Assembly: GCA_964619725.1 (NCBI GenBank)
Contig: CAZUFC010000014.1
Coordinates: 32,001-96,000 of the forward strand
DNA from: an uncultured bacterium
GTDB lineage: Bacteria; CSSED10-310; CAZUFC01
Direction of reading: 5' to 3'
DNA: 64,000 nt
Part shown: one piece after another, positions 1 to 64,000 of the stretch
How the letters are laid out: every line of letters begins with the position of its first letter
Numbering within the stretch: position 1 is the first letter of the stretch
The notes under the pieces: model-generated
Database searches by the model: none
Told to the model about the DNA's origin: nothing
The model's input: only the letters and a program-made list of their open reading frames with translations
Program-made: the position numbers and the translations under genes

Positions 1-645
1 AAAGAAAACAATGATGTGCGTTTTCCTGATCCTCATGGAGTTCGATTTTAAAATCGGCCGTATCATCACCATGGATGCGCCGGTCGTTCCGATCCAGGAG
101 GCGAATATGGTCCCGATGAACAGAAGAATGACGTTGTTGAGGGGAGTTCCTTTTATGTCGCCTTTGATCAGGATGCCGCCTGCTACTGTAAAAAGAGCCC
201 ACAACAACACTATGAAAGGAATATAATCAACAAGGTAAATATGTAGAATTTCATGAACGCCCGTCCCCTTGTAAACCAAAACGAACGGCACAGCAAAAAC
301 CAGCGCCCAGAATGCCGAAACTTTCGGAAAATGATGATGCCACCACTTCGGCTTGAACAGAGGAAACAACGCTATCGACAGCAGTATCCCTAAAAACGGC
401 AGGCCCGTCCATAAAGGCAATTCCGACCCCAGGTTATGATGCCCTCCATGTCCTTCATCATGCTCCTGTTCAGACCCTCCGGCAGCCCCCTCTGCTTGCG
501 GCTCTCCCTCCATAGTCGCCTCAGCCGGCGCTGTCCCGTGATGCGCACCAGGCTCTTCAGCGTGAATTCCTGCCGACGCTGAAAAAAGAAAAACCGCTAT
601 GGCTGCGAACATCACCCCGTCTCTCCATTTCACAGGTCTCAGCAT
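1..645 (-). CDS. Sodium:proton antiporter / CitMHS_2-like ion transporter (runs off the window start)
   Basis: Not in ORF track. Hand translation from ATG 645 (AAAGGAG upstream): signal-like N-terminus, His/Glu-rich linker, LLSIALFPLFKPKWWHHHF, DYIPFIVLLWALFTVAGGI, ASWIGTTGASMVMIRP; open to position 1. Confidence 0.8.
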   Translation of the reverse strand, partial: MLRPVKWRDGVMFAAIAVFLFSASAGIHAEEPGAHHGTAPAEATMEGEPQAEGAAGGSEQEHDEGHGGHHNLGSELPLWTGLPFLGILLSIALFPLFKPKWWHHHFPKVSAFWALVFAVPFVLVYKGTGVHEILHIYLVDYIPFIVLLWALFTVAGGILIKGDIKGTPLNNVILLFIGTIFASWIGTTGASMVMIRPILKSNSMRIRKTHIIVFF

Positions 646-927
646 TTCATATCTCCTTTAAAAGTGTAAAAATCACAAATCTGGAAAATTCCATTGAAAA
701 TATAAAAATAATTTGACATTCCTTACTCTCCCCTCACCTTCAGTAAAATTCAGCCTCGACGTTTACCGTTTCTTCAGGGTCGGTTTTCGACGAAAGCTCT
801 CACCCCGCATTTTTCGATCCGAACCCCAAATCAAACCGGAATCTCCCTCATAACATATTACATATTATCAATCAAGCCTTTAATGTTCCAGCCGACGCTT
901 TCCTTCACTCACTCGCTCCGGCCCTGT

Positions 928-986
928 TCAGCGCCTGTCCAGCATCGAAATTTGAATCGGATATCGAATTGAGGGACAGGCGCTGA
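928..986. repeat. 13-bp perfect inverted repeat TCAGCGCCTGTCC / GGACAGGCGCTGA (REP-like)
   Basis: Arms at 928-940 and 974-986; 11-nt core AGCGCCTGTCC recurs at 49006-49016. Confidence 0.7.
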
Positions 987-1013
987 TTAAAAAAAAATAC
1001 GGCTTGTTTTTTC

Positions 1014-1042
1014 TTGATATCCTGAGACAATATTGTTAACAT
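1014..1042 (+). promoter_or_regulatory. Putative sigma70 promoter of the response regulator
   Basis: TTGATA (1014-1019), 17 nt, TAACAT (1037-1042) with TG extended -10. Confidence 0.45.
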
Positions 1043-1065
1043 TTTAATAGAAGTATGGAGGGATA

Positions 1066-1812
1066 ATGATGGTCAGAGTTTTACTCGTGGAAGATAATCA
1101 AATTGACGCTTTTATTTTTGAATCGACATTGGCGAGATCAGGCGAATTCGAAATTACGGTGGAAAGCCGGGGCGAAGATGCATTGGCGCTGCTGACAAAA
1201 GAAAATTTCGATATTATCGTTCTTGATCATTATCTTCCCGGTATGGGCGGACTTACGATCCTGAAAGACCTGAAAAGACGAGGGATACAAACGCCCGTAG
1301 TTTATCTGACAGGTGTCGGCAGCGAAGATGTAGCGGTTGAAGCGCTTAAGCTGGGGGCTTTTGAGTATCTCAATAAGGATAAAATCCAGGAAGATACATT
1401 GATCAATGTTCTGCAAAGGACTCTGAAAGAGAGCGGGAAGTCTTTGACCAAAGATGCCGAAAGATATTATGAGACAGGTGAAAACAAGCTGAGAGAATTG
1501 TCTGTATTTTTTGATGCTGGCAAAACCGGGGAAGCCGTTTTATCCAAATCATTGCGACAGGAATGGATCGACTTGATGGAAAACTCCTCCAAATCTGTAC
1601 TGACGATGGCTGAAAAGGATAAACAGTTAAAAGAATTCTACGACAAACTCCCCAAAAACAATGATTTTTTATCTGACTTGCTGAAATCTTCCATCGAGTA
1701 TCTGAGGAGCGAAAATGTAACTTCAAGCTCAGTCAATCCGCTTCATTTGATATTGAACATCTATCAGTCTCTCCTTCACATCTTTATAATACACCACAAC
1801 CAAAGCCGATAA
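1066..1812 (+). CDS. Response regulator (receiver domain + uncharacterised helical C-terminus)
   Basis: VLLVEDN, IVLDHYLPGMGGL, YLTG, GAFEYLNK receiver motifs; GGAGG RBS. Confidence 0.85.
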   Translation: MMVRVLLVEDNQIDAFIFESTLARSGEFEITVESRGEDALALLTKENFDIIVLDHYLPGMGGLTILKDLKRRGIQTPVVYLTGVGSEDVAVEALKLGAFEYLNKDKIQEDTLINVLQRTLKESGKSLTKDAERYYETGENKLRELSVFFDAGKTGEAVLSKSLRQEWIDLMENSSKSVLTMAEKDKQLKEFYDKLPKNNDFLSDLLKSSIEYLRSENVTSSSVNPLHLILNIYQSLLHIFIIHHNQSR

Positions 1813-1960
1813 GAAATTCCGTCATAAGACCGCAAAAAAAACGTTCGTCGCTACGGGAAATTGTGACTCCCACTTGATCAAACCCTCAAATTTTTTTAGG
1901 ATTTATGCTTGAAGCAGGGAAGGTTTGAGGATTGAAGAGGAGAAATAAATTAAAGGATCA

Positions 1961-2551
1961 ATGACCATGAGCAAAGGCGGTTTAATAAATAACTTTGTAA
2001 AGCGGGCCCCGGTAAAAAAAGAGGGACGATTTTACAAGGGGCCTATAGCGGGAATCTTTGGATTCACTTTGATAGAGATACTGGTGGGCCTGGCGATTTT
2101 CGTTCTGGTTATGTCGATAGCTTTCAGCATGATCCAGCAGTGCAAAAAGAGAAGCCGTCGGCAAATATCACGGATTGATCTGAAATGCCAGGCAGAAGAA
2201 ATATTCGATATAATGGAGGCTGATGTAAGTCGTTGCAACCGAATATTGGAAGACTACGGACACTTTGTGACCGACCCGAATGAAACGGTATTAAGCGACG
2301 CCAGCACTAATCCTGCAACGATAATAGTATTCTCTCTGACTCCGAAAGGGCTTATTAAAAACACATTTTTCGGCGATCAGCATTCTTTGACGCCGTTAGC
2401 GGAAAATGTGGATACCTTTGAAATCGAATATAGTCCGATGCCGATAACGGCTTCAAAGGTTATGACCGTCCGTCTCGTTCTTTACAATCCTGCTCCCGGG
2501 AAAGATAAAGTAAGCTGTTTAAAAGTGTTTGCCGTCGGTTCCGCCCTTTGA
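1961..2551 (+). CDS. Prepilin-type N-terminal cleavage/methylation domain protein (minor pilin/pseudopilin)
   Basis: G-FTLIEILVGLAIFVLV class III signal peptide. Confidence 0.8.
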   Translation: MTMSKGGLINNFVKRAPVKKEGRFYKGPIAGIFGFTLIEILVGLAIFVLVMSIAFSMIQQCKKRSRRQISRIDLKCQAEEIFDIMEADVSRCNRILEDYGHFVTDPNETVLSDASTNPATIIVFSLTPKGLIKNTFFGDQHSLTPLAENVDTFEIEYSPMPITASKVMTVRLVLYNPAPGKDKVSCLKVFAVGSAL

Positions 2552-2584
2552 ATTCCTGCATCCGGGCAATAAGCGCACCCGATA

Positions 2585-2677
2585 TTTCGATTGCGATACC
2601 GATACCGACCCCGATTACAGAAACAAACTATCGAAAGTTTTGATAGAAGCGCAACCCCTGTTTGATCAGTCCCGAAT
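2585..2677 (-). repeat. Dispersed intergenic element family A, copy 1
   Basis: Reverse complement reads TTCGGGACTGATCAAACAGGGGTTGCGCTTCTATCAAAAC...GGGGTCGGTATCGGTATCGCAATCGAAA, matching 6874-6970 and 29078-29172. Confidence 0.85.
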
Positions 2678-2741
2678 TTACTCGTCTCGAATTATTTGAC
2701 GGACCACATGATTGTCCATGCTGCCGAAAACCTGAACGATA

Positions 2742-2913
2742 TGCGATTGACGGTAATGTCGACCCTCTTATTCGTGAGATTCGCGAGATTCGTGGTTTTC
2801 ATTATTTCTACATCAACTTCAACATCGTCATCCGCTTTTACCGCAGGCATTAACGAAACTGTATCGTAATCTTTCTTGCATCAATCCGTGTTATTCCTGA
2901 TGTTCGCGATACC
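2742..2913 (+). repeat. Dispersed intergenic element family B, copy 1 (~170 bp)
   Basis: TGCGATTGACGGTAATGTCGACCCTCTTATTCGTGAGATTCGCGAGATTCGTGGTT... imperfectly repeated at 3125-3289. Confidence 0.85.
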
Positions 2914-3124
2914 TTAATGAACCTATTTTGATTCATTATTAGCATTGGTTTGACTGTGGTTTCGGGCTTTTCGAAAACGTCCGGGAAGCAGGTTTTCATC
3001 CAGGTTGGTTGAGACTTATCCGCGTGATCGGATTTTGACCACGCAGCGGAAAGCGGCAGGATGTCGCTTCTACTTTTCCTTCGTTCTTTGAGGATGATTG
3101 TTCTGTTACAGTTATCTCATGTTG

Positions 3125-3289
3125 TGCGATTGACGGCAATATCGACCCTCTTATTCGTGTGATTCGCGTGATTCGTGGTTTCAATATTTCAACTTCAACG
3201 TCGTCATCCGCGTTTACCGCAAGCCTTAATGAATCTGTATCGCATTCCTTCCTGCATCAAACCTTGTTATCTGTTTGATTTGCGGTACG
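3125..3289 (+). repeat. Dispersed intergenic element family B, copy 2
   Basis: TGCGATTGACGGCAATATCGACCCTCTTATTCGTGTGATTCGCGTGATTCGTGGTT...CAACTTCAACGTCGTCATCCGC...GCATCAA aligns with 2742-2913. Confidence 0.85.
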
Positions 3290-3458
3290 AAATCTTGAAT
3301 GCCCCCGGCTTAACGAAACGACCAGCCGGGTTTTCCTGATTGTTCCTGTTTTTTACCGGTCCCTTCGAGATCGAATATCAGATTCTTCTTCACGAAAATG
3401 GAATTTACTGCAAAAAAAAATTGTGCTATAAGAATTCTCCGGTTGTGGGAGGATCGCA

Positions 3459-4418
3459 TTGGGACTGAGCATTTTTCTATTGATATTCGGTTTCTTCGCG
3501 CTTTATTTAGGCGCTGAGGGTCTTGTCAGGGGAAGTTCAAAAACGGCCCGAATATTCGGAATTCGTCCGGTGATAATAGGCGCGACTATTGTGGCCTATG
3601 GAACTTCCATGCCTGAATTTGTGGTAAGCGTAGTGGCCAGCGCCAAAGGGACGAGCGACATAGCGCTGGGCAACGTAATCGGCAGCAATATTTTCAACAT
3701 CGCCCTGGTGCTTGGATTATCAACTATTTTCACGCGGTTGATCGTCGATCCGTTGCTGATTCGACGCGAACTGCCCTTCATGCTGGGCGGCACTGTCGCC
3801 ATTTGCCTGATGTCGCTTAACGGGACAATCGGAAGAATCGATGGAATCATACTCTGGGCGGCGCTTATAGCCTTTTCTTATGTGATGATCGTTAAAATAA
3901 AAAAGGAGAGGAAAGCGGCCAACCTGGAGCGCATCGAGAAACAAATGGAAAAACCGGAGAAAAATTTTAAACTGATTTTAATCAATGCCGTGTTAATCAT
4001 TTTCGGCAGCATCGGCTTGGTATCCGGAGCGGAATATCTTGTGAGCGCCGTCATTTATTTCGGGAACTATTTTAATATCAGTCCCCGCATCATCGGCATC
4101 ACGGTCGTGGCGACCGGGACTTCGCTTCCGGAACTGGCCGCCTCTATCGTAAGCGCTTTTCATAAGGAGGCCGATCTTTGCATCGGCAATATCATAGGCA
4201 GCAATATTTTCAATATCATGATGGTCGTCAGCACGGCCGGCCTGGTAAGACCCTTTCCGGTCAACGTACAGAATTTATGGGTGGAATATTTCTTCCTTCT
4301 GGCTTATTCATTCGCCCTCTATCCGATTTTAAAATCTAAAAATTACATTCCCACCCTTTACGGCGTGCTTTTTGTCCTGGGATATCCCGTATTCGTCCTG
4401 ATGTTGTTCCTGAAATAA
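3459..4418 (+). CDS. Calcium/sodium antiporter (YrbG, CaCA family)
   Basis: Two alpha repeats: GTSMPE...GNVIGSNIFN and GTSLPE...GNIIGSNIFN; TTG start with GGAGG RBS. Confidence 0.92.
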   Translation: MGLSIFLLIFGFFALYLGAEGLVRGSSKTARIFGIRPVIIGATIVAYGTSMPEFVVSVVASAKGTSDIALGNVIGSNIFNIALVLGLSTIFTRLIVDPLLIRRELPFMLGGTVAICLMSLNGTIGRIDGIILWAALIAFSYVMIVKIKKERKAANLERIEKQMEKPEKNFKLILINAVLIIFGSIGLVSGAEYLVSAVIYFGNYFNISPRIIGITVVATGTSLPELAASIVSAFHKEADLCIGNIIGSNIFNIMMVVSTAGLVRPFPVNVQNLWVEYFFLLAYSFALYPILKSKNYIPTLYGVLFVLGYPVFVLMLFLK

Positions 4419-4651
4419 TTGCAAAAAATATCCGATGTTGCTTTATACTATGGAACATTTTCCATTTTCGATTAAATTCGCGGGCCCGCGAGCAGGGAGT
4501 TTTTAATTTGAGAAGACGGATCACACAGCAGCAAGCAGAAAAGCACAGGATTTTTTCTTCTTCTATGAAGCCTGACTTTTACATTCGTTCTGCGACAATA
4601 GATTTTCTTTCGTTTAACCCCAATTGCCGGAAAGTGGTTTGACGAACCCTG

Positions 4652-6841
4652 ATGATGGTCATAGTCAAGGATATTTCAGCTTTTCCGGTTCTGTTAATAG
4701 AGCTGTTTTTTTTCTGGCGTTCAGGAAGTCTCATTGCCGAAGCTCTTTTCAAAGAGTGGCCGATTCGCCGGAAAATTCCGGCAGCCTTTGTTTTTTCTCT
4801 CGTTTTATCGGCGCTTCTGGTTATTCTGACAGGGAACCTCGGAATATTGACTCCAATTTCGATCCTTGCGTTCGCCGGCGCGTCTTTTTTATTGGTCAGG
4901 CATATTACCGGCAAAATTCGTCGGACCGAATCAGCTTCCAAACGCACCCCCATCAGCATCAGGAATAAATCAGGAGAATCATCGAGTATCGTTTCTCCGG
5001 GAAACGGCTCCTTATTTCATTCCAGACTTCCCGATATACAGGCGCTTTTTTTCATCGCTTTCATATCTCTGATAATTATATCCGCCCTGGCGGAAAGAAT
5101 GGATGACGGGCCCGGAGGTTGGGATGCCTTTACATATCATCTCGAATTTCCGGCGTTCTGGCTGCAAAGCCGGCATTTCGAGAATCCCATTCAGCATTGC
5201 GGCGATCAAGGGCCGCCTTTTTATCCCATGAATGGAGAAATATGGACTTTTTTGCTTATGGCGCCTTTCGGAGACGATTTTGCGGCCCGTTTCGTTCAAC
5301 TGCCCTTTCTCCTTATCGCTCTCATGTGCCTCTACAATATCGCAGAATTAATCGAAATTCCCCATAAATCAAGGCTGTTCGTCGTGTTTATTTTCGCTCT
5401 CACTCCAATGGTTCCCGGTATGACGACGATTGCTTTCAACGATCTTATACTTGCCTCTTTATTCTGTCTCGCATTTTTCTGGATACTGATGTCATGGAAA
5501 TATCCTTCTTTCCCTTCTGTTTTAACCGCAGGGCTTGCCCTGGGGCTCTTTCTCGGAACAAAATATAATGCTCTCCTGTATTCTCTGCCTTTGATGGTTA
5601 TTCTGACAGCCGTCATTATATTTAAATGCCGCTCCAGATTAAAAAGCGCCATTGTCGTCTGTCTGGCGGTCATTACGGGCGGAGGTTTTACATACTTACG
5701 AAACTGGATTATAACCGGCGATCCTGTGTATCCCGTTCATCTGGAATTATTCGGTAAGGTTTTACTTGAAGGCATCTACAGCGTCAATTTATTCGATTCA
5801 TACGGGTTCCATCAAATTGATTTCGACGTTCTTTTTTTCGGTGCGCCTGCTTTTGAAACGGTGGGACATCAAGTCGCCTGGCTGCTTATCCCGGTCCTGC
5901 CCTTTGCGTTCATCGCAGCGGCCTTTAAGGCGATGAGAAACAGGAAAGGGCTGCCGTTACTCGTTATCCCAATGCCGTTGATCCTTTTTGCTCTTTTTTA
6001 CTTCAAAATGCCTTATCGCTATCATCCCCGATTCATACTGCCCGCCATAGCGATTGCAGCCCTCAGCCCCGTCTATCTTTTTCACAGCCTCCCTCGATTT
6101 CCGGCTTCAGCCCTTCTCACCCTGATCTGCACAATCATTATCCTGATTAATCCGTTTCCGTTATTCGCAAACAAGGCCGTTATCCTGATGATATGCCTTC
6201 CTGCAGCCGTCATCCTTTATTTTACACCCTATTTTCCCGTCACTCTCAACAAACCTCTTTTGACTGCTCAAACATTCATAAAAAAGTGGAAAAAAATACT
6301 CGTCGCAACCATCTTAATCCTGAGCGCGGGATTCGGTCCTGTTCTGCTTTCACGCTACCGCGACGGAAAATGGGACCACCTCGAAGGAGAATTCGGCCAC
6401 GCCGCTCGTTGGCTGTACGAAAATTCACGTAGCGAATCGTTCAAAATTGCCTATTCCGGCACGAACGGGCCATATCCCTTCCGCGGTTTCCGCTTGAACA
6501 ACCCTCTTTACTTTGTTCCGCGCAACAAGACCATCGATTCCCATATCTACGGCTTCGGACGCTCTTTTGAAAATCCCGGAGAACCTCAAAATAAATCAGC
6601 CTGGTTGAAGAATCTCAAAAAAATGCGTATTCAACGACTGCTGACCGCATCCGAAATAAAAGGAACTTTTCCCGCCGAAGATAAATGGGCTGATGAACAG
6701 GGTTTTCTGAGGGTCTATTCCTCACATCACTACCACATTTACGATTGTACATCTTATTCCGAAAATGCTCTTCAATCAGGGGAAAACGACAGAGACGACA
6801 AAACCAGACCCAGGCAAATCATAAGATTGAAAGAGAAATGA
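4652..6841 (+). CDS. Polytopic membrane glycosyltransferase, GT-C (ArnT/PMT-like)
   Basis: Many TM segments; WDAFTYHL, FYPMNGE, NDLILA, GTKYN, YLRNWIITGDPVYP motifs. Confidence 0.7.
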   Translation: MMVIVKDISAFPVLLIELFFFWRSGSLIAEALFKEWPIRRKIPAAFVFSLVLSALLVILTGNLGILTPISILAFAGASFLLVRHITGKIRRTESASKRTPISIRNKSGESSSIVSPGNGSLFHSRLPDIQALFFIAFISLIIISALAERMDDGPGGWDAFTYHLEFPAFWLQSRHFENPIQHCGDQGPPFYPMNGEIWTFLLMAPFGDDFAARFVQLPFLLIALMCLYNIAELIEIPHKSRLFVVFIFALTPMVPGMTTIAFNDLILASLFCLAFFWILMSWKYPSFPSVLTAGLALGLFLGTKYNALLYSLPLMVILTAVIIFKCRSRLKSAIVVCLAVITGGGFTYLRNWIITGDPVYPVHLELFGKVLLEGIYSVNLFDSYGFHQIDFDVLFFGAPAFETVGHQVAWLLIPVLPFAFIAAAFKAMRNRKGLPLLVIPMPLILFALFYFKMPYRYHPRFILPAIAIAALSPVYLFHSLPRFPASALLTLICTIIILINPFPLFANKAVILMICLPAAVILYFTPYFPVTLNKPLLTAQTFIKKWKKILVATILILSAGFGPVLLSRYRDGKWDHLEGEFGHAARWLYENSRSESFKIAYSGTNGPYPFRGFRLNNPLYFVPRNKTIDSHIYGFGRSFENPGEPQNKSAWLKNLKKMRIQRLLTASEIKGTFPAEDKWADEQGFLRVYSSHHYHIYDCTSYSENALQSGENDRDDKTRPRQIIRLKEK

Positions 6842-6873
6842 CAAACCCGGGTGAGACTGAAAAGAGGGTTATT

Positions 6874-7078
6874 TTCGGGACTGATCAAGCCGGGGTTGCA
6901 CTTTTTTCAAAACGCTTGACAGTTTGTTTCGGGGTCGGTATCGGTATCGGGTTCGGGATCGAAACAAAATAATTAAAGGAAAATATGTCTTGTCCGGATA
7001 CTATTTTTAAAGCTTCTTAATTATTCAAGACCGCAAAAATTGTAAACTCAAAAGACGCATTTTTGATCAATACCTCAT
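6874..7078 (+). repeat. Dispersed intergenic element family A, copy 2 (with downstream palindromic block)
   Basis: TTCGGGACTGATCAAGCCGGGGTTGCACTTTTTTCAAAACGCTTGACAGTTTGTTTCGGGGTCGGTATCGGTATCGG; then CTCAAAAGACGCATTTTTGATCAATACC, shared with 29198-29226. Confidence 0.8.
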
Positions 7079-7167
7079 TTACAATTTGACAATGCCATTT
7101 TCCACGGATAACGCGCATGCACAGTGATAAGACGAAAGTAATTCTATAATTCGGTCATTACTTTATT

Positions 7168-9768
7168 TCAGGTCTTTTTTTCTTCTTCTATTTCCTGTTT
7201 CCAGAGTCGGATCAGCTTTTTCAGTTCGGTCTGCGCAGGTTGAACAGCGAGAGATTCTTCCAGGTATTCCAGAGCTTCCTGTTTTCGATCCAGCGAATGA
7301 AGTATCAGGGCCGTCGAATTCAGAATTCTGAACAGCTTGGGATTAATATTGAGGGCTTTTTTGTAATATTCCAAGGCTTTTTCGAGTTCGCCTCTTCTCT
7401 GATAGATTGATGCGGCTCGAATCCACGCAGAAGCGTAATCCGGATTCCTTTCCATAGCGTCCTCAAAGAGGCTTAAAGCCTGATCGAATTTTTCTTCTTT
7501 CAACCTCAGGAGGGCCAGATTATGGTAAGCTTCTGCGAAATCCGGGTTCGCTTTGACGGCATTTCTGTAAGCTTCCTCCGCTTCGTCTATCAGCTCCTGT
7601 CTATCTTTGACTATGCCCAGGTTATTGTGAGCTTCCGCGTAGTAAGGATTCAACTCAATAGCCTGCCTGAATTTTTTTTCAGCGTTTCTGAGATCGCCCA
7701 GTTGCAGGAGAAAAGTGCCGTAATTATTGTGAACGAAAGGATTGTCCGCCTGAACTTCAATGGCTTCTTCATAGTAACGGCGGGCATCTTTTTCCTTGTT
7801 GAGCTGTCCGTACAACAATCCGAGATTGTTGTAAGGACCGATGAAGTCCGGATCGGCTTCAATGGCTTTCAGATAGTAAGTCTCCGCTGTATCCAATTTT
7901 CCCTGGCTTTTCGCTATATTGCCGAGAGAATTAAGGGCATCAGCCATCATGGGATCGGCTTTGAGCGCTTCGAGGAATTCCTTTTCCGCCTTGTCCAACT
8001 GGTTCAGATTCATGTATAACTTTGCCAGCGTCGAATGGACTTGTGCAGACCGGGGATTCAATTCCAGCAATTCTTTCAGCTTTTCTTCCGCCTTTACGGC
8101 CTGACCCCTCATCTGCAAAATATCGGCTTCAAGCAGTCTCAGGTATTCCGATTCAGGGTCCATTTCCAGCGCCTTGCTTATCAGCTCTTCCGCCTTTTTG
8201 ACTCTGCCTTCTCTGATGTATATGGAGGCCAGGTTCGCCAGAGCGGGCACAGAATTCGGGTTATCTTCCAACGCGGATTCGAATTGATCTTTGGCTTTTT
8301 GAATTTCGCCTTTTCCCATGAGGGCCGTTCCCAGGTTTATCTGGGAAGCGGGCGTTTCGGAGTCCACATAGCCGAGATTGGCGAGTTTATCCATAATTTG
8401 CCCGTCAAGCGAAGACGCGACCGGTTCTGTTTCGCCTATTCCCTCGACATCAACAGGCTCTGCAGCCTTTTTAGGCAATTGTGCCAGATATTGCTGCTTA
8501 AAAGCATCCCGGAGAACCTCGCCTTCCATATTGGCGGGTATGGGAAGATTCATCATGGCGAGTAAGGTTGGAGCGATATCCATGGCTCCGACGACTCCTA
8601 TGTCCCGGTTCTTTTTAACGCCGTCGCCGTCCACGAGGACAATGCCGAATTTTCTATGCCAGTCCGCGGCAGGCCCTATGCCGATTCTCGGATCGGTAAT
8701 GGGTCTGTCGTCTCCGAATTTGAAACCATGGTCCGAACAGAGCATCACTTTCCTTTTGCCGTCGTTTATGCTCAGCAGCTCACCCAATAACTCATCGTGA
8801 TAAATATAATAATTTTCGATGGTTTCGCCGTATCGCCGAACCTCTTCTTCTGAAACTCCCTCCATAGCCGGAGGCCTGTAACGGGCGAAGAGATGACATA
8901 TCGTATCCGTACCTTCGAAATACAAACAGAAAAACTGCGGCGAATACTTCGCCAGCAGGTACCGGGCCATTTCATAATAAGTTATTGTGGATGAAAGAAT
9001 GCCTTTAAAATCATCCACAGTCCTGAACAAACCCGGATCACGCATAGCGCCGGCATAAAAATCTTCCTCTTTCAGGTCCCAGAATCGTGTAGTATCCTTG
9101 TGTCTTATCCCCGCTCGCGAACTCTTGAAATTGCCCAGCTCATCATACAGCAGCTCTGGAAAAACCTTACGCGATTCTTCCTCCTCTATCGTATCATAAC
9201 GGAACAACTGATAAGCTACCCTGTCGGAAACCATCGCACCCTTGACCCGCTCCGCAGGCCACGTTCCCCAGAATCCGACGAATATGGAACTCAGATCGCT
9301 CTCGGAAAGAATATTCCATAAAGCCGGCGCCTGACGAATGTTCGACGTTATCGGTATCCGGTTGCCGCTGACTCGACTGGCTACCCAAAAATCAAGTATC
9401 CCGTGATGCTCCGGCGATACTCCCGTCGCCATACTCGTCCATACCACCGGTGATAATGCCGGTGGTATCGTTTTCAACAATCCCCAGCTTCCCTGGTTCT
9501 TCAGAGCATTGAAATGAGGCATCCGCCCCTGCTCCATCAAGGGGTCCAACAAATTCCAGTCTGCAGCATCCCAGCCTATCCATAAAACCCCCTCAAAGCG
9601 CTGCAACATTGACCCCGACTGAAAAACCTCCGATCCTCCCCTTTCATCAATCTCGCTCTTTGCGTTTTCAAACTCCTCCAACACAAAAGGAGATAACTTG
9701 AAAACAGCGTAAGCTGCGGCAAAACCGAACAGGAATCCCAGTATTATGCCTTTTATACGAAAATTCAT
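7168..9768 (-). CDS. Alkaline phosphatase superfamily (type I phosphodiesterase-like) protein with C-terminal TPR array
   Basis: N-terminal anchor; IGWDAADW, LSPVVWTSMATG, SDHGF, LANLGY; about 11 TPR repeats. Confidence 0.85.
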   Translation of the reverse strand: MNFRIKGIILGFLFGFAAAYAVFKLSPFVLEEFENAKSEIDERGGSEVFQSGSMLQRFEGVLWIGWDAADWNLLDPLMEQGRMPHFNALKNQGSWGLLKTIPPALSPVVWTSMATGVSPEHHGILDFWVASRVSGNRIPITSNIRQAPALWNILSESDLSSIFVGFWGTWPAERVKGAMVSDRVAYQLFRYDTIEEEESRKVFPELLYDELGNFKSSRAGIRHKDTTRFWDLKEEDFYAGAMRDPGLFRTVDDFKGILSSTITYYEMARYLLAKYSPQFFCLYFEGTDTICHLFARYRPPAMEGVSEEEVRRYGETIENYYIYHDELLGELLSINDGKRKVMLCSDHGFKFGDDRPITDPRIGIGPAADWHRKFGIVLVDGDGVKKNRDIGVVGAMDIAPTLLAMMNLPIPANMEGEVLRDAFKQQYLAQLPKKAAEPVDVEGIGETEPVASSLDGQIMDKLANLGYVDSETPASQINLGTALMGKGEIQKAKDQFESALEDNPNSVPALANLASIYIREGRVKKAEELISKALEMDPESEYLRLLEADILQMRGQAVKAEEKLKELLELNPRSAQVHSTLAKLYMNLNQLDKAEKEFLEALKADPMMADALNSLGNIAKSQGKLDTAETYYLKAIEADPDFIGPYNNLGLLYGQLNKEKDARRYYEEAIEVQADNPFVHNNYGTFLLQLGDLRNAEKKFRQAIELNPYYAEAHNNLGIVKDRQELIDEAEEAYRNAVKANPDFAEAYHNLALLRLKEEKFDQALSLFEDAMERNPDYASAWIRAASIYQRRGELEKALEYYKKALNINPKLFRILNSTALILHSLDRKQEALEYLEESLAVQPAQTELKKLIRLWKQEIEEEKKT

Positions 9769-9871
9769 CTATCCGTCCGGATTCCTCTCCTTTCCCACAT
9801 CATCTCTTTTTTGATTTTTATTTCTCCTTATCAAAATTCAGCGCCTCTATCTTTCGTTCTATTCCGCCTCT

Positions 9872-10615
9872 TTAACTGGCCTCATCCTTCTTCACCGCTT
9901 CGTCTTTCCTAACCGCCTCGTCCTTCTTTACCGCTTCATCCTTCTTTACCGCTTCATCCTTCTTTACCGCCTCATCCTTCTTCACTAACTCATCTTTTTG
10001 AATAACTTCTATTTTGACAAGTCTGGCTATCCTTTCGTGGCGCCTGCGTTCCATACCCTCGCTCCCGGACTTCCTTCCTCTTTCCTGCCAGCCTTTTCCT
10101 GCTCCGTAACGCGCGCCGGACCGGAATGATATCAGCCCCCTGGGATGAACTCTGATCATATATTCAGCATCATCGGCCATAACTTCTTTGTGAGACAAGG
10201 CAATGCTCCGTTCGCGAATTCCATGCAGAGTTATTTCTTTAAATTCTTTAATTTCCAATAATTCCAGCATTTTTTGCAATTCAAGTTCCCTGCCGAACCG
10301 GCGCCTTCTTCTGACAGGCTCCTTATCAGTATCCTTTTCTTCCTCTTGCGGTACGCTTTTTTCCACCAGATCAGCGAATTCTTCATGAGTGAATTTTTTA
10401 AATAGATTGCCATCAATGAAAACTTCCAGCGGTTCATCCATCATTTTACTGTGTTTGAACATTCTTTCCCGCTTCATTTTTTTGCCGCCCTGCTTTTCCT
10501 GGATTTCAGTCTGCTCCGCTTCCTCTTCCGCGCAGTAGAGTATGGGAGAGGACATAAAGGCAATGATTGTCAAAGCCGTAGCTGCGACGGCCAGAATATT
10601 GAAAACCTTTTTCAT
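9872..10615 (-). CDS. Exported hypothetical protein with C-terminal KKDEAV repeats
   Basis: Signal peptide, AGGAGG RBS, seven hexapeptide units at the C-terminus. Confidence 0.75.
   Translation of the reverse strand: MKKVFNILAVAATALTIIAFMSSPILYCAEEEAEQTEIQEKQGGKKMKRERMFKHSKMMDEPLEVFIDGNLFKKFTHEEFADLVEKSVPQEEEKDTDKEPVRRRRRFGRELELQKMLELLEIKEFKEITLHGIRERSIALSHKEVMADDAEYMIRVHPRGLISFRSGARYGAGKGWQERGRKSGSEGMERRRHERIARLVKIEVIQKDELVKKDEAVKKDEAVKKDEAVKKDEAVRKDEAVKKDEAS
9875..10000 (-). repeat. 18-bp coding tandem repeat x7
   Basis: QKDELV KKDEAV x4 RKDEAV KKDEAS, with synonymous variation between units. Confidence 0.9.
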
Positions 10616-10857
10616 AATGTTTTTCCTCCTGCGATAAAGGCAGATTTAATCATCGAACCGTATAAAAAATTGATGTATCAAGTGAATTTTTATCCTCCTG
10701 GCGAGGCCGTATCTCCTCCAGCCGCTCAAAAAGTTATAAAGCGGATAAGCGAAAATGTCAAGATTGGAAGGATATTTCCAATGCCAAAAGTTTTATCGGG
10801 TCGATGAATGCTGCAATTTTGAAGAAACTTTCCGGATGACGGCATCAAATATGAAAG

Positions 10858-11700
10858 TCAATCGACGTAGGTATGATATCCTTGAAACCAAGGCAGGTAA
10901 TTAACTCCAAGAAAGGTAATGAGAACGGCAATGAATCCGATGATTGCGAGGAGAGCCATTGTTTTTCCTTTGCGCTTTTTAGTCCACCCGGTATGCAGGT
11001 AAGCGGCATAGATAAGCCAGGTGATGAGGGACCAGGTTTCTTTGGGGTCCCAGCCCCAATATCTTCCCCAGGTTCTGTTTGCCCAGGCAGCGCCAGTGAC
11101 GATCCCTATGGTCAGCATGATAAAACCGAGAAAAACGGCCCTGAGTGAGATATAATGTAATTTTTGAAGGTCCGGGAGCCTGGAAGCGAAGCCGGAGAAT
11201 CGCTGTTCTGTTTTCATTCTCAAGAGGTAAAGGATGCTGGTCGTCATAGCTACAGCGAATCCGGCGTAACCCAGGAAGCAGCTCAGAACGTGAATATGAA
11301 GCCAGCGGCTCTGAAGAGCGGGCATCAGCGGAGTTATTTCATCGGTAACTCCCGGTATAAGCTGAACCAGGAGGATGGACAGCCAACTGAGAGGAATGAT
11401 GAAGGCGCCGAGGGCTTTCGTTTCGTATCTTCGCTCGTAAAGGAGGTAGACCAGCAGAAGGCACCAGGAGAAAAATACCGTCACTTCGTAAGTAGTAACG
11501 AGCGGCACATGACCTGTACCCAGAGCGTATGATTCAAGCCAGCGAAATCCGAAGGCAAGAGTTTCCGCTATGAATCCGACAAGAGCTGTGAGTGAAGCGG
11601 ATTTTCCCCATTTAGGCCCTGCAGTGAGGAAAAAGACAAGGTAAAGATTACCTGATGCAAATAACAAAAGAATAGCGACTTCGAATAATAATTTGCTCAT
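10858..11700 (-). CDS. resC: System II cytochrome c biogenesis protein ResC (CcsA/CcsB)
   Basis: LMPALQSRWLHIHV, WWD domain WGRYWGWDPKETWSLITW, C-terminal HTY. Confidence 0.95.
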   Translation of the reverse strand: MSKLLFEVAILLLFASGNLYLVFFLTAGPKWGKSASLTALVGFIAETLAFGFRWLESYALGTGHVPLVTTYEVTVFFSWCLLLVYLLYERRYETKALGAFIIPLSWLSILLVQLIPGVTDEITPLMPALQSRWLHIHVLSCFLGYAGFAVAMTTSILYLLRMKTEQRFSGFASRLPDLQKLHYISLRAVFLGFIMLTIGIVTGAAWANRTWGRYWGWDPKETWSLITWLIYAAYLHTGWTKKRKGKTMALLAIIGFIAVLITFLGVNYLPWFQGYHTYVD

Positions 11701-13115
11701 GCTCGTTTCCTGGGCTGATCCTGTAAAACCGACTTCAATTCACTCTTGAAATTGACGTAAAAAGTTTCCGCAGAATGACTGCGGCGACCGCTTTTTGCTG
11801 AAAACATAACCGAACCGGGAGTTTGTATCAACCAAAGTCGAATGTGAGGAACAGCGAAAAATATTACTAATCCGGCAATGAGGGTAAAACAGCCGCCCCA
11901 TACGATCCACACGCCCGGATTCTTCGAAACCTGGATTCCCGTAAAGTAGATGCTTTCAGCATTAGATGTATCCAGGCCGAACTTGATTCTCGGAAGGACA
12001 TCGCCATGAAAGTCGTGTTTTTCAAAGACCCAAGTTTCGACCGCTTCGCCGTTTTGGATCAGCAGATGAGCGGCCGGATTCTCGAATTCTTCCGACTGGT
12101 TGATGAAGGCACGATCGTCGCCTACTACAAGATGCGAAAAAAGCTTCACAACGTATATCGACAAAGCGCCGTCTGAAGTCTGCAGCGAAAATTCCTCGCC
12201 CTCTCGCATTTCTTCTCTTAAGATTTCTTCACCTGATTCTGACTTTACGGCGGTCAGTATAAAATCTTTAAATTTAATACCGTATTCCGCCTGAAAAAAA
12301 CGGAAGCCTTCATAATCGAGAGGCTGATTGACTTTGATCAGGGCTTTTTTCAGGGTATTGCCGTCTTTTGTAATTCTGAGCTCGCTCTTATATTGCTTAA
12401 CGGAATCCCCGGCGTATTTTTCTATTTCAAACGAATCGCAATGAACGGTGAATCCGAATTTTCGCGGGACTCCGTTTTTCATAAAAAAAATATCGGTTTT
12501 TTCGCCGACGGGAAGCCGGAACGAACCTGAGACTCCGGTTATGCCGGATATCACGGCCCCCAGGAGGATAATCAGGAACCCCAGGTGAACGAGATAAAAC
12601 GCATAGGCGGAATAACGCGCTTTTTCCCCGAGAAGAGCCCTGCGCTGTGCAACGGGGTCGTTGTATTCGGTCAATTTTACGCGTTTTTCACTCAGGAGCG
12701 CCTTGATGGAATCGAAAGCCAGTCCGGGGTCTTCGGGGGAAAGAGAGCAGAAAAACCTCTGCCTGGAAATTTGATCGTCAGCCGTTATTTCCCCTGGTTC
12801 GGCGAGCCTTTTTGCGACGCTTTTGCCGGCTCGGACCGTACAAACGGACAGGTTGAGCGTCAGCGCCAGGACCAGCGCGATAAAGAGAGGAGAATGATAC
12901 ACGTCGAGGAGTCCGAAACGGTTCAGCCATTTGAAAACTTCTTCGCTGTAAACCTGCCTTATGGATTCGGCATCATAGACGGGTTCCTGCAAAATGACCG
13001 TCCCCGGTACGCTTGCGACAGCGAGAAGTATCAGCAGAACGACGGTAGTGTAAGTAGAGCTGAAAATACGAACCGTTTTTTTTATGAGAAATTTCAATCT
13101 AGAACCCGTCGACAA
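11697..13115 (-). CDS. resB: System II cytochrome c biogenesis protein ResB
   Basis: GTVILQE, LLDVYHSP, NLSVCT, YLVHLG, VNQPLDYEG, GIQVSKNPG; 4-nt overlap with resC. Confidence 0.92.
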   Translation of the reverse strand: MSTGSRLKFLIKKTVRIFSSTYTTVVLLILLAVASVPGTVILQEPVYDAESIRQVYSEEVFKWLNRFGLLDVYHSPLFIALVLALTLNLSVCTVRAGKSVAKRLAEPGEITADDQISRQRFFCSLSPEDPGLAFDSIKALLSEKRVKLTEYNDPVAQRRALLGEKARYSAYAFYLVHLGFLIILLGAVISGITGVSGSFRLPVGEKTDIFFMKNGVPRKFGFTVHCDSFEIEKYAGDSVKQYKSELRITKDGNTLKKALIKVNQPLDYEGFRFFQAEYGIKFKDFILTAVKSESGEEILREEMREGEEFSLQTSDGALSIYVVKLFSHLVVGDDRAFINQSEEFENPAAHLLIQNGEAVETWVFEKHDFHGDVLPRIKFGLDTSNAESIYFTGIQVSKNPGVWIVWGGCFTLIAGLVIFFAVPHIRLWLIQTPGSVMFSAKSGRRSHSAETFYVNFKSELKSVLQDQPRKRA

Positions 13116-13121
13116 GCCATT

Positions 13122-15230
13122 TCAGTTTTCTATATCGCTGGGGTCCGCATTCATCGCATCCTTGCGGGAGAGCGATATCTTGCCCTGACGATCGACGCCC
13201 AGAACTTTCACTACAATCTCATCACCTTCCGTCACAACGTCCGTGACTCTCTCCACTCGCTCATGCTTCAATTCCGATATATGAACGAGCCCTTCATAAT
13301 CAGCGAAAATCTCCACAAAAGCCCCGAAATTTTTAACGGATTTGACCGTACCACGGTATATTTTACCGACCTCAGGTTCAGCCGTCAGATATCTCACCCG
13401 TTTTTTCGCTTCCTCCATATCGGACTCGTTTTTAGCGTATATTCTGACTACGCCCTCATCCGTCACCTCAATATCCGTTTCCGTTACCGCCTGTATTTCC
13501 TGTATCGTCTTACCGCCGGGTCCTATCAAACTGCCGATCCGTGATTCCCTGATTCTTACCTGAGCCACTCTGGGGGCATGGCTGGACAACGATTCTCTCG
13601 GTTTTGAAATGGTTTTAGCCATCTCCGCCAAAATATGCAGACGCGCCTCTCGCGCCTGCTCCAGCGCCTTCTTAAGAATCTCAGCCGGCAGCGCTCCGAT
13701 TTTATTATCCATCTGGACTGCGGTTATTCCGTCAGCCGTGCCGCACACCTTAAAATCCATGTCGCCCAGATGGTCTTCATCTCCCAGAATATCAGTCAAT
13801 ATAACGGTTTTTTCACCTTCTCTGATCAGCCCCATAGCCACGCCTGCAGCGGGTTTCTTTATGGGAACGCCGGCATCCATTGCAGCCAGCGAACAGCCGC
13901 AAACAGTCGCCATGGATGATGAACCGTTCGATTCGGCGATATCGGATACTATTCTGACGGTGTAAGGAAAATCATCCTCACCCGGCATCAGCTTTTCCAC
14001 GGCCCTGGTCGCCAGGTTCCCATGCCCTATTTCACGACGTCCCGCGCCTCTCAAGGGCCTGACTTCGCCCACCGAATAAGGCGGAAAATTATAGTGCAAA
14101 TAAAAACGATGCCCTTCTTCTCCAAACAGGGTATCTTCCCTCTGTTCATCACGGGTCGCGCCCAAAGTGCAACTGACAAGCGCCTGAGTTTCCCCGCGAG
14201 TAAAAACCGCGGAACCGTGAGCTCCCGGAAGCCAGCCTACTTCCGTTTCAATGGGCCGGACCGTCTCGGCGTTTCTGCCGTCTATTCTTGTTCCTTCATC
14301 GGTTATCATTTTACGGATCATGTCATGTTTCATCTTTGAAAAAATATCGCTTATCTTTTTTTCATCGCCGGCATCCCCCTCTTCCGTTAACAAATGCTCC
14401 ACTATCTCTTTAAACAAATTGTCCAGCGCCAGGTACCGCTCCTTTTTCACAGGCTCTGTCACGGCTTCTCGAAGTCTGCTTTCGGCAAATTCCTTCACCC
14501 TCTTTTCAAGCTCTTCATCCCACCGCGCCCGTGTCCATTCTCTCTTTTCACAGCTCGCTTTGCCGCGCCATTCGTCCAGCCGCTTTATCGCCGGCGCCGC
14601 CGCTTCTTCAGCAGCTTGAAGAACATCCGCAAAATCCTCTTCGGAAACCTCGTCAGCCTCGCCTTCAACCATTATCATTCCGTCCGGACCCACGGAAATG
14701 ACTATATCGATTAAAGCCCCTTCTCTTTGCGAACGCGCAGGATTTACGATCAACTCCTCATCGGGAGTTTTTATCACGCGCATTCCTATCACGGGTCCGG
14801 CCCACGGTATATCGGACAAATGTAAAGCCGCGGCAGCTCCATTCAAAGCGCAAATGTCGGGATCAACTTCAGCATCCGAACTCAACACCGTAGCGATTAC
14901 CTGCGTATCCTGAAGATAATCCTCCGGAAACAGAGGCCTGATCGACCTGTCTATGATCCGGCACGTCAGTACCTCATGATCGGACGCCCGGCCCTCCCGT
15001 TTGATGTATCCCCCGGGAATTTTGCCCGCTGCAGCCGCCTTTTCCCGGTATTCCACGGTCAAAGGAAAAAAATTCATCCCCTCCTTTACATCCTTCCTGG
15101 AAGATACTGCTGTCACCAGAATAACCGACTCGCCCGCCTTTACCACGACCGACCCGTCCGCCTGTCTGGCGATGCGGCCTGTCTCCATTACGTATTCTGC
15201 ACTTCCAATCTTTATCGTCTCCTGCATCAT
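13122..15230 (-). CDS. pnp: Polyribonucleotide nucleotidyltransferase (PNPase)
   Basis: FFPLTVEYRE, RREIGHG, ESNGSSSMA, DHLGDMDFKV, KH and S1 domains; start placed at ATG 15230 after AAGGAG. Confidence 0.97.
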   Translation of the reverse strand: MMQETIKIGSAEYVMETGRIARQADGSVVVKAGESVILVTAVSSRKDVKEGMNFFPLTVEYREKAAAAGKIPGGYIKREGRASDHEVLTCRIIDRSIRPLFPEDYLQDTQVIATVLSSDAEVDPDICALNGAAAALHLSDIPWAGPVIGMRVIKTPDEELIVNPARSQREGALIDIVISVGPDGMIMVEGEADEVSEEDFADVLQAAEEAAAPAIKRLDEWRGKASCEKREWTRARWDEELEKRVKEFAESRLREAVTEPVKKERYLALDNLFKEIVEHLLTEEGDAGDEKKISDIFSKMKHDMIRKMITDEGTRIDGRNAETVRPIETEVGWLPGAHGSAVFTRGETQALVSCTLGATRDEQREDTLFGEEGHRFYLHYNFPPYSVGEVRPLRGAGRREIGHGNLATRAVEKLMPGEDDFPYTVRIVSDIAESNGSSSMATVCGCSLAAMDAGVPIKKPAAGVAMGLIREGEKTVILTDILGDEDHLGDMDFKVCGTADGITAVQMDNKIGALPAEILKKALEQAREARLHILAEMAKTISKPRESLSSHAPRVAQVRIRESRIGSLIGPGGKTIQEIQAVTETDIEVTDEGVVRIYAKNESDMEEAKKRVRYLTAEPEVGKIYRGTVKSVKNFGAFVEIFADYEGLVHISELKHERVERVTDVVTEGDEIVVKVLGVDRQGKISLSRKDAMNADPSDIEN

Positions 15231-15409
15231 TTTCCGTCGCTCCTTCGCAAAAGTTGAATCAAACGTCATGATACTAATGGACTGATATGAAGTTGTCGAG
15301 TTTTTTTACGAATGAAAACATTTTTATCGAGCTGACAGAAGAGCGCCGAATAAAAAGTAATCAAAACAACTTCTGGATTGATCAATACTCCATGCACGGA
15401 ATTCTGCAT

Positions 15410-15444
15410 AAAAAAAGCTCCCGCTCTTGCGAGCGGAAGCTTTT
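15410..15444 (-). terminator. Intrinsic terminator downstream of the 1483-aa surface protein
   Basis: AAAAAAAGCTCCCGCTC-TTGC-GAGCGGAAGCTTTT stem-loop with U tract on the minus strand. Confidence 0.8.
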
Positions 15445-15465
15445 AAAGGCTTATAAGGTTTTTAA

Positions 15466-18400
15466 TCAGCGATTTTTGCGGTATGAACGTCTCAGGACGA
15501 ATCCGAGACCGCCGAGAAGCATTATGATGCCAAGCGGCGTCGTCGCAGGAATCGACACGCCTTCACAACTTACGTTCAGAATACCCATACCGGTACTGGA
15601 ACTGTAGCCGCCGACTTCGATCAGATAAGTCTGACCTACATCAGCCACAAAAGTAACCTGAGATTGCAACTCTCCGCCAAAGTCATCATTACTCGCTATT
15701 ATCTCCCCGACAGGATCGCACGTGCAACCTTCGTAAACGGCCAGTTTCGTGTCGTACATACTTCCCAGGAGACTCACTGTGGCAAGTACCGAATCTCCGG
15801 AACAGGTCGGCGTGTAGCAGTACCAGACATTGGGACTGGTAATGTAATCGCCCGGTCCGTCTGCAGTAGCGCACATCGTGTTGAAGGGCATATCGACCAC
15901 CTCATTAATGGCCGTGGCATTGGCGCAATCGTCGTTTGCAGGCAATTCGTCGATGGAGAAAATAAAGTCGTTGATGCAGTCAGGCGACGGCCAGGTGTCG
16001 ATCATTACGTAATAGGTTCCTGCGGTGAAGCTGTAGTCGAATCCGACATTGCTTCCAGTACTTGTGTTGTAATCCAGGCACGGATCAGCCGGCGGACATT
16101 CGTCATCTATCGCCATTCCGATCCAGGAAGCGTCTGTAATCAGCGAAAGGCACGCTGACACGTCTTCCGTCACGGTGATCTGATAAATGATGTCTTCGCC
16201 GCCGTCATAACTGCCCAGACAGGTTTCAGAATAATCGTTCACGCGTCCGCATGTGGTATTCTGGTTCGCAAAGGGCATCTCAGCCGGTATGGTCACAGGG
16301 AAAGGATCGGTACAGTCATCGCCGCCCATGAAGGGACAGGTGTATTCGGGGCATGTTTCGCCTTCGAACCACCATCCGTTCATCGCATCGCATTCAGGTT
16401 GCGTATTGGTTTCAACGCATACCGAGTCTACGCAGCATGCTCCTGTTGGCGGAGCGGTGCATTCAAGCGAGAATGCGTATTCCCAAGGACCCAGGGCACA
16501 TGGATAGCCTTCAAACACGGTGGGGGCGATGAAGAACCAGTGCGTGCCGGCTCCCAGGTCGACCTCAACGCTGATCTCTTCACAAGGCTCTCCTGTAGCG
16601 TAAGGGTCCAAGCTCCCCAACAGATAGGCGCAATCGCCGGCGCCCGGCGGGTCTGTCGGAACGTACCCGATTATCACGTCGAATTCGGCTTCGGCCGTCA
16701 TGGTTACCGTGTAAGGTTCCGTCAACACCAGTTCATACCAGTCGGTGTCTCTGGTCGAGTCCTCAGCCCAAGCGTTGCCGCAGTAAATGTCTCCGCATTG
16801 AATCGAGGTGAATACGGGCGGCGTCGAGTTACAGCCGCCGTTGGTGTCCTCACCGCAAGCTTCGCCTTCATCCAGTCCGCCCATCGGGCAAGGCACTACA
16901 CAGGGTATGCATTCTGCAATGGTTAAGTCGAATTCCGGGATGCAATCAGGAGAAGGGTATGTATCGATCATCAGGTAGTAGGTTCCGGCTGTGAAGTTCA
17001 TGCAATCGCTGGAGTAAGGATCGCTGAGGTAGCTGTTATTCTCATTAATGATGCATTCAGTATCCGGCGGACAACTGTCGTCGACAGCGAAACCGGTCCA
17101 GGTCGTTCCCAACGGGTCTAATGAGAACTGTAAATAAGTGTCTGCAGTCACGTTCAGCATGTAAATGATGTCTTCGCCGCCGTCGTATGAGCCCAGACAG
17201 GTTTCTTCGTAATCATTCAACCGGCCGCAGGTGAAATTAGTATCCATGTAATCCAAGTCTGCAGGAATATTCACCATTATCGGGGTCGCACAATCATTTC
17301 CCGAAGGATCGGGGCACTGGAATTCCGGGCATGTTTCGCCTTCAAACCACATTCCGTCCAGGGCATCGCATTCGAATTCAAAGTTGGTCGCCGTGCAAAC
17401 CTGATCAACGCAGCAGGCGCCCAGGGCCGGTTCGCAATTCGGCGGGTCCTGACAAGCCGTTGCGTCATCAGAAACGTCTAACTGAAAGACCCCGTATGAC
17501 GAAGAGCTGAAACCGCCGACAGTGATGTAGTAAGTTTCGCCCAAATCAGAGCAGAACGAATAAGTGGAGAGCAATGAATCATAATCAACGCAGTCGTCAT
17601 CGTTGCCGCCCACGCAGATCAGGTAGTCGCAGGAATAGCAGAATACGCTGATCTTGCTGTCGAATTCCGACACATCGTTGCACGTGGTCACCGTTATGGT
17701 ATTTCCTGTGCCCGTAACCGTATACCAGACGTTCTTGTAAGGTCCGGAATACACTCCGCAAGGTTCCGCTATATCGTCCGTGGCCCAGGTGTTGTCGCCG
17801 CTCACCGAAGCAGGAAGCGTTCCCACGTCGATAGCGCCGTCGCAGTCGTCATTGGGCGGAGGCGGTTGCGGACAGGGATTCGGATCGCAGACTTCGCCGG
17901 GCAACCAGTTGCCGGGTCCGTAAAGTCCGTCGCAAGTCGCTATGTCCGTAACCGAACATTCGCCGGTGGAAGGATTACAGCAGGCGCCGTCCGTTATGGT
18001 CTCACACGTCAACGAAGCCTTGTAATCCCAGGGACCGTCCGCACAGGCGTATCCATCGTATACCGAAGGAGCGACAAAGAACCAGTAAGTTCCCGGCATA
18101 ACGTCGACTTCTACGAATATTTCTTCACAGGGCTCGCCGAGAGTATAAGGATTGAGATATCCCGTCGAATCAGCGCAGTCGCCGCTGCCCGGAGGATCGG
18201 TTTCTATCATACCGATGACCACGGGAAGTTCGGCTTCCGCCGTCCATGTGAATGAGGTCGGCTCCGTCACTACTACTTCATACCAGTCCGTATCACGCGT
18301 TCCTTCACTCGCATAAGATTTCCCGCAGTATAAATTGCCGCATTGCAGGCTCGTGAACACCGGCGGTGAGGCATTGCAGCCGCCGTTAGTGTCGTCGCCG

Positions 18401-19917
18401 CAAGGTTCGCCTTCCTGAATGCCGCCGATCGGACAATTGACGATGCAGGGACAGGGATTCGGATCGCACGTTACGCCGGGATGCCAGTTGCCGGCGCCGT
18501 ATGTCGTGAAACACCACGTTTCCGTCGTGTCCGGATAACAATTTCCCGTATTGGGATCACAGCACGCGCCCAGTCCGCATGCAGGTTCAAGTTCGCTGCA
18601 GAGCGTATCCATGGCGAAACGCAACGGCGGTTGGCACGCTGACATGTCAACCAGATCATTACATGTTCCCGTGGAATCGTCACAGCAGGCCCCTGTCGGA
18701 TCAACCCACTCAGGCGTCAAACAGAACGAACGATCACGGAGCGTTGAATCCAAAACCGTTCCGTCCCACTGCAGCGAATCGCCGTCGCCTATGGGTGAAC
18801 TTCCCCACAATAACCAGCACGTTGAATCGCCCGCGCCTTCTATCGATACCCAACCGGCGCTCAACTGACAGCAGGGATGTATGCCGGCGCTGAAATAATA
18901 AAGCGGATAAACGTCGGCATACAGGTACCCCGTATCCTCAACCAAAGGCGTAACCGTGGTTTCACACACTACAGCCCCAGGAACTCCGCCGTCATCGGCA
19001 TAAAACGTTACGTCATACACCTGCGGGTCTTTGTAGCACGTCGTCCAACCAGCGTCATAAGCCAGGTTCATTCCCCACCAGTGAATATCGCATATAGGCG
19101 ATTCCACTCCTGAGAAATTGTCATACACGACATATCCAGGTGAGACGTCGCTCGTGGCGAACGACCAGGCATCATCCGGCCCGTCCACTGGCTGCGAATA
19201 CAGCGAATCAAGCGGACACGGCATCGGCGGGTCCCAGGCCTGACCTTCCGTTACTTCGAGCGTATACGTTCCGGAATTGGTTCCGAAACCGTCTACTACG
19301 ATATAATAGGAATTTCCGCCCGTCAAAGTCACGCCGGTCACTTCTGAAACATAGCTCGAATAATAAGGAGCGCTGCAGGCGTCGTCGCTGCAGGCGAAAT
19401 AGTTGCCGGGGTCCGGACATGTGTTCTCATAAACATACAGCTTTGTATCATAATCCGTATCGCCGACGCACAGCGTTATGTCCACAATGACTTCGGCAGC
19501 GGGGGTGTACACATAGACCACATCCGGAGCCGTCGAACCTGTATATGGACATACTTCGTCGTAGTCGTTAACATATCCGGTTGTCGTCCCCGTATCCGCG
19601 TAAGGCAGACTCGTTATCGCCAATGCTTCCGCACATGTGTCGCCGCCCTGGCGAGGTCCGTTCATGTCATAACCCTTCTCCTGCAGTCTCGCTCTCTCTT
19701 CCTTCGTCACGGGCTTCGACAATCCTGCAGTCACAGGATTAACCGGACTCGCCTTTATTGAATTCGATTTAACATTTTCTACTTTGTTCTTATCGATCGT
19801 CGTTTTTACCGTATTGATTGCATTCGCCGTCAAATCAACTTTTCCGGCGAATACCGTCGGCAACGCCATTATCGATATTACCAACATTAAAGGAATTAAA
19901 ACCTTCTTCACTTCCAT
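15466..19917 (-). CDS. Large secreted Cys- and Asp/Glu-rich modular surface protein with C-terminal sorting signal
   Basis: Signal peptide; repeated modules; ends SIPATTPLGIIMLLGGLGFVLRRSYRKNR; AGGAGG RBS. Confidence 0.85.
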   Translation of the reverse strand: MEVKKVLIPLMLVISIMALPTVFAGKVDLTANAINTVKTTIDKNKVENVKSNSIKASPVNPVTAGLSKPVTKEERARLQEKGYDMNGPRQGGDTCAEALAITSLPYADTGTTTGYVNDYDEVCPYTGSTAPDVVYVYTPAAEVIVDITLCVGDTDYDTKLYVYENTCPDPGNYFACSDDACSAPYYSSYVSEVTGVTLTGGNSYYIVVDGFGTNSGTYTLEVTEGQAWDPPMPCPLDSLYSQPVDGPDDAWSFATSDVSPGYVVYDNFSGVESPICDIHWWGMNLAYDAGWTTCYKDPQVYDVTFYADDGGVPGAVVCETTVTPLVEDTGYLYADVYPLYYFSAGIHPCCQLSAGWVSIEGAGDSTCWLLWGSSPIGDGDSLQWDGTVLDSTLRDRSFCLTPEWVDPTGACCDDSTGTCNDLVDMSACQPPLRFAMDTLCSELEPACGLGACCDPNTGNCYPDTTETWCFTTYGAGNWHPGVTCDPNPCPCIVNCPIGGIQEGEPCGDDTNGGCNASPPVFTSLQCGNLYCGKSYASEGTRDTDWYEVVVTEPTSFTWTAEAELPVVIGMIETDPPGSGDCADSTGYLNPYTLGEPCEEIFVEVDVMPGTYWFFVAPSVYDGYACADGPWDYKASLTCETITDGACCNPSTGECSVTDIATCDGLYGPGNWLPGEVCDPNPCPQPPPPNDDCDGAIDVGTLPASVSGDNTWATDDIAEPCGVYSGPYKNVWYTVTGTGNTITVTTCNDVSEFDSKISVFCYSCDYLICVGGNDDDCVDYDSLLSTYSFCSDLGETYYITVGGFSSSSYGVFQLDVSDDATACQDPPNCEPALGACCVDQVCTATNFEFECDALDGMWFEGETCPEFQCPDPSGNDCATPIMVNIPADLDYMDTNFTCGRLNDYEETCLGSYDGGEDIIYMLNVTADTYLQFSLDPLGTTWTGFAVDDSCPPDTECIINENNSYLSDPYSSDCMNFTAGTYYLMIDTYPSPDCIPEFDLTIAECIPCVVPCPMGGLDEGEACGEDTNGGCNSTPPVFTSIQCGDIYCGNAWAEDSTRDTDWYELVLTEPYTVTMTAEAEFDVIIGYVPTDPPGAGDCAYLLGSLDPYATGEPCEEISVEVDLGAGTHWFFIAPTVFEGYPCALGPWEYAFSLECTAPPTGACCVDSVCVETNTQPECDAMNGWWFEGETCPEYTCPFMGGDDCTDPFPVTIPAEMPFANQNTTCGRVNDYSETCLGSYDGGEDIIYQITVTEDVSACLSLITDASWIGMAIDDECPPADPCLDYNTSTGSNVGFDYSFTAGTYYVMIDTWPSPDCINDFIFSIDELPANDDCANATAINEVVDMPFNTMCATADGPGDYITSPNVWYCYTPTCSGDSVLATVSLLGSMYDTKLAVYEGCTCDPVGEIIASNDDFGGELQSQVTFVADVGQTYLIEVGGYSSSTGMGILNVSCEGVSIPATTPLGIIMLLGGLGFVLRRSYRKNR

Positions 19918-20415
19918 CCATTACCTCCTGAAATTTTTTGTAAATTTTCCGTCATCATTTCCTTCACACGCTACTTTCTTCTCAGAAAAGATCAATTATC
20001 GCCCTCCTCTTATACGACCACCTCCTTCATTCCCCAAAATCCTTTTCCTCAACTCAACCCTACTCGAAGCATCATCGCTTCAGTCTCATCAGAATAATTT
20101 CCATGCACTTTATACTGATCAGATCAAGAAAGTCAACCTTTCTTTCATCTTTTTTTGATCGATTTTAAACATTTGAAAACAGAAGCATCCACCCTGTTCA
20201 GAAACTGACCCTATAACTCTAAATATCCATTTGTTTTTATCCATAACACGGCGATATACCCCTATTGGTGCGTCATGCTGCTGCTTTTCCCAGTGAATCT
20301 ACAAACAATAGCCCGCTTCGAAAAACCATGCCTTCCTTGCCTTAAAAAAAATTCGCCCTTTTATCGAAAAGAGGGCAAAACTCTCAGGAAACCCACTTCC
20401 CATCACAGACCCGGG

Positions 20416-21762
20416 TCATATCTTGTAGCCGAGATTCTTCAATGCATCCATCAGCTCGAATTCATCAGGCGGTCGAGGAAGGGAATCGCTGTCGAACAGA
20501 TCGGTTCTTTTTCCGTAAGTGGCCACGGTCGGCTTCTCTTTTTGCCGCAGTATTTCCCCGGAGAAAAGCGAATAAAGGGGCTGTTCGCTCCAGTCTTCCG
20601 CTGTCGGCAGATCGAACAGGGTCATCAGGGTGGGCGCAATTTGTAGAATATTGCCCTGAATTCTTCTTCCCTGACGGAACTGCGGACCCGCGGCGAGAAT
20701 TATGCCCTGAAGATGATGGGTTCCGGGAGTCGGCAGAAGGATAAACGGCATTCTCCATTTCGATGCGTCTATTTTTTTGGAAGCGTTTTCGTTGGCTTCC
20801 AGGGCTTCGAGGTATCCCGGAGTCATCTGGAAGCCGTGGTCCGAGATGATCATGAAGTGAGTCTGAGACTGCGCTGTACTGATAAAAGATTCAAGAAGGG
20901 AATCGGAGTATCTGTAGTAGCGGCTTACTTTTATTTTATCGGGCCAGTATGGATGACTGCAGGCGTCGATGCCCTGGAGATACAAACCGAAAACCTGCGG
21001 CTGGTACTTCTCCAGGACGTATTTCGCATGATTCGCATAGCTTTGGTCCCTGGCATAAAACCAGTCTTCCGGGATGAGCTGCAGGAAATTCATGATCTCT
21101 TCCGGTATATTCGATCCGGTACGGTTGAGAAATTCTATTTCCTGCATTAATTCCGCCGGATACGTCCTGTAAGGCAGACTCTCCCTTTCATCCTGACTCA
21201 ATTCTCTCAACGCCAGCTTCTTCCGGAAAGGCCAGGCCAGGCTGGATACCGTTGTACCCTTGACTCGCTCAGAAGGCCACGATGCCCACCACGCCACGAA
21301 AGAGGAACTCAAATCATACGAATTGAAAATGTTCCACAATGCCGGCACCAGACGCTTATCTCCGGTTATCAGCCGTTTGCGAATCTCGCCGTCCACTATT
21401 ATCTTCTCAGCAAAATCCTCTATCCCATGCCTCTCCGGAGAAACTCCCGTAACAGCAGAAGTCCATATCCGAGGGGACAGCATAGGCTTTATGCTCTCCA
21501 GAGTCCCCCACGCTCCCGCTTCAGACAATCCTGTCAGATTCGGGGTCTTGCCCATTCTCATCAAAGGATGAAGAATGTCCCAGGATGCCCCGTCAAGACC
21601 TATGAAACGTAAGCTGACCGTCGTTGCCTCCGCAGCTTCCTCCTCGCGCAACGACTCGCCCCAATCACACGACGTCCATAAAACGACAAGATACATTGGA
21701 ACCGAAATGTATAATATTAGGCTCCGCTTTACTGAAAAAAGCTTATGCCTGATGCTTTTCAT
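20416..21762 (-). CDS. Alkaline phosphatase superfamily (type I phosphodiesterase-like) protein
   Basis: IGLDGASW, LSPRIWTSAVTG, SDHGF, LKNLGY; paralogous to the catalytic part of 7168-9768. Confidence 0.85.
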   Translation of the reverse strand: MKSIRHKLFSVKRSLILYISVPMYLVVLWTSCDWGESLREEEAAEATTVSLRFIGLDGASWDILHPLMRMGKTPNLTGLSEAGAWGTLESIKPMLSPRIWTSAVTGVSPERHGIEDFAEKIIVDGEIRKRLITGDKRLVPALWNIFNSYDLSSSFVAWWASWPSERVKGTTVSSLAWPFRKKLALRELSQDERESLPYRTYPAELMQEIEFLNRTGSNIPEEIMNFLQLIPEDWFYARDQSYANHAKYVLEKYQPQVFGLYLQGIDACSHPYWPDKIKVSRYYRYSDSLLESFISTAQSQTHFMIISDHGFQMTPGYLEALEANENASKKIDASKWRMPFILLPTPGTHHLQGIILAAGPQFRQGRRIQGNILQIAPTLMTLFDLPTAEDWSEQPLYSLFSGEILRQKEKPTVATYGKRTDLFDSDSLPRPPDEFELMDALKNLGYKI

Positions 21763-22657
21763 TTATGAAAACTACTTCAAGCTCCTCCAGAACATCAAAA
21801 TAAAATCTTAACTTCCCCAGACGCAGCGTTTCGGAAAAAAATTTGATTACCGCATTCAGTCTGTCTGCCGAAAAATAATGTTCCAGCCTGTTAAGGAAAA
21901 TGTTCAGCGTCAAATATGTCCCGGACGTTCCCATTTTAAGAACCCGAAATCCTTTCTGCTCCAGCATCTTCCTCATCGTGGCGCGTGTAAAATAAAACAG
22001 GTGTTCCGTCGGCTTCAACTGAATCCAGTTTATTCCGAATATCCTGGGTGAAATCGCTTTGGCATCCGGTACCCGGACATAACCGATCCCATCTTTCTTC
22101 AATACACGTCTGACCTTCTCAAGCGCGGCCGAAGGATCAAGCATATGCTCAATCGAATCACCCATGTGCACTACGTCAAATGAATCATCCTCATACGGCG
22201 CTTCCAGAAAGTCCCCTATCTGTATCTCAAATCCCAGATTCTCCTTCACCCAGTCATGCAGAAACGGAGAAACATCAATCCCCGACGGATTCCAACCCCT
22301 GCTCTTCGCCACCTCAAGAAAATCCCCTATGGAACAACCCACATCCAGTATATCTCCCTTCTGAGGATAATATTTCTCCAGCAATTTGAGCCGATGCGCA
22401 AAAGTCTTCTTGTTGGCGTGAGAAGTCAGAAAATAATAATCGAAATATTCTGAATCGTAAATATTGTTGGGATTGGGATCGTTGATGCGAGGATTGACGT
22501 ATATCAACCCGCACTCCTTGCACTCAACAATATTCATGCCGTCCTTGTGGTAATAAATTTTCGTATTATCCGCTTCGCACAAATTACAGCGAATATATTC
22601 CATGTTCTGCCTTGCGGCTGTCGTCTTCTCTTCGTTCTTTATTTCTGTCTGTTTCAA
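21743..22657 (-). CDS. Class I SAM-dependent methyltransferase with N-terminal Zn-binding Cys pairs
   Basis: CNLC...CKEC, ILDVGCSIG, SIEHMLDP, EHLFYF. Confidence 0.9.
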   Translation of the reverse strand: MKQTEIKNEEKTTAARQNMEYIRCNLCEADNTKIYYHKDGMNIVECKECGLIYVNPRINDPNPNNIYDSEYFDYYFLTSHANKKTFAHRLKLLEKYYPQKGDILDVGCSIGDFLEVAKSRGWNPSGIDVSPFLHDWVKENLGFEIQIGDFLEAPYEDDSFDVVHMGDSIEHMLDPSAALEKVRRVLKKDGIGYVRVPDAKAISPRIFGINWIQLKPTEHLFYFTRATMRKMLEQKGFRVLKMGTSGTYLTLNIFLNRLEHYFSADRLNAVIKFFSETLRLGKLRFYFDVLEELEVVFINEKHQA

Positions 22658-22810
22658 TCCGGGACCTCATTTTCTTGCAAATTAAACTACTGAAATTCCA
22701 GCGCTCCGGCTCTCACCGTCTACAACTTTTTAAATCACTTCACGATGAAAATCAAGAATTACTCGGAAAAAAAAGAATTTTTTCAAAAATTTTACCGATG
22801 GCTTGCAAGA

Positions 22811-22880
22811 AGGGAAGAATGGGTGGATGGATGGGCGGAAGAAAAGAGCGGCTGATGGAAGAGATGAATTGAGAGAGTTA
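22811..22880 (+). repeat. Purine-rich 8-nt periodic repeat, family C copy 1
   Basis: GGAAGAAT GGGTGGAT GGATGGGC GGAAGAAA...; related inverted copy at 29561-29640. Confidence 0.6.
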
Positions 22881-22990
22881 TGGAGCGAATTTCTCATAAA
22901 TTACGGTCATGAGAAACTCCAGATTCCAGCAGAATCAGGCGATCCTGGTTTCGAAGGCAGTATATTTTCAGTTTTAATCTTGAAAATGTG

Positions 22991-23019
22991 TTGACTTCAT
23001 ATTGAATTATGAATAAATT
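22991..23019 (+). promoter_or_regulatory. Putative sigma70 promoter of the rpmH operon
   Basis: TTGACT (22991-22996), 17 nt, TAAATT (23014-23019). Confidence 0.5.
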
Positions 23020-23077
23020 CTACTCCGGTTGGAATCCGGGTTGAAGCGAAAACCGGCATTGAGGAGGTGAAACCGGA

Positions 23078-23212
23078 ATGAAAAGAACATATCAGCCCAG
23101 TCGAATAAAACGGAAGAGGACGCACGGTTTCCGGGCGAGGATGAAAACTCGCGGAGGAAGGAAAATACTGAACCGGCGCCGTCGGCGGGGCCGGAAAAGA
23201 TTGACGGTTTAA
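23078..23212 (+). CDS. rpmH: 50S ribosomal protein L34
   Basis: Below ORF-track cutoff; hand translation [53 protein letters not shown]. Confidence 0.98.
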
Positions 23213-23247
23213 GACGCACCGGGGAGTGATACCGAACGCGAAGCGAA

Positions 23248-23577
23248 CTGGAGACAATAAAAAAGCGAAGCGATTTCGTCAGAACTTATAAGCAGGGAGG
23301 AAAGTTAAATTCTTCCCTGTGGGTGCTTTTTTATTTGGAGAACGTTGAGGGCAAGCGGAGATTCGGGTTTACGGTATCGAAAAAGATTGGCAAGGCTTGC
23401 GTCAGGAACAAGGTGCGCCGGCGATTAAAAGAGGCAGTAAGATTGATGTTAAAAGAGCATGAAGAGATCGCCGGTTATGATGTGGTGATTGTGGCTAAGC
23501 GCGGATTGAGAGACGTTGCCTTTTCCCGGATATGTACAAAATTGCAGCGGGATTTTTCAAAAATCGGATTGCTATAA
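23248..23577 (+). CDS. rnpA: Ribonuclease P protein component (start codon uncertain)
   Basis: RFGFTVSKKIGKACVRNKVRRRLKE (RNR motif); frame extends upstream of GTG 23323 as LETIKKRSDFVRTYKQG to a TGA at 23227. Confidence 0.92.
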   Translation: METIKKRSDFVRTYKQGGKLNSSLWVLFYLENVEGKRRFGFTVSKKIGKACVRNKVRRRLKEAVRLMLKEHEEIAGYDVVIVAKRGLRDVAFSRICTKLQRDFSKIGLL

Positions 23578-23586
23578 AGAGATATT

Positions 23587-23835
23587 TTGAGAAAACTGAT
23601 CATCGGGACAATAAAGATATATAAAAAAGTATTATCGCCTTTAATGCCGAGGGCTTGCCGATTCAGTCCTACGTGCTCGGAATTTTTTATAGAGGCTTTG
23701 GAGGAGCATGGAACGATTCGGGGAAGTTTTTTGGGAATAAAACGGATATTGCGTTGCCATCCTTTGCATCCCGGCGGATACGATCCAGTACCGAAAAAGA
23801 GAATTGTTACGGAAAAATCGAGTATAACAGAATAA
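23587..23835 (+). CDS. yidD: Membrane protein insertion efficiency factor YidD
   Basis: CRFSPTCSE, RILRCHPLHPGGYDPVP; synteny. Confidence 0.95.
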   Translation: MRKLIIGTIKIYKKVLSPLMPRACRFSPTCSEFFIEALEEHGTIRGSFLGIKRILRCHPLHPGGYDPVPKKRIVTEKSSITE

Positions 23836-23851
23836 GGAGAGACGATTCCTC

Positions 23852-25624
23852 ATGGAAAAACGTGCGATGTTGACATTTGTTCTTATCATGCTTTTATGGG
23901 TGGGATACTATTATTTTTTTCTAATGCCCCAGCAACAGGAGCTTCAGCGCCGTCAGCAGACGACGGCGGAGGAGCAGACGGGATTGAGGTCTCCGACGGC
24001 GATTCCATTTGCAGAAACCGACGTGGAAGGGATGGTGGAGTATATTCCTCCTGAAGAGGAAGCATCAACCGGCGAAAAGGAAGCTGCTGCTGAAGGCGCA
24101 GAGGAATCGTTCACGGAAGCGGCGCTGTCGGGATATGCTGCCGAGGAACGCATAATAAGAGTGGAAACGAAATATTACAAAGCCGAGATAAGCAATCTCG
24201 GCGGAACGATCAGGAGTTGGTGCCTGAAGGAGTACGGCAACGGATATACAGGAGAAGAATGTTTTGAGATGTTGCCTGAGGATGAGAGTTTAACGGGAGG
24301 TTATCCTCTTCTTGTGACTTTCGACAGTGGGGAATTACAGGAATCCTTCGAGGAGAGGCTTTATCGATTTGATTCAGAAAGGGATATCATTCTGGACGAG
24401 AGGAATCCTGAAGAGCAGATTGAGTTGACTGTCCGTGATTCCAGGGGCAGGCGGTTCATCAAGACCCTGGTTTTTCATTATGATTCCTATCTGGTTGACA
24501 TTTCGACGACGCTTGAAAACGGAGACGACGAACCTGTCGGAGGGCGCTATACGTTAAATATAGGCGGCCCGTTGCGGGCTGAAGGCGAAGAGGAGGCGGC
24601 CACAAGGCGGCGCTCATTCAGCGGACCTATGGCGTATCAGAATGAAGAGCTTCAGAAAATCAAAGTGAGCAAGCTGGACCTGCCGACTCCTTATACAGGC
24701 GATATTCCCTGGGCTGCAGTATCGGATGCTTATTTCTGTTCGGCGCTCATACCTGAAAATCCTTCCAGGAAAATGATCAAGGTTTATCCGGGCGTCGACA
24801 AAGAGAATTACAGGATAGGATACGTGCTCGGTGCGCCGGAGTTGCCGGGACGGAGGAAGACGACCGGCAAATTATCCCTGTATATGGGCCCGAAGGACCT
24901 GGACAGATTGAAGGAGATCGGACATCAATTACACAGGATAGTGGATTTCGGTTTTTTCGGCTTTCTTGCCCGCCCTTTGCTTGATATACTGAAGTTTACC
25001 TACAGATTCACCGGCAATTACGGAGTAAGCATCATTATCCTTACGATACTGATCAAAGTTTTATTTTTTCCTTTGTCCCGCAAGCAGATGCAATCGATGA
25101 GCAAAATGCAGCAATTGCAGCCTGAGATCAACCGTTTGAGGGAAAAATACAAATCCGATCCCAAGCGATTGAACGAGGAAACCATGCGAATGTATAAGGA
25201 GCATAACGTCAATCCTTTAGGAGGATGTTTGCCGGTATTAGTTCAGATTCCGGTATTCTTCGCGCTTTACCAGGTCCTGTTGAATTCCATCGAGCTGAGG
25301 CATGCACCCTTTTTTTTCTGGATTCATGATTTATCGGCGAGAGACCCTTATTACATAACCCCTATTATGATGGGAGCCTCCATGTTCATACAGCAGCACA
25401 TGACCCCGACAACAGGGGCATCAAGCCAGACTCAATTCCTCAAATTCATGCCTCTGATTTTTACTTTCCTTTTCCTGAACTTTCCTACAGGTCTGGTCAT
25501 TTATTGGTTGTCGAACAATCTGCTGACGATCGGACAACAAGTCATAACCATGAAAATTCAAAAAAAGACTCCCGACAAAGCAGCAAAAAGGGGTAACTCG
25601 AAATTAATCCGGCGCCGTGAATAA
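23852..25624 (+). CDS. yidC: Membrane protein insertase YidC
   Basis: Periplasmic domain, GNYGVSIIILT, NPLGGCLPVLVQIPVF, GLVIYW. Confidence 0.97.
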   Translation: MEKRAMLTFVLIMLLWVGYYYFFLMPQQQELQRRQQTTAEEQTGLRSPTAIPFAETDVEGMVEYIPPEEEASTGEKEAAAEGAEESFTEAALSGYAAEERIIRVETKYYKAEISNLGGTIRSWCLKEYGNGYTGEECFEMLPEDESLTGGYPLLVTFDSGELQESFEERLYRFDSERDIILDERNPEEQIELTVRDSRGRRFIKTLVFHYDSYLVDISTTLENGDDEPVGGRYTLNIGGPLRAEGEEEAATRRRSFSGPMAYQNEELQKIKVSKLDLPTPYTGDIPWAAVSDAYFCSALIPENPSRKMIKVYPGVDKENYRIGYVLGAPELPGRRKTTGKLSLYMGPKDLDRLKEIGHQLHRIVDFGFFGFLARPLLDILKFTYRFTGNYGVSIIILTILIKVLFFPLSRKQMQSMSKMQQLQPEINRLREKYKSDPKRLNEETMRMYKEHNVNPLGGCLPVLVQIPVFFALYQVLLNSIELRHAPFFFWIHDLSARDPYYITPIMMGASMFIQQHMTPTTGASSQTQFLKFMPLIFTFLFLNFPTGLVIYWLSNNLLTIGQQVITMKIQKKTPDKAAKRGNSKLIRRRE

Positions 25625-25661
25625 ATTTGCCGGCGTCCCCTGCTGGAATGAGGTGATGGGC

Positions 25662-26303
25662 ATGATTGAAATTGAAGAAACGGGCGAAACGCCAGAATCG
25701 GCTTTACAAAAAATCCTGGAAAATGTGAACTTGGATGAAAGAGATGTAAAATATGAAGTCCTGGAAGAAGGCAGAAAAGGACTGCTGGGATTCGGGAAAA
25801 AGGAGGCGCGCGTCAAGGTCAGTTATGAACCGGCTGACCTGGCCCAGAAGGAGGCAAAAAACATATTGCTGACCATTCTCAATAAAATGAACATCCAGGC
25901 CGATGCCGAAGCCTTCGAAAAAGAAGGCAGAATTCATCTCGACATAAAAAGCGAACAGAACAACCGCATCATAGGCAGAAAAGGAAGGACCATCGATGCA
26001 TTGCAGCACATCGTCAATCGAATGGTCAACCGGCGCATCGACGAGAAAATGATCCTCATCATCGATGCTCAGAACTACAGGGAAAGAAAACGGGATAAAT
26101 TAACGTCCATGGCATTGCGCATGGCCGAAGAAGCCAAAAAAAAGAATAAAACGCTGACCTGCCCCCCTTATGCTCCCTTTGACAGGCGCATTATCCACCT
26201 CGCCCTGCAGAAAGACCCCCTTGTTAAAACGGTCAGCAAAGGGGACGGTTACCTGCGAAGAGTATTAATCAGTCCTGCAAAACAGAAAAGAAATCGCCGC
26301 TGA
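25662..26303 (+). CDS. jag: RNA-binding protein Jag/EloR (KhpB)
   Basis: Jag_N (KGLLGFGKK), KH (IIGRKGRTIDALQ), R3H (RRIIH); start placed after GAGGTG. Confidence 0.92.
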   Translation: MIEIEETGETPESALQKILENVNLDERDVKYEVLEEGRKGLLGFGKKEARVKVSYEPADLAQKEAKNILLTILNKMNIQADAEAFEKEGRIHLDIKSEQNNRIIGRKGRTIDALQHIVNRMVNRRIDEKMILIIDAQNYRERKRDKLTSMALRMAEEAKKKNKTLTCPPYAPFDRRIIHLALQKDPLVKTVSKGDGYLRRVLISPAKQKRNRR

Positions 26304-26507
26304 TTTGATCGCCGGAGAAAATATGGTCCTTTTCGGAACGAAGCGGTCTGCCCTGTTTCTAGCCCTACTCCTTTGCAGAAGACCGGCGCCGGAAAAGAAG
26401 CCCCATCTTGCATCCTGAACTGATTTCAAAGCGCCCAGCAATACAAACTTGAAAAAAAATCCGTAATATAGTTCAATTATAAGCGGCGTTGACCGGGGGC
26501 GATTAAA

Positions 26508-27803
26508 ATGGAAAAAATCAATTATAATTCGGCTTTGGCAATCCTCATGGGTATTTCCTCCAGAACTGCAGAGTTCCTGGGGATATGGGAGCTTTCGGGC
26601 ATATCGGCTGTGAAATCGGCCCATTACTATTGGGATGCTCATCAATTTGAAAAAGCGGAAAGGCAATTCAAAAAGGCAGTAGAAATATTTAAAAGCAAAA
26701 AACGGAATAAACCTCACCTGCAGGAAAAACCTCTGGATGCCCTGGATGAACTTTACAATATTACGAACAAGCATATGAAACGTTTTCATATTCTGCAGCA
26801 GAAGTTGTCCTACCATCAAAAAACAAATTCCCAACTCGGACAGATAAGGGATTACATCGGGATAGCTCAATGTTTTCACAAACAACATGAATACGACAAG
26901 GCATCTAAATATTACGATAAGGCGCTCGAAACAGCGGAGGAATACTTCGTTTCAGAGGCGCTGATTGATTTGTACATTGAATCGGCGCCAGCGTTTGCCT
27001 CAGCCGGACGTATCGCCAAAAGCGAAAAACTGCTGAAGAAAGCCAGAAAACTGTCCATAAAAATCGACGATCCTGTCCGCATCGCTCTGACAGCTCATCA
27101 GCAGGGACTGATAAAAATGCGCAACAACCAGGTTCAACCTGCCGTGACCTCTTTAAAGGAAGCGATAAAAATATTAAAAAACAAACGGGAATACATCTAT
27201 CTGGGGATGTTCAACGAAGACCTGGCCGGCATTTTTTCAGGGCTGAACGACAAAGGTAATGAAATGCGATATCTGTCGCAGGCCCTGCTGTATTACAGCA
27301 AGAGCGTCAGTTTATCCAAAGCGGTCCAGATCGGTTCCCGCCTGGCCGAATTATATTGCAGCGCCGGCGACGTTTATGAAGGCTTGCTCGTTCTTAATAA
27401 ACTCACCGAAAAATGCAAACTCACGAAACAATATGAACTTTGCAAGGATTTGAAACAAACAGCGGACATGCTGGCGGAAAAATACAAATGTTTCTCCGGA
27501 ACCGATTCTCATCTTTCAGGACTGGCCAGGGAAGCATTTGATTCTCTTGATTTTGAAGAAAAGAAAACGCCGGCGGTAAGAGCGGAAAAATACGTTCAAA
27601 AAACAGCCGCCGGTCAGTTCGTAGGCGCTTCAAAAGCTTCGTCTCACGAAAACCGGAAAAAAAGCGATGCTCAGAAAACCGAAAAAGAACGCAACAAAAA
27701 TGAAAAAGGACCGGAAGTCATTCATATAAAAGAAGAAGATGCGCAAAAAATCCTGAACGAATACGAAAATAAAATAAAGGGCGGGCGCCAGAAGCGAAAA
27801 TGA
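26508..27803 (+). CDS. TPR-repeat protein
   Basis: Repeating helical TPR-like units (A..YY.KAL), charged low-complexity tail. Confidence 0.65.
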   Translation: MEKINYNSALAILMGISSRTAEFLGIWELSGISAVKSAHYYWDAHQFEKAERQFKKAVEIFKSKKRNKPHLQEKPLDALDELYNITNKHMKRFHILQQKLSYHQKTNSQLGQIRDYIGIAQCFHKQHEYDKASKYYDKALETAEEYFVSEALIDLYIESAPAFASAGRIAKSEKLLKKARKLSIKIDDPVRIALTAHQQGLIKMRNNQVQPAVTSLKEAIKILKNKREYIYLGMFNEDLAGIFSGLNDKGNEMRYLSQALLYYSKSVSLSKAVQIGSRLAELYCSAGDVYEGLLVLNKLTEKCKLTKQYELCKDLKQTADMLAEKYKCFSGTDSHLSGLAREAFDSLDFEEKKTPAVRAEKYVQKTAAGQFVGASKASSHENRKKSDAQKTEKERNKNEKGPEVIHIKEEDAQKILNEYENKIKGGRQKRK

Positions 27804-28987
27804 TGCCGGAAAAATACAATTCACCGGACCGACCCGGACCGGTACCGGGAATGCCTTCTCGTGTTCAAATGCTGAAAAATATGGCTGTCGGGCTTGCGCC
27901 TCTCATCATATTCGTCATCGTCGATGCCTGGGCGCAAAACGCTTATGATGAAACGACCTCTTTGAAATTAGCGCTGGGTGCGGCATTGATCCTGGGCACG
28001 GCTCAATTCATATATTTTTGGGCGCGCGATGGAAAACCCGAACCTTTCATATTGGCGGACACCGGGCTGCTTCTGGTCATGGGACTGATATCGCTCATTT
28101 TGCAGAAGGACATCTTTTTTAAATTAAAACCCGCCATTATTGAAGCTATCCTGCTCATAATAATCGGCCTGACGGCTTTTTCAACCAGCGATATGTTGTT
28201 GAAAATGACCTCCCGGTATATGAAAGAGGTCCGGTTCAACCAGGCGCAAATCGAATCTATGCGGCGCATGATGCGGACATTCTTCTTTTGTTTGCTGATT
28301 CATACTGCGCTTATCGTCTACGCCGCTTTTTATTTGAGTCGTGAAATGTGGGCGTTTATCAGCGGCGGACTTTTCTATATCTTTATGGGGGTCGCATTGC
28401 TGTATGAATTTATCAAGGCAAGAATTTCTCAGGGCGCTATGAAGAGAAAATACAAATCAGAAGAATGGCTGGATATAGTCGATTCGCAGGGAAAAACCGT
28501 CGGTTCAGCGCCCAGATCAGTATGTCATCAGAATCCGAATTTGATTCATCAGGCCGTGCATTTGCACGTCATTGATTCTCAAGGACGGATATATCTGCAG
28601 AAAAGGTCCCCGAATAAAACCGTACAACCCCGGAAATGGGATACGGCAGTCGGCGGTCATGTAGTCAGGGGCGAATCAATTGAAAACGCGCTCACAAGAG
28701 AAATCAGAGAAGAACTGGGAATGCAGCGCCTGCCTCATGAACCGCTTTTTCGTTACCTTTGGCGCACCGATATTGAATCGGAACTGGTCATCGCTTTTCG
28801 CGGCTTCTCCAACGGTCCCTTTACGCACCCTGAGGCAGAAATAGAAGAGGGAAAATTCTGGTCGGTCGATGAAATAGACGCAAACCTGGATACAGGAATT
28901 TTCACGCCGAACTTTGAACATGAATACAGGGTGATGAAATCCAACGGAATTGTTGCGACTAACGATACGATGAACAATGATGAGTGA
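27800..28987 (+). CDS. IspZ/YciB-like membrane domain fused to a NUDIX hydrolase
   Basis: TM domain with DIFFKLKPAI; Nudix box GGHVVRGESIENALTREIREELG; IDI-like HQAVHLHV and LQKRS. Confidence 0.85.
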   Translation: MMPEKYNSPDRPGPVPGMPSRVQMLKNMAVGLAPLIIFVIVDAWAQNAYDETTSLKLALGAALILGTAQFIYFWARDGKPEPFILADTGLLLVMGLISLILQKDIFFKLKPAIIEAILLIIIGLTAFSTSDMLLKMTSRYMKEVRFNQAQIESMRRMMRTFFFCLLIHTALIVYAAFYLSREMWAFISGGLFYIFMGVALLYEFIKARISQGAMKRKYKSEEWLDIVDSQGKTVGSAPRSVCHQNPNLIHQAVHLHVIDSQGRIYLQKRSPNKTVQPRKWDTAVGGHVVRGESIENALTREIREELGMQRLPHEPLFRYLWRTDIESELVIAFRGFSNGPFTHPEAEIEEGKFWSVDEIDANLDTGIFTPNFEHEYRVMKSNGIVATNDTMNNDE

Positions 28988-29077
28988 AAACCGCGGAGCA
29001 AGCTGACGCCTTGTCCTCCTGCAGTCTCGTGACGTCCGTCAATAAAAAGTTTGCGAAGGGCTCTGACCCCATTCCGG

Positions 29078-29228
29078 AATCAAACCGATAATACACTTCT
29101 TTCAAAACTTTTGACAGTTGTTTCAATAATCAGGGTCGGGGTCGGTATCGGTATCGCAATCGAAACAAAATGACGGGAGATTCTGTCAAATTGAAACCTC
29201 AAAAGAAGCATTTTTGAGGAATACCCAA
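29078..29228 (+). repeat. Dispersed intergenic element family A, copy 3
   Basis: TCAAAACTTTTGACAGTTGTTTC...GGGGTCGGTATCGGTATCGCAATCGAAACAAAAT, then CTCAAAAGAAGCATTTTTGAG palindrome. Confidence 0.8.
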
Positions 29229-29560
29229 AAAACTTTAAAAATGCATTCGTCGTCGTGATCGTTGTCGTTGTCGAATTTAAACATGACGCCATTCAGGCGA
29301 AATTGAATTCAAAAGTCATTTTGCACAGTATTCAGACAACGACGACAATTCATCAGCTAACATATTGAAAAGTAATGCAGCAAAGCTTATCCTAATACGT
29401 ATTCCGCTGGCGGAGGGATTTAGTGGGGGCTAAAAACCGCCCAATTATTATGCCGTGTTGTAATACAAGAAAATCAAAATATTTCAATAAATTGTGACAT
29501 GCTTGTTAAGAGCTCTGAACTTGAAACATCTCCATTACCCGCTGATACCAATGACCGACC

Positions 29561-29640
29561 AATAGCTATTCTTCCAGTCTTCCACACTGCCGTCTTTCTC
29601 CCCATCCATTCTTCCAGTCCTCCAATCCTTCCATCCCTCT
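29561..29640 (-). repeat. Purine-rich 8-nt periodic repeat, family C copy 2
   Basis: Reverse complement GGAAGGATTGGAGGACTGGAAGAATGGATGGGAGAAAGACGGC...GGAAGACTGGAAGAAT. Confidence 0.6.
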
Positions 29641-29671
29641 TTTCACTCTCTGTGATCATCATGACCGGCTA

Positions 29672-30547
29672 TTATTCGAATGGTTCCTTTTTTGACAGCG
29701 CCGGCATGCGGTGGAAATAGAACACCAAAGCGCCCATTCTTATTTCATCGCCGTCTTTCAACAATTGCCTGTCTATTTTTTCTCCGTTTACATATACCGC
29801 GCTTTGTTTGCTGATGTCGTCCAGGTAGTAGAAGAGACCTGTCAGGTAGATTCTTGCGTGCCGTTCTTCCAGTCGGCTTTCCGGGTTGAATTGAAAATCG
29901 ACGTCATCTCCTGTTCCGAAAATATTGGTCCCGAATCTCAGCGAAAAATTTTCGATTATCCTTCCGTTTTGAACCTGCACCAATTTGCCGGTGAAGGGGA
30001 TCGGAGGCGATACGACGCTGTCCACGCGACGGTCTTCCTCAAAGTCCAGGTTGTCTCTTTTCTGAGCGGCGTGAAGGATGAGAAAGTTCAGTCCCAGGGA
30101 AACGGGCAACGGTATCCGCCCGGGCAGCGGGTGATTTTCCAGAAACTGAAAATGTCCGTCCTTCCATGAAAGCAGGTATGCTATTTCATCCAGGAATATT
30201 TCCTTGGACAGTTCGATTAAAGTTCCAGGGTCCAGATAACCTGCTTCGAGGATTGAAGATACTGCGAAACGGTCTTCCGCACGACAGATATTTATGGCTT
30301 CGAAAAGTTCGTTTCCTTCCAGGAGACTTCTTTCGGCAATAAAATTTTCAAACGTCCGGTTCAAACGTGAGGATTCTATCCAGATCAGCTCCTCCTGTTG
30401 GACGTAAAGCTCTACAACATCCGGTTCGCGCTCTATCCTCAGCATCCCGGACTTCCCGCCCATTTCCAGCAGGTGAAAAATCTCCGCCAGATCAATGACG
30501 CGAAGATATCCTTTAAAATCGTATATGGCCTTCTGATCTTCGCTCAT
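29672..30547 (-). CDS. DUF4388 (PATAN-like) domain + FHA domain protein
   Basis: FKGYL..IDLAEIFHLL...KSGML and W.DGHFQF; C-terminal RHARI...VYVNG...LKDGDEIRMG. Confidence 0.8.
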   Translation of the reverse strand: MSEDQKAIYDFKGYLRVIDLAEIFHLLEMGGKSGMLRIEREPDVVELYVQQEELIWIESSRLNRTFENFIAERSLLEGNELFEAINICRAEDRFAVSSILEAGYLDPGTLIELSKEIFLDEIAYLLSWKDGHFQFLENHPLPGRIPLPVSLGLNFLILHAAQKRDNLDFEEDRRVDSVVSPPIPFTGKLVQVQNGRIIENFSLRFGTNIFGTGDDVDFQFNPESRLEERHARIYLTGLFYYLDDISKQSAVYVNGEKIDRQLLKDGDEIRMGALVFYFHRMPALSKKEPFE

Positions 30548-30673
30548 CTAAAAGGCTGACGGAATAACACCGGCATGATCACCGCTTTTGCCGGCATGTT
30601 CCTGCCCTGCCTGCTCCTGTTGGGCTCACTCATCAATTCAATAAATTGTTTACTTCCAGATACGACGAGTCGC

Positions 30674-31087
30674 TTATTCGGTTTCAGTTTTTTCCGGGAT
30701 TATCGGAACGCAGGCATCCACGGGGCAGACAGAAGCGCATTTTTTACAGGCTGTGCATTTGACAGGATCGATCACGTAAATCGGGTCGCCTTCGGAAATG
30801 GCGTCTGCCGGGCATTCTTCCAGACAATTGCCGCAGGCTATGCATGAACCGTTAATGCGATAGGGAACCAAATTGGCCTTGACTTCGCCTTTCTGACGCA
30901 AAAGCTCCAGGTTCAACCTATGATAATATGCTGCTGATTCTTCACGCGCTTCTTTCAGATCATTGCTCAGGTCTATGTAAGAATTTCTTATATAGTCGAT
31001 TTCCTCACTGATGCCCTTGGATTTGAAATAATTGCGCAGAATCCCGATGATGATTGCGATCAGCAAGATCACTAATAACCACGTCAT
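30674..31087 (-). CDS. Membrane-anchored 2x[4Fe-4S] ferredoxin-domain protein
   Basis: N-terminal TM helix, coiled-coil-like linker, CIACGNCLEECP and CTACKKCASVCP. Confidence 0.85.
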   Translation of the reverse strand: MTWLLVILLIAIIIGILRNYFKSKGISEEIDYIRNSYIDLSNDLKEAREESAAYYHRLNLELLRQKGEVKANLVPYRINGSCIACGNCLEECPADAISEGDPIYVIDPVKCTACKKCASVCPVDACVPIIPEKTETE

Positions 31088-31252
31088 ATTGAATACTCCT
31101 TTTCAGCCATTTTTTCATTACGGCGCAGAGATGCCGAATCAAGGAGGAAAATAATTTATTTCCCGTTGCCTGTCAAGATTTTTCATGATACGTCCATGCG
31201 GGCAGCGAGCAAAGATTCTCAGACAGAACGAATGATCGATTTTCGAAAGAAT

Positions 31253-32221
31253 CTATCCTTTGTCCAGGATGCTGATCAGCGAATTCATCTTTTGCCGGGC
31301 GTTATCAAGGAAAACCCTGAGATTATTGGGATGATTGGCGAACAAACCGCCTTTGCTGCCGTTATGAACGATCAGGGGATTGAAAAAGGACTGGTCCAAT
31401 GAATAAATAATCTCATTGATGATCACTTCCGCATTTTTGTCTTCTATCACTTCGCTGAAGTCAATGGAAACAGCTTTCATCATGTGATTTATCCCGTATC
31501 CGACTCCCAGACCGTAATAAAATTCATCGTCCACTTTAAACCAGGATAACTCCTTGTTCGCTTTGGAAGAACTTCGTTGTTGAAGCGAAAAAACGTCGCC
31601 TCCACCCGCGTTCATCAGTCGCGTATTGATTCCTCCCAGAAGAGAGGCGTAATCAGTAAGCAACTGGATCAGATTATCGCTTCTGGGGTAGAACTGAGCT
31701 GTTTTAGCGGAATCAGTCAGTGATAATCTTGTTTCAAATGATTTAAGAGCCTCAATTCCTTTTTCGAATTTGCCTTCAGCCGACGGCAGCCACCATTTGT
31801 ATGCATCGTTGCTGAAATATTCAAAAGCCCTGGACGCGTCTTCATCGATCTTGTCCGTTGTTCGCGAACGGGAAAGATTCTCCTTCAATACCCGACTGGA
31901 ATATCGCACGGTTTCCAATACGCCGAGTTGAAAATTCGGACGATTGTCGATCCACCATCCCGGCGACACAATAATGTCGTTCGGCAACCATCCCCCGTCG
32001 CTGTTCAATTCCTGCTCCATCAAACGCATCAATACCGTAACGAAAACAGCTCCACGCTCCGCCGGCTCCTTCTCTTCAACCTTGAACTGCTCCGGCATCC
32101 CTGAAAAATATATCATTAAAATCACATATCCCAGAAAAATGATGCCGATTGCCCCCCCTATCGTCCTTCTTAATGTCTTACCGTTTTTTTCCTCTTCGCT
32201 TTTTTTCGCTTTTTCCGCCAT
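31253..32221 (-). CDS. DUF2333 family protein
   Basis: GGWLPND, DNRPNFQLG, PRSDNL, DDEFYY, LFANH motifs; one N-terminal TM. Confidence 0.85.
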   Translation of the reverse strand: MAEKAKKSEEEKNGKTLRRTIGGAIGIIFLGYVILMIYFSGMPEQFKVEEKEPAERGAVFVTVLMRLMEQELNSDGGWLPNDIIVSPGWWIDNRPNFQLGVLETVRYSSRVLKENLSRSRTTDKIDEDASRAFEYFSNDAYKWWLPSAEGKFEKGIEALKSFETRLSLTDSAKTAQFYPRSDNLIQLLTDYASLLGGINTRLMNAGGGDVFSLQQRSSSKANKELSWFKVDDEFYYGLGVGYGINHMMKAVSIDFSEVIEDKNAEVIINEIIYSLDQSFFNPLIVHNGSKGGLFANHPNNLRVFLDNARQKMNSLISILDKG

Positions 32222-32449
32222 CTGTTCACCTCCGTTAAATTTTATCGATCTCTTATTCTACTTTATTCGTTCACAAAAACAAATTCATTCTTCACGGTCC
32301 GAAGAATTTGAACTTCGAATTTCTCCTGGCGGGCATGAAAGAAGCCGGATCGAGCTGTTCATAAAAACGTCCCTGGGTGAAATAAACAGCATTAAGTTCA
32401 TTAAACAGACAGTTGCGTGTTCGGGGCGCATTCTGATGGTTATTGCAAT

Positions 32450-32503
32450 CAGTCAAATATTTTATGAAAAAGCGCAACCCCGGTTCGATCAGTCCCGAAA
32501 ATA
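32450..32503 (-). repeat. Dispersed intergenic element family A, copy 4 (5' half only)
   Basis: Reverse complement TATTTTCGGGACTGATCGAACCGGGGTTGCGCTTTTTCATAAAATATTTGACTG. Confidence 0.75.
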
Positions 32504-32596
32504 ATAATGTCGAATAATTTGAAAAATAAAAAAAAATTATTAAAATGAACGGCGTTGAAATTATGAGTCGACAACCCAAAAAACAGGAGGTTTAAA

Positions 32597-34537
32597 TTGA
32601 AAAAATCGGGACGTTCGAAAGTAACTGGGATATTGTTCTCGGTAATTCCTGTATTTTTCTTAGCTTTCAGCAGTACGGGATCAGCCTATGTTTTAATTGA
32701 TGAATTGTATTACGATCACCCAGGCACGGACCTCGGTTATGAATATGTCGAGCTTTACAATACCGGAACATCCGCCGTTAATCTGGACGGCTGGCGCATT
32801 CAATGGGCCGGGACCGATTTCACGCATGCGGAATATCAGATTACCGGTAACTATTGGATTGAGGGGGGCGGTTATTTTTTGATCGGAGGTTCTAATGTGC
32901 ACGGGGTATTCGGCGTACCGCCCGATATAGTTCATAATTTTGATCCTCCTTTCCAGAATTCAGGTACAGAAACAGACGGCGTGCGTATAATCAATGATCT
33001 GGACCCTTTCACCTGGTCCGACACGGTGCTGTATGGAACTCCGAACAGCAACAATCTTCCGAAAGACATTAACGGGCCTCCTGCGGACGACGATGAGTGT
33101 GCGCCTGATGTGGAGGAAGGGCAGAGTTTATCCCGGTTGGCATCCCATATCGATTCTCAAAACTGCAGGCTTGATTTTCAAGTGCTGGCGAACCCGGACC
33201 CCCAATCGGGCGTTACAGGAACGCCCACTCCGACGCCGTATCCCGTATACCCCATCGATCCCGGCGCCGTCTTAATCAGCGAAGTCATATACAATCCCGA
33301 CGGCGGAGACACGGACAGCGAGTGGTTGGAGCTTTACAACACTCTGGATGAAGACGTGAACCTGGCGGGCTGCACGATACAAAGCGGCGGAACGACGTTT
33401 GCTCATAATGTGACCATTACGGAAGGGATTATTCCGGCGAACGGTTACTTTTTCCTTTATGAAGGTTTGGTTTCGCCTCCTGCAGGACCGAACAAACTCC
33501 AGGTGAATTTTGATCCGCAGTTCCAGAACGGCGAGGATGTCGCGGACGGCATAAGGCTGCTGGATTCTTTCCAGGTTGTCGTGGACACGATTCTTTATGC
33601 ATCCGACAACAACGGCAGCGAATTGCCCGATGACGATGACGATCCCGCCCCGGATAATGAGGTTGCCCCTCCTGTAAATGCGGGCTGGGCGCTGGGCCGT
33701 TGTCCCTCATCAGGTTCCGATACGAATAATTCGGCGATTGACTTCTGGCCTGTAGCGCCCGCGGATATAACCAAGAACGGTCCGAACATATGCGTGCCGC
33801 CGTCCGTCACCCCCACGCCGACAGATACGCCGGAAGCTACGTTGACTCCGACCGCGACCCCCACCTGTTTCATCGAAGCGGGCGCTGTCGTGATTAATGA
33901 GTTGATGCCGAATCCTGACGGTTCAGACGATGGCCGGGAATGGCTGGAAATTGTGAATCTTTCCGATGAAGCCATAGACCTTTCAAATTTTATTGTGGAA
34001 AGTTCAACCGGCAGCAATGACGCTTTTGAAGAAAGTTTCGTCCTGCCCGACGATGCCGGCTCAATGACGCTTAATCCCGGCGAATACATGCTCATAGCCG
34101 AGTCAGGCGTCGACGTCTCCTCGGTTCCCGGAACGACTTCGATTTATCAACCTATGGACAGCGGAGGACTCAACATTGACATGCAAAACGGAGGCAGTCA
34201 TTCGGAAGGTCTCCGTCTCCGATGCCCCTCAGGAGGCATGGTCGTCGATACCGTGATCTATTCCTCACCCAATTCCAACGACATCCAGGGCGATGCAGGA
34301 GACCCCTATGGGCAATCACCCGCCCCTGAACCCGAATCTGGAAAAACGCTGGCGCGACTCCCCGACGGCTCCGATACAGACGTCTGCCAGGTCGATTTTC
34401 AGAATGTCGGACCAGATAAAATTACTATGGGCTTCTCCAACGATCAGGTTCTGCCCGCTACCGGTCTCGCCTCCTTGCTGGTCCTGCTCCTGAGCGTCAC
34501 AGCGCTCCTGTTCTTTGGAACAAAAAAAGGACATTGA
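32597..34537 (+). CDS. Secreted protein with three lamin-tail (LTD)-like domains and C-terminal sorting signal
   Basis: Three V.I.E..Y/P.P.G.D...EW.E.YN units separated by PT-rich linkers; ends VLPATGLASLLVLLLSVTALLFFGTKKGH. Confidence 0.85.
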   Translation: MKKSGRSKVTGILFSVIPVFFLAFSSTGSAYVLIDELYYDHPGTDLGYEYVELYNTGTSAVNLDGWRIQWAGTDFTHAEYQITGNYWIEGGGYFLIGGSNVHGVFGVPPDIVHNFDPPFQNSGTETDGVRIINDLDPFTWSDTVLYGTPNSNNLPKDINGPPADDDECAPDVEEGQSLSRLASHIDSQNCRLDFQVLANPDPQSGVTGTPTPTPYPVYPIDPGAVLISEVIYNPDGGDTDSEWLELYNTLDEDVNLAGCTIQSGGTTFAHNVTITEGIIPANGYFFLYEGLVSPPAGPNKLQVNFDPQFQNGEDVADGIRLLDSFQVVVDTILYASDNNGSELPDDDDDPAPDNEVAPPVNAGWALGRCPSSGSDTNNSAIDFWPVAPADITKNGPNICVPPSVTPTPTDTPEATLTPTATPTCFIEAGAVVINELMPNPDGSDDGREWLEIVNLSDEAIDLSNFIVESSTGSNDAFEESFVLPDDAGSMTLNPGEYMLIAESGVDVSSVPGTTSIYQPMDSGGLNIDMQNGGSHSEGLRLRCPSGGMVVDTVIYSSPNSNDIQGDAGDPYGQSPAPEPESGKTLARLPDGSDTDVCQVDFQNVGPDKITMGFSNDQVLPATGLASLLVLLLSVTALLFFGTKKGH

Positions 34538-34731
34538 AAAAAAACCTCGCATGATTGTTCAGCGTCAGGACGCATTTTTTTACAATGAGTATACCGTCAG
34601 GCATCATTCTGCCGGATTTCAATCTGCTGCTTGACAACTTGAATCGAGTTATGCTAATAAAATCAGCGATTTTCACAGGACGCAGTTCTGTCCGACAGTG
34701 AATCCGATTCGCAAGAGAGAAAGGGGTCAAC

Positions 34732-35010
34732 ATGACTAAAGAGCATATCGTAAACAGGATTTGGGATAATCTGGACATAACGAGAACTGAGGCGGCAGAA
34801 GCCGTCGATATTCTTATCGATACTTTAAAAACGTGTTTGAAAGAAGAAGAAAAATTAAAATTCGGCGGATTCGGGGTTTTCGAAGTCAGGCATCGCAAGG
34901 CTCGAATGGGCCGTAATCCCAAAACGGGAAAGCCTGCTGAAATAAAAGAGGGGAAAACGATAAAATTTAAACCGGGCAAACCCCTTAAGATGGCAGTATT
35001 GGAAAAATAG
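34732..35010 (+). CDS. HU/IHF family DNA-binding protein
   Basis: MTKEHIV, GFGVFEV, RMGRNPKTG, KFKPGK. Confidence 0.95.
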   Translation: MTKEHIVNRIWDNLDITRTEAAEAVDILIDTLKTCLKEEEKLKFGGFGVFEVRHRKARMGRNPKTGKPAEIKEGKTIKFKPGKPLKMAVLEK

Positions 35011-35141
35011 TCTTTATTCTGAATAATACAAGAAGCTGTTTTCATCGGCGACGGTTTCCATGATCGAAGAACGGGTCGGTCAATCGGATATATTCATTGG
35101 AAATCGCCGCTGAATGAAATTTTTCGCTGACAGGAGGAACA

Positions 35142-36260
35142 ATGAGCGATTCTGAGTCAAAGAATCTTAAAAAAACCGCATTATACGAAACTCATAAAAA
35201 ATACGGCGGAAGAATAGTGCCTTTCGCCGGTTGGCTGATGCCGATACAGTATAGTTCAATAATCGATGAACATAACGCCGTGCGCCGAAAAGCGGGACTA
35301 TTCGATGTGAGTCACATGGGTGAAATTGAATTTATCGGACCTGATGCCTTGAAAACAGTGCAGAATCTTATATCAAATGATGCTTCAAAGCTGGAAGACG
35401 GACAGGCTCAATATTCCGGTTTGCTTTATGAGAAAGGAACGTTCGTCGACGATATACTCGTATACAAAATCAAAGACGATCATTATATGATGGTCGTCAA
35501 TGCGGCCAATACATCCAAGGATTATGAATGGATAAAATCGCACGTCAAGGGGGACGTATCTGTAGAAAACATAAGCGATCAGGTGGTTCAACTGGCGCTG
35601 CAGGGCCCCGATTCTCAGAACATATTGCAGAAGTTGACGGAAACGAAACTGGAGGAACTGCCCTATTACTGGTCCGTAATGGGAAAAGTAGCCGGCAGGA
35701 CGGCGAGGATTTCCCGGACAGGATATACGGGCGAGCATGGTTATGAGTGCTATGTATCTCCTGAAGACGGTCCTGAAGTATGGGAAGCGATATTCGATGC
35801 CGCAAAGGACGGATTTGTGGTTAAACCGGTCGGATTGGGCGCCCGGGACACATTGAGGCTTGAAGCCGGCATGCCTCTATACGGCAACGACATTGACGAT
35901 ACGACGACGCCTTATGAAGCGAAACTGGGCTGGATAGTCAAGTTGAAAAAAGGCGATTTTATCGGTTCGGAGGCTTTAAAGAAGCAAAGAAAAGAGGGCA
36001 CGACAAGGCGGCTGATGGGAGTGGAGGCGCTGGAGCGGGGCATACCGAGACCCGGATATCCTCTTTATTATGAAGGCGAAAAGATCGGCGAATTCACCAG
36101 CGGCACATCTTCTCCGTCTTTGAAAAAAGGCATAGGCATGGCGTATGTTCCCCGTAACCTGGCTAATCCGGGTTTGAAAGTGGAAATGGGCATCAGAAAA
36201 AGGAAAGTCGCCGGGGAAATTACGGCATTGCCGTTTTACAACAAAAAAACGAACCAGTAG
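35142..36260 (+). CDS. gcvT: Glycine cleavage system aminomethyltransferase T
   Basis: GLFDVSHMGE, SRTGYTGE, GLGARDTLRLEAG. Confidence 0.97.
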   Translation: MSDSESKNLKKTALYETHKKYGGRIVPFAGWLMPIQYSSIIDEHNAVRRKAGLFDVSHMGEIEFIGPDALKTVQNLISNDASKLEDGQAQYSGLLYEKGTFVDDILVYKIKDDHYMMVVNAANTSKDYEWIKSHVKGDVSVENISDQVVQLALQGPDSQNILQKLTETKLEELPYYWSVMGKVAGRTARISRTGYTGEHGYECYVSPEDGPEVWEAIFDAAKDGFVVKPVGLGARDTLRLEAGMPLYGNDIDDTTTPYEAKLGWIVKLKKGDFIGSEALKKQRKEGTTRRLMGVEALERGIPRPGYPLYYEGEKIGEFTSGTSSPSLKKGIGMAYVPRNLANPGLKVEMGIRKRKVAGEITALPFYNKKTNQ

Positions 36261-36405
36261 TTCAGCAACGGATTATCATTTATATTCCATGGAATTAATT
36301 TGTTGTTTAGGTAAAAAAGAGATCGATACGGACAGAATAACTTGAAACGGGCGGAAAGAAGGCGAAGCCGGAACTTTCCGCCAGAAAAACCATAAAGGAG
36401 GCAAC

Positions 36406-36795
36406 ATGTATCCTTCAAATTTTAAATATACGAAAAGTCATGAATGGATCGAGATCAATGATGATGAAGGAAAAGTGGGCATAACGGATCATGCGCAATC
36501 TCATTTAGGCGATATCGTTTATGTGGAAAGACCTGAAGTCGGTGATTCGGTAGAAGCGGGAGAACCTTTCGGGACTATCGAATCGGTAAAGGCTGTTGAA
36601 GACGTTTATGCGCCGATGTCGGGAAAAGTCGTCGCAGTGAACGACAAGCTGGAGGACGAACCTGAACTGATTAATGAAGACCCCCACGGAGAAGGGTGGA
36701 TAATAAAAATAAAACTCAGTGATATGGATGAATCCGAGGAACTGATGAACGTGGACAAATACGAGGAATTCGCTGCTGAAGACGAAGAAGATTAA
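36406..36795 (+). CDS. gcvH: Glycine cleavage system H protein
   Basis: HEW, GITDHAQ, lipoyl site ESVKA. Confidence 0.97.
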   Translation: MYPSNFKYTKSHEWIEINDDEGKVGITDHAQSHLGDIVYVERPEVGDSVEAGEPFGTIESVKAVEDVYAPMSGKVVAVNDKLEDEPELINEDPHGEGWIIKIKLSDMDESEELMNVDKYEEFAAEDEED

Positions 36796-36814
36796 TCTAT
36801 AGGAAAAGGATATT

Positions 36815-38164
36815 ATGAGATATATTCCTCATACTGATGAAGATATTCGAAAGATGCTGGAAAAAATAGGCGTCGCTTCTCCGGCAGAGCTTTTCTCGGA
36901 TATTCCGGAAAATGTCCGGTTGAAAGGTGAGCTTAATCTTCCCGATTCCAAGTCCGAGCAGGATGTCGTCAGAGAATTCAATGAATTTTCTAAAACCGAA
37001 AATGCCTGCACGGATAAATTCAGTTATTTTCTGGGCGCCGGAGCATATCCGCATTATGTGCCGGCTCCGGTTTCTCAACTGGTCAACCGGGGAGAATTTT
37101 TAACGGCTTACACACCATATCAGCCGGAAGTCAGCCAGGGTTCCCTGCAGGCATTTTTTGAATTTCAGACAATGATTTGCATGTTGACGGGAATGGATTA
37201 TTCCAATGCATCACTTTACGACGGAGCGACGGCAGTTGCTGAAGCTGCGATGCTATCCGTCCGCAAGAAGAGAAAAAAGAAAATACTATGCTCTCGCACA
37301 TTGCATCCTTATTACAGAAGCGTATTGAAAACCTATTTCGCCTTTAACGACGGCGAAATAGAAGAAATAGGCTTTACGGAATCCGGAACGACGGATATGA
37401 AAGAGCTGTCCGACAAAATAGATCAGGACACGGCAGCAGTGATCGTTCAGTCGCCTAATTTTTTTGGACGGCTCGAAGATTTGAAGAAGATACGCGCTAT
37501 GACTGAAGATAAAAAATCGCTTTTTGTCTCCGTGGTCTCCGAATTATTATCGCTGGGTTTGCTGAAACCGCCGGGAGAATACGGCGCCGACATCGTGGTG
37601 GGAGAATCTCAATCATTCGGCAACTCCCTCAATTACGGCGGACCTTACGTCGGATTCATGGCCGCTCAAAAGAAATTTCTGCGAACCATGCCCGGACGCC
37701 TGGTGGGACAAACAGTGGATTCCAAAGGCCGCAAGGGTTACGTACTCACCCTGTCCACGAGGGAACAACACATCCGAAGAGAGCGCGCCACATCAAACAT
37801 CTGCACCAATCAAGCCCTGTGTGCACTCAGCGCCGTCATTCATATGTCCCTGCTGGGAAAAAAAGGCATAAGAGAACTGGCCGTCCTGAATGCTCAGAAA
37901 GCTCACTATGCCTGGAATAAACTTAAAAATCTGAAGGGAATCAAGGAACGCTACCCGCGTCCGTTTTTCAATGAATTCACCCTCTCCTTCGATAAAGACG
38001 TCGATACTATAAACCGGAAACTGGCGGAAAAAAATATTATAGGCGGATTCAATCTCGGAAAAGAATATCCCGAATTGAAAAACGAAATGCTTTTATGCGT
38101 TACGGAATTAAACTCTAAAAAGGATATAGACCGTCTGGCGAACGCCCTGGAAGAAATACTCTGA
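36815..38164 (+). CDS. gcvPA: Glycine dehydrogenase subunit 1
   Basis: TAYTPYQPEVSQG, TREQHIRRERATSNICTN. Confidence 0.97.
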   Translation: MRYIPHTDEDIRKMLEKIGVASPAELFSDIPENVRLKGELNLPDSKSEQDVVREFNEFSKTENACTDKFSYFLGAGAYPHYVPAPVSQLVNRGEFLTAYTPYQPEVSQGSLQAFFEFQTMICMLTGMDYSNASLYDGATAVAEAAMLSVRKKRKKKILCSRTLHPYYRSVLKTYFAFNDGEIEEIGFTESGTTDMKELSDKIDQDTAAVIVQSPNFFGRLEDLKKIRAMTEDKKSLFVSVVSELLSLGLLKPPGEYGADIVVGESQSFGNSLNYGGPYVGFMAAQKKFLRTMPGRLVGQTVDSKGRKGYVLTLSTREQHIRRERATSNICTNQALCALSAVIHMSLLGKKGIRELAVLNAQKAHYAWNKLKNLKGIKERYPRPFFNEFTLSFDKDVDTINRKLAEKNIIGGFNLGKEYPELKNEMLLCVTELNSKKDIDRLANALEEIL

Positions 38165-38311
38165 CATTAGCCGTTCGTCTCGACTGCACGGCATGCTGCC
38201 GAACCTGACCGGCTGTTTTTCGGGACCATTTCACATCGACATGGCTTGCATGCTTTTTCCGTAAACAAAAAAACAACAATTCCTGCAAACCGGGAGGAAT
38301 CAATAAAGCTC

Positions 38312-39817
38312 ATGAGTAATGAAAAATACAGCAGACCGGGGACCTCCGGATTAATTTTCGAGGAACCTCCGATTTTTGAGATAAGCAGTCCGGGTCGCCA
38401 GGGAGCGGACATACCCGTTCCGGATACGCCCGTGGAACCTCTGGAATCCTTATTCAACGAGGAGGAAATTCGTGATGAGATCGAAGATTTTCCGGAGGTG
38501 AGCGAGTTCGATGTCGTCAGACATTTTACTCGATTATCGCAATGGAATTTCGCCATAGACCTGGGATTCTATCCTTTAGGTTCCTGCACCATGAAATACA
38601 ACCCCCGGGTCAATGAAATGACGGCTTCCCTTCCTTTTTTCAGGGGAGCGCATCCCATGCAACCTGAAGAATATTCCCAGGCTTGTCTCAAGGTTATGTA
38701 TGAACTGGAAGAAGCGTTGAAAGAAATATGCGGATTTAATGCGGTTTCGCTTCAACCTTCTGCCGGAGCGCACGGAGAATTAACCGGATTGCTTCTAATA
38801 AGAGCATATCTGAATGATCACGGGGCGGCGGACAAAGATATCGTTTTGATTCCCAATTCTGCTCACGGCACTAATCCGGCCAGCAGCGTGACCGGCGGAT
38901 TCAAAACGGTTGAAGTCGATACCAGAAGCGACGGTTGTATGGATGTAGAGGATTTGAAAAGCAAGTTGAATGACAAGATAGCCGCCATAATGGTTACCAA
39001 TCCGAATACTCTCGGAATATTCGAAAAGGATATTTGTGAAGTAAGCGGCATGATTCATGATGCCGGCGGGCTGGTTTACTGTGACGGCGCCAACATGAAC
39101 GCCATGCTAGGAATAGCCAGACCCGGAGATATGGGAATCGACGTCATACATGTCAACCTCCATAAAACATTCTCCACGCCTCACGGAGGAGGCGGTCCCG
39201 GCGCCGGGCCGGTAGCGGTGAATGAAAAATTAGAACCCTACCTTCCCATGCCGGGCATCCTTAAAGAAAACGATAAGTTTAGACTCAACTGGGACATACC
39301 GAAATCAATCGGCAAAGTCAGCACATTTTACGGCAACTTCGCTGTTATGGTCCGTGCCCTTACCTACATCAAATCACTCGGTAAAGACGGTTTAAAAAGA
39401 ATTTCTGAAATGGCCGTCCTGAACGCTAATTATGTCAGAAAAAGCCTGGAACAGGAATACAACATCCCGTATAACGTCCTCTGCAAGCATGAAGTCATAA
39501 TGAATGATAAAAAACAGAGCAAATTCGGGGTTTCTACGATGGATATCGCCAAACGACTCCTGGATTACGGATTCCATCCGCCGACAGTATACTTCCCCCT
39601 CATCGTTCCCGGAGCCCTCATGATCGAACCCACTGAAAATGAAAGCAAAAAAACGATCGATGCCTTCATTCAAGCCCTGAAAGACATCTCCGCTGAAGCT
39701 CAAAAGAATCCCGATGCTCTCCATTCTGCGCCTCATCTGACCAAACGGACAAGACTGGATGAAACAAAAGCAGCCAGAAATCCTGTACTTAAAATGCAAA
39801 AAGAGGATAATTCATGA
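38312..39817 (+). CDS. gcvPB: Glycine dehydrogenase subunit 2
   Basis: LGSCTMKYNP, SAHGTNPAS, PLP site NLHKTFSTPHGGGGPG; start placed at ATG 38312. Confidence 0.97.
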   Translation: MSNEKYSRPGTSGLIFEEPPIFEISSPGRQGADIPVPDTPVEPLESLFNEEEIRDEIEDFPEVSEFDVVRHFTRLSQWNFAIDLGFYPLGSCTMKYNPRVNEMTASLPFFRGAHPMQPEEYSQACLKVMYELEEALKEICGFNAVSLQPSAGAHGELTGLLLIRAYLNDHGAADKDIVLIPNSAHGTNPASSVTGGFKTVEVDTRSDGCMDVEDLKSKLNDKIAAIMVTNPNTLGIFEKDICEVSGMIHDAGGLVYCDGANMNAMLGIARPGDMGIDVIHVNLHKTFSTPHGGGGPGAGPVAVNEKLEPYLPMPGILKENDKFRLNWDIPKSIGKVSTFYGNFAVMVRALTYIKSLGKDGLKRISEMAVLNANYVRKSLEQEYNIPYNVLCKHEVIMNDKKQSKFGVSTMDIAKRLLDYGFHPPTVYFPLIVPGALMIEPTENESKKTIDAFIQALKDISAEAQKNPDALHSAPHLTKRTRLDETKAARNPVLKMQKEDNS

Positions 39818-40064
39818 TGACGAATGCCGGCAGCATGAGGTGATTTTCTCCCGGTAACTGGAAATGCTGAACATCGAAGGCCGTTGCCTGATGCTGGATT
39901 GACTCCACTATCATCCGCGAATTCACGCGAATTTACGCGAAAAGAGAAGAAGGAAAAATTTTTACGTTTGCTGATCACGTTACGAGCGATGGGTTCAATA
40001 AAGGCATCGATGAACGCTTTAAAGGTAAACCATCATGACGAAAACTCAATAAACATACGAGTCT

Positions 40065-40115
40065 CGGCAATGGCGAACCTCTTATTCGTCCGATTCGTGA
40101 GATTCGTGGTTAAAT
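40065..40115 (+). repeat. Dispersed intergenic element family B, copy 3 (partial)
   Basis: CGGCAATGGCGAACCTCTTATTCGTCCGATTCGTGAGATTCGTGGTT matches the core of 2742-2913. Confidence 0.7.
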
Positions 40116-40190
40116 ACCGACATAATTCCTTCACCAACGCCAAGCCGCTTCACTCTGCCATAAAACACCAAAACCATCATCCCCTCAGTT

Positions 40191-41129
40191 TCATCTTCCA
40201 AATTTTGAAGATTCGATGCCCAAATGACGCGACAACTCTTGGCCTTTCTCGTAGCAGCGCTTAAATAATCGTTGATCGCCCATTTTCTGGGCTAGGGAAA
40301 CGAGATGAGCATAATCGGTGAAAAGCAATCGAAAATCTTCCGCTTTTTCCCCGTATTCGACGGCGGTTTCAAGAGCTTTTACAGCCTTTTCGAATTCTCC
40401 CGTTTTAAGATAAATCTGCGCCAGGTTGTGATGGTCGAGGGCAAGAGCGGAGATCGAATTCTGCATTTCATGCAGCTCTATGGCTTTTTTCTGATAGTTC
40501 AGCGCTTTTTCGGTATCGTTCAGCATAAGATGAAAAGTCCCTATATTGCTGAGCAAATCGCCGATTAATGCCTCGTTTTTATTCTGTCTTGCGACATCCA
40601 GAGCTTTCTGTGCCGTATCCAGGGCTTTGGATGCTTGCCCTTCTTTGGCCAGACAGTTTGACTTCAGCTTCATAAGGTATTCGGAATCAGGATGCTCTTC
40701 AATCAGTGAGCATGCATCCTCAAGCGTTTCCCCGTACCGTCCTGCCCTGTATTTAAGAAGCGCCAGTCCGTAATATGCCTGCAGACGCGTCTTGTCGGAT
40801 TCAACCTTTTCACTCAACTCCGTTAAACGTTCGATCCCGCCTTGGATTCGCTTACTCACAACGTAAGCTTCAGCCAGTTCCTCGATTTCTTCAAAACCGG
40901 CGCGACCGTTTATGAGAGCTTCATTCAGTTCATTGATCCGTTTATCTTTATTTTGAGCAGGAAAATAATTATCGGGCGATCCGGCGGGCACACGCATGCT
41001 GTACAGTTGTTTCAGGTTTGATGATCTTTCGGAGGAGCTCAACAGCATTTCGCCCAAATAGATGCCTGCAGCAACGATTAAACCGGAGAAAACTATAAAA
41101 AAAGGTTTTAAAGTCGACCTGGACGCCAT
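40191..41129 (-). CDS. Membrane-anchored TPR protein
   Basis: N-terminal TM; TPR units (LSNIGTFH...ALNYQKKAI, HNLAQIY...A...LETAV). Confidence 0.75.
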   Translation of the reverse strand: MASRSTLKPFFIVFSGLIVAAGIYLGEMLLSSSERSSNLKQLYSMRVPAGSPDNYFPAQNKDKRINELNEALINGRAGFEEIEELAEAYVVSKRIQGGIERLTELSEKVESDKTRLQAYYGLALLKYRAGRYGETLEDACSLIEEHPDSEYLMKLKSNCLAKEGQASKALDTAQKALDVARQNKNEALIGDLLSNIGTFHLMLNDTEKALNYQKKAIELHEMQNSISALALDHHNLAQIYLKTGEFEKAVKALETAVEYGEKAEDFRLLFTDYAHLVSLAQKMGDQRLFKRCYEKGQELSRHLGIESSKFGR

Positions 41130-41261
41130 TAATAAAACTTCGCTTTTTCCCTTTGATCCGTTGAGAAAAAGAGGATAAAATTTGATATGTCTTCAGTTTT
41201 TATGAAATTACAGTATTCCCCTCATCATATCTGAAGCCGGCTTTTTAAGCTGCATCCGGAT

Positions 41262-41696
41262 TCATATTTCCAGAAGAACCTGATAATCCTCCCGTGATTC
41301 CCCTTCAGGAATCTCTTTTTTCACCAGAAGTACACCCTCTTCTGATATCCGGCGAATGCAAATGTCAGTACCCTCTATACACTCATTCAAACGGAACCAT
41401 TCCTGAGTGAAATCCTTGAATCTTATGACCGCTATTTCATCTTCGCCGGAAGAAACTATGCCGACGAGATTCAGAGAATCCACATAGGCTTTGAATTTTT
41501 CGGCGCCCGTTAATTCTTTCTGTTCCGGTTCTTTCGCAACATCCGAAACCTGATTATCCTCCCTATCTTGTTCCGTCTGGGGATCATCGGCTTTTGTTTC
41601 AACTGCAGGTTCCATAGGTTCCTGCGCCTCGGCGACAGTAAAAACCGCACAAAGAATAAAAACTAAAGCCGGGATAAAGAAATATTTTCCTCTCAT
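41262..41696 (-). CDS. Exported protein with PilP/GspC-HR-like beta domain
   Basis: Signal peptide, acidic linker, LNLVGIVSSG...IAVI...W...E.IEG...IRRISEEGVLL pattern. Confidence 0.45.
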   Translation of the reverse strand: MRGKYFFIPALVFILCAVFTVAEAQEPMEPAVETKADDPQTEQDREDNQVSDVAKEPEQKELTGAEKFKAYVDSLNLVGIVSSGEDEIAVIRFKDFTQEWFRLNECIEGTDICIRRISEEGVLLVKKEIPEGESREDYQVLLEI

Positions 41697-43810
41697 TGCC
41701 TTTTTCTCCTCTTAAACTTTTTCAAACGTTCGATCATCTCTTTTCTTGTTTCCCTTGCGGGAATTCTTCCGCCGAATCTGGTCAAGCAATACACATCAAT
41801 AATCGGTTCCAGCAACTCTGCGAATTCAGGACGTTTTTTTCTGATTCTTTCAAGATATTCCCAGGGACCTTCGTACTTGAATTTCGGGCCAATAACAGGT
41901 TCAACGCCCCGTAAAAACCGACTGTAGAGATTCACTGCATAAATCTGTCCTTCAGATCGTTCGGCAGCAGACATTAAACGTATCCAATATCTCACCAGGC
42001 TAATCCCATCGTAGAAAACGAAAATCGCAAGGACGCTCAACATGAGTGATATGATCATAGCAGTTTTAAGGAAAAAAGCCAAGTTATTTTTCAATGTGAC
42101 CGACAAATCGAAAAAGAGTTTTCCCGTTTTCAGCGCAATGACATGTATAATGTTTTTCAGGTTGCTGATAATGATGATCTGCTGATGTTTTGAGAAATCG
42201 ATGAAACGACGGCGCCATTTCGATTCCAGGTTTCTTTTCAGCTGGAACCACCAACCGTCCGCCCCTCTGTCGTCCAGGTCCGTTCGGGGAGGAGTGGGAT
42301 CGAAAGGTAACCATCCGAAAGCGGGAATATAAACTTCGGCCCAGGCATGGATATCCTTGTTTCTGACGATCCTGACCCCGGCGCCTGCATTCGTTCCGGA
42401 AAGGTAACCGTTCACGAGCCGGGAAGGTATGCCCAGGCTTCGCATAAGCAAAACGAAAGCTGATGCGAAATACTCGCAATGACCCTTTTTATTATGAAAA
42501 AGAAAATCCTCGACAGGATCATAGCCTCGTCCGACCGCTTTTCTTTTCAGGCTGTAATCGTAATTATCCCGAAGGTAATCTCTTATGATTACAGCTTTTT
42601 CATAGACATTCTGAGAATCGTCGACAAGCCCTCCGGCCAGACGACTCACTCGACTCGATATGGTCGCCGGCATCTGCGTGTATTTGTAAAAAAGGTCTCT
42701 CGAAAGAACCTTTCTGGCGCCGCGCTGCTGTCCATTCCGATATATTTTTTCAGGGACCTCGGAAATGTCCGTTCTGTTCAGATAAAGCCTGTATGAATAA
42801 CCTGAACGAACGCTTCGGGTCGGAAAAGCGGCGCCCTGCTCATCCTGGGACACTACAACGTCGTCCGTTTTGATAATTTCGGCGCCGTAAGGAATAAAAA
42901 GCGCCCTTTTTTCATGATTGACTGCCGTAATCTTTATATGCTGCAGTTCATCGATTTCTCCTGACTCTGTTTCCCCCGACTGCAGCGGGATATCCTCCAA
43001 TTTATAGACCTCTTCCGCAATGCGCTCGGCTCTGTGATACCGTCTTTTTGCGGTTTCCCAAACAAAATCTTCATAATGATCGAAAACGAGTCCTCGAAAA
43101 TAGTCCACCCGGGGACCGCTGACGCGAAAAACAATCTGGTCGCTTTCCATTATATCCGTGAAATCGCCCAGAAATATCGAACGGGAGAATCCCGTCGTCT
43201 GCTTATAATTATCATCGAAGGCTCCGATAAAGCCTGGCGGCGTACGAGGAACCAACGGAAAGAGGAAAACGGCAAAAATAATGACGAAGGATGTAACGGC
43301 CAGGGCAAAGGCGTAATCGGCATGCTGAGGCGATTCATGCGAAGGGGATTCCCGAAATTGTTCTTTATTTGCAATGAGTTTTAACTTAATAAGAGAATAA
43401 ACCGAGGCGGCGACGTAAGCCAGGAGGAAAAGAACGAAAGTGACGGATTCGGTCAGAACTGCAGCCGCCAGGAATTGTATGAGCGAAATAATCAGAATGT
43501 AGGAGTATTCCTTGGTATTTTTCTTTTTTACCGACAAAACGACTTGAATGAACATCAGGAAATGCGTCAAAGCCAGGATTCGGATGTCCGCCCTGAGCAG
43601 TCCCTCTGCTGCGAAGACCATAAAAGCGGTCAAAGCAGCAAAATTAATTCCCCGTCTTGATATATTGAATTCTGAAACCAGCAGACTCAGGACGAAAACC
43701 GCAGTAAGGGATAAAGAAATCGTGGGATTCTCCGCAGCTTCCATCTCAGCCGTAATGATGGCCATGTTAGCGATCAGCCCGGCCCAGAAAAATGACCATG
43801 CTTTTTTCAT
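41693..43810 (-). CDS. TgpA-like membrane transglutaminase (DUF3488 + transglutaminase core)
   Basis: TM block, FPLVPR, TGFS; catalytic triad GHCEYFASA / HAWAEVY / FDPTP. Confidence 0.9.
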   Translation of the reverse strand: MKKAWSFFWAGLIANMAIITAEMEAAENPTISLSLTAVFVLSLLVSEFNISRRGINFAALTAFMVFAAEGLLRADIRILALTHFLMFIQVVLSVKKKNTKEYSYILIISLIQFLAAAVLTESVTFVLFLLAYVAASVYSLIKLKLIANKEQFRESPSHESPQHADYAFALAVTSFVIIFAVFLFPLVPRTPPGFIGAFDDNYKQTTGFSRSIFLGDFTDIMESDQIVFRVSGPRVDYFRGLVFDHYEDFVWETAKRRYHRAERIAEEVYKLEDIPLQSGETESGEIDELQHIKITAVNHEKRALFIPYGAEIIKTDDVVVSQDEQGAAFPTRSVRSGYSYRLYLNRTDISEVPEKIYRNGQQRGARKVLSRDLFYKYTQMPATISSRVSRLAGGLVDDSQNVYEKAVIIRDYLRDNYDYSLKRKAVGRGYDPVEDFLFHNKKGHCEYFASAFVLLMRSLGIPSRLVNGYLSGTNAGAGVRIVRNKDIHAWAEVYIPAFGWLPFDPTPPRTDLDDRGADGWWFQLKRNLESKWRRRFIDFSKHQQIIIISNLKNIIHVIALKTGKLFFDLSVTLKNNLAFFLKTAMIISLMLSVLAIFVFYDGISLVRYWIRLMSAAERSEGQIYAVNLYSRFLRGVEPVIGPKFKYEGPWEYLERIRKKRPEFAELLEPIIDVYCLTRFGGRIPARETRKEMIERLKKFKRRKRQ

Positions 43811-45001
43811 TTAAATGCTCCGCTCGCGAAAAACTGAAATTTCTTCCAGATCGCTTTCATCATATATCAGATGACCGTTTAATCCGTAGTTTCTAATCCG
43901 GTTCATCATCCTTTCACCCCGTTTCATATCATTCTCTACATTTAAAAGCATGAAACGGATATCGGAATTGCCGAGGGTCCGGAAAAATTCCAGAGTTTGC
44001 CTTGATATGTGAGAAAAAAGGATGATGAAGATTGCTGAAGAAGGCAAAAAGGGCAATGTCTTTTTGATCTCGGACTGCAGGTCTGTGCCCGGCGCCGGCA
44101 TTTCCAGCGCCAGCCGCCTTAACTCAGGAAAAAGAAACTCTTTGGAATCTTTTAACAAAAGCATATCCCCGCTGCCGCCTGTTACGGAACGAAAACTGCA
44201 AGCATGCCCCTTGTTCAGGAAATAATCACAAAGAGCCGCGGTCATGCGTATCCTTTTCTCAAACAATTCATCAGGATTGTTCGGGTCGGCGCCGATCGAT
44301 GCAGGGTCATTCATTATTACAAAGGACGGCTCCGCTTCCTTCTCATATTCCTTCACTATCAACTTTCCCAGACGCGCCGTCGATTTCCAGTGTATTTTTC
44401 TTACCTCATCCCCGTAATGATACTCCCGCAAATATAGAATATTGTCTCCCATCCCCGCCTTGCGTCTGACTGCTGAACCGGAAGACTGCACAGAACTGAA
44501 TACCGGCGCAGGCATCCGTTGCAAAGGCTTATACTCCGGATATACAACGACTTCCTTCTCCGCTTCGGCCTTCCTCCGAACCTGAAAAAATCCGAATGGA
44601 AAATCCGTCTCAAGCAAAACAGGGCGCAACTTGTGCAAACCGCGTCTCCTGAACGCCTGCTCAATCTCCTGCTCCTTCGTCTCCCCTCCGCCCAAATACT
44701 CCAGATAAACAATCTCTTCCTCCTGCTCCAGGCTTATCTTCAAACCGTAAACAGGTAATCTTTTACTGTTTCTGACGGTTAATCTGATCGTTATCGGGCG
44801 GTTTTGAAACACATTCGCAGGAGATCGACGCTCAACCTCCACTCCGCGTAACGCATAAATCGCATAAAGTATCGAAATAAAACTCAATCCGGCCAGCATT
44901 AAAAAAATTAAATACAGTAAATTCTTACCCGTGTTGAATGCCGAAGACAGAACCACTACCGATAACAATACGAAAATAAATCCTTGCTTCGTCAAACGCA
45001 T
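43811..45001 (-). CDS. DUF58 domain protein
   Basis: RRGLH, FPFGFF, LREYHYGDEVRKIHWKSTAR. Confidence 0.92.
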   Translation of the reverse strand: MRLTKQGFIFVLLSVVVLSSAFNTGKNLLYLIFLMLAGLSFISILYAIYALRGVEVERRSPANVFQNRPITIRLTVRNSKRLPVYGLKISLEQEEEIVYLEYLGGGETKEQEIEQAFRRRGLHKLRPVLLETDFPFGFFQVRRKAEAEKEVVVYPEYKPLQRMPAPVFSSVQSSGSAVRRKAGMGDNILYLREYHYGDEVRKIHWKSTARLGKLIVKEYEKEAEPSFVIMNDPASIGADPNNPDELFEKRIRMTAALCDYFLNKGHACSFRSVTGGSGDMLLLKDSKEFLFPELRRLALEMPAPGTDLQSEIKKTLPFLPSSAIFIILFSHISRQTLEFFRTLGNSDIRFMLLNVENDMKRGERMMNRIRNYGLNGHLIYDESDLEEISVFRERSI

Positions 45002-45241
45002 AACGTCTCTCTTGGCCTTTCCTTACAGATGAAAATGAATATTCCTCATGAACGCTATCCCGGGAAAATTACGCCTCTTCATCCACATCCCGCAGAAAAC
45101 CGGAGCCATTACAAGCTCCCGCATCCTCTTTTGATTCACTTTCCTGCCCACAGGATTCGAATGAAATTAATGCCCCTTTCTCATCCGCCCCTATCTCAAT
45201 CTAACTCCGCTGACCAACTTAGTAAGGAAAACACGACTGCA

Positions 45242-45577
45242 CTACTTCCTCAACTCCTCATCATCCTGTATGCCTCCCCAACGCCTGATCCGTAACTCAT
45301 AATACACATTATCGCGCCATACCAGCTCTACCGTCAGCCGCATTCCGCTCTCTGTCTTCTCCTGAAATCCGCCTTCACGAAATGTAAACTTTCGAAAAAA
45401 ATCTATCAGCTCCCCTTTCGCCGGAAGAACCTTCCACGGCGCCGGCTCTATCACCACTTCCGGATAACGCCTCATCAGTATTACGAACCCTATGCTCCCC
45501 GACTCCGTCTGCAAAGACTGTATATCCTGTTTCCGTATCCTGTGAATCAAAAGATCTTTTAAAGACCTTTTCATCAA
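45242..45577 (-). CDS. Hypothetical protein
   Basis: 111-aa ORF with GGAGG RBS; no recognised motif. Confidence 0.5.
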   Translation of the reverse strand: MMKRSLKDLLIHRIRKQDIQSLQTESGSIGFVILMRRYPEVVIEPAPWKVLPAKGELIDFFRKFTFREGGFQEKTESGMRLTVELVWRDNVYYELRIRRWGGIQDDEELRK

Positions 45578-45814
45578 CTCTTCCTCCGGCGATGTCGAAA
45601 AATTTATTTGATAGCGAAAATCATCCCTTTCATATTCTTACCGTTATTTCATCGTTTGTCAAAATTACTCAAACGAAATATCTCGCACCGGCTGCTCCTT
45701 TTTTAGCGATTTTTTATGAGAGAATTTTCTCCATCCTCTTTGCCGACCTATTGCAGGGTAATGAATGAAAAAAACTAGCAGCGACAAAGTTCTTGCTTTT
45801 TCCGCTCCCGCAAC

Positions 45815-45849
45815 TTGCAAAATTTATCTTAAATTGCAAAATTTATCTT
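45815..45849. repeat. Perfect 16-bp direct repeat TTGCAAAATTTATCTT x2
   Basis: Copies at 45815-45830 and 45834-45849. Confidence 0.85.
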
Positions 45850-46105
45850 TTTTTTTACAAAAAAAATCACCTTCCTTTTTAATTAATTGTAAAAACTGAA
45901 GAAAATTTTCGGGATTTGCGAATCCAAAAAGGGGTTGCGTTAAACGGAAGGAATGTGAATTTAACTGCGAAACGGAATGACTTATACTTTTAATGGTCCG
46001 AATAAGCGTTGCTTTGAGGGATAATCGAGTATCAAACAAATTTTATAAAGAGCTGTGAAGACTTAAGAAAAAAAATGTAAATTTATTATTATTTTGTCAT
46101 TTTGC

Positions 46106-46135
46106 TTGACATAATTTTCGAAATCCTTTTATTAT
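46106..46135 (+). promoter_or_regulatory. Putative sigma70 promoter of the hybrid kinase
   Basis: TTGACA (46106-46111), 18 nt, TATTAT (46130-46135); AT-rich upstream. Confidence 0.5.
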
Positions 46136-46280
46136 TTTAATTGTAAGACATTAGAGATGAGAGTGGGGAATCTCTAAAGAAACATTCAGTTTTTTTTATG
46201 CAATTATGGGATGCTGATTTTCATTGGGAAAATGGAAAAGATCAATCACTTTGGCTACTGAAAAAAGGGGGGCAATTGAG

Positions 46281-47792
46281 ATGTTCGATCAGTTGAGGGG
46301 GAATTCAACGGATCAGTCAGGGAGATCGCAAAGTGGAAGCGCGGGTAAGCGCTTGATGATGGGGATGACGGAATTTTTCAAGTTTGCGGAGCGGAACGGT
46401 GGGATATTATCATCGGAGGGAGCGAAGCCTTATGAATGGTTATCTTATCAGATGACTGATCCTGCGAGTCGACTTCGTCGGGATAAGGTTGACAGGGGAC
46501 TTTCGGTGAATTCGAATGGAAACGGCCACGGAGTTTCCGGTGCGAAGCTGAACGGCCGAAACGGGAGCTCAGGAGGTAATTTGCGTGTAAAGGCGGATGT
46601 GCGGCGGCCTATGGGGACAAACGGAAACGGGAAGGAGCATTCCGGGGTCATTTCCAGGAAGCCTTCATGTGCGAGCGAGGAAGAGGAGGAGGAACAGGGC
46701 GGATATAATTTCGTTAAAGGATTGATGCACGATCTGACGAATATGATAACGCTGCTTTATCTCGACGTGGAGGATTTAAAGCGGTTATTCAAGGATAATG
46801 CTGATTATTCAAGGATATGTCAATTATCGGTATGGACTCGTCGCGCCAGCATATTGGCGGGTTTATTATCAAATCCGCCCGACAAATCTGAAGGTTCCTG
46901 CCGAATAACCAAGGTCAACGGCATAATCGAATATTTCATTAAATTATTAAAAAACAATTTTCCTCATATTGATTTTGAATTCAAGCCTTCGGACCCTGAT
47001 CCGCTGGTGCTGATGAGCAACATAGAGCTTCAGCGGATACTGCAGAATCTTCTGATGAATGCAGTGGAGGCGATAGAGCGTAACGGGACGATTCAGATAT
47101 CGACTTCCATTGAAGAGGCGAGTCTGGAGGAAGAGAAGGGAGCGAATCAGGACAAGCAGGTGTTTGTTGTGCTGAAGATCAAAGACAGCGGTTGCGGGAT
47201 GAATGATGTTCAAGTGGAGAATCTGTTCAAACATGCCTATTCCACGAAGGGGACGGGAAAGCATGCGAAGCACAAGGGAATAGGTTTGATAAACGTTTAC
47301 AACATAGTGAACTCACTGGGCGGTAAAATCGACATTGAAAGCCGGCCAGGCACAGGAACTGAATTTAAGATATATTTGCCGCCCGCAGGAATTCTGGCGG
47401 TTGAAGATAATTTAAGCTTGCTCGATCTCACCATAGCGAATCTCAAGAATGCAGGATTCAGGGTATTTCCTGCGCGTGACGGTTACGAGGCTTTATCTTA
47501 TTTCGAAAGGGGCGAGCGGGGCATCACGCTGGTATTCTCAGATATGAATCTGGGCGACATGGACGGATCGGAGTTATTTTTTGAGATAAGGAACTATAAT
47601 CGGGAAATACCTTTTATTTTCACGAGCGGTGATTCGGAGAAGAGCGACAAAAGGAAGAATCCGGCATTGAATTGCAAGGGAACGCGATTCATTGATCGAT
47701 TCACTGATAACCTTGAGGTGGTCAGGTTTATAAGGGAAACCATTTCGCAACATTGTTGCAGCGGAATGTTCGGCAAAAGCGACGGTCCTTAG
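46281..47792 (+). CDS. Cytoplasmic hybrid sensor histidine kinase/response regulator
   Basis: H box LMHDLTN, N box NLLMNAVEA, G1 DSGCGM, G2 GIGL; receiver LAVEDN...FSDMNL; start uncertain (46224 or 46281). Confidence 0.85.
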   Translation: MFDQLRGNSTDQSGRSQSGSAGKRLMMGMTEFFKFAERNGGILSSEGAKPYEWLSYQMTDPASRLRRDKVDRGLSVNSNGNGHGVSGAKLNGRNGSSGGNLRVKADVRRPMGTNGNGKEHSGVISRKPSCASEEEEEEQGGYNFVKGLMHDLTNMITLLYLDVEDLKRLFKDNADYSRICQLSVWTRRASILAGLLSNPPDKSEGSCRITKVNGIIEYFIKLLKNNFPHIDFEFKPSDPDPLVLMSNIELQRILQNLLMNAVEAIERNGTIQISTSIEEASLEEEKGANQDKQVFVVLKIKDSGCGMNDVQVENLFKHAYSTKGTGKHAKHKGIGLINVYNIVNSLGGKIDIESRPGTGTEFKIYLPPAGILAVEDNLSLLDLTIANLKNAGFRVFPARDGYEALSYFERGERGITLVFSDMNLGDMDGSELFFEIRNYNREIPFIFTSGDSEKSDKRKNPALNCKGTRFIDRFTDNLEVVRFIRETISQHCCSGMFGKSDGP

Positions 47793-48119
47793 TAGAGGAA
47801 CATAAAGGTGCAAAGGGGCCGGTTCCGTGCGAAGGCATTTTGAGTTGCTGGACTATATGACAGGGGCGACGTTAAGAGACACACCGGTTGGAAGGCTGAT
47901 TTTCCGGAAAGTCGTTATGGGTGAGCCGGCCAGCATTTGAGCGGTATAATTATTTTATTACCGCAAGAGTTTTCGTAGAGTCGTGCGACAAGAGCGTCCT
48001 GGTTGGCGGCGCTGAAGTTGACAAAACAATTGGAGAGACTTATATTTAATTGTCCTGGAAGAGAAAACGGGATTTTTTTTCGTTTTGTAGTGTGCAGGAT
48101 ACAGAAAGGAGTGCAACAG

Positions 48120-49007
48120 ATGAGGAAAGTATTTTTACTGACGGTATTGTTAAGCATGGCTGCGATTTTATTCTTGACGTCGTTGCCTTCGGCTTACGCG
48201 AAGCCTCGCATCGCGGTAGTCGATTTTGAGAACAAGGCCGGCGGATGGGGCGGTTGGCGCCTGGGCAACCAGGCAGCGGATATGCTGACAACAGAAATAG
48301 TAAAGACCGACAAGTATTCGGTAATGGAACGGGAGAAGCTTGATGCGGTGTTAAAAGAGCAGAATCTCGGTCAATCCGGACGGGTTGATCCGTCAACGGC
48401 CGCCAAAATCGGCAAAATTCTGGGCGTGGATGTGATCGTAACGGGAGCGGTCACTGAATTCGGCAAAAGCGAAGCAGGCGGCGGCGGCTGGGCTCTCAAC
48501 ATCAAAAAAGACACTTACGCCGGCGTCATTGATGCGCGTATGATCAGGGTCAATACGGGCGAGATCATATGGGCGGATACGGCGAAGGGATCGAGCGCCA
48601 ATGTGCGCGTACGTGTAAAGGGTTACGGCGGCGGAAAGGGTTACGACGAGAAAATAGCGAGCGATGTGTTGCGTGATGCCGTTAAGGAAATGGCGAAAAA
48701 GATCGGGGACAAGGCATCCGGGATTCAACCGCGAGCTGCTGCGCCCAAGCCGAGCATATTTAAAGTAGCGAAAGTAGAGGGCGATAAAGTGTGGCTTAAC
48801 GCTGGAAAAGATGAAGGTATATCAGAGGGCGATTCTTACAGCGTATACCGCAAGGGCGAGGAAATCGTCGATCCCGACACTGGAACCGTCCTGGGAGCCG
48901 AGGAAGAAAGAATCGGCTCGCTGAAAGTCACCAAAGTAAAATCAAAATATGCAATCGCTGAAATTGTGGAAGGAAGCGATTTTCAGACCGGCGACATAGT
49001 TAAATAG
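48120..49007 (+). CDS. CsgG/HfaB family protein with FlgT-C-like beta domain
   Basis: Signal peptide, KPRIAVVDF, VMEREKLDAVLKEQ, IVTGAVTEFG; C-terminal LNAG...G...GD...DPDTG. Confidence 0.85.
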   Translation: MRKVFLLTVLLSMAAILFLTSLPSAYAKPRIAVVDFENKAGGWGGWRLGNQAADMLTTEIVKTDKYSVMEREKLDAVLKEQNLGQSGRVDPSTAAKIGKILGVDVIVTGAVTEFGKSEAGGGGWALNIKKDTYAGVIDARMIRVNTGEIIWADTAKGSSANVRVRVKGYGGGKGYDEKIASDVLRDAVKEMAKKIGDKASGIQPRAAAPKPSIFKVAKVEGDKVWLNAGKDEGISEGDSYSVYRKGEEIVDPDTGTVLGAEEERIGSLKVTKVKSKYAIAEIVEGSDFQTGDIVK

Positions 49008-49072
49008 CGCCTGTCCGCAATGTCATTTTAAACTCGGCATGCCGCAACGAACAGACTAATTCGTTTTGCCGT

Positions 49073-49426
49073 TTATTTCTGCGATTCTACGGCTTCTATA
49101 ACGTCTCCCGGCGCGGCTGCATCTGGTGCAGTCGCGCCGGCGGCAAACTCAACCACGGAATGTGATTTTATACCTCCGTAACAGATGCGCCAGGGCGGAA
49201 TATTCCGCTTAATCCTGACGATCCTGTTACGCCTGTCCAGAAAAAGCGCATCGATATCGAATCTCATGAAAAAAGTATGGATCATACCGCAGGGTATTAT
49301 CCAGAGCGCTTCGTTATGACTCATGGAGGACCTGCCGAGAAGCCCGGCGGCACGCGAAAAAAAATCGTCCGCATATTCGGCTTTTTCAGCCAGGATAATA
49401 TTACGGCTTGCGTTCTTTATTAACAT
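49073..49426 (-). CDS. DUF192 domain protein
   Basis: SRAAGLLG, IHTFFMRFDID.LFLD, VVEFAAG. Confidence 0.9.
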   Translation of the reverse strand: MLIKNASRNIILAEKAEYADDFFSRAAGLLGRSSMSHNEALWIIPCGMIHTFFMRFDIDALFLDRRNRIVRIKRNIPPWRICYGGIKSHSVVEFAAGATAPDAAAPGDVIEAVESQK

Positions 49427-49562
49427 GTTTCACCTTTTGCGGTCCAACCCGCTTCGGAGACGAAAGTTTATGCTTTACGTGCTTGACTGGAATAATCATC
49501 GTCTGATAATAACTGCTTTTGTTGCTGCATATGCAAAGTTCACATGCGGAAAGGGGTTATGA

Positions 49563-50432
49563 ATGAAGGTAAAAAAAGGAATCATCGCTGCAGCCGGCCT
49601 GGGCACCAGATTCTTGCCGGCCACCAAAGCCATGCCGAAAGAAATTCTGCCCATTATCGACAAACCCATTATACAATACACGGTCGAAGAATTCTATGAT
49701 TCGGGACTGCGCACCATCATCATCGTGACCGGCCAAAGAAATAATGCGGTGATCGAAGAATATTTCGACATTAACAAATTCAAAAAGTATAAGAATCTGA
49801 ACGAAACCACAAAAAAATTATGGGAAATTCTGAACGAATGCTGCATATCTTTCGTCAAGCAGAGAGGACCTTACGGCAACGGTACGCCTCTTTTAAGCGC
49901 CAAGGAACTTTTAGGGGACGAACCTTTTATTTATGCTTTCGGTGACGATCTGATCTTATCGAAGACGCCTTTCACGCAGCAGCTGATAAATAATTATGAT
50001 CGATACGGCAGTTGCGTGGTCGGCGGTCAGGAAGTCCCCAAAGAGGATGTGGTGAAATACGGCATTTTGCGGCTTAAGGACAAAAGTGAAAAAATGGAGC
50101 TTGACGGCATCGTTGAAAAGCCTTCCATAGAAAACGCGCCGTCCAGACTGGCGGTATTCGGACGTTTTCTGCTTTTCCCCAAAGTCGTGGAGATATTAGA
50201 TAAAACGCCATTGGGGAAAAACAACGAGAAATGGATGACTGATGCGCTGGATGCCTATCTGAAAAATGACATCGTAACGGTTCAACCCGTTGAGAACGGA
50301 CGATGGCACACCACCGGCGATCCTCTGACTTTCCTTCAAACCGTGATCCAATACGCTTTGGAAAATAAGGAAATAGGAACTCAGTTCAAAGAATATCTAA
50401 GGGGATTGCAGGGGCGTTTCGATAAGGAATAA
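49563..50432 (+). CDS. galU: UTP--glucose-1-phosphate uridylyltransferase
   Basis: AAGLGTRFLPATKAMPKE, IVEKP. Confidence 0.9.
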   Translation: MKVKKGIIAAAGLGTRFLPATKAMPKEILPIIDKPIIQYTVEEFYDSGLRTIIIVTGQRNNAVIEEYFDINKFKKYKNLNETTKKLWEILNECCISFVKQRGPYGNGTPLLSAKELLGDEPFIYAFGDDLILSKTPFTQQLINNYDRYGSCVVGGQEVPKEDVVKYGILRLKDKSEKMELDGIVEKPSIENAPSRLAVFGRFLLFPKVVEILDKTPLGKNNEKWMTDALDAYLKNDIVTVQPVENGRWHTTGDPLTFLQTVIQYALENKEIGTQFKEYLRGLQGRFDKE

Positions 50433-50450
50433 TCGGGTGCGAGGGAAAAG

Positions 50451-50867
50451 TCATTTTTCTGCAACGTATTCGGCTTTAACTTCAATCCTGATGCCGCCGC
50501 GAGCGTTGAATTTTCCTATGACTGTGGCTGAAAGGGGTCGAGCGGCTGCGACGAGGTCATCCAAAATTCTGTTCACGGCTTTTTCAAAGAAGGTTCCGAC
50601 GTTTCTGTAAGACATGATATAAAGTTTCAGCGATTTGCTTTCTATGCACCATTTCGAAGGCACGTAACGGATTATTATTTCGGCGAAATCCGGTTGTCCG
50701 GTAATGGGACACAGAGATGTGTATTCCGGGCAGACGAAGGTTATTTCATATTTCCTTTCGGGATGACTGTCGGCGAAAACTTCTAATTTGGCGTTGTCGG
50801 GATGGTCAGGAATTACCGTTTTCTTTGATCCCAGGAGAGTGAGTTTCGGTTTTTCCTTTTGGGGCAT
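50451..50867 (-). CDS. queF: NADPH-dependent preQ0 reductase (unimodular QueF)
   Basis: EYTSLCPITGQPDFA, IESKSLKLY, ARGGI. Confidence 0.95.
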   Translation of the reverse strand: MPQKEKPKLTLLGSKKTVIPDHPDNAKLEVFADSHPERKYEITFVCPEYTSLCPITGQPDFAEIIIRYVPSKWCIESKSLKLYIMSYRNVGTFFEKAVNRILDDLVAAARPLSATVIGKFNARGGIRIEVKAEYVAEK

Positions 50868-51039
50868 GGCATCCTCCTTGTAATCAAGCTGAACCCGATA
50901 TTTAGTTCCTGGTCATGTATAGCGGCCTGCGGGTTTCAAATCAAGCTGCCTTTGCATATTTTACTTGAGAAAGGCTTGAATGTCTGCAACAATAATTAAA
51001 CGAATTTTTTTCGATGCTCAAGCCAGGAGGTTACGGAAA

Positions 51040-52710
51040 ATGCAATTAGTTGAATGTGTTCCCAATTTCAGTGAAGGAAGAGACCATTCGATAATCGATT
51101 CAATAACCCAGCAAATTTCGCAGACAGAAGGCGTTAAACTATTGGATGTTGATCCCGGAGCCGATACGAACCGAACGGTTGTGACTTTCGTCGGGTCGCC
51201 GGCCGGAGTAAAAGAAGCGGCGTTTCAGGCTATAAAGCGCGCTTCGGAGTTGATCGACATGCGTCAGCATTCCGGGGCACATCCCCGGATGGGAGCGACC
51301 GACGTTTGTCCTTTCGTTCCCGTATCGGGGGTAACGACAGAGGAATGCGTCGAGATAGCGAAAGAGGTGGGAGCCCGGGTTGCTCAGGAGCTGAGCATAC
51401 CGGTTTATTTGTATGAAAAGGCGGCATCGCGTCCGGAACGCAACAGTTTATCTGACATCAGGAAAGGCGAATATGAAGCTTTAGAGGAAAAATTAAAGCA
51501 GGCCGAATGGAAACCTGATTTCGGCGAATCGACGTTCAATGCCCGTTCGGGAGCAACTGTCGTAGGCGTCCGGGAATTTCTCATCGCTTATAACGTTAAT
51601 TTAAACACCATGGACGGTAACGCGGCGAATGAAATTGCCAAGCGTGTCAGACAGGGCGGTAAAGCGAAACGGGATGAAAACGGTAAAATAGTGAGAGACG
51701 AAAAGGGCAAAATCGTTCGGATACCAGGCTCGTTAGATGAATGCCGAGGCGTAGGATGGGTCATACCGGAGTATGAGGTCGCTCAGGTCAGCATGAATCT
51801 GACAAATTATAAAATTACTCCTCCTCACAAAGCTTACGAAGAAATACGCAAGGAAGCCGAAGACCTGGGATTGCTGGCATTAGGCAGCGAGATAGTGGGA
51901 CTGGTTCCTCTCGAAGCCGTATTGGAAGCGGGACGATTTTACTTAAAAAAACAGGGAAAAAATACAGGCGTTCCGGAAAAGGATTTAGTCAAAACAGCGA
52001 TTCAATCCCTGGGCCTGGATTCTGTCTCTCCTTTCGATCCGAACAAGAAGATCATCGAATATCAATTCAGAAACAAAGAAGACGCGTTGATTGCAATGAA
52101 GATAGACGATTTCGTCGACGAATTGTCCTCCGATTCTCCGGCGCCTGGCGGCGGCAGCGTCGCCGCACTGAACGCCGCTCTCTCCTCCGGCTTGTCAGCA
52201 ATGGTCGCCTCGCTGACTCACGGCAAAAAAAACTATGAAAATGTGTGGGAAGAAATGGAATCGCTGGCTGTTGAGGCTCAAAAACTGAAGGATATGTTTC
52301 TGGATAAGGTCGATAAGGATACAGAAGCTTTCAACCGGGTTATGGCAGCAATGAAAATGAAAAGAAAAACGCCGGAACAGAAAGAAGCCAGAGAAAAAGC
52401 GATGGAATCAGCCAATAAAGAAGCCGCCCGGGTTCCTTTCACCGTGCTGGAAGAGAGCGTCAAAGCCCTTCAGCATGCTCTGAAAGCCGCAGAAAAAGGA
52501 AATAAAAACTCGCTCAGCGATGCGGGCGTAGCCGGATTGACGGGATTAGCAGCAGCAAAAGGAGCCTTTTACAACGTGCTTATTAATCTCGGTTCGATTA
52601 GCGACCTTCAGTTCAAACGGGAATTCAAACAAAAAAGCAGCGAACTCTTCGAAAAAGCCCGTAACCTGGCCGATCAAATCGAATCTCATCTCCTTAAAGA
52701 ACTCTCCTGA
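51040..52710 (+). CDS. ftcD: Glutamate formimidoyltransferase / formiminotetrahydrofolate cyclodeaminase
   Basis: LVECVPNFSEGR, HPRMGATDVCPF, cyclodeaminase SPAPGGGSVAAL; AGGAGG RBS before ATG 51040. Confidence 0.95.
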   Translation: MQLVECVPNFSEGRDHSIIDSITQQISQTEGVKLLDVDPGADTNRTVVTFVGSPAGVKEAAFQAIKRASELIDMRQHSGAHPRMGATDVCPFVPVSGVTTEECVEIAKEVGARVAQELSIPVYLYEKAASRPERNSLSDIRKGEYEALEEKLKQAEWKPDFGESTFNARSGATVVGVREFLIAYNVNLNTMDGNAANEIAKRVRQGGKAKRDENGKIVRDEKGKIVRIPGSLDECRGVGWVIPEYEVAQVSMNLTNYKITPPHKAYEEIRKEAEDLGLLALGSEIVGLVPLEAVLEAGRFYLKKQGKNTGVPEKDLVKTAIQSLGLDSVSPFDPNKKIIEYQFRNKEDALIAMKIDDFVDELSSDSPAPGGGSVAALNAALSSGLSAMVASLTHGKKNYENVWEEMESLAVEAQKLKDMFLDKVDKDTEAFNRVMAAMKMKRKTPEQKEAREKAMESANKEAARVPFTVLEESVKALQHALKAAEKGNKNSLSDAGVAGLTGLAAAKGAFYNVLINLGSISDLQFKREFKQKSSELFEKARNLADQIESHLLKELS

Positions 52711-52736
52711 CTCCAGCATTGGTCGGATATGCTCAT

Positions 52737-53420
52737 ATGGCGCTGTGGAAAGAAATTCTGTGGCGGATTCTAGGCCGTGTGGGTTACGGCATTATTTTCC
52801 TTACCGCTAAGTCGCTTCGATGGACAGTATTAAGAAAAAAAATTGATGAGGAAATAAAACGGGAATACGGGAGCGCCATTTATGCCTTCTGGCACGGCAG
52901 ACAGTTCCTGCTGGTTTACACGCATGCTCATAGGAAAGTCCATGTGCTGGTTAGCCGCTCCAGGGACGGAGAAATAATTCATAGAATTCTGGCCGCCGGA
53001 GGAAACAGAACAGTTCGAGGTTCAACCACTCGAGGGGGTTCTGACGCTTATCAGGAACTGATAAACGTCGTTACAGATCAAGGTTTCTATGCCGCCTTCA
53101 CTCCCGACGGCCCCAAAGGACCCGCCTGTAAAGTCGCTCCCGGCATCATCGCTCTGGCGGCACGCACGCAGAAACCGATCGTCCCCATGTCGACTTCATC
53201 GGGCAAAGCTAAATATCTTAAAAGCTGGGATAAATTTCTGGTTCCCTGTCCCTTCTCAACAGGCGTGCTGGTTTACGGTGACCCTCTCTTCGTGCCGGCC
53301 GACTGCTCCCCTCAGGACGTTCAAAGATACTCAAAAATCCTGGAAAACGAACTCAACAGAATAACCGCGCTCGCGGATAAAACAGCCGGAAAAAAGAATC
53401 GGACTCAAGATGACAAATAA
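52737..53420 (+). CDS. DUF374 / lysophospholipid acyltransferase family protein
   Basis: FWHGR, SRSRDGE, VRGS..RGG, TPDGPKGP, SWDKF. Confidence 0.9.
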   Translation: MALWKEILWRILGRVGYGIIFLTAKSLRWTVLRKKIDEEIKREYGSAIYAFWHGRQFLLVYTHAHRKVHVLVSRSRDGEIIHRILAAGGNRTVRGSTTRGGSDAYQELINVVTDQGFYAAFTPDGPKGPACKVAPGIIALAARTQKPIVPMSTSSGKAKYLKSWDKFLVPCPFSTGVLVYGDPLFVPADCSPQDVQRYSKILENELNRITALADKTAGKKNRTQDDK

Positions 53421-53524
53421 ATTCCGCATCAGCCGGCCGATGCAGGCGCTGTGAGCATCTGTCTTTTATTTCCAAAAAATTAAAAGGTCGTTCTTCACTT
53501 ATTCTGTCATCTCGGCAAATGCCT

Positions 53525-54865
53525 TCAAGCCTTCAACTCGACACGACAAAAGGGACACTTCAATTCGGGATAAGGTGGAAATACGCTGATTTCCTCCCCC
53601 CATTCGGTTACTCCTTCAGAACAGATATAGCCGCATGATTCGCACTGAGGAAAAACACTCCCGTTATCTCGTTTGCACTCGGTCACCTTCTCGACGGCTA
53701 TTCCGATTTTCTCAGCGAAAATCGCTGCCCTGTTCATATCGGGGTCGGAAGGTAAATTCTTTATTATATAAGCAGGCAGGGGAACGATAATTTGTTGCTG
53801 CCTGAACATATTCTCTATTATCGAAGCAGCGTTTCCGCTCCACCCGTACGATCCGAAAACCGCGCCTATTTTTCCTCTCATCCGAATTTTACTCAATGAA
53901 TATAGCATATCCCATATCGGCTTAATGACGTTCCTGTCCATCGTGGGCGAACCGATAATAATTCCTGACGATTCTTCAATGTGCTCTAAAGCCATTTTTA
54001 TATTGAAAGGATAATGATGCTCGTAAACGTGTATTCCCATGCTCCTGAGCTGTTCAACGATGCCTCTCGACAGCAACTCGGTAAAACCGTAAACCGACGC
54101 TGAAATCAAAACTACGCTTTTTTGATTCTTCAGTGAATGCTTCGACCACTCCAGATACTTGCACAGGTAAGTCTCAGGCTTGTGACGAATGACGGGGCCG
54201 TAAGCCGGCGCTATCATATTGAGATTCATTTTTGCCGCCTGATTCAGCGTTCCCATCAAATAATCGGTCTTGGAACGGAATACGTTGTTGTAATATCGCC
54301 GGAACGCAGTCGAAAACTCCGGCGCCTCATCATTGAACAGCCTTTCCGGACTGTAATGTGAACTCATGACATCCGAAGAAAAAAGAATAGCCTCTTCATC
54401 CAGATATGTAATCATTGAATCCGGCCAGGGGGCGAATCGCGAATGATAAAAGGAGAGATGTTTCCCCCCTAAATCTAATTTTTCTCCATCGCCGACGAAC
54501 TTGATGACCACAGACAAATCCTTGAAAGAATTATTCAGGACGTGTCTGGCGTTTTCAGCGAGGATAATCTTCGCACGGGAAGCCTGGTTTATGATCGGCA
54601 ACCAGGATGCCACCTGATCGAACATGAAGCGATTAAGCGCCACATAATCGATCTCTCTCAAATCGATCAGCGATCTCAAATTCTTTAACAGCTTATCACG
54701 GTGAAAACTCCCCACAGCATCAATCAAAACGTTTTTTTCCGCCTGCACAAGATAAGCATTGTACATGGTACCGCGCTGGAGGTCCTGTACGAGATTGAAC
54801 TTACGCAATGTAGGGTCCCGAGCGCCCACCCAATGCACCTGCGGAACCAACTGTACAGAATTCAA
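53525..54865 (-). CDS. FprA-type flavodiiron-like protein with degenerate di-iron site and C-terminal rubredoxin-like CxxC pair
   Basis: GTMYNAYLV, WPDSM, flavodoxin GSPT and FGSYGWSG, CESC...CPFC. Confidence 0.85.
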   Translation of the reverse strand: MNSVQLVPQVHWVGARDPTLRKFNLVQDLQRGTMYNAYLVQAEKNVLIDAVGSFHRDKLLKNLRSLIDLREIDYVALNRFMFDQVASWLPIINQASRAKIILAENARHVLNNSFKDLSVVIKFVGDGEKLDLGGKHLSFYHSRFAPWPDSMITYLDEEAILFSSDVMSSHYSPERLFNDEAPEFSTAFRRYYNNVFRSKTDYLMGTLNQAAKMNLNMIAPAYGPVIRHKPETYLCKYLEWSKHSLKNQKSVVLISASVYGFTELLSRGIVEQLRSMGIHVYEHHYPFNIKMALEHIEESSGIIIGSPTMDRNVIKPIWDMLYSLSKIRMRGKIGAVFGSYGWSGNAASIIENMFRQQQIIVPLPAYIIKNLPSDPDMNRAAIFAEKIGIAVEKVTECKRDNGSVFPQCESCGYICSEGVTEWGEEISVFPPYPELKCPFCRVELKA

Positions 54866-55076
54866 AACTTTGCTCCCCTTGTAGTTCTCCTTACTATATA
54901 AATTTCAAGCCCCAGCAGAATTAGTTGCTTTTCAGAAGCATTATAAAATTTTTATAAGGTGTTGTCAAGCAGCCTGAATCGGTTCAGCTAAGCCTGCCTG
55001 GGATTATTTGAAAATGTGTAAGCGGTTTAGTAGTATTAATATAGTCAAAGAGGGTTTCAACAGGAAGGATGAATAA

Positions 55077-55625
55077 ATGAAAACCGGAGAATTAAAGGAT
55101 ATCATGGCTGCAGGACCCATTTTCAAGGGAATGTCTGCGGATGAGCTTGAACCTTTAGCGGAAAAATGTCGTCGCATGGACATGGATAAGGATCATGTGA
55201 TCTTCGAGTCAGGGGATGAAGGAACCTCGCTGTCGGTTATCCTTTCGGGCGCGGTGCGTCTGACGATACCTTGCGGCGATATGAGTCTGGGTGCGGTTGG
55301 TCCTGGAAAAGTATTCGGCGAAATATCATTTTTTGACCCCGGTCGCCGTCTGACGGGGGCCGTCGCCACAACCGACGTTACATTTTTTACGCTGAAAAAA
55401 GAGGCTTTTCTGGAACTTTTGAATAAGCAGGATACAGGGGCGCTGCGTCTTTTGCGATACATGAGTGAACTGATGGCGGAGAGGCTGAGCGATCTGCATG
55501 ACAGGATGGAGAGGGCGGCGCGTAAGCTAAAAAGAGCGACAGGAGCATCAGCGTCTGACAAGAAAGGCGAACAGGAAAAGTCAGAGGGCATATTACAAGG
55601 CATCCTGAATAAGTTAAAACTTTAA
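55077..55625 (+). CDS. Cyclic nucleotide-binding domain protein
   Basis: IFESGD, LSGAV, FGEISFFDPGRR; helical tail with no evident HTH. Confidence 0.85.
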   Translation: MKTGELKDIMAAGPIFKGMSADELEPLAEKCRRMDMDKDHVIFESGDEGTSLSVILSGAVRLTIPCGDMSLGAVGPGKVFGEISFFDPGRRLTGAVATTDVTFFTLKKEAFLELLNKQDTGALRLLRYMSELMAERLSDLHDRMERAARKLKRATGASASDKKGEQEKSEGILQGILNKLKL

Positions 55626-55726
55626 CGGCTGCTTTATTTTCAGTTCATGGAGCAAAAAATGAGCGACCGATTCCATTTCAGGATACATTTTGTCATGGTT
55701 GAGTGAACAATGGGGAGGCATTTAAA

Positions 55727-56338
55727 ATGAAAGTCACACCGGCTGCCTTGAAAAAGGTTGGTTTACTGAAAGAAATGACCGATGACCAATTGCTGAAATT
55801 GACTTCCAGAATGAAATACAGACGATTCACCGACAAGCAGGAGATATTTTCAAAAGGGGCTGCATCAGATTCGGTTTTCATAATCATAAACGGCAAAGCA
55901 GAAGCAAGGATATTCAGCGGAGAAGCGGGACTTGACGTGTCGGCTCACCTGGGCGAGGGTGAAATATTCGGCCAGGTTTCTTTACTCGGCAAAAAGCCCC
56001 GAACCGCCGCCTGTTCGGCCAGAGGGGCTGTTCTGACCGCTGAATTGAACTCAAGAGCTCTGGATGAGCTGCTGGAAGATAAAGACCCTGGAGCAGCGGC
56101 CTTTCTCCTGCTTCTGACGGAAAACCTGGCTAAACAAATCCGGCAGAGTCTCGCAGGAGTCATCAAGTTGTATGACAAACTGGAAAAGACCAGGGATTCC
56201 ATGGCTGCCGTTCGTCTGGAAATGGCGGAGATTCCAGGTGATGAAGCTGCAGGTGAAACGGAAGCTGAGACCGGTCCCCAGGAGGAAAAAATAATCCTTA
56301 ACGAACTGACTGAGATAATCAGAGAGTGCAGGTTGTGA
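55727..56338 (+). CDS. Cyclic nucleotide-binding domain protein
   Basis: IFSKG, INGKA, FGQVSLLGKKPRTA; helical tail; GGGGAGG RBS. Confidence 0.85.
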   Translation: MKVTPAALKKVGLLKEMTDDQLLKLTSRMKYRRFTDKQEIFSKGAASDSVFIIINGKAEARIFSGEAGLDVSAHLGEGEIFGQVSLLGKKPRTAACSARGAVLTAELNSRALDELLEDKDPGAAAFLLLLTENLAKQIRQSLAGVIKLYDKLEKTRDSMAAVRLEMAEIPGDEAAGETEAETGPQEEKIILNELTEIIRECRL

Positions 56339-56484
56339 GGTTTAAAAACCAGGGCATAAAATAAAACGCATTCGGGTTGATAAATGGTGATTTCCGGAAT
56401 TGTTGAATCAGAAGTCGGCAACATCTGATCGCACGGTAACCGGCGACTGAAGCGAAAATTTACCTGACACTATAAGGAATAATA

Positions 56485-56809
56485 ATGAGCATGCTGCGAG
56501 TTGGAAAACCAATATTCTTGACTCTTTTTGCCGTCTTGGTCTCGGCATTGTCGCTGCATTCCGGTCTCAGCGGATATCCTGACGGCGTGCTGAAGATTGT
56601 CGAAGGAGAACGAAACCGAACCGGAAATCGATCATCTCGTCATGACCATCACATATAAACCTTTTGATTTCATGTTGATAGAAGATTTTATAATGCCCCG
56701 GACTGACCCGGCATATGCCGCCTTCTACGCCATGATGTTCGAACCCAATGCCTTCTCACATGAATCAGCGGTCAGCAATCTGACCGTATGGGAATTCGAT
56801 CTGTATTGA
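56485..56809 (+). pseudogene. Possible frameshifted remnant of a small exported protein
   Basis: RBS + signal-peptide-like ORF 56485-56658 overlapping a +1-frame ORF 56597-56809. Confidence 0.3.
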
Positions 56810-56854
56810 GGACGGATGCCGAATCGAAGCTTAAAATCTGGATAAATATGTTCC

Positions 56855-56883
56855 TTGACAGGATTTTCCGGATAGCGTATTTG
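56855..56883 (+). promoter_or_regulatory. Putative promoter of the DCCP operon leader
   Basis: TTGACA (56855-56860), 17 nt, weak -10 TATTTG. Confidence 0.4.
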
Positions 56884-56909
56884 TCGTTTGAGTCATGAAT
56901 TCTTATTTC

Positions 56910-57170
56910 GAGAGGATTTTTCATGATCAAAGGTTTTGGTTTCACGTGAGGTTACATCGTTTAGCTAACCGGGTTTGTTAGACGAAACAGCAAGCCAGAA
57001 CCGATCCTGCCTATCTTTTTTTACCCTTGAAAGATAAATAAATACAGGTCACCTCCCGCACTGCAGCAGGTCAATCTACAGGCTGAAGACTACTAACCGG
57101 GAAGGATTTCTTTAGTTCTGTAAAAGACTGTGACCTCGTAAATATTCGGAGCGGAAGACGCACAGTCTGG
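56910..57170 (+). promoter_or_regulatory. Structured 5' leader / candidate attenuator with UGA-containing leader peptide (56923-56964)
   Basis: GAGAGGA RBS, ATG-IKGFGFT-TGA-GYIV-TAG; long hairpin 56910-57015 followed by T7; alternative pairings; two more hairpins. Confidence 0.6.
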
Positions 57171-57248
57171 AAGGACAGGAGGAAGGAGTCGGAGGATCGG
57201 GGGTTTGCAGTTTTCCGTTACGAAATTTCAATCTTATGAGAGGAGGAA

Positions 57249-58529
57249 ATGATGAGTAATGAATATCGGAGCATGTGGAAGGATTTAGGACTTGATCTGG
57301 AAGCCCATGACGCATTGCTGGGAGTATTGGGCGAAGGTTATGCGGAAACTTATCTGTCGCAGAAAATGCGGCCGGAGGGCATGAAGTATTTTGATTTTGT
57401 CATGAGCGAGGTTCATGGATTAAGAATAAAAGAGCTTCTGGATGAGAAGAAGGAAGGGCGAAAAATCATCGGATCATATTGTGTTTTCGTACCTGAAGAA
57501 ATCGTCCTGGCGGCCAATGCTTCTCTAGTGGGACTGTGTTCGGGCGCTGATTTCGCCGGGGAAGAAGTTGAAAAACTTTTACCTCGCAATACATGCGCTC
57601 TAATCAAATCGTCATTCGGGTTTCAACTCGGACGAGTATGCCCCTATTTGGAAAGCGCTGACATGATTGTCGGCGAAAACACTTGCGACGGCAAGAAAAA
57701 GGCATATGAAACGCTGGATGATCTCGTCGGAAACTTATATGTTATGGACCTGCCGCAGGTTAAATCCGAACAGGGACGAAAACTTCTCAAAACAGAATAT
57801 GACCGGTTCAAAACCGCAGTCGAACGCCTTACCGGAACCGCCGTTACCGCAGAATCATTAAAACAGGCGATCAAAACGGTCAACGCCAAGCGAAAGGCCG
57901 TTCAAAGATTGGCAAGCCTTCGCAATGCGTCTCCAGCGCCCATTTCAGGCCTGGATGCCCTTCTTATCAACCAGGTATTCTTCTACGACAATCCCGCACG
58001 CTTTACCGATGCCGTTGAAAAAATATGCGCTGAACTGGAAAAACGTATTGAAAACAAAACAGGCGTTTTCCCAAAAGAAGCTCCACGAATAATCGTTTCA
58101 GGTTGTCCTCAGGCTGTCCCCAACTGGAAGTTGCCGCACCTCGTGGAAAACTCCGGCGCCGTTATAGTGGGTGAAGAATCTTGCGTCGGCGAAAGAGGCG
58201 CACGAAATTTAACGGATGAGTCCGGCGAAACAATTGAAGAAATGATGGAAGCCATCGTCGATCGGCATTTTAAAATAGACTGCGCAATTTTTACTCCAAA
58301 CCCTGAACGTTTGGAGCATATCAGGGAAATGACCTCACAATATGATGCCGACGGGATTATCCATTACACTCTACAATTCTGTCAGCCGTATCTCATGGAA
58401 TCCATCCCCTTCGAAAAAAAACTGGAAGAAGAGGGAATACCCGTCTTGCGCATTGAAACTGATTACAGCATGGAGGATGTCGGCCAATTGAAGACGCGGA
58501 TAGAAGCTTTTATCGAGCAACTGCAGTAA
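57249..58529 (+). CDS. Double-cubane [8Fe-9S] cluster-containing reductase (DCCP; 2-hydroxyacyl-CoA dehydratase HgdB family)
   Basis: Characteristic N-terminus W.DLGLDLEAHD...RPEGMKYFD...HG.RI.EL; Cys motifs YCVFVPEE, NTCALIK, TCDGKKK, EESC, DCAIF, QFCQPY; IETDYS. Confidence 0.9.
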   Translation: MMSNEYRSMWKDLGLDLEAHDALLGVLGEGYAETYLSQKMRPEGMKYFDFVMSEVHGLRIKELLDEKKEGRKIIGSYCVFVPEEIVLAANASLVGLCSGADFAGEEVEKLLPRNTCALIKSSFGFQLGRVCPYLESADMIVGENTCDGKKKAYETLDDLVGNLYVMDLPQVKSEQGRKLLKTEYDRFKTAVERLTGTAVTAESLKQAIKTVNAKRKAVQRLASLRNASPAPISGLDALLINQVFFYDNPARFTDAVEKICAELEKRIENKTGVFPKEAPRIIVSGCPQAVPNWKLPHLVENSGAVIVGEESCVGERGARNLTDESGETIEEMMEAIVDRHFKIDCAIFTPNPERLEHIREMTSQYDADGIIHYTLQFCQPYLMESIPFEKKLEEEGIPVLRIETDYSMEDVGQLKTRIEAFIEQLQ

Positions 58530-58551
58530 AAAATCAGGGAGACCTTTAACT

Positions 58552-59298
58552 ATGCTTTTCGCGGGAATCGACATCGGCTCTCGTACGATAGAACTGACCG
58601 TGATAAACGGCCAGGGTGATATTATAATCAATCTGCAGACCGATACAGGTTTCGATCCGATCAGGGAAGCCTTCAAGCTGATGGATGGAGTCGCTTTCGA
58701 CAGCATTACCGCTACCGGTTACGGCCGTAATTTATTTGAACTTGCCTGTGATGCGCCCACCGTTACCGAAATAAAAGCGCATGCTGCCGGCGCCAGGCAT
58801 TACTTCCCTGACGCTGAAACCGTGCTGGATATCGGCGGTCAGGACAGCAAAGCCATCGCCTTGTTCAAAAACGGTAAAGTGAAAAAATTTGAAATGAACG
58901 ACCGGTGTGCTGCAGGGACCGGGAAATTTCTCGAAATAACAGCCAGGACATTGGGCTACCCTATAGAAGATTTCGGTCCTGAAGCGCTGAGAGCCGAAAA
59001 GAATATCAACATTTCAAGCATGTGTGCTGTTTTTGCTGAATCAGAAGTCACTTCATTGATCGCAAGAGGTGAAAAACCAGCGGATATAGCCGGCGGACTG
59101 CATGCAAGCATCGTCCGCAGAACCGCCGCTATGATAAGAAGAATATCATCCGAAGGAGATATAGTTTTCACGGGCGGCGTCGCCCTGAACCCATGCATGC
59201 GCATTCTGCTGCAAAATACGCTGAAGCGCAGAATATTAACGCCGGACGACCCGCAAAGCATCGGCGCACTCGGCGCCGCGCTGCTGACGCGAAAATGA
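58552..59298 (+). CDS. ATP-dependent [4Fe-4S] activator/reductase (HgdC / DCCP-R type)
   Basis: GIDIGS, ATGYGR, DIGGQDSK, MNDRCAAGTG, SMCAVFAESE, TGGVA. Confidence 0.93.
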   Translation: MLFAGIDIGSRTIELTVINGQGDIIINLQTDTGFDPIREAFKLMDGVAFDSITATGYGRNLFELACDAPTVTEIKAHAAGARHYFPDAETVLDIGGQDSKAIALFKNGKVKKFEMNDRCAAGTGKFLEITARTLGYPIEDFGPEALRAEKNINISSMCAVFAESEVTSLIARGEKPADIAGGLHASIVRRTAAMIRRISSEGDIVFTGGVALNPCMRILLQNTLKRRILTPDDPQSIGALGAALLTRK

Positions 59299-59490
59299 AT
59301 GACAGACTTCTTCAAACTTTTACGACTGGTGCAATTACACTAAGGCGGACCCTGCATCACTGGACGTACCCGACTGTCCATTTTCCTGGCATCATTGGCC
59401 GGCGCTTCGTCTGTCGTGCCCCCGAACAACAAGCATAAATGCATCATGCCCCGGAAAAATTAAGTCCGTTTTTTGTTTTCTGTAACTTCT

Positions 59491-59805
59491 CTATGGGGCA
59501 GCTGAACCTTTTGAGTTAGCGTCCGTTATTGAATCGCCGATATCGGCAATAATAATCGCAGCTTCTTTCCAGAATCTGGCGCCCAAAAAAATCGCGCCGG
59601 CGCCGATGAGCCCGAATATCAAAATTCCTGCTCCGGCCAGAAATGAATCGCCCATGGTTCCAAATCCGCTGATAAGAGCGCCTAATGCGCTGAGTGCAGC
59701 GAGAATATATCCCAGCAGAGCGATTAATCCTATAATGCTTCGATAAGTCGGATAAGCTGTGTTTGAACGGATTTTGTTTAAATAATCCCTTTTAGCGACA
59801 TCCAT
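59491..59805 (-). CDS. Small two-TM membrane protein
   Basis: ATG 59805 after AAAGGA; two hydrophobic helices; R.NTAYP and DI.DS motifs. Confidence 0.65.
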   Translation of the reverse strand: MDVAKRDYLNKIRSNTAYPTYRSIIGLIALLGYILAALSALGALISGFGTMGDSFLAGAGILIFGLIGAGAIFLGARFWKEAAIIIADIGDSITDANSKGSAAP

Positions 59806-60156
59806 TTTTTTTCCTTTCTGATTAGTTTTTATTTTTGAACAAAGGCTGGCAATCCTTTTCGGTTGTTTATCGAAAAGAAAACCGTGTTTGAACAAGCGTG
59901 AATAATTAAATGAAAAATCCACTGAAACATCAAACCTTTTGACCGTCCACATTTTCGAGTATACAATTTTGGATTTCTTATTTCAAACGGATTATGAGCA
60001 AACAAGTAGAAAAATTTACTCGAATATGGATAAGAAACCGCAGCGTCGGTCCGAAACTGAAATTCGAAGCTCCTGATATTTTCAATCACTGCAGAAAAAA
60101 ATGACTTGGAAACAAATGTTTTACGAAGGGCTCTGATTTCTCTTCAGCCAATAGAG

Positions 60157-60204
60157 AAACAGCGCCGTGCATCTTTCCTTCCGGATCGACGCACGGCGCT
60201 GTTT
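60157..60204. terminator. Stem-loop terminator downstream of the Kelch/NHL surface protein
   Basis: 14-bp perfect stem AAACAGCGCCGTGC / GCACGGCGCTGTTT. Confidence 0.75.
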
Positions 60205-60224
60205 TCAGGGCTTAAGGTTGACTA

Positions 60225-63200
60225 TTAAAGCGATTCCGTTCTTCTTTTAACGAGCAAAAATGCAATAAGCGTAATCAGCAGCAGGAGTCCGGCGGGTTTT
60301 GCGGCGGGAACTGAAGCGGGAGTGAAAGTGGGAACGGGCGTGGGATTGGGATTGTATCCGTCCTGAGAGTATTTCCAGGCATCATCGAAGTAGCAGCCTT
60401 CGCCGGCGCCGCCGAATAACAATGTGTAATTCATTTCAGGATTATACGCCATTTCGATTTCGCATCTTACTTCAGGAGAATGTTCGGGACTTTCCTGATT
60501 CCATTCGGCATTTACTCCGTCCCAGGTCCAGGTATGGTTGGTGAAATCGCCGTTCTGGTCTGAACCGCCGAATAATATGCATTTCTGGAGTTCATCGTCA
60601 TAAGACATGGCGCCGTTAGCGAGAGGACCAGGCGATGAACCATCTTTTCTTAATACCCAGTTGCAATCGGCGGCATTTGAGTCACCATAGCTGCAATGCA
60701 ATTCCCAGGTATCGTCCAGTTTTTCTGAACCTGCGCAACCTCCATAGAGAACGACGCAGTTACGATTTTCATCGTAGGCCGTCATGGGTTCAGTTCTGGG
60801 TGAAGGAGAATCCTCCGTATCGATAAGAGACCAGTTTGTGCCGTCCCATTGCCAGGTATCGTTCAGAGCGGAGCCTCCGTTCCACCCGCCGAAAAGAATA
60901 ACGGTTTCGGTGTTCGGGTCATAAACCATTTTGTGGTGTCTGCGTGCACAGGGACTTGTGTTCGGTTGCTTCAGCAGCCAGGACGAACCGTCGAATTCCC
61001 AGGTATCGCTGTAGTAACCGCCATACCCCGTTATGCTTCCCCCGAAAAGCACGGTAACGCCTTTTGATGCATCATAAGCAGCGGCAGCACAGAGTCTGCA
61101 GGCAGGCGATTCGTTCAAACCATCGAGAAGTATCCAGTTTTCAGCCGCCGTATCGAATACCCAGGTGTCGTTAAGTGAGTTGATTCCGTCAACCGATCCG
61201 CCGAACAACAGAAACTCATTGTTTGCCTGATCATACGTCAGAATGTTCTCAGCTCTTGCGGAGGGATACTGGTCTGGAAAAATCTGATGCCAGTCGTAGA
61301 TTGTTTGATCGGCAGGTCCGTAAATATCATCGATCCATTTTTCCTGCCAGCCGCCGATATGGTCCTGGAATTCCAGCCGGAAGTAATTGGATGTCGTGAA
61401 TTCATTATCGGTCGCCGACATGCAGAGGACATCGTCGATGTAAACAAAGAAGCTTCCGTCAAAAGTCCTTTCAATTCTGCAATGCCGCCAGGTTCCCAGA
61501 TCGAAGCCTTCACCGGTGTAATAGGAATCCAGTTCAACCGTTTCGCCGCCGACCTTCTTTCGTAAAAACCAGGTTCGGCAGCAATCCTGATGACCGCAGG
61601 GTTCGCCGTGAACCAGTTCGTAAAAGTTGTCGGAATCAAGATGAATGAAATGGACATGACGGAAGGAATAATGCCCGTCGCCCTCAACCTTGGTGCGCCA
61701 TTTCCAGCATCCGTAAGCCGCTGTTTGCGGAATCTGAAGTATCCCCGCTCCCGGATTCGGCGCCGGCCCGTTGTATCGCAACGCCCCGGAAGCCGCGCTC
61801 CAGTATGAGCAGCCCTGGATGCATCCCCATGATGGATTCGACGTCCAGTCCCCGTCGGAAAAATCATCGTATTTTTGGAAGTCGCAGGGGAATGGGGTCG
61901 GGACTCCCGTCGGTGTGGGAATAACGGTGGGTACATATGTCGGTGTAGGAGACGCCTCTGCCGGTCCATAAATATCATCAATCCATTTTTCCTGCCAGCC
62001 GCCGATATGGTCCTGGAATTCCAGCCGGAAGTAATTGGATGTCGTGAATTCATTATCGGTCGCCGACATGCAGAGGACATCGTCGATGTAAACAAAGAAG
62101 CTTCCGTCAAAAGTCCTTTCAATTCTGCAATGCCGCCAGGTTCCCAGATCGAAGCCTTCACCGGTGTAATAGGAATCCAGTTCAACCGTTTCGCCGCCGA
62201 CCTTCTTTCGTAAAAACCAGGTTCGGCAGCAATCCTGATGACCGCAGGGTTCGCCGTGAACCAGTTCGTAAAAGTTGTCGGAATCAAGATGAATGAAATG
62301 GACATGACGGAAGGAATAATGCCCGTCGCCCTCAACCTTGGTGCGCCATTTCCAGCATCCGTAAGCCGCTGTTTGCGGAATCTGAAGTATCCCTGCTCCC
62401 GGATTCGGTGTTGGCCCGTTGTATCGCAGCGCCCCGGAAGATGCGCTCCAGTATGAACAACCCTGGATGCATTCCCATGATGGATTCGATGTCCAGTCGC
62501 CGTCGGTAAAATCGTCGTATTTTTGGAAGTCGCAGAGGAATGGGGTCGGGATTGCCGTCTCTGTCGGTATAAGAGTTGGAGTATTCGTGGGAGCGGGTGT
62601 CGGCGTCGGCGCTTCGCAATTGTATTCCCAGGTGTCCCCAATATCACTAACGCTGTTCTGACCGCCGAACATCATCATTATCTCGTTGCAGGAATCATAA
62701 GCTAATCCTAAATCCGTTCTTATGGGAGGAATTGTCGCCGGTTCTTCTTCCACCCAGGTATTGCCGTCCCAGGTCCAGGTGTCATTAGACGGTCCGTTAT
62801 CGGTCGTTCCCCCGAACAACACGCATAAATTACGGTTCGAGTCGTAAATCATTCTGCCGTCGTTTCTGGCCGGCGGAACAGAGCCTGTCGGATATTTTTG
62901 CTGCCAATCGCTTCCGTCATATTCCCAGGTATCGTCTAAATACACGCCGCCATTAGAACCACCAAAAAGCGCCGTCACACAACGTTCTTCATCGAAAGCC
63001 ATCATGGGCTCAGCACGCGGACCGGGTGAACCAACCGTCGTTATTAGCGTCCAATCGGACCCGTCCCATTCCCACGTTTCATTATTGTAACCGCCGCCGT
63101 TCCATCCTCCGAACATCACGACGACTCCCCGACAACTGTCGTAGACCATCCGGTGATGCCGACGGGGATATGGATTCGTATCCGGGGAAATCTGGGTCCA

Positions 63201-64000
63201 GTTCGTTCCGTCATATTCCCAGGTGTCGTTGTAATACCCCCCGTAACCGTTCGTGCTGCCGCCGAAAAACACAGCGACGTCTCTTGTGGAATCATAAGCC
63301 ATGCCGTAGGCGATCCGCGCTGAAGGTGAAGCGGAAGTATTCTTTTCTGTCCATGTTCCGGTACTGACGTTATACTCCCAGGTATCGGCATACGATTGAG
63401 TTCCGCCTTCATAACCGCCGCCGAACAAAACGCATACGCCGCGATAATCATCATAGACGATCTTAATCTCATGTCTTGCATCTGGAGAGGTCGAGGGAAA
63501 CTGCTCTTCCCAATCACAACTCATCATAGCAGGGGTACCCGTCGACACTGGGGTACAAGTCGGAAGCTGCGGCGTTTGAGTCGGCAAATAGGGAACGAAT
63601 GCCTGCACTCTGTAGTTTCCGCCGTTGCCGCCGTCGGACAGGAACACTCTTCCATCCGGAGCTTCAGCCATTTCAGACGGTCGCCAGTAAAATTCCTCCG
63701 GATCGCTGCCCTGGTAATCGTACCCTATTTCCGTTACAAGGTTCCAAGCGGAATCATATTTTCGCGCTTTGTATTCAGTTCTCGTCCAAAAATTACCTTC
63801 ATCGTCGATAAACAGAAGCGATTCGCCATAAGCGGGTCTTCTCCAGCCGGTATCGACACCGGCATTAGTAAATTTTGCAAACTCATCCCCCCCGACGCTA
63901 AGGTAAATGTATCCGTCTGGTGAGGCATGAATGTCTCCGCCGGCCTGCCCGGTATCCGTTACAATATATTCCCTGACGAATTGACCCTCCGTATTGTAAA
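60225..64000 (-). CDS. Large surface protein (N-terminus outside window): NHL-like repeats, Kelch-like propeller, duplicated beta-sandwich domain, second Kelch-like propeller, C-terminal sorting signal
   Basis: Frame stays open upstream of the track's ATG 63671 to the window end (hand translation); LFGG...DTWEYDG repeats; ends SVPAAKPAGLLLLITLIAFLLVKRRTESL. Confidence 0.88.
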   Translation of the reverse strand, partial: YNTEGQFVREYIVTDTGQAGGDIHASPDGYIYLSVGGDEFAKFTNAGVDTGWRRPAYGESLLFIDDEGNFWTRTEYKARKYDSAWNLVTEIGYDYQGSDPEEFYWRPSEMAEAPDGRVFLSDGGNGGNYRVQAFVPYLPTQTPQLPTCTPVSTGTPAMMSCDWEEQFPSTSPDARHEIKIVYDDYRGVCVLFGGGYEGGTQSYADTWEYNVSTGTWTEKNTSASPSARIAYGMAYDSTRDVAVFFGGSTNGYGGYYNDTWEYDGTNWTQISPDTNPYPRRHHRMVYDSCRGVVVMFGGWNGGGYNNETWEWDGSDWTLITTVGSPGPRAEPMMAFDEERCVTALFGGSNGGVYLDDTWEYDGSDWQQKYPTGSVPPARNDGRMIYDSNRNLCVLFGGTTDNGPSNDTWTWDGNTWVEEEPATIPPIRTDLGLAYDSCNEIMMMFGGQNSVSDIGDTWEYNCEAPTPTPAPTNTPTLIPTETAIPTPFLCDFQKYDDFTDGDWTSNPSWECIQGCSYWSASSGALRYNGPTPNPGAGILQIPQTAAYGCWKWRTKVEGDGHYSFRHVHFIHLDSDNFYELVHGEPCGHQDCCRTWFLRKKVGGETVELDSYYTGEGFDLGTWRHCRIERTFDGSFFVYIDDVLCMSATDNEFTTSNYFRLEFQDHIGGWQEKWIDDIYGPAEASPTPTYVPTVIPTPTGVPTPFPCDFQKYDDFSDGDWTSNPSWGCIQGCSYWSAASGALRYNGPAPNPGAGILQIPQTAAYGCWKWRTKVEGDGHYSFRHVHFIHLDSDNFYELVHGEPCGHQDCCRTWFLRKKVGGETVELDSYYTGEGFDLGTWRHCRIERTFDGSFFVYIDDVLCMSATDNEFTTSNYFRLEFQDHIGGWQEKWIDDIYGPADQTIYDWHQIFPDQYPSARAENILTYDQANNEFLLFGGSVDGINSLNDTWVFDTAAENWILLDGLNESPACRLCAAAAYDASKGVTVLFGGSITGYGGYYSDTWEFDGSSWLLKQPNTSPCARRHHKMVYDPNTETVILFGGWNGGSALNDTWQWDGTNWSLIDTEDSPSPRTEPMTAYDENRNCVVLYGGCAGSEKLDDTWELHCSYGDSNAADCNWVLRKDGSSPGPLANGAMSYDDELQKCILFGGSDQNGDFTNHTWTWDGVNAEWNQESPEHSPEVRCEIEMAYNPEMNYTLLFGGAGEGCYFDDAWKYSQDGYNPNPTPVPTFTPASVPAAKPAGLLLLITLIAFLLVKRRTESL
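61312..62559 (-). repeat. Intragenic tandem duplication (period 648 nt = 216 aa)
   Basis: 61333-61745 identical by eye to 61981-62393; the adjoining ~165 nt carry scattered substitutions. Confidence 0.95.

Follow-up and report, generated by a model that had tools for sequence, protein, structure and literature searches.

The leader of a predicted two-gene operon occupies positions 56910-57022 of the window, i.e. the whole 64,000-nucleotide stretch of DNA that was analysed. As read from the sequence, it consists of a Shine-Dalgarno (SD) sequence, an ATG with seven sense codons, a UGA, a hairpin, a long helix (P1) and a run of seven T's (Table 1). By profile matches the operon encodes a double-cubane-cluster reductase (DCCP; NF040772 at 475 bits, PF06050) and an activase (TIGR00241). 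These parts lie at the coordinates that a preliminary description of this DNA had claimed, and its alternative 28-codon ORF at 56895-56981 is likewise among the window ORFs. The short ORF with its own SD lies between a putative promoter and the operon, the arrangement of a leader-peptide attenuator. The promoter itself stands in part: TTGACA is seen in the window and TTGAC is kept 61-68 nt 5' of the leader ATG in 42 of the 56 distinct relatives with enough upstream DNA, but a consensus scanner gave no call. Simple scanners called neither promoter nor terminator; the -10 match is weak, and the loop of the hairpin is larger than the scanner allows.

Table 1. Features of the leader and of the operon that follows it (window coordinates)
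Feature	Positions	Strand	Details
Putative promoter	56855..56883	+	TTGACA 56855-60, 17-nt spacer, weak -10 TATTTG 56878-83
Shine-Dalgarno GAGAGGA of leader ORF	56910..56916	+	6 nt 5' of ATG; also base of long helix
Leader ORF MIKGFGFT, then UGA	56923..56949	+	ATG 56923, ATC AAA GGT TTT GGT TTC ACG, TGA 56947-49
Read-through tail and second stop	56950..56964	+	GGT TAC ATC GTT, TAG 56962-64; within 5' flank of hairpin
SECIS-like apical hairpin	56965..56981	+	CUAAC 56965-69, loop CGGGUUU 56970-76, GUUAG 56977-81
Long helix P1	56925..57006	+	ORF codons 56925-41 pair with 3' arm 56993-57006; encloses UGA and SECIS-like hairpin
U-rich tract	57013..57022	+	T7 57016-22 directly 3' of helix; the pair resembles an intrinsic terminator
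Predicted regulated operon	57249..59298	+	Double-cubane-cluster reductase 57249-58529, ATP-dependent activase 58552-59298

The window element belongs to a leader family that is widespread and has no Rfam match. Homologues were first defined without use of the ORF, by a hairpin-only pattern in metagenomes and by similarity to the 3' arm, which yielded 59 distinct copies; covariance-model searches then brought the total to 92 distinct copies, drawn from metagenomes and from genomes of Desulfobacterota type. The element is not rare, as the covariance model matches 56 of the 151 genomes that were sampled in one class. A known RNA family was rejected as its identity for want of Rfam matches: window positions 56500-57500 give none at E<=10, the whole window gives none that reaches gathering score, and six consensus-type loci match only tRNA-Sec. 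A search of the openly accessible literature found no description of such a leader.

The 92 distinct copies share an eight-codon ORF ending in Gly-Phe-Thr, and the ORF has a coding-type substitution pattern. It starts with ATG in 89 copies and GTG in 1, and its stop is TGA in 92/92, with TAA or TAG in none and no copy having TGC or TGT in that place. Codon 6 is GGN and codon 7 is TTY in all but one of 93 items, the Gly and Phe changing only at third positions, and codon 8 specifies Thr in 89 of the 92 through four synonymous codons (ACC 64, ACT 16, ACA 7, ACG 2). A GAGG-type SD is conserved in the alignments, so that the frame from ribosome binding site through ATG to UGA, the conservation of which was to be checked according to the preliminary description, is kept. 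Among the copies from the ORF-blind search, ATG, seven codons and TGA are carried by 58 of 59; the exception, L144, is without an in-frame ATG...TGA. An ordinary terminator of the upstream gene was considered and rejected, since the helix holds a conserved translated ORF, has a conserved TTGAC 5' of it and precedes genes in relatives.

The hairpin that follows the UGA is the most conserved part of the element in the alignments. Bacterial SECIS elements are hairpins with an apical-loop G (GG or GU) roughly 16-37 nt from the UGA, and the leader hairpin agrees with this consensus in both its distance and its loop G's. From the end of the TGA to the hairpin motif AACCGGG is 18-21 nt in 58/58 motif-defined copies, and the loop G's occupy positions +23 to +25, counted from the U of UGA, as they do in the selD SECIS elements of these metagenomic loci and of the window's own genome. 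The pairing of 56957-65 with 56977-85 that had been proposed by eye is found in the minimum free energy (MFE) fold. The apical stem covaries (CUGAC/GUCGG, CUACC/GGUAG, CUGCC/GGCAG), three of its five pairs being changed on both sides in an alignment fitted to the model. Divergent copies retain loops CGGGUUC, CGUGUUU and similar, and in one of them, L027, CACUUUU replaces CGGGUUU. The near-invariance of the apical loop in the main subfamily is due in part to the search pattern; the SECIS identity therefore rests on geometry, stem covariation in the divergent subfamily and gene context. Like SECIS elements of the fdhF/selD type, the leader has an in-frame UGA in an SD-preceded ORF, a hairpin starting about 14-17 nt later and loop G's at the same positions. 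Unlike them, it lies in no selenoprotein gene with Cys-containing homologues: the host ORF is no enzyme, and its frame ends few codons into the hairpin. In the reading preferred here the hairpin would act as a SECIS, binding SelB and directing Sec insertion at the UGA.

Two other pairings of the apical region were discarded. A fold of ACCGG..CCG-GU plus UUUGU/ACGAA is preferred by RNAfold in many copies, yet its five pairs show disruptions only, with no compensatory change, and it is lost in the divergent subfamily; the CUAAC/GUUAG stem, which covaries, is preferred. In the ACCUG:CGGGU pairing given by RNAalifold, inspection shows no compensation: ACC is unaltered where a loop G has become U, and GGG persists in the ACA variants.

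Control by SelB is itself known from a hairpin that involves no decoding. The SECIS-like element in the 5' UTR of E. coli selAB (Thanbichler and Bock 2002) is located 3 nt from the SD of selA and represses the initiation of translation, so that a SECIS-type leader hairpin couples expression of Sec-machinery genes to the SelB-Sec-tRNA complex, according to the available text of PMC13449736. By analogy, the present hairpin, being the most conserved part of the element, might imitate a SECIS, with bound SelB-GTP-Sec-tRNA blocking or altering the leader RNA and the short ORF being incidental. This appears improbable, because it does not explain why G-F-T varies only synonymously, why the TGA never changes and keeps its distance from the hairpin, why SD and ATG are conserved, or why the ORF is an arm of a covarying helix. 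The layouts also differ: an operator of the selAB type adjoins the SD of the regulated gene and needs no UGA, and the text of PMC13449736 that is available describes neither upstream ORF nor UGA for it, whereas here the UGA is always present and the hairpin follows the UGA of a mini-ORF, far from the gene start or before a tRNA gene. The SD of the regulated gene is 170-500 nt away from the hairpin, or a tRNA gene follows instead, so that the hairpin cannot occlude that SD.

Beyond the UGA the leader frame soon ends. The next in-frame stop is TAA in 41, TAG in 36 and TGA in 13 of the 92 copies, with 2 running off the end; an ordinary stop comes within 10 codons in 72/92 (range 2-30 codons), stops in all three frames lie inside the hairpin, and neither sequence, frame nor length of the tail is conserved. 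These properties weigh heavily against a genuine micro-selenoprotein, i.e. a peptide of 10-40 residues with Sec at position 9 that is itself a selenium carrier or signal. Such a product would fit the in-frame UGA with its SECIS-like hairpin, the conserved N-terminal octapeptide and the location in selenium gene clusters, but it is very unlikely in view of the unconserved tail, of an ORF embedded, together with its own SD, in a covarying helix, and of an element that in every case has other, same-strand genes 3' of it. Furthermore, since the spacer from TGA to hairpin motif varies over 18-21 nt, the frame entering the hairpin differs between copies.

The MFE fold of 56905-57025 is a single long hairpin of -33.6 kcal/mol, compared with a shuffle mean of -23.2 (z -3.33; 0/200 shuffles as good). 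It contains the long-helix pairings that had been claimed, of 56932-41 with 56993-57002 and of GATC with GATC, and pairs the purine-rich SD with 57013-20; the claimed competing hairpin TATCTTT/AAAGATA shows up in a 391-nt fold. P1 is maintained in the relatives. Among 57 sequences 94.4% of cells are paired and four pairs are changed on both sides; none of 500 shuffles attains the paired fraction or the covariation score of the real alignment, and in slid controls the figure is 26-46%. In 69 sequences, in an alignment fitted to the covariance model, 8 of 11 pairs are changed on both sides. The outer helix, between leader ORF and 3' arm, thus covaries as does the apical stem.

The terminator-like succession of helix and T7 that the preliminary description noted is seen in the window but is not general to the family, as a T-run of 5 or more is found 3' of the helix in only 7/94 copies. 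The RNA after P1 is C-rich and G-poor in these copies, with a mean of 10.1 C vs 4.05 G in 32 nt. Folds of 9 representatives with the ribosome-covered stretch masked revealed no shared alternative that could be a conserved antiterminator, and no conserved expression platform emerged from these folds or from the T-run survey of the 94 copies. A possible long-range CCGGG/CCCGG pairing was seen in the ribosome-masked folds and is a candidate from folding.

The genes downstream of the leader family are a selenium regulon, as found in the 37 genome hits examined and in metagenomic loci. They include DCCP with its activase, a Sec-containing SelD (TIGR00476), YedE (TIGR04112) and YqeB, as well as rhodanese/TsoB-like proteins, the ExtI porin (selenite-operon porin) and a PstS-type binding protein; tRNA-SeC is 3' of the leader in 9 loci, followed in 5 by SelB (TIGR00475). 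The occurrence of this leader ahead of selD, yedE, tRNA-Sec-selB and yqeB in other genomes supports the reading that it senses Sec. The distance from the motif is 174-496 nt to the DCCP start and 66-128 nt to the tRNA gene. Where the first target is a tRNA gene, control must be exerted on the transcript, and translation initiation cannot be its site. The genome of the window holds SelA, SelB and two SelD, one of these with an in-frame TGA, in answer to the question of Sec machinery that the window alone had left. A SelB wing domain is present in 52/56 element-bearing genomes, and three of the other four have SelA, one of these also SelB, although this co-occurrence has little discriminating power as SelB is found in 133/151 genomes of the sampled class. 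An independent link between DCCPs and selenium is given by the available text of two sources: 955 of 970 NF040772 proteins are from SelD-containing assemblies (bioRxiv 10.1101/2022.07.06.499078), and the STRING neighbours of YedE, YedF and LysR_Se include an HgdB-like subunit and an activase (PMC5322559). A Sec-containing DCCP paralogue was rejected as the origin of the leader ORF: the HGD-D matches in the genome are without an in-frame stop, the leader precedes unrelated genes and the post-UGA frame is unconserved.

Arrest peptides of the TnaC kind offer another precedent. The tnaC system of Rho-controlled stalling likewise has a short ORF ending in UGA, conserved C-terminal residues and a long C-rich spacer before the structural gene, and the short ORF followed by a spacer of ~200 nt resembles tnaC-tnaA. 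In a leader of this kind the ...FGFT terminus would sense a small molecule, e.g. a selenium compound, in the tunnel and block RF2 at the UGA, with the hairpin and P1 serving only as attenuator; conservation of the C-terminal residues at the amino-acid level, a stop that is always the RF2-specific UGA and the C-rich, G-poor RNA 3' of the helix, as expected for Rho loading, are in its favor. It is nevertheless improbable, since the hairpin holds SECIS geometry in both motif distance and loop G's and its stem covaries, since the early ordinary stops and the three-frame stops in the hairpin matter only if the UGA is read through, and since selC and selB themselves belong to the regulon. The leader differs from tnaC in its SECIS-like hairpin and its selenium regulon, and no free ligand is implied.

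The preferred reading, for which we estimate a probability of roughly 70%, is that 56910-57022 is a ribosome-dependent leader that senses the capacity to decode UGA as selenocysteine and thereby controls the reductase/activase operon. This Sec-sensing interpretation, already that of the preliminary description, is strongly supported by the comparative data although not proven, and none of the refutation tests that were run refuted it. A transcript would start at the promoter ~65 nt upstream and carry as its first feature the 8-codon ORF (MIKGFGFT here) ending in UGA, with a SECIS-type hairpin apparently placed at the working distance of SelB and the ORF as the 5' arm of P1, which would close over both UGA and hairpin. 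When Sec-tRNA(Sec)/SelB is plentiful the UGA would be decoded, and the ribosome would proceed few codons into the hairpin and leave at an ordinary stop (TAG here); P1 could then form and transcription would end, at the T7 tract in this copy and, in most relatives, probably by action of Rho on the C-rich, G-poor RNA 3' of P1. When Sec-tRNA is scarce the ribosome would wait at the UGA and mask the 5' arm, P1 would not form and RNA polymerase would continue into the operon. The conserved F-G-F-T peptide end probably hinders RF2 release at the UGA. The sign of the switch could be opposite if opening of P1 exposed more rut-like RNA.

As proposed, the leader shares several features with the amino-acid operon attenuators trpL, hisL and pheL: a short ORF with its own SD in the 5' leader, overlap of this ORF with the helix that decides read-through, and ribosome progress over diagnostic codons as the report of one charged tRNA's supply. 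The U tract that follows the helix in those attenuators is present in this window and absent in most relatives. Other features differ. In place of several successive sense codons, the diagnostic codon would here be one recoded UGA needing a SECIS hairpin and SelB; the ORF is just 8 codons long and its peptide is conserved at the C terminus; a tRNA and an elongation factor are among the products of the regulon; and the masked folds of the 9 representatives identified no 2:3 antiterminator. A selenium effect on transcription elongation through translation past a UGA/SECIS has its parallel in the fdhF(Sec) gene of Treponema primitia, for which the available text of PMC3892789 describes selenium-dependent transcription by translational coupling; in that case polarity affects the very gene that encodes the selenoprotein, unlike the dedicated mini-ORF leader for other genes seen here.

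If true, the preferred reading adds a cis-regulator that senses selenocysteine via stop-codon recoding, a principle that was not found described, and would explain how selenium uptake, selenophosphate synthesis, tRNA-Sec and SelB are kept in balance in anaerobes that have large selenoproteomes. The F-G-F-T-UGA motif may be a new natural case of peptide-controlled termination. The definition of the selenium regulon by a shared RNA signal places several unnamed genes in selenium metabolism, together with the DCCPs, which have lacked an assigned physiological substrate ever since they were discovered, and opens the function of these genes to direct testing. A more far-reaching version, which we regard as speculative and rather less likely to be right than wrong, is that the F-G-F-T octapeptide makes the ribosome refractory to RF2, so that the UGA would be resolved only by Sec-tRNA(Sec)-SelB and the dwell time would be an analogue read-out setting transcription of the whole selenium regulon in Desulfobacterota and acquiring lineages, with the reductase as a selenium-acquisition enzyme. 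Three members of this regulon stand out, namely the genes of selenium uptake (yedE, porin, TonB receptor) together with that of activation (selD), a selC-selB pair that is divergent and the second of its kind, and DCCP with its activase. The DCCP would acquire selenium, e.g. by using ATP to drive the low-potential reduction of a selenium compound to selenide.

Within its own genome the window element is a single copy, no further ones being found by regex and covariance-model search, and selD, selB and selA of this genome are located elsewhere without the leader. It was not found in the 13 same-phylum genomes searched (DNA search of 60 relatives; covariance model on 20). One weak covariance-model match, at E 0.0076, was noted in a same-domain genome.

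The leader found upstream of the double-cubane-cluster reductase (DCCP) operon is real, and the window copy belongs to a large, undescribed family of leaders tied to selenium metabolism, in which a long outer helix (P1), formed between the codons of a mini-ORF and a 3' arm, encloses the UGA that ends the ORF and a SECIS-like hairpin. All the elements named in the preliminary description are present in the window where it had placed them. The fold of 56905-57025 is a single long hairpin of -33.6 kcal/mol versus a shuffle mean of -23.2 (z -3.33; 0/200 dinucleotide shuffles equally stable); the whole 391-nt leader shows no unusual stability (z -1.22), and simple consensus scanners called neither promoter nor terminator at the window leader. 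Rfam gave no family at E<=10 over 56500-57500 and none at gathering score across the whole window, and in consensus-type copies only the downstream tRNA-Sec genes were matched.

Features of the window leader and its surroundings
Feature	Position	Strand	Basis
TTGACA	56855-60	+	read in sequence
SD GAGAGGA	56910-16	+	read in sequence
Leader ORF, seven sense codons after ATG (I K G F G F T)	ATG 56923, TGA 56947-49	+	read in sequence
Tail after TGA, four more codons, then TAG	TAG 56962-64	+	read in sequence
Hairpin, stem CTAAC/GTTAG, loop CGGGTTT	56965-81	+	read in sequence
3' arm pairing back on leader ORF	56993-57006	+	read in sequence and fold
T7 tract	57016-22	+	read in sequence
Double-cubane-cluster reductase	57249-58529	+	NF040772, 475 bits vs cut-off 350
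Activase of reductase	58552-59298	+	TIGR00241
Flavodiiron/flavorubredoxin-like gene, upstream of leader	53525-54865	-	
Two cNMP-binding-domain genes, upstream of leader	55077-55625 and 55703-56338		
DUF4282 gene, downstream of leader			
Kelch-repeat protein, 1148 residues, downstream of leader	60225-63671	-	

Of 80 DCCP orthologue loci taken from species-representative genomes (mostly Desulfobacterota MAGs; protein identity 64-83%), six gave a BLASTN match to the hairpin region of the leader within their 800 nt of upstream sequence. Each of the six has an RBS, ATG, seven codons and TGA, a CTAACCGGGTTTGTTAGACGA with almost no differences, and a 3' arm that can pair with its ORF. Metagenome contigs were scanned with a hairpin-only pattern, which avoids selection on the ORF, yielding at least 120 loci; true copies were defined by similarity of the 17 nt 3' of AACCGGG, the motif at the hairpin apex. 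Among the matches listed, 71 loci, window and genome loci included, passed this 3'-arm test and reduce to 59 distinct sequences over -60 to +60, and the ~50 that failed look like chance motif matches. The expected conservation of the RBS-ATG-UGA frame is evident: in 58/59 distinct copies among these matches an ATG stands in frame with a TGA whose end is 18-21 nt 5' of AACCGGG, and none of the 59 has TAA or TAG at the leader stop. The sole exception, locus L144 (1141-1280), is the only listed copy in which ATG and conserved TGA do not share a frame; its 16-codon ORF runs to the TAG in the hairpin, a Sec-containing selD lies downstream, and the copy may have decayed or been re-wired.

A covariance model (R1) built from 55 copies and searched in the DCCP loci retrieved divergent copies with the peptide M-x-x-F-F-G-F-T, apical stems CUACC/GGUAG, CUGCC/GGCAG or CUGAC/GUCGG, and loops CGGGUU[UC], CGUGUYU and similar (CACUUUU in one, L027). 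A second model, R2, detected copies in 56/151 genomes drawn evenly from the class holding the genome of locus L029; 73 hits pass E<=0.001, with a maximum of three in one genome. The genome of each of five named loci has 1-3 copies. Co-occurrence with SelB is a weak test because SelB is almost universal in the class: its wing domain is found in 133/151 genomes and in 52/56 element-bearing ones. Three of the four element-bearing genomes without it have SelA, one of these also SelB over cut-off; for G191, the genome with the weakest element hit, neither SelA nor SelB was found. All of these genomes are of unstated completeness.

The codon census pooled the copies from the metagenome scan, the DCCP loci and the genome hits into 93 distinct items, of which all but L144 fit GGN-TTY-NNN-stop. 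The locating pattern fixed GGN and TTY yet allowed TAA, TAG, TGA or TGG at the stop, which is TGA in 92/92 copies. The start is ATG in 89 and GTG in one; the other two differ in register or have an extended ORF. Codon 6 (pattern-fixed GGN) is GGC in 76, GGT in 12, GGA in 3 and GGG in 1; codon 7 (pattern-fixed TTY) is TTT in 78 and TTC in 14; codon 8 is ACC in 64, ACT in 16, ACA in 7 and ACG in 2, with AGC, GCT and CTA once each. Third-position-only variation, in a stretch left unpaired by the structural model, is the sequence signature expected of a translated peptide under selection. Sequence 3' of the TGA is unconserved. The next in-frame stop lies 2 to 30 codons on, within 10 codons in 72/92 (TAA 41, TAG 36, TGA 13, two off the end); stops occur in all three frames of the hairpin (TAG -5, TAA -1 and TAG +12 relative to the motif), and the base after UGA is G in 62, C in 18, A in 9 and T in 3.

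Covariation of the stems, a check suggested in the preliminary description, is seen for P1 in both alignments and for the apical stem in A5. In A3 (57 sequences, MAFFT), P1 is 94.4% paired and both partners have changed in 4/11 pairs; a single column pair splits CG 24 versus UA 24. None of 500 shuffles reaches the observed paired fraction, both-side changes or covariation score, and pairing falls to 26-46% once the partner is shifted by 1-3 columns. In A5 (69 sequences including the divergent subfamily, aligned to the model and hence leaning towards it), both-side changes extend to 8/11 P1 pairs and 3/5 apical pairs, and the overall pairing of 94% is reached by 0/500 shuffles. Energy models also suggested another apical fold and an ACCUG:CGGGU pairing; both were rejected, as neither shows compensation. 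Counted from the U of UGA, the G's of the leader loop occupy +23 to +25. SECIS loops are predicted at about +20 to +25 in the Sec-selD downstream of the leader at six metagenomic loci, and likewise in the window genome's own Sec-selD; the E. coli fdhF SECIS loop lies at a matching position.

The window's genome (9.17 Mb, 344 contigs) has the sel genes whose presence had been in question, encoding SelA, SelB and two SelD. One selD (G000:C204:671-1600) carries an in-frame TGA (G-A-G-U-A-C-K) and a downstream hairpin and is therefore predicted to encode a Sec-containing SelD; no leader copy was found 5' of this gene. The proposed descent of the leader ORF from a Sec-containing reductase paralogue finds no support: the tail after the TGA is not conserved in the family, and none of the three HGD-D matches in the genome carries an internal stop. 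The covariance models place exactly one copy in this genome, a somewhat divergent member (75.7 bits vs 100-120 for consensus copies), and none was found in 13 same-phylum relatives (G001-G013), the only kind of relative that the collection offers. The window DCCP shares 80-83% identity with proteins of Desulfobacterota, and leader and operon (56910-59298) may have been acquired horizontally.

As annotated, the genes under the leader are a predicted selenium and selenocysteine regulon. Downstream of metagenomic copies the motif and the DCCP start are mostly 174-222 nt apart; the distance is 283 nt in the window and 496 nt in L023/L167. Other genes in this position encode Sec-containing SelD (TIGR00476), YedE (TIGR04112), MauE/DoxX then rhodanese, a PstS-type binding protein and activase. 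Among 37 genome hits, four without a downstream gene assignment, tRNA-SeC lies 66-128 nt 3' of the element in 9 loci, followed by SelB (TIGR00475) in five and by YqeB, an HdrC-like protein and YedE in one each. YedE is downstream in 9/37 (three confirmed by NCBIfam, the rest recognised from N-terminal sequence alone), DCCP in 6/37 with fragments in two more, and HmcF/TmcB/DsrK-like Fe-S proteins in 4/37; SelD, ExtI selenite/tellurite-operon porin, a TonB receptor, TsoB-like rhodanese and an ABC ATPase occur at one locus each. Lin et al. 2015 (PMC5322559) list an HgdB-like subunit and an activase among the STRING neighbours of YedE, YedF and LysR_Se in Slackia.

As the first regulated product can itself be a tRNA, regulation must operate at the level of the transcript. 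The mechanism put forward in the preliminary description, with ribosome behaviour at the UGA reporting Sec availability, remains the best available explanation. In the model favoured here, with Sec short, a ribosome would wait at the UGA and keep P1 open, allowing read-through into the operon; with Sec available, the UGA would be decoded, the ribosome released at the nearby ordinary stop, and P1 would form and end transcription. We consider it probable (about 0.7) that the element senses Sec decoding; the sign of the switch and the terminator logic are more tentative, at somewhat below even odds. In the window, P1 is directly adjoined by T7, so this leader looks like an intrinsic terminator with the leader ORF as its 5' arm, but this feature is rare in the family, a T-run >=5 within 32 nt after the helix occurring in 7/94 copies (L227, with T9, being the other clear case). 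The RNA 3' of P1 is consistently pyrimidine-rich and G-poor (mean 10.1 C vs 4.05 G per 32 nt, 94 copies) and looks like a Rho loading site. In DCCP-type leaders additional conserved hairpins precede the main gene's SD, and one of them clearly covaries by eye; when the ribosome footprint was masked, folding of 9 representatives revealed no alternative structure that is conserved.

A UGA-ending leader ORF with a SECIS controlling selenium genes was not found described in the open full-text literature; 'leader' and 'attenuat' are absent from a 2026 review of prokaryotic selenoproteomes (PMC13188914), and 'leader', 'riboswitch' and 'regulat' from the main text of bioRxiv 10.1101/2022.07.06.499078. 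That preprint links DCCP to selenium, placing 955 of 970 NF040772 proteins in assemblies that contain SelD. Related precedents are the SECIS-like operator of E. coli selAB (summarised in PMC13449736) and T. primitia, where selenium controls fdhF(Sec) transcription through translation (PMC3892789).

Several minor features accompany the family. One conserved hairpin of DCCP-type leaders, UCCGAACACUCCCGGA, at ~+95 to +115 from the motif, contains CCCGG, complementary to CCGGG of the SECIS-like loop; the two pair in 4/9 representatives in ribosome-masked folds, and may form a long-range interaction with which SelB binding would compete. In the window, a second copy of the 9-mer CTAACCGGG (57093-57101, 128 nt 3' of the first) is part of a separate small hairpin, ACTAA ... 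TTAGT (57092-57116), with a TGA (57083-85) only 8 nt 5', a spacing that is not SECIS-like; possible readings are a second SelB-type site and a remnant. Many genomes have two selB genes (genome:contig G162:C42, G072:C192, G167:C64, G215:C277, G095:C262, G077:C364, G149:C174, G091:C64, G136:C18, G098:C10, G076:C1, G176:C98, G175:C13; leader loci L232, L235, L247, L217, L222). The SelB wing-3 domain scores 35-61 bits in the copy sharing a contig with leader and tRNA-SeC and 68-83 bits in the stand-alone copy, and there seems to be a second, divergent selC-selB pair under leader control. A 73-93 residue protein starting like MKFIFVCP and carrying CPxCG...HVYHASEL, with no Pfam or NCBIfam match, recurs between leader and selD or yedE (L146:1293-1574, L136:1592-1813, L219:1075-1293, also L162, L107) and is a candidate for an unnamed component of the selenium regulon. 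At L097, L128, L158, L114, L107, L230 and L240 the leader is followed by DCCP genes that are truncated or have internal deletions; these keep the first 26-71 codons, in some cases joined to the last ~35 residues of the protein. Further selenium genes lie beyond them, and leader and DCCP 5' end appear to have moved as one module.
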